From an uncultured Pseudomonadota bacterium (GTDB lineage Bacteria; BMS3Abin14): DNA of 16,279 nt. The stretch covers positions 86,270 to 102,548 of the forward strand of contig CAYVSA010000001.1 in assembly GCA_964454175.1 (NCBI GenBank), written 5' to 3'. Shown here one piece after another: positions 1 through 16,279 of this stretch. The first letter of the stretch is position 1. The number at the start of each line of letters is the position of its first letter. The position numbers and the translations under genes are program-made. The notes below the pieces were generated by a model. That model worked only from the letters and a program-made list of their open reading frames with translations. It was not told where the DNA came from and searched no databases.

Positions 1-386
1 CTTGATTCAGTTTGCCTGATATATCTTTCAATTATTTTACGCGTCATTGGCACCAGCGGGATCAGGGTGTGCTCCCTGGGCCTGACCCATAAATAGTCAA
101 GGTTGTCTCTGGTCGAGTAGTGCTCCTCTGTATCCACGAAACCCACATGGTCGAAGGATATGTGGTGTGATTCGTCATCGATGTTCTCGCTCGGTTCCAG
201 GAATACCGGCTCGACATTCAGGCCGGTGAGATCCATGACCCTTGCGGCGAGGCAATCTTTTATCATTTCACCAGGGCGCACCCTGCACCACGGTATAGCG
301 TAGGCGTAGTCGTCCCTGTTCTTGACGAGAAGGAGATCCCCTTTGCTGTTGACGATCACGATCCCGGCAAAATTCTCAATGCCCAT
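1..386 (-). CDS. Nudix-fold protein with degenerate Nudix box (3' end runs off the window)
   Basis: Not in ORF track. Hand translation from ATG at 386 (GGAG SD upstream): MGIENFAGIVIVNSKGDLLLVKNRDDYAYAIPWCRVRPGEMIKDCLAARVMDLTGLNVEPVFLEP...YLWVRPREHTLIPLVPMTRKIIERYIRQTES, open to the window edge. Pattern 'AGIVIVN..G.LLLVK....P...V.PGE....C.......TGL' is typical of Nudix hydrolases. Confidence 0.8.
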   Translation of the reverse strand, partial: MGIENFAGIVIVNSKGDLLLVKNRDDYAYAIPWCRVRPGEMIKDCLAARVMDLTGLNVEPVFLEPSENIDDESHHISFDHVGFVDTEEHYSTRDNLDYLWVRPREHTLIPLVPMTRKIIERYIRQTES

Positions 387-419
387 GACTTCTCCCAGAG
401 AAAGATATTCTGGGCTGCG

Positions 420-448
420 ATAATAGTGCCGCTTCGGTGCCGGGTCAA
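420..448 (-). promoter_or_regulatory. sigma70-type promoter for the Nudix-like gene
   Basis: Minus strand TTGACC (448-443), 17-nt spacer, TATTAT (425-420), about 34 nt upstream of the ATG at 386. Confidence 0.6.
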
Positions 449-498
449 GGCCCGGTGGACAAAAAATCCCTGTTATTTGTGTTGAATGCTAATTTTAC

Positions 499-526
499 TT
501 GACAAAAGAGGTTAGCTGAGTATTAT
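499..526 (+). promoter_or_regulatory. sigma70-type promoter driving a candidate short RNA
   Basis: TTGACA (499-504), 16-nt spacer, TATTAT (521-526), with AT-rich upstream sequence. Confidence 0.55.
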
Positions 527-531
527 TTCAC

Positions 532-602
532 ATTGAAGAGTGGACCAGAGTCTCTTCATTGGGGGGCCCCGGGATAGCCAGCACTGTCCCGGGTTTTTCT
601 TT
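532..602 (+). ncRNA. candidate small RNA (~70 nt, two hairpins), family not recognised
   Basis: Lies between the promoter at 499-526 and a terminator. 5' hairpin TGAAGAG (534-540)/CTCTTCA (552-558). No credible plus-strand gene follows, because ptsP is convergent. Confidence 0.45.
568..602 (+). terminator. intrinsic terminator
   Basis: Stem CCCGGGATAG (568-577)/CTGTCCCGGG (584-593), 10 bp with one G-U, followed by TTTTTCTTT on the plus strand only. Confidence 0.75.
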
Positions 603-678
603 GTCCTGTTTACCCGGGAATATCATACAGGCACATATGCTGTTTTGCAGGAAAGCTCACGCCCGTAAAAGCCCATCA

Positions 679-2997
679 TTAACTGTCTGCCTGCTCCTGG
701 GGAGTGTAGAGGATCTCCAGGGTTATCAGGTGTTCGAACCGCTGCAGAATGCGCCTGACTTCGTCTGCTGTACCAGCCTTCAGGGCTCTTCGAGCCGCCC
801 TGACGGAATCCTCGTGTTTTATGAGTCTTATTGCTCTTTTAACAAGGGGTATCGATGCTGCGTTCATGGACAACTCGGTTATCCCGAGCCCCAGAAGCAT
901 GGGTGCCCAGAGCGGGTCACCTGCAACCTCGCCGCACACGGCAACGGGGATCCCGGCATCTTTGCCAGCCTTTGCAGTTGTGTAGATGAGGTTGAGGACG
1001 GCCGGGTTCATCGGGTCGTAAAGATGAGCAACCCTCTTGTTGTTCCTGTCAACGGCAAGTGTATACTGAATGAGATCGTTCGTGCCGATAGAGAAAAAGT
1101 CTACTTCTTTGGCCATTTTTTTGGCGAGGACGGCAGCAGACGGTATCTCAACCATAATTCCCATGGGAACGTTCCTGTTAAAGGGAACCCCGGCTCTCTT
1201 TAGCTCCCGTACGGTCTCTTCAATGATCGTTTTAACCTTCAGGACCTCCTCAAGAGAGGAGATCATGGGTATCAGCAGTTTGACCTTACCGTGACGAGCG
1301 GCACGGAACACGGCTCTCAACTGGATCTTGAAGACGTCCTGTTTTTCCAGGCACATCCTGATTGATCTCAGGCCGAGGAAAGGGTTTTCCTCCGGGGAGA
1401 ATTTCAGGTATGGAATATTCTTGTCACCGCCAATATCCAGTGTGCGGATAGTTACAACCTTTCCATCGGCTCCCTCGATCATTCTCCGGTAGATACGGTA
1501 CTGCTCATCCTCGGTAGGCAGGGTGTTTCTCGCAATGAATGGAAGTTCCGTCCGGTAAAGGCCTACGCCCGAAGCACCGTAGAAGTGCACCAGCTTGAGA
1601 TCGGAGAGCAGGCCGACGTTAGCCATCAACTCGACCCCGTAGCCATCGAGGGTTTGTGCCGGCAGGCTCTTTTCGCTGACGAGCTCGACTACAAAGCTGT
1701 TGTACTCCTCCATTAGCCTCTTGAACTCCGCTACGAGCTCTTCATCCGGATTAATAAAGATGTTGCCGGTGTTGCCGTCAATGATCAGAAAATCACCGGG
1801 GTGGACCGATTCCATAACCTCGCTTAACCCCACGACACAGGGTATCCCGAGAGATCGTGACAGGATGATCGCGTGGGAAGTGTGGCCGCCTCCGGCAGTG
1901 GCGATACCGTTGATCTGCTGCTCCGTCAGGTGGGCTGTGTCTGATGGCGTTATCATGTTCGACACGAGGATACCGCTCTGGTCCCCACCGGCTGGTTCGG
2001 CAGGGGAATCGCCACTAAGTATGTGGACCATTCGCCTCCCGATGTCCTCAATGTCCACGACCCTGTCTTTGAGGTAGGGGTCATCTATCTGTGCGAAACT
2101 CTTTCTGTAGTCCTGAATGATCGATTTAACTGCGTAAAGGGCTGTGAACCCGGCATTGATGAGATCCTCGACTTTCTGGGTAAAACCCTTGTCCTCCAGC
2201 ATCATGAGATGGATGTTGAAAATGGCTGCGTCATCGTCGCCCAGTTGGTGCCTGATATTGATCTGAAGCTGCTCGACCTGGTCCCTTGCTTTTGACAGTG
2301 CTCCCCTGAAGGCAGACAACTCACCTTCGGTATCCTCTGTCCTTTCCTCGAGGATGTAGTGGTAATCCTCAGAAGTGTCCAATACTATGGCTCGGCCCAT
2401 GGCTATCCCCGGAGATGCCGCTGTGCCGTGCAGAATACCGGGTTTCGTCATCGGCATGATGTCGATCTCTGTCTGACCGCTCGCCATGGACAGTGAGTTC
2501 AAAAGCTTCGCGTTGACGGCTACACTTGCCACCTGGCCGGCAATTGTGTTGAAGAGTTGGATCTCCTGGGTACTGTATGTCCGCTCCTCCCTGTCCTGCA
2601 CAATAAGTACCCCTATCGGGTTGCGCCTGCTGATGAGCGGCACGCCAAGGAAGGTCTGGAAGTGCTCCTCCTTCGTCACCGGAAAATACTTGAAACGGGG
2701 GTGGTTGTCTGCGTTCTGGACAACCAGGGGGGCCTTGGTTTCGAAAACAAGGCCGGTTAAACCCTCGGAGGGCCTCATCTCAACTTTTCCAATGGAATCG
2801 GGATTTAGCCCTTCGGTAGCTGCCATCGAGAGGACGTTCCTCTCCTCATCGTACATGTAAAGAGAACAGACGTCGGTATCCATCTCCTTCTTGACCAGGG
2901 ATACGATATTGTCCACAGTCTCTCTGAAGTCGTGGGACTCTCCGATCATTCTGGTGATCCGCTCGAGCAGACCTAGCCGTTCTTCTGCCGGACCCAT
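679..2997 (-). CDS. ptsP: phosphoenolpyruvate-protein phosphotransferase with N-terminal GAF domain (enzyme I-Ntr type)
   Basis: 772 aa. N-terminal GAF (CSLYMYD...GEGL-like 'SEGLTGLV', 'HPRFKYFP', 'FLGVPL'). Phospho-His motif GGGHTSHAIILSRSLGIP, plus GVGLYRTE, RTLDIGGDK, ENPFLGLRSIR, DFFSIGTNDLIQY and VCGE. GGAGG SD. Confidence 0.95.
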   Translation of the reverse strand: MGPAEERLGLLERITRMIGESHDFRETVDNIVSLVKKEMDTDVCSLYMYDEERNVLSMAATEGLNPDSIGKVEMRPSEGLTGLVFETKAPLVVQNADNHPRFKYFPVTKEEHFQTFLGVPLISRRNPIGVLIVQDREERTYSTQEIQLFNTIAGQVASVAVNAKLLNSLSMASGQTEIDIMPMTKPGILHGTAASPGIAMGRAIVLDTSEDYHYILEERTEDTEGELSAFRGALSKARDQVEQLQINIRHQLGDDDAAIFNIHLMMLEDKGFTQKVEDLINAGFTALYAVKSIIQDYRKSFAQIDDPYLKDRVVDIEDIGRRMVHILSGDSPAEPAGGDQSGILVSNMITPSDTAHLTEQQINGIATAGGGHTSHAIILSRSLGIPCVVGLSEVMESVHPGDFLIIDGNTGNIFINPDEELVAEFKRLMEEYNSFVVELVSEKSLPAQTLDGYGVELMANVGLLSDLKLVHFYGASGVGLYRTELPFIARNTLPTEDEQYRIYRRMIEGADGKVVTIRTLDIGGDKNIPYLKFSPEENPFLGLRSIRMCLEKQDVFKIQLRAVFRAARHGKVKLLIPMISSLEEVLKVKTIIEETVRELKRAGVPFNRNVPMGIMVEIPSAAVLAKKMAKEVDFFSIGTNDLIQYTLAVDRNNKRVAHLYDPMNPAVLNLIYTTAKAGKDAGIPVAVCGEVAGDPLWAPMLLGLGITELSMNAASIPLVKRAIRLIKHEDSVRAARRALKAGTADEVRRILQRFEHLITLEILYTPQEQADS

Positions 2998-3083
2998 CTA
3001 GAGGCAGCCTCCATTATCCCGGTAGCTGGTGACAAGAGACGCATCCCCAGCATGTTAACGATCTAAACCAGACGGAAAACTTA

Positions 3084-3092
3084 AATATACCA
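3084..3092 (-). promoter_or_regulatory. extended -10 element upstream of ptsP
   Basis: Minus strand TGGTATATT (TGn-TATATT), about 87 nt upstream of the ptsP ATG. Only a weak -35 (TTTCAC) is present. Confidence 0.35.
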
Positions 3093-3129
3093 CCTGGCAG
3101 CATGTCGTGAAAGCCCGGCATTAAATAAA

Positions 3130-3194
3130 AGTTGCTTGTTTCGAGTTCCCTGTTTCAAGTTGCCGGATTCTGACCCCTGAGCACTGGATTCTGA
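3130..3194. repeat. degenerate 7-bp-period tandem repeat
   Basis: agttgct tgtttcg agttccc tgtttca agttgcc ggattct gacccct gagcact ggattct, immediately after the radC stop. Confidence 0.6.
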
Positions 3195-3197
3195 TCG

Positions 3198-3797
3198 CTA
3201 CAATTCGCCGGCATCTGAAAAGGAGTAGTATGACGAGAGTGTTACCACAAGGTGGTCTAAAAACCGGACTCCCAGCAGCGAGGCAGCCTTCGCCACCCGC
3301 TCGGTCAGCCTTCGGTCTTCGGGTGACGGGGTCGGGTCCTGGGAAGGGTGGTTGTGAAGACATATTATGCTTGCGGCAGAGTTCCTGATGGCTGTTCGTA
3401 ATATGTCAGCTGGGCTCACGTGGACGGTGTTAACGGAGCCTACGGCGGCAGTATCCTCGGCAACGATGCGATTCCTGCTGTTTAATGCGAGGACTAAAAA
3501 CAGTTCTTTTTCCTCCTTGCCGATGCGGAACCTGAACATGTCAAAGACATCCCTGCTGCTGGAAACAGTGCCCAGCCTGCTCTCGCTCCTGCAGCAGAAC
3601 TCGAACAATAGGGGCAGTGATTTGATCGCCCTGGCCCTTGACGGTCCGACCATAGGGATCATCTTCAGGACCTGTTCGTCAGCCTGCAGCATCTGGAGAA
3701 GGGAGAATCTTGCCAGAAGATTTGTTGCTGCCTTGCGACCGAGAATGGGTTCCAGGAGGGATAACTCCCTGTCCCTTGTGCCAACTGATTTGTTCAT
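3198..3797 (-). CDS. radC: RadC-family (UPF0758) JAB/MPN domain protein
   Basis: HhH-like 'LKMIPMVGPSRARAI', 'EKELFLVLALNSRNRIV', 'GSVNTVHVSPADI', JAMM motif HNHPSQDPTPSPED, and 'FLDHLVV...YYSFSDAGEL'. Confidence 0.9.
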   Translation of the reverse strand: MNKSVGTRDRELSLLEPILGRKAATNLLARFSLLQMLQADEQVLKMIPMVGPSRARAIKSLPLLFEFCCRSESRLGTVSSSRDVFDMFRFRIGKEEKELFLVLALNSRNRIVAEDTAAVGSVNTVHVSPADILRTAIRNSAASIICLHNHPSQDPTPSPEDRRLTERVAKAASLLGVRFLDHLVVTLSSYYSFSDAGEL

Positions 3798-3815
3798 AGT
3801 ATAAGTACATTCAAG

Positions 3816-4280
3816 ATGAATGCCAAAAGATCGGGATTTAAAGTTTTTTCCAATACTATCGACATCAGAACAGCCGGAGAACTGGACATGGTAGATATTT
3901 CATCCAATCTGGTTTCGGCAGTCAGTTCGGCAGGTGTCCTTCACGGTACCGTCCATGTTTTTGTTGCCGGATCGACGGCAGCCGTCACAACAATAGAATA
4001 CGAATCCGGCGCTATATCAGATCTCAAAGCCGCCATTGGGCGAATGGCCCCGGCTGAGATCCACTACGCGCATGATGCCAGGTGGGGCGACGGCAATGGG
4101 AGATCACATGTTCGGGCGGCAATAATCGGGCCTTCTCTCTGCGTACCGGTCAGGAATGGGGCCCCCCTGCTGGGGACGTGGCAGCAGGTGATCATAGTTG
4201 AGCTGGATATCCGTGCAAGGGACCGGAAAGTCCACGTTACAGTTTCAGGGTCATCCGGGGCCGGTGGAGGTGATGTTTGA
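3816..4280 (+). CDS. yjbQ: YjbQ/UPF0047 family protein (secondary thiamine-phosphate synthase family)
   Basis: Motifs GSTAAVTTIEYESG, HDARWGDGNGRSHVRAAIIGPS and LGTWQQVIIVELD. Confidence 0.88.
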   Translation: MNAKRSGFKVFSNTIDIRTAGELDMVDISSNLVSAVSSAGVLHGTVHVFVAGSTAAVTTIEYESGAISDLKAAIGRMAPAEIHYAHDARWGDGNGRSHVRAAIIGPSLCVPVRNGAPLLGTWQQVIIVELDIRARDRKVHVTVSGSSGAGGGDV

Positions 4281-4729
4281 AGTTTTTCAAGTCTGATGAA
4301 CTACTCGAGATCCTCAGCTTTGCATCCGAAAGTGAGACCCAGACCGCGGGCGGCAGGCTGGTATTTACGCTCATGCAGGTAGAACAGATTTCCGGGGAGG
4401 GGGTCCTTGCCGCAACACCTGATGGTTCTACCGAGGCCAGACGAGTCAAGAGGCCTGCAAAGGGAGTAATTGATGGGGACAGGGCCTGGTGGGACCTTTC
4501 CAATGGCTGCTATCTGGCCACCTTCAATGAGCGAATACTGGTGCCGGCAGACGGGGTCCTTGTGGTCCAGCCGCACCCCGAAGCCATGAAGAACGGCCTC
4601 TGGCACCCCACGCTTTTTGTCAGAGAATGGGAAAGAGACACGGCGTCTATCCTCATGGTCATTTCCGCGAGGGGACTCAAGATCCAGGAAAACGCTCCGG
4701 TTTCGGTGGGGTTCCTGATCTCCGGATGA
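4277..4729 (+). CDS. dCTP deaminase/dUTPase-fold protein, degenerate active-site motifs
   Basis: TTG start overlaps the yjbQ stop (TTGA), with GGAGG SD. 'ETQ...L.FTL..V', 'WWDLSNGCYLATFNE.I.VP', 'NGLWHPTL' and 'GLKIQENAPVS' resemble short trimeric dUTPase-like proteins. Confidence 0.65.
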   Translation: MKFFKSDELLEILSFASESETQTAGGRLVFTLMQVEQISGEGVLAATPDGSTEARRVKRPAKGVIDGDRAWWDLSNGCYLATFNERILVPADGVLVVQPHPEAMKNGLWHPTLFVREWERDTASILMVISARGLKIQENAPVSVGFLISG

Positions 4730-4746
4730 GTCTGCCCGGTGGCACT

Positions 4747-4762
4747 CTCAATGTACATTGAG
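4747..4762. promoter_or_regulatory. perfect 16-bp palindrome, candidate transcription-factor site
   Basis: CTCAATGTACATTGAG is its own reverse complement and ends 1 bp before the TTGACA at 4764. Confidence 0.45.
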
Positions 4763-4763
4763 C

Positions 4764-4793
4764 TTGACAGGCCGGTCCATATCTGATAGCCCT
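4764..4793 (+). promoter_or_regulatory. probable trp operon promoter
   Basis: Consensus TTGACA at 4764-4769. At 17-nt spacing there is TGa-TAGCCC (weak -10 with extended TG), just upstream of the leader ORF. Confidence 0.45.
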
Positions 4794-4801
4794 TACCGAT
4801 C

Positions 4802-4882
4802 ATGTTGACTGGATATTTTACATCTACATCATTTTCCAGCTGGTGGTGGACCGTGTCTGCAGGGGAGGTTCCGAGCCGCTGA
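4802..4882 (+). CDS. trpL: trp operon leader peptide MLTGYFTSTSFSSWWWTVSAGEVPSR
   Basis: ATG at 4802, TGGTGGTGG at 4841-4849, TGA at 4880-4882. Lies directly upstream of terminator hairpins and trpE. Confidence 0.88.
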   Translation: MLTGYFTSTSFSSWWWTVSAGEVPSR

Positions 4883-4910
4883 TCCGGTGAGTGAAAGTTG
4901 AGGATTTTTG

Positions 4911-4941
4911 GCCGCGTGTCTCCCAGGACCCGCGGTTTTTT
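4911..4941 (+). terminator. attenuator terminator T1
   Basis: GCCGCGTGTCT-ccca-GGACCCGCGGT (one mismatch), running into TTTTTT at 4936-4941. Confidence 0.75.
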
Positions 4942-4945
4942 CATT

Positions 4946-4979
4946 TAAGGGCTGCGGCAATAGCAGCCCTTATTTTTTT
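4946..4979 (+). terminator. attenuator terminator T2
   Basis: Perfect 10-bp stem TAAGGGCTGC (4946-4955)/GCAGCCCTTA (4963-4972) plus T7 (4973-4979), immediately before the trpE SD GGAGG (4980-4984). Confidence 0.85.
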
Positions 4980-4990
4980 GGAGGATCAAT

Positions 4991-6430
4991 ATGGAAACTG
5001 CTGTAAAAAACATCGTCCCGAAGCTGTCCCTCAGATGTGCTTTTCGGGATCTTGCGTACGAGCTGGGGGAGATGCCGGAAATGGATGCTGCCCTGGCTCC
5101 CATGGATCCCATAGGTTTTCTCGAGAGCAGGGAGGGGACGGAGAAGTGGGCAAGATACGGCATTACAGCGGCTCGTCCGATAATGCACGTCAGCGGCAGG
5201 CGCAACAGATTCACGCTCAGGGGGCCCGACGGCAGCCTGGTCGAAGGGGAAGCAACAGACCCGCTGGACCTGTTAAGAAGTATCGAACCTGCCGGGACCA
5301 TCCCCGAGGGGGTTGACGGCTTCAGGTACGTTGGGGGGTGGATCGGTTCCCTTGGCTATGAAAGTTCGGGGCTTTTCGATGGTATAGCACCGGCACGAGC
5401 CGACGATATCGATCTTCCTGATTACGCTTTCTTCCTGCCCTCGGTCCTGGTGCTAAAGGATGCTGTCGCCAGGCGGTTAACCCTCGTGGCGTGGGAGGTC
5501 AAGGGAGACAAAAAAGCCGAGACGATCCTTGACGAAGCAGAGAAGTGCCTGCAAAGTGCTGCGGACAGAGTGCCTCCGAAAAACGATGGGTCCAATCGGG
5601 AGGCAGTGACCACTTTTGGCGAAGAAGAGTTTCTCAAGGCTGTTGTAGACTCCAAAAAACTCATCCACGACGGAGAGTTGATACAGGTCGTAGTCTCACG
5701 CCGATGGGAGGTCGTGCCGTCACCGCCTCCCGAGGTCGTTTACAATGCCCTGTCGCAGTTGAATCCTTCACCGTACCATTTCTACCTTCGGCTGCCGGGC
5801 GGGGTGCTCCTGGGAGCATCTCCCGAGCTTCTTGTACGCAAAGACGAGAACTACCTCACCGTAAGACCCATCGCCGGGACGCGGCGGAGGGGCAGGGACG
5901 AGACCCAGGACCTTGAGAATGCGGCGGACATGCTGGCCGATCCAAAAGAACGCGCCGAGCACATAATGCTGGTGGATCTGGGACGCAATGACCTTGGCAG
6001 GGTTTCAGAACCTGGGACGGTGAAGGTCTCAAGACGTATGGAAGTCGAGTATTATTCCCATGTCATGCATCTCGTCTCGGAAGTTCAGTCGAGGATCGCA
6101 CAGGGAGCCGACGCTTACGATGTACTCAGGGCATCCTTCCCGGCCGGGACAGTATCCGGTGCCCCGAAGATCAGGGCGATGCAGGCTATATCAGAACTTG
6201 AGCCCGTGGTGAGAGGACCTTATGCCGGTGGCGTGGGCTATTTCGATCTCAGGGGCAATATGGATTTCTGCATCACCATACGATCGGTCTTTTACTCAGG
6301 AGACAGGGCCTTCGTACAGGCAGGGGCCGGTATTGTCGCAGATTCCGTTCCGGAAAAAGAGAGTGACGAGATAGAGGCTAAAGCTACCGCGATGCTAAAG
6401 GCGTTCGGTTCCGTCAGGGGGAGGGGGTAA
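4991..6430 (+). CDS. trpE: anthranilate synthase component I
   Basis: FLES, NPSPY, GASPELLV, RPIAGTRRRG, KERAEHIMLVDLGRNDLGRV, FPAGTVSGAPKIRAM and QAGAGIVADS. First gene of the trp cluster. Confidence 0.93.
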   Translation: METAVKNIVPKLSLRCAFRDLAYELGEMPEMDAALAPMDPIGFLESREGTEKWARYGITAARPIMHVSGRRNRFTLRGPDGSLVEGEATDPLDLLRSIEPAGTIPEGVDGFRYVGGWIGSLGYESSGLFDGIAPARADDIDLPDYAFFLPSVLVLKDAVARRLTLVAWEVKGDKKAETILDEAEKCLQSAADRVPPKNDGSNREAVTTFGEEEFLKAVVDSKKLIHDGELIQVVVSRRWEVVPSPPPEVVYNALSQLNPSPYHFYLRLPGGVLLGASPELLVRKDENYLTVRPIAGTRRRGRDETQDLENAADMLADPKERAEHIMLVDLGRNDLGRVSEPGTVKVSRRMEVEYYSHVMHLVSEVQSRIAQGADAYDVLRASFPAGTVSGAPKIRAMQAISELEPVVRGPYAGGVGYFDLRGNMDFCITIRSVFYSGDRAFVQAGAGIVADSVPEKESDEIEAKATAMLKAFGSVRGRG

Positions 6431-6431
6431 A

Positions 6432-7019
6432 ATGGTTCTTATTATCGATAACTATGACTCATTCACTTACAATATCTACCAGGCCATGAGCACAATGACC
6501 GATGAGGTGAGAGTTGTACGCAACGACGAAATCTCACTGGACGAACTGGATGAACCGTGCATCACGCACCTGGTCGTATCTCCGGGCCCCGGCAGGCCGA
6601 GTGGAGCGGGCGTGAGCAAGGAGGCCATCGGTAAAATAGCCGGGCGCATACCGGTGCTTGGGGTTTGTCTCGGGCACCAGGCTATAGGTGAAGTCTACGG
6701 CTGCGATGTGATAAATGCCGGCAGGCTCATGCACGGTAAATCATCAGAGGTGAGGCACAGCGGGGACGGACTCTACCTGGGTCTGCCGGTTCCCTTCGAG
6801 GCGATTCGGTATCATTCACTGAGCCTGGACAGGAGCACCATACCGTCCGAACTGGAGATCACCGCTGAAGCAGACGATGGGGAGATCATGGGTGTACGGC
6901 ACAGGACAATGCTTGTGGAAGGTGTTCAGTTCCACCCTGAATCATTCGGAACTATCGAGGGGAATAAAATATTTGAGAATTTTCTCGCACAAGAAGGAGG
7001 AATGCGAAATGATGCGTGA
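6432..7019 (+). CDS. trpG: anthranilate synthase component II (glutamine amidotransferase)
   Basis: IDNYDSFTYN, SPGPG, GVCLGHQ, RYHSL and GVQFHPES. Confidence 0.93.
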   Translation: MVLIIDNYDSFTYNIYQAMSTMTDEVRVVRNDEISLDELDEPCITHLVVSPGPGRPSGAGVSKEAIGKIAGRIPVLGVCLGHQAIGEVYGCDVINAGRLMHGKSSEVRHSGDGLYLGLPVPFEAIRYHSLSLDRSTIPSELEITAEADDGEIMGVRHRTMLVEGVQFHPESFGTIEGNKIFENFLAQEGGMRNDA

Positions 7020-8031
7020 ACTGCTGGCCAAAGTGGTTGACGGGAACGACCTGGACTTCGGGGATGTGAACGATGCCGTTGGGAGCATTGTTGAGGAAAA
7101 AGCGACTCCCTCACAAGTGGGTGCTTTCCTGACGGCACTGAGGATGAAGGGGGAGACGGACGAAGAAATAGCAGGGGCAGCAGCAGCATTGAGAAGCCGG
7201 ACGATCCCATTTCCGGCTGCCGGAGCATATGATGCCATAGACACCTGCGGCACGGGAGGGGATGGTGCAGGGACGGTCAATGTTTCCACACTGTCGGCCC
7301 TTGTTGCAGCCGGGGCCGGGGTGAAGGTGGCCAAGCACGGGAACCGGGCCGTTTCCAGCAAGTGCGGCAGCGCTGACCTTCTCGCGTCCCTTGGGATAAA
7401 GGTAGATGTCTCTCCTCAAGAGGCGGCAAACTGCCTGGAAGAGGCCAACTTCTGCTTTCTTTTCGCGCCGCTTTACCACCCTGCCATGAAAGCCGTGGCG
7501 CCTTTCAGGGGGGAGCTTGGATTCAGGACACTATTTAACATGATAGGCCCGTTGTGCAATCCTGCCGGGGTCAGGAGGCAGCTTCTTGGGGTTTTTTCTC
7601 CAGACCTGCTGCCCCTGATGGCGGACGTTCTGGGGCGGCTGGGATGCGACCGTGCGATGATCGTGTCTTCCGAAGACGGCCTCGATGAGCTTTCGATTAG
7701 TGCGCCCACATCCGTAGCGGAGATAGACGGGAACGGGAAGGTGAATTTCTATACACTGGATCCTGCATCCCTCGGGTTTGCTCCCTATGAGGCGGGAGCG
7801 CTTTCGGGCGGAACTCCCGAGGAAAACGCGCAGGTTTCCATGGAGTTTCTCAAGGGAGCGGCAGGACCGGTCAGGGATGCAGTATTATTAAATGCGGCGG
7901 CGGCTATCATGATCTCAGATGGTGGCGCAGACATGAAAGAGGGACTTGCAGCAGCTCAAAAGTCCGTGGATTCAGGCGCGTCACTTGAGGTCCTTGAAAA
8001 AGTGAAGGCCATATCCGGGGGAGGGGCCTGA
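7009..8031 (+). CDS. trpD: anthranilate phosphoribosyltransferase
   Basis: DTCGTGGDG, KHGNRAVSSKCGSAD, HPAMKAVAP.R.ELG.RT.FN and DGLDELS. Start moved from 6877 to ATG 7009 (AGGAGG at 6995-7000). ATG 7012 is also possible. Confidence 0.93.
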   Translation: MMRELLAKVVDGNDLDFGDVNDAVGSIVEEKATPSQVGAFLTALRMKGETDEEIAGAAAALRSRTIPFPAAGAYDAIDTCGTGGDGAGTVNVSTLSALVAAGAGVKVAKHGNRAVSSKCGSADLLASLGIKVDVSPQEAANCLEEANFCFLFAPLYHPAMKAVAPFRGELGFRTLFNMIGPLCNPAGVRRQLLGVFSPDLLPLMADVLGRLGCDRAMIVSSEDGLDELSISAPTSVAEIDGNGKVNFYTLDPASLGFAPYEAGALSGGTPEENAQVSMEFLKGAAGPVRDAVLLNAAAAIMISDGGADMKEGLAAAQKSVDSGASLEVLEKVKAISGGGA

Positions 8032-8810
8032 TGAGCGGCGGGTTCCTGCTTCGGGCTGCCGAGTCGGCAGCATCGAACGTGACAGCCTGGAAGGAGAGAT
8101 TCGGGTCCAACGCAGGTCTGATGGGAGCATCTGGAGCGCAGTTTCTGCCGGACGTCATCGGAACGTGCGGGGTGATCGCTGAAATTAAGTTGAAGAGCCC
8201 CTCGGCCGGGGACCTGATGGGCAATACTGATCCCGTAAAACTTCTTCGAGAATACGAGGCAGGCGGGGCCGAGGCCCTCAGCGTGGTAGTGGAAGAAAAG
8301 TTCTTCGGTGGCTCTCCGGAGCTTTTCATGGAGATAGCGCAAAATACCGTCAGGCCGGTGTTGTGGAAGGATTTCGTCGTGGATGAGTTTCAGATCGAAC
8401 TGGCCGCGCGGCTGGGAGCTTCTTCGATACTGCTTATAGAGGCCCTGCTGGCTGGCAGCAGCCTGGCGCTGATGATCGAAAAGTGCAGGGTTAAAGGATT
8501 AAGGCCCCTCGTTGAAGTGCGCGATGAAAAATCCCTGTCGAGGGCGATTGGATCCGGTGCCGACCTTGTTGGAGTTAACAACAGGAACCTGGAAACTCTC
8601 GAGGTGGATCTGGAAACCAGCGAAAAGCTTGCTGGAAGTATTGGCCGTAATATTGCGGGCGTTGCCGAGAGCGGCATCAAGGGCCCCGGCGATGTTGAGC
8701 GTATGGCAAAGTCAGGATACAGGGCCGTGCTGGTAGGACAGGCGCTGGTTTCCAGTGACTATCCCCGCAACGATCTTCGGGCAATGGTAGATGCGGGGAG
8801 GATGAGATGA
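8031..8810 (+). CDS. trpC: indole-3-glycerol phosphate synthase
   Basis: IAEIKLKSPSAG, ALSVVVEEKFFGGS, PVLWKDF, GVNNRNL and AESGI. Confidence 0.92.
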   Translation: MSGGFLLRAAESAASNVTAWKERFGSNAGLMGASGAQFLPDVIGTCGVIAEIKLKSPSAGDLMGNTDPVKLLREYEAGGAEALSVVVEEKFFGGSPELFMEIAQNTVRPVLWKDFVVDEFQIELAARLGASSILLIEALLAGSSLALMIEKCRVKGLRPLVEVRDEKSLSRAIGSGADLVGVNNRNLETLEVDLETSEKLAGSIGRNIAGVAESGIKGPGDVERMAKSGYRAVLVGQALVSSDYPRNDLRAMVDAGRMR

Positions 8811-9466
8811 CAAACGGTTCCCTGAAAATCAAGATATGCGGACTGACGAGACGGGAGGACGCACTGGCTGCTTCTGCGGCGGGGGCTGACATCCTCGGGT
8901 TCAACCTTGTTCCGGGCAGCAGGAGATACCTGAATCCCTACGCGGCCCAGGACATAATTTCTGCATTGCCTCCTTTCGTTGGCAAAGTTGGTATCTTCGC
9001 CAACGAAGACGTCGACATCGTCAACGATCTGGCAGAGTTTCTGGGCCTGGATGCCGTGCAGCTGCACGGCAGCGAGGACGGCCGGTTCTGTTCGAAGATA
9101 GACCGGCCGGTCATAAAGGCCCTGCGCATTGGGGCTGCAGACGACCTCGCGGGGATTTCGGAGTACGATGTCTCAGCGTTCCTCCTGGATACCAGAGTGG
9201 AGGACGCACTGGGCGGGACGGGTAGGACCTTCGACTGGAATATCGCAGTGCAGTTCGTAAGAGAAAACAGGGTCTTTGTTGCCGGAGGACTGACACCGGA
9301 TAACGTCGCTGAGGCAGTCAGGATACTTTCGCCTTACGGTGTAGACACGGCTTCCGGGGTAGAATCGGAGCCGGCGGTCAAGGACCATGAACTTATAAAG
9401 GATTTTGTGAGGGCAGCCAGGTGTGCAGCTGCTGGAAATGGAGGAAGCAGTGACATCGCCTGTTAA
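8807..9466 (+). CDS. trpF: phosphoribosylanthranilate isomerase
   Basis: [33 protein letters not shown] and GVDTASGVE. Confidence 0.94.
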
Positions 9467-10640
9467 CATACCGGATGCCAGGGGGTTTTTCGGGGATTTC
9501 GGAGGCCGTTTCGTTCCGGAGGTTCTTATGCCGGCATTGACGGAACTGGAAGATGCCTTCCTGAAGGCTCTTGCAGATGAGGATTTCAACTCTGAATTAG
9601 CCCTTGTCCTGAAGGACTACTCGGGCCGGCCGACCCCCCTCACGGAAGCAAGGCGATTTGCCGGATCGGGAAAGCTGTTCAGGCTGGAGATGAAGAGGGA
9701 GGATCTTAACCACACTGGCGCCCACAAGATCAACAATACCCTGGGGCAGGTCATCCTGGCCGTCAGGATGGGCAAGAAAAGGATAATTGCAGAGACCGGG
9801 GCAGGTCAGCACGGGGTCGCCACAGCAACTGCAGCAGCACTTTACGGTCTGCCGTGTGCTGTCTACATGGGCGTCGAGGACATCGCTCGTCAGGCCCCCA
9901 ATGTGGAGAGGATGAAACTGCTGGGTGCGGAAGTGATCCCGGTTGAGGATGGGGCCGGCACCCTTAAGGATGCTGTCAATGAAGCCATGCGGGACTGGGT
10001 TCGCAACGTTTCAGATACCTTCTACATATTGGGTTCTGCAGTTGGTCCCCACCCCTATCCCGTGATGGTGAGGCATTTCCAGTCGGTGATCGGGGAAGAG
10101 GCCAAAATACAGTTTCTGGACCGTCACGGCCGGCTGCCGGACGTTGTAGTTGCATGTGTGGGGGGCGGCAGCAATGCCGCTGGGACTTTCTATCCCTTCA
10201 GGGATGATCCGGTCAGGCTCGTTGGTGTGGAAGCAGGCGGCACAGGGGACGGGGCCGGGCAGCACGGCGCCTCCCTCGGGCTCGGGGAGCCAGGGATCTT
10301 CCACGGCAGCCTGAGCTACGTTCTTCAGGACGGTGACGGCCAGATAGTTACGGCCCATTCAGTATCCGCCGGTCTTGACTATCCAGGGGTGGGACCTGAA
10401 CATAGCAGCTGGCTGACTTCCAGGCGGGTCGAATATCACAGGGTAACCGACTCTGCTGCCCTGGAGGTGACAAATACTTTTACGAAAGACGAGGGAATAC
10501 TGCCTGCGCTTGAAACGGCCCACGCCCTTGCCTGGATCGAGCAAAGCAAGGAAGAGCTGGAGGGCATGAATATACTGGTGTGTCTTTCCGGACGAGGGGA
10601 TAAGGACATGGATACACTCATGACGGGAGGTGCATCGTGA
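9450..10640 (+). CDS. trpB: tryptophan synthase beta chain
   Basis: [28 protein letters not shown] (PLP lysine), [30 protein letters not shown] and LSGRGDKD. Likely start is GTG 9450 after GGAGG at 9440-9444. Confidence 0.95.
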
Positions 10641-11452
10641 GCCGGTTTGACGATGTTTTCAAGCCATCGAGAAAAGCCCTCGCCGTGTTCCTGACGGCCG
10701 GCTTTCCTGAGCCGGGCCTGGACGAAGAGCTGGCCCTTGCTGTCCTGGAAGCGGGAGCGGACATCCTGGAGATAGGCTTTCCCTTCTCAGATCCCCTGGC
10801 CGACGGCCCACTGATCCAGCAGGCTTCGAAGATCTCCCTGAAAAACGGCACCACCCTGGACAGCTCCATTGCCCTTGCTGGCAGGATCAGGGAACAGAGC
10901 GAGGCCCCCCTTGTATTAATGGGCTACGCAAACCCTGTTTTTCACATGGGTTACTCTGTGTTTGCCGGGCAGGTTGCCGATGAGGGGGTTGACGGTATCA
11001 TAGTTGCCGATCTGCCTGTGGATGAGTCGGGGCCCCTCAGAGATGAGCTGAAGGATAAAAGTGTGTCCCTGATACCCATGGCGGCCCCCAACACATCGCC
11101 CGTGCGTCTGGGCGAAATAATCGCGGCAGGGGACGGGTTTCTCTACATCGTTTCCATGACGGGCCTTACCGGGGACGCTTTTGAATCCCAGGCTCCATGG
11201 CAGGAGGTTGCACGGCAGGCCGCGAAGAACGGTTCTCTCCCCGTGTGCGTGGGGTTCGGGATCGGGAGCGGCGATGATGCAGTACGTGCAGCCAAGACTA
11301 CAGATGGAGTGATCGTGGGAAGCGCAGTAACCGGCAGGGTGTTTACGGGCCTCGAAGACGGTTGGGGTGCGGCGATTTCCGGTGCCTGTGACCTCGTTCG
11401 GGAACTGGCATCAGCCCTTGAAATGGAGTATCATTCTAAAGATAAAGCCTGA
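10637..11452 (+). CDS. trpA: tryptophan synthase alpha chain
   Basis: [42 protein letters not shown] and [12 protein letters not shown] overlap with trpB. Confidence 0.95.
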
Positions 11453-11477
11453 ACAACCATCAGAAGGAGCCTGATTG

Positions 11478-11708
11478 ATGAAGGTTTTTAATAAGGAGGA
11501 ACTTGCAAAATTTGACGGAAAGGAAGACCGGCCGGCATATGTGGCGTATATGGGAAAGGTCTATGACATGACGGGTACTCCCGAATCGGACCACGGCGAC
11601 CACTACGGCCACGATTTCGGTATCGATTTGACCGACGACATGGATCTTGCCCCTCACAGCGATGCCCTGATCTTTGAAAGACCGGTTGTGGGGGTGTATG
11701 AGGAGTAG
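11478..11708 (+). CDS. cytochrome b5-like heme/steroid-binding domain protein
   Basis: 'FNKEELAKFDGKE.RPAYVAY.GKVYD.T...G.H...H..G.DLT.....APH......PVVG' matches the small prokaryotic cyt-b5 family. AGGAG SD lies 8 nt before ATG 11478. Confidence 0.85.
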   Translation: MKVFNKEELAKFDGKEDRPAYVAYMGKVYDMTGTPESDHGDHYGHDFGIDLTDDMDLAPHSDALIFERPVVGVYEE

Positions 11709-11799
11709 GTTTAAATAGCAGGAAGTGGGAATTAGAGCATTGGTAATAGATATTGGATCCAAACCAAATTACGAGTTGCGGGCAGTCGGGAGGTAAAAA

Positions 11800-12171
11800 A
11801 TGAGAAAATCCTTACTTGTATTTGTTACCGTAGCGGTTCTGGCTCTGCCGGCTGTGAGCTTGGGGCAGGCAAGGTCTGCCGTGCTGATCGGGTATGAAAA
11901 GGCCGATTTCGTGACGGGCAAGATCAGCCTGTCGGATGACGGCGGTATGGTCATGATCCGGGATCTTGCGAGCAAGTACGACAAGAAGCTGGTCATCTAT
12001 CTGGCAAAAGGGTTCGAGGCTGACGATAGCATCAAGGTCGGCGAGGTAATTCCCGGCACCACAGGAAACATGAGCTTCGATGCCCCGGAAGGCAACCTGG
12101 ACGAAATGGATTCAGTCGTCGTCAGGGTGCCTGAATGGACAGTTCCCGTGGCGCTTGGTGTCCTTCGGTGA
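11800..12171 (+). CDS. exported protein, DM13-like domain
   Basis: Sec-type signal (MRKSLLVFVTVAVLALPAVSLG) and GGAGG SD. 'TGKISL', 'LVIYLAK', 'IKVGEV...TGNMSFDAPE.NLDEMDSVVV' parallel the DM13 pattern. Confidence 0.6.
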   Translation: MRKSLLVFVTVAVLALPAVSLGQARSAVLIGYEKADFVTGKISLSDDGGMVMIRDLASKYDKKLVIYLAKGFEADDSIKVGEVIPGTTGNMSFDAPEGNLDEMDSVVVRVPEWTVPVALGVLR

Positions 12172-12181
12172 CAACGAGTGC

Positions 12182-12263
12182 GTCCAGGGTCCAAGGTCCA
12201 ACGTCCAATGTCGTTTCGAAATTCGAGAGTTGAGATACGGTCTTGGATTTTGGACATTAGATC
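12182..12263. repeat. GTCCAN heptamer array with inverted copies
   Basis: gtccagg gtccaag gtccaac gtccaat (12182-12209), then ttggatt ttggaca ttagatc (12243-12263) in the opposite orientation. Confidence 0.75.
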
Positions 12264-12287
12264 CTGATCCGACCCCAATTAATTATC

Positions 12288-12854
12288 ATGGGTTACCGCT
12301 CTGGCATATACATCAAGGAAAAGCCGTCAACCGTTGCAGAAGGCCTGTCAGGCCGCCTGAACAGGTACGGTTTCACAACGCGGCAGACCGGGCGCCGGAA
12401 TGAAAGTCCCGGCACCGGGGCAGAAAGCGAGATCCACCTCTCATCATGGGCCAGAGGATGGTCAATAATCCATGTGGACCACGAAGATCCCAACTCGCGC
12501 ATAATTCTGGACTCGATCACTATCGACGAACCATTTGCTTCAGTTGTACACTGCAGGTACGAACCGGACATGCACGAATACTCCTACTCCTACTTTCAGG
12601 ACGGTACGGCAATGGAGGTTTTTTCCTGCGTCGGCATGGCGATGCCCGCCCTGGACTTCATCTCCGAGCTTCGTAAGGTCCCCCTTCACACCATTGTAGA
12701 GGGCAGAAAGTTCATGGTTGAGTCTTTAAAGAACCTTGGTGTGGAGCCGCTTACACAGCCTGTTAACCAGGGCAGCACGGTGAGTATGGTCCTGGTACCA
12801 CCCCGCAACTCCATCCTGAAAAAGCTCCTGGGCGCGCTTTGGAGCGGGGGGTGA
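12288..12854 (+). CDS. hypothetical protein
   Basis: 188-aa ORF filling the space between two repeat arrays, same strand as its neighbours. No family recognised and no clear SD. Confidence 0.65.
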   Translation: MGYRSGIYIKEKPSTVAEGLSGRLNRYGFTTRQTGRRNESPGTGAESEIHLSSWARGWSIIHVDHEDPNSRIILDSITIDEPFASVVHCRYEPDMHEYSYSYFQDGTAMEVFSCVGMAMPALDFISELRKVPLHTIVEGRKFMVESLKNLGVEPLTQPVNQGSTVSMVLVPPRNSILKKLLGALWSGG

Positions 12855-12866
12855 TCGGTTGAGATT

Positions 12867-12923
12867 GTCCAAAGTCCAAAGTCCAACGGCTAATATCCAG
12901 GTCCAGGGTGACTGGATATGGAC
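12867..12923. repeat. GTCCAA heptamer array with inverted copies
   Basis: gtccaaa gtccaaa gtccaac (12867-12887). Inverted pairs ATATCCAG (12893-12900)/CTGGATAT (12912-12919) and GTCCA/TGGAC. Confidence 0.75.
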
Positions 12924-12962
12924 GGTTCAACTCAGGGAAATGGGGAAAAGTGAGGGCATGAA

Positions 12963-13397
12963 TTGAAAAGGATATTTCTTTTTAACCTTTTTCTTGGCCT
13001 ATTGGTTCTTGTAATGGCAGCATCACCTGGCTGCAATAACAGGGGCAGCAGCAGCGACAGCAACCCGATAGTCCAGGCACACCGGGGAAAAGACAAGGCG
13101 ACCCTCGCCGCGGCCCAGGCCAATGTGAGGGCAGTAAGATCCGCCCTGATGGGATACCGGTCACAGTCACCTGAAGGCCGATACCCCGAGACCTTCGACA
13201 TCTATGAATTTGAAGACCTGAGAAGGCTCCTTCCCCAGGCGAACCTCTCTTCATCCATGACTGCGCTGAAGTGGGACGAAGCGTCAGGTATCCGATATGA
13301 ATCAGACGGCACCACGTTTACCTTTTCCGTGACGGCGCTGACCTCAGGCAGGGAGATTATCACCGCTACCCCGCGGGAGGTTAGAGTTGCAAGGTAG
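12963..13397 (+). CDS. putative lipoprotein with pilin/GspG-like helix and YP motif
   Basis: TTG start with GAGGG SD. Hydrophobic signal ending AASPG-C, then 'KDKATLAAAQANVRAVRSALMGY.....GRYP'. Confidence 0.65.
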   Translation: MKRIFLFNLFLGLLVLVMAASPGCNNRGSSSDSNPIVQAHRGKDKATLAAAQANVRAVRSALMGYRSQSPEGRYPETFDIYEFEDLRRLLPQANLSSSMTALKWDEASGIRYESDGTTFTFSVTALTSGREIITATPREVRVAR

Positions 13398-13418
13398 CTT
13401 CTGCAGTCCGGCATTCCC

Positions 13419-13592
13419 CTAGGGCTGATCGTAAGTCGCTATTACGGCACCGATGTTGCCAATAAAACCGTTGGGAGTCCCGCCCGTCCCGCCGGGGCCG
13501 GGAGTTCCGCCCTGGATGGTGACGTTGTTCTCTATTACAGTAGCGTTGTAGGTAAAGATACCGAAGGCATCACCTCCGGCGCCTCCTCCGCT
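13419..13592 (-). pseudogene. 3' remnant of a glycine-rich (PGRS-like) protein gene
   Basis: Reads SGGGAGGDAFGIFTYNATVIENNVTIQGGTPGPGGTGGTPNGFIGNIGAVIATYDQP*. The frame is closed upstream by TGA at 13616-13614 and has no start codon. Confidence 0.55.
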
Positions 13593-13651
13593 TAAACGGT
13601 ATATCTCGGGAAATCAATCCCCGGGGCCAGGTCCCACCTTCTTGCCTCTGG

Positions 13652-13921
13652 TTACCCGATTATCTCACTGAGCCCTTCTATTATCCTGTCCAGCTCTTCC
13701 GGAGAAAGCCTGGTAATTTTGTCCCCGAGCCTGCTGGTTGAAAGGGTACGGATCTGGCTGATCTTGACCCAGGATCTTTTTGGAAGCTCCCGGCTGTCCA
13801 GCTCAAGGCTCAGGGGGAATCCGGCGCGTTGTTCCCGGCTGGACAGGGCCATGGCTATCACAGTACCTGAACGTTTGTTGAAAACGTCGTGACTTACTAC
13901 AAGGACAGGGCGCCGTCCGGA
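13652..13921 (-). pseudogene. mazF: 5'-truncated PemK/MazF-family toxin
   Basis: Frame extends upstream of the track ORF: SGRRPVLVVSHDVFNKRSGTVIAMALSSREQRAGFPL...SWVKISQIRTLS...IIEGLSEIIG*. The usual N-terminal 'RGDI.WADL.P..G.EQ' is missing, there is an in-frame TGA at 13936-13934, and no antitoxin is adjacent. Confidence 0.8.
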
Positions 13922-14108
13922 GTGGCTATAGGGTCAGACCTCACTTTCTTACCTTTTTGTACAATACCCATTCAGTGCGAATCCTGGTTCCTTCAGGCGG
14001 CTTAAACCTGTGCAGGGCCGTTCCCACCAAAAACGATTAAATCAGGCCTCCCCTTTAAATAGTTTTTAAAAATAAGGGCTTACAAAAGTTAGCCTCCCAA
14101 GAGACTTG

Positions 14109-14124
14109 CGGCATGCCCCTTGCG
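14109..14124 (+). promoter_or_regulatory. sigma54 (-24/-12) promoter
   Basis: CGGCATGCCCCTTGCG has exact GG-N10-GC spacing and closely matches TGGCACG-N4-TTGC. An AT-rich tract lies upstream (14054-14092), and the site is 67 nt before ATG 14192. Confidence 0.65.
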
Positions 14125-14191
14125 ATATCCAAGGCACAAGCGACAGAAAAACCGGAGTTAACCCACTCAGATATCGCGGAGGGAAAAGGAG

Positions 14192-14869
14192 ATGAAACAC
14201 GGATGTTTAACACTCAAATTAGCTGTGATGTTAAGTTTTATTGTTGTCACGTCTTTTGCGACAACTGCCGCTGCAGACATTACTGATAAGATTACACTGG
14301 ATTACATGGAACCGGGTAATTCAGACGCGCGGGATTTCAGCAAGGGAAACTTTGGTTTGTCCGGAGAGATCGAGTTTCACTTTGTCGGCATTCCCAACTG
14401 GGTCTCGTGGGCAGCAGGCCTGGACTATATTGACATGCTCAATGATAGGACCACCTATAAGAATGCAGTTGGAATGAGGGTCGTTCAGGAAACAAATCAG
14501 GATTATATCCGACTTTGGTTCGGGCCTCGTTTGCGGTCCCACGCTAATGTCTTTTTTCGCCCTTATGTCGGCATCCACGGTGCTCTGATCTATTCCACGA
14601 TTGAAACTGACCTGATCGTTCCCGATGATTTTGATTCCGACAATGAGACCAGGCAGAGGTTGTCTGCTGACAGCGATCTGCTTTTCGGGTACGGCGCCAC
14701 TGCAGGAGTGGAAATGCGGTTTTCAAGGGAGAGATCGCTGGATCTTGGGGTGAAGAGGTTGGAGACCTTTGGTGTTCCTCAACAGCTGTCATACGGAGCA
14801 GTGACTATCCATCCGTCCTATAATCTCTATTACATTGGTGTTAGATTCACGGAAGATACCTTCAGGTGA
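14192..14869 (+). CDS. outer-membrane beta-barrel protein (OmpA/OmpW-like barrel)
   Basis: Signal peptide ending ATTAAA, alternating amphipathic strands ('FRPYVGIHG', 'FGYGATAGVEMRF'), terminal strand 'YYIGVRF' and AGGAG SD. Confidence 0.75.
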   Translation: MKHGCLTLKLAVMLSFIVVTSFATTAAADITDKITLDYMEPGNSDARDFSKGNFGLSGEIEFHFVGIPNWVSWAAGLDYIDMLNDRTTYKNAVGMRVVQETNQDYIRLWFGPRLRSHANVFFRPYVGIHGALIYSTIETDLIVPDDFDSDNETRQRLSADSDLLFGYGATAGVEMRFSRERSLDLGVKRLETFGVPQQLSYGAVTIHPSYNLYYIGVRFTEDTFR

Positions 14870-14917
14870 TCTAAAGGCAAACTTTAATATCTGATGTCCA
14901 ATTTTAACTTGTCCCTA

Positions 14918-15508
14918 TCACTTGCCCTTCCGGATGCTGGGAAACCTCAGGTGTTTTCGCTTTTCAACGGGATGAATAACCGGGGAACTGACCATGCGCA
15001 GGTCCTCTGCGGTATAGAAAGCCTTCGGGTTGTAGGTCTTTATAATTTCCACGACCCTTGGCAGAAGCTTTCTTTTCACTACTGTAAAGAGGATATTTAC
15101 CGGCCCACGCCCTCCCACAGCGTCAACGGAAGTGACGATAAAGTCCTCTTTCCTGAGATGCTGCTCCAGTTTCGTCGAATCGTGTTGAGGGATGATCCGC
15201 ACTATCAGGTATCCAAGAGCGATACGGCTCTCAATAGTGATACCGATGTATGTGCCCGCTGCGAATCCGCCGGCATAGGCTATATAGTTCACGAAATTAG
15301 TGAGATTGGCCATGATCTGACCCAGGGCAAACAGCCAGATGAGGATCTCCACAAAACCCGCGCAGGCGGCTATGAGCCGCATTCCCCTGGAAACGAAGAT
15401 GATCCGCATCGTTCCCAGCGTAACATCGGTGATGCGGGCCAGGAAGATGAGCAGGGGGAGCACAACAATTGTGAACAACTGTGAATCAAAAAAAGTGGTC
15501 TCGGACAC
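14918..15508 (-). CDS. DUF2179/DUF5698 (UPF0316) membrane protein
   Basis: 'LIFLARITDVTLGTMRIIFVSRG...GFVEILIW...NYIAYAGGFAAGTYIG..IE' plus a C-terminal 'DAVGGRGPV...PKAFY..ED' domain. GTG start with AGGAG SD. Confidence 0.88.
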   Translation of the reverse strand: MSETTFFDSQLFTIVVLPLLIFLARITDVTLGTMRIIFVSRGMRLIAACAGFVEILIWLFALGQIMANLTNFVNYIAYAGGFAAGTYIGITIESRIALGYLIVRIIPQHDSTKLEQHLRKEDFIVTSVDAVGGRGPVNILFTVVKRKLLPRVVEIIKTYNPKAFYTAEDLRMVSSPVIHPVEKRKHLRFPSIRKGK

Positions 15509-15592
15509 GTCTTACTCCTTTTTCCGAAAAATTAAGACGGTTCCTTTACCACAGGTAACTTAAAAGGGGAAGGAAATTTGATGTTGCATCAG

Positions 15593-15644
15593 TAGAGCAT
15601 TAGAAATTAGATCATTAGATGTTGGGGTTCTGGATGTTGGGAGT
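15593..15644. repeat. degenerate 7/8-bp-period repeat
   Basis: tagagcat tagaaat tagatcat tagatgt tggggtt c tggatgt tgggagt. Confidence 0.55.
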
Positions 15645-15709
15645 TACTGTTTTTGGTCTAGAGTGGTTTTTCTCCAGGCTGTTTCAGGCATGGGAGGAAG
15701 TGCTCCATT

Positions 15710-16270
15710 TCATTTAGGCACTCTTTTCGTGGTCTCCAGGAGGATAAAGCCTACCCTGTCCTGTACCGGCATGAAGGGGACTTCGAGCAGTTCGATCCCG
15801 AACTCTTTGTAAACTTTTTCCAGGGCCAGATGGATCCTGAGTGAGGTCTCGGGGTCTTCCTTCCTGTAGTTCGGGTCGGCCTCCATGATCTCCGGGGGGA
15901 TGGGGTCGAGGATGAAGGCAAAGGGTGCGTAGTTTGCCGATTTCACCAGCGTCCTGGTGTAGCCAAGAAAGTCATCCTCATCCGCGCGGGAGTGGAAGAC
16001 GTCCACGTAGGCAAGCTGGTCAACATGGCTCCTGTCGAGAAAGACGTAGCCGGGCTCCAGACCCCGTTCCCGCTGTTTCTGCACCGCATGGACCATGTGC
16101 TGGAAAGTCATGAGGTCGTTCCACGGCAGTATCCCGCCCTCAATTTTCATCTGTGTGTCGATGAGGTCCCGGGCCACCTCCCGGACGATTGTGTGCTCCT
16201 CTTCGAGGAGTTTGAGGGTCGTTGTTTTGCCCGTGCCGGGGCCCCCTGTGACAGGTATCTTGGTCGGCAT
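15710..16270 (-). CDS. P-loop ATPase/kinase of the AAA_28 (NadR/Ttd14-like) family
   Basis: Walker A VTGGPGTGKTT, 'EVARDLI', 'FLDRSHVDQLAY', 'RKED....IH..L..VY..FG..L.EVP..PV..RV.FIL'. GGAG SD at the window edge. Confidence 0.8.
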   Translation of the reverse strand: MPTKIPVTGGPGTGKTTTLKLLEEEHTIVREVARDLIDTQMKIEGGILPWNDLMTFQHMVHAVQKQRERGLEPGYVFLDRSHVDQLAYVDVFHSRADEDDFLGYTRTLVKSANYAPFAFILDPIPPEIMEADPNYRKEDPETSLRIHLALEKVYKEFGIELLEVPFMPVQDRVGFILLETTKRVPK

Positions 16271-16279
16271 TGCGTCTCC

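Follow-up and report, generated by a model that had tools for sequence, protein, structure and literature searches.

The classical enteric trp attenuator consists of the leader ORF trpL, four pairing segments and one terminator, and leader-peptide attenuation of this general kind has been described chiefly in proteobacteria, together with a few further groups. The his leader of Salmonella and E. coli is built from six segments that pair either as A:B, C:D and E:F or as B:C and D:E, with the last hairpin alone acting as a terminator. In the mgtCBR leader, tandem attenuators are combined with two ORFs. The first-pass annotation of the DNA analysed here had equated classical attenuation with four segments and one terminator, which is too narrow a description already because of the six segments of the his leader.

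It is also too narrow with respect to terminators, given that the erm(K) attenuator of Bacillus licheniformis is described as having two adjacent ones (PMC4335068). For the Bc1 c-di-GMP-I riboswitch of the Bacillus cereus group, the published report places two terminators 28 bp apart and states that the second stays folded when the first opens, which masks the regulation of the first (PMC11218506). The rimP-leader of certain Gammaproteobacteria is described as carrying a second terminator in tandem, located upstream and provided with its own antiterminator (PMC2965389). Thus, the arrangement considered below does not represent a new principle, since all its components are known and both six-segment cascades and tandem terminators have precedents. 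No leader-peptide attenuator in which two terminators are linked was found in the literature searched, which leaves most subscription journals outside its range.

Here we describe a candidate for such an attenuator ahead of trpE in an uncultured candidate phylum. It was recognized in a 16,279-nucleotide stretch of DNA, which we refer to in full as the window. Our preferred reading is that the leader is a ribosome-mediated trp attenuator whose two consecutive terminators, T1 and T2, operate as a relay through a strand that they share, and we assign this reading a probability of roughly 0.55. As in the enteric trp attenuator, there are consecutive Trp codons in a short ORF, the alternative helices 1:2, 2:3 and 3:4, and an intrinsic terminator before trpE. 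The differences are a second complete terminator only 4-5 nt farther on, the sharing of a strand through helix 4:5, a run of three Trp codons, the lack of a match to any Rfam leader family, and a leader ORF apparently devoid of a Shine-Dalgarno sequence.

With the his leader, the element shares three hairpins (1:2, 3:4 and 5:6) and two bridging alternatives (2:3 and 4:5), such that his helix D:E is the counterpart of 4:5. Unlike in his, the middle hairpin (T1) itself has the form of a terminator with a U-tract in 21 of 21 complete leaders, which would create two decision points. Both erm(K) and the present element place two adjacent intrinsic terminators after one leader peptide, although erm(K) senses a drug-bound ribosome and controls a resistance gene, whereas the present element would sense stalling at Trp codons and has trpEGD downstream. 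The Bc1 riboswitch likewise has one sensor followed by two closely spaced intrinsic terminators. Its sensor is an aptamer, however, and in the present leader a conserved helix links the terminators, so that the opening of T1 should also open T2. The mgtCBR leader and the rimP-leader provide a separate sensor or antiterminator for each stop. In contrast, a single sensor precedes both stops here and there is no room for a second.

Architecture of the trp leader

The trp operon lies on the + strand of the window, where the ORF lists give trpE at 4991-6430, trpG at 6432-7019, trpD, and further ORFs to 11452. We read this regulated operon (4991..11452), which was delimited from the ORF lists and TrpE similarity, as a probable trpEGDCFBA, the downstream genes being named solely from their order and size. 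TrpE matches its relatives with E values down to 1e-250, and a single trpE was found (one match in the source genome). A Shine-Dalgarno sequence, GGAGG at 4980-4984, and the trpE start codon at 4991-4993 can be read directly from the + strand (4980..4993). The GGAGG abuts the end of T2, which leaves T2 only 12 nt ahead of trpE.

The leader ORF, trpL (4802..4882, + strand; MLTGYFTSTSFSSWWWTVSAGEVPSR), was taken from the ORF list. It has 26 codons, ends at the UGA at 4880-4882 and is located 190 nt ahead of trpE. Its three consecutive Trp codons (WWW, 4841..4849, + strand) would act as the sensor and also as segment 1. Of 13 family loci, 12 have a short ORF with WWW at the equivalent position, and L002 has W-R-W instead. 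No Shine-Dalgarno sequence is visible for trpL, whose start lies approximately 10 nt past the -10 box. A search for a second short ORF with a codon run found none, and the trp leader seems to be the sole attenuator of the leader-peptide kind in the phylum.

A putative leader promoter (4764..4792, + strand) is formed by a -35 element, TTGACA at 4764-4769, together with a -10 element that could be either GATAGC (4785-4790) or TAGCCC (4787-4792). A promoter scanner did not call this site and gave a different, weak one at 4805-4832. A TTGAC(A/T) element and a TCTG(N)TA(R) box hold the same position across 12 related loci, and we infer that transcription probably begins from the 4764..4792 promoter.

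The classical portion of the attenuator, namely the leader ORF with WWW and helices 1:2, 2:3 and 3:4, was recovered by inspection of the sequence, by folding with the ribosome footprint masked, and by RNAalifold. Across 14 leaders, RNAalifold pairs alignment columns 7-14 with 40-47, which in the window corresponds to 1:2 pairing between 4841-4847 and 4875-4881. The masked folds yield an antiterminator whose 5' strand is segment 2 (4863..4885, + strand) and whose 3' strand is segment 3 (4902..4924, + strand). Segment 3 overlaps the 5' arm of T1 (4911-4921), which is thereby taken up. With WWW masked by the ribosome, the lowest-energy structure is 2:3 for a transcript ending at 4941 and 2:3 together with 4:5 for one ending at 4962. 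When the ribosome is placed at the stop codon, T1 forms.

Only part of the 2:3 pairing originally drawn appears in these folds. The interaction of GGGAGGU (4863-4869) with GUCUCCC (4918-4924) is retained at -8.6 kcal/mol, but the CGGU/GCCG pairing (-3.6 kcal/mol) is unused, and the antiterminator is longer than had been drawn. Its second half instead consists of 4872-4878 with 4909-4914 and 4881-4885 with 4902-4906. The competing pairing of 4873-4879 with 4932-4938, which had been pointed out at the same time, does exist, with an energy of -8.9 kcal/mol. Among the 14 leaders, 92.1% of 140 cells in the 2:3 core pair, versus 36-69% when the partners are slid, and compensatory changes are absent.

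The geometry of the leader fits the textbook model when a ribosome footprint of the generally known size is used. Specifically, the last Trp codon (4847-4849) lies 16 nt ahead of segment 2 and the stop codon (4880-4882) lies within it, such that segment 2 would be left free during a stall at WWW and covered once the ribosome reaches the stop. Rfam returned no family at gathering score in the window. Even with E values up to 10, a search of 4740-5000 returned no leader, T-box or riboswitch family and only chance-level matches to unrelated sRNAs. The element appears to work like a trp attenuator, yet it belongs to no curated RNA family.

T1 (helix 3:4; 4911..4941, + strand), as determined from the sequence and by folding, has a 10-bp stem interrupted by one 1x1 mismatch, a CCCA loop and a U6 tract (4936-4941). 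Its outer pairs are G4911-U4936, C4912-G4935, C4913-G4934, G4914-C4933, C4915-G4932 and G4916-C4931, followed by the mismatch U4917xC4930 and the inner pairs from G4918-C4929 to U4921-G4926. The folding energy is -14.9 to -15.2 kcal/mol, and T1 is weaker in the window than in any other leader (-14.9 versus -18.7 to -27.9 kcal/mol elsewhere). T2 (helix 5:6; 4946..4979, + strand) was identified from the sequence, by a terminator scanner and by folding. Its 10-bp stem joins 4946-4955 to 4963-4972 (U4946-A4972 to C4955-G4963) around the loop GGCAAUA, has an energy of -17.7 to -18.5 kcal/mol and is followed by U7 at 4973-4979.

By all sequence criteria (10 bp, -18 kcal/mol, U7), T2 in the window should be a strong intrinsic terminator. 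The consensus terminator scanner picked up T2 but not T1, owing to the mismatch inside the T1 stem. Two complete intrinsic terminators in tandem had been claimed for this leader, and this description holds for both T1 (-15 kcal/mol with U6) and T2 (-18 kcal/mol with U7). We infer that both hairpins terminate transcription in the source organism. From the end of the T1 U-tract to T2 there are 4-5 nt, and a single leader ORF lies upstream of both terminators.

Occurrence of the leader and of its second hairpin

Our phylum sample comprises 16 genomes, all of one family, and a phylum-wide search added no others. The leader with T1 is present in 13 of the 16, which is every genome that has an assembled trpE upstream region. 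Among the three genomes lacking a leader match, G008 has trpE at a contig end (L003), and the others are 71% and 78% complete. A metagenome scan contributed nine further leaders, all nine of them true. The diversity of segment 2 is biased in these metagenome leaders because the scan pattern, which was built from the Trp codons and segment 2, fixed that segment. A separate scan of genome contigs with TGGTGGTGGN{8,25}GGGGRGN{30,60}CCGCGKGT gave at least 119 matches, most of which are chance occurrences in GC-rich genomes. Among the 119 matches listed, filtering for T1 keeps one true leader, L123, which is the same DNA as L006.

The total is 22 leaders, and T1 with its U-tract is found in 21 of these, the 22nd (L165) ending inside T1. 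In the T1 alignment, 95.8% of 168 cells pair and two pairs have compensatory changes. Inspection of 16 trpE loci from other phyla (L014 and L016-L030) revealed neither a Trp-rich leader followed by a terminator nor the tandem design. The leader is probably phylum-wide, as judged from the genomes of the one family sampled.

A GC-rich second hairpin homologous to T2, which we call hairpin 2, begins 0-8 nt past the T1 U-tract in 14 of the 21 complete leaders (L001, L002, L171, L004, L007, L005, L006, L012, L013, L163, L166, L015, L164 and L167). No homologous hairpin exists in the other seven, where the equivalent position has either no hairpin (L008, L169, L011 and L168) or a weak or unrelated one (L009, L010 and L170). 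Where hairpin 2 is present, 90 of 98 cells pair and compensatory changes affect four pairs (eight cells), which is the strongest covariation of all the helices.

A U-rich tail follows this hairpin in most but not all cases. Eight of the 14 leaders have at least six U residues in the next 8 nt, and L004, whose tail is AUUUUUAUA when the bases absorbed into the called stem are counted, brings the total to nine. The tail is missing from the remaining five (L006, L015, L163, L164 and L167), and all five keep 4:5. Each of the five genera having hairpin 2 includes at least one species with a U-rich tail, and hairpin 2 may therefore be an ancestral terminator whose tail was later lost in some lineages.

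Pairing between the two terminators

The helix proposed as the antiterminator of T2 is 4:5 (4930..4957, + strand), which we evaluated by folding, shuffling and alignment. It joins 4930-4940, comprising the 3' arm and U-tract of T1, to 4947-4957, comprising the 5' arm of T2 and its first two loop nucleotides, G4956 and G4957, which are paired in 4:5 alone. Direct reading and folding both bear out the 11 contiguous pairs (5 GC, 4 GU and 2 AU) and 6-nt loop originally claimed, with an energy of -13.1 to -13.8 kcal/mol. When segment 5 of the window was shuffled 500 times, just 0.6% of the shuffled versions paired equally well with segment 4 (z = -3.0).

The same helix can form in all 14 leaders with hairpin 2, at -11.0 to -22.7 kcal/mol. 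The share of 500 segment-5 shuffles that fold as well is at most 1.6% in 12 of these leaders, and it is 3.8% and 6.8% in the other two. Helix 4:5 is at least as stable as 5:6 in L002, L171, L004, L005 and L007, and it is the more stable of the two in L167 and L163. Five leaders without a proper hairpin 2 give no 4:5 signal, a weak one in L170 excepted.

In the alignment of 4:5, 137 of 140 cells pair, as compared with 41-55% when the partners are slid by 1-3 columns, the 14 rows having been selected for possessing hairpin 2 and the helix having been drawn from these same, mutually related sequences. None of 500 column shuffles reached the observed pairing, whose percentage matches or exceeds those of T1 (95.8%) and 2:3 (92.1%). 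One pair of the helix, 101:129, which corresponds to C4931-G4956 in the window, has switched from C-G to U-A in both L005 and L167. The coordinated change is a triple one in L005, where the T1 partner, G4916 in the window, has become A. In L167, a neighbouring G-to-A change breaks one 4:5 pair, and three cells break overall. The covariation of 4:5 that had been suggested as a check is consequently found but thin: the pairing is nearly complete and one pair is compensated, but the compensation is confined to two sequences and there are the three broken cells.

These patterns must be weighed against the most serious alternative, which holds that T1 is the sole regulated stop and that hairpin 2 plays a conserved structural part in the trpE 5' UTR, for instance as a stabiliser or insulator. 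The U-rich tail would then be an AU-rich spacer before the Shine-Dalgarno sequence, and 4:5 would be a relic of related hairpins constructed around the palindrome CCGCGG. We regard this account as unlikely, although several observations agree with it. Had hairpin 2 originated by copying of T1, part of the 4:5 complementarity would survive passively, since each arm is constrained by the stem to which it belongs. The five tail-less hairpins conform to such a role, because they retain both the hairpin and 4:5, and the alternation between the two might for this reason serve a purpose other than termination. The fact that the strongest covariation is that of hairpin 2 itself also accords with a structural function. 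The spacing of the ribosome binding site agrees with it in most of the leaders that have a U-rich tail, where the Shine-Dalgarno sequence comes 1-8 nt after the tail (L001, L004, L012, L013 and L166), but this sequence is further away in L007, L005 and L002/L171.

The palindrome permits a more direct comparison. Because CCGCGG is palindromic, segment 5 could pair with segment 3 as well as with segment 4, and this rival 3:5 register pairs nearly as well as the 4:5 core (91.7% versus 96.4%), as would be expected of a shared palindrome. However, 7 of 84 cells break in 3:5 and 3 of 84 in the 4:5 core, there is no compensatory change in 3:5, and the two C-G to U-A changes noted above preserve 4:5 and break 3:5. 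Furthermore, in 12 of the 14 leaders, 2-6 nucleotides of the hairpin-2 loop lengthen 4:5 and add 4.5-9.5 kcal/mol. These first loop nucleotides (GG, CGG, CAG and similar) are free of the constraint of the 5:6 stem, yet they stay complementary to segment 4. This recruitment of loop nucleotides is the most telling indication that 4:5 is not coincidental. The strength of T2 in the window, as judged by the sequence criteria given above, also argues against a purely structural hairpin.

The proposed relay and its setting

The preferred reading, a relay from T1 to T2, would operate within one short transcript that has six pairing segments and codes for a leader peptide containing three Trp residues. 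If charged tRNA-Trp is abundant, the ribosome would reach the UGA at 4880 and cover segment 2. With segment 2 covered, 3:4 would fold into T1 and most polymerases would halt at 4941. In those transcripts that leak through, segment 4 would be locked in T1, so that 5:6 could fold into T2 and halt the polymerase near 4979. When the ribosome stalls at WWW, segment 2 would be free, 2:3 would form first, and T1 would be prevented. The unpaired segment 4, consisting of CCGCGG and the U-tract, would then capture the emerging segment 5 across the 6-nt loop. By the time segment 6 arrives, T2 would be without a free 5' arm and the polymerase would read into trpE.

If this mechanism is correct, a single sensing event would be passed through serial terminators with no second sensor. 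The basal leak would be approximately the product of the two read-through rates, and induced expression would pay no cost. Such a design would be of interest to research on attenuation kinetics and to those who build low-leak RNA switches, and its presence here would extend leader-peptide attenuation to a deep uncultured phylum. We regard the relay as favoured because a helix able to disarm T2 is conserved. It can also be argued from necessity, because a strong-looking T2 stands 12 nt ahead of the only trpE found in the genome. With only 4-5 nt between T1 and T2, any control of T2 must come from the upstream segments. The more general proposition, that the whole candidate phylum uses a natural two-stage relay in which the 3' arm and U-tract of T1 serve as the antiterminator of T2 under one sensor, strikes us as an even bet.

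The energetics place clear demands on this model. With the ribosome masked at WWW, T1 together with hairpin 2 is favoured at equilibrium over 2:3 together with 4:5 in 14 of 14 leaders, by 1.3-16.9 kcal/mol. The relay must therefore be kinetic, as is antitermination in classical attenuators, and the choice between the two states lies beyond the reach of equilibrium folding. Moreover, when the transcript stops short of segment 6, again with the ribosome masked, 4:5 is part of the lowest-energy structure in only 5 of the 14 leaders.

A direct-path findpath estimate for the window puts the barrier from 4:5 to T2 approximately 13.5 kcal/mol above 4:5, because T2 cannot nucleate until the GC-rich end of 4:5 has opened. 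On this estimate, 4:5, once formed, would be a deep kinetic trap against T2. A rough Arrhenius calculation indicates that its refolding into T2 would be far slower than the transit of the polymerase, which needs approximately one second for the 38 nt between the U-tracts. The question of whether 4:5 can compete with T2 thus has two answers, since the barrier suggests that it can, but T1 with T2 is the lower state at equilibrium in every leader. That 4:5 outruns 5:6 in time is what we would expect under the relay.

We also used a crude co-transcriptional heuristic, in which the chain is grown, helices are kept and refolding is permitted only under a barrier cut-off, with outcomes that depend on this cut-off. 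All four runs with the ribosome at the stop codon ended in T1 and T2. Without a ribosome, three of four runs ended in T1 and T2, and one had 2:3 with T2 formed. With a stalled ribosome, eight runs gave 2:3 with 4:5 and no T2 in three cases, T1 with T2 in three and another fold in two. All three stalled runs that avoided T1 formed every one of the 11 pairs of 4:5 and none of the 10 pairs of T2. These results are consistent with a relay without amounting to proof. The proposed check by masked and co-transcriptional folding had a mixed outcome, in that 2:3 and 4:5 are indeed predicted together in the transcript to 4962, but the relay emerged in only three of eight stalled runs.

The six-segment cascade as originally conceived therefore stands in part. 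Its segments are present, 4:5 can form in all 14 leaders with hairpin 2 and the barrier is high, but equilibrium folding, the three of eight stalled runs, the U-rich tail in 9 of 14 and the hairpin in 14 of 21 leaders do not bear it out uniformly. The relay reading is plausible but unproven.

The same calculations bear on a simpler possibility, that T2 is a constitutive and partial fail-safe that damps both states equally and receives no instruction from T1. T1 with T2 is the equilibrium state of 14 of 14 leaders even when the ribosome is stalled, T2 is formed at the end of three of eight stalled runs, and the Bc1 report offers a precedent in which the second terminator masks the regulation of the first (PMC11218506). 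Nevertheless, we judge this explanation improbable, because, during starvation, a strong stop placed 12 nt ahead of the single trpE found would choke an essential pathway, and because neither the conservation of 4:5 nor the 13.5 kcal/mol barrier between it and T2 would serve a purpose. Regulation of T2 by a separate trans factor (protein, small RNA or tRNA) rather than by segment 4 is highly improbable, as nothing positive speaks for it and it is opposed by the 4-5 nt available between the T1 U-tract and T2, by the Rfam results for the window and for 4740-5000, and by the lack of a second short ORF with a codon run.

It is important to note that tandem terminators are no habit of this genome. 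A survey of 727 kb on both strands gave 440 loosely called terminator-like sites, among which 10 pairs lie within 60 nt, about as many as chance would give. Of these tandem pairs, that of the trp leader is the cleanest, and it is among the closest, with a gap of 12 nt as compared with 11 for one loose pair. Two other interpretations of T2 were considered and rejected. It is not a repeated or mobile terminator, since the same 9-bp stem occurs only once more, at C2:31284, where it is an ordinary terminator, and there is no repeat family. Nor is it a bidirectional terminator serving a convergent gene, given that the neighbouring ORFs conserved between relatives are all on the + strand and that the - strand continues after T2 as AAAUGAAAAAA, which is not a U-tract. 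Finally, a search of sequencing runs listed no RNA run for the region and one DNA run, which matches with a share of 0.35 of the sampled words.

Relative strength and competing pairings of the two terminators

The first terminator hairpin of the window (T1, 4911-4941) is the weakest among the T1 hairpins of the 21 complete leaders compared, with a folding energy of -14.9 kcal/mol vs -18.7 to -27.9 kcal/mol for the others, and it carries both a 1x1 mismatch and a U-tract of only six residues. The second terminator (T2) of the window is strong. This species may depend on the second stop more than its relatives do.

Two further pairings involve the 3' portion of T1, including segment 4, the strand that is proposed to pair with segment 5 (4930-4940 with 4947-4957) as the antiterminator of T2. 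In full-length minimum-energy folds of the window leader, the stretch UUUUUCA (4937-4943), which forms the tail of the T1 U-tract, pairs weakly with UGGAGGA (4979-4985), which is the Shine-Dalgarno sequence of trpE, and this pairing encloses T2. It becomes impossible once the 4:5 helix has formed. We consider that this weak contact, as modelled in the window, could add a small translational layer of control. The second pairing involves CCGUGUC (4849-4855), located directly after the Trp codons, which in the window fold can pair with segment 4 (4931-4937) when no ribosome is present. In one run of a heuristic co-transcriptional folding simulation, whose outcome depends on the barrier cut-off, this stretch captured segment 4, and T2 therefore still formed even though T1 was absent. 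Through this pairing, T2 might remain functional on transcripts that are not being translated.

Start, Trp codons and C-terminus of the leader peptide

Upstream of the leader ORF lie a conserved TTGACA (4764-4769) and a conserved TCTG(N)TA(R) box, and the ATG (4802) follows the -10 region by only about 10 nt. No Shine-Dalgarno sequence for this ORF is visible between 4764 and 4804, and the arrangement of putative promoter boxes and ATG is common to 12 related loci. This layout suggests that the ORF is leaderless or almost so.

The Trp run reads TGG CGG TGG (W-R-W) at positions 1313-1321 of L002, a leader found in one related genome, and TGG TGG TGG in L171, an almost identical metagenome leader. 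The arginine codon reflects either a weakened sensor or a sequencing or assembly error. At its C-terminus, the leader peptide retains (A/V)GEGPxR across genera (4859-4882 in the window). Since the corresponding coding stretch overlaps RNA segment 2 (GCAGGGGAGGGUCCG), the conservation probably reflects selection on the RNA rather than on the peptide.

Genomic surroundings

When the whole genome was searched for short ORFs that contain a codon run and precede a terminator, no convincing leader for his, leu, thr, phe or ilv emerged, and the trp leader seems, on this basis, to be the sole attenuator of the leader-peptide type in the genome. The 9-bp stem of T2 (AAGGGCUGC/GCAGCCCUU) recurs in an ordinary terminator at position 31284 of contig C2; because this is the only other copy in the genome, a repeat family was rejected. 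Directly upstream of the putative leader promoter is a 150-aa ORF (4277-4729) that is conserved at the same position in several relatives, whose upstream stretches contain similar coding sequence.
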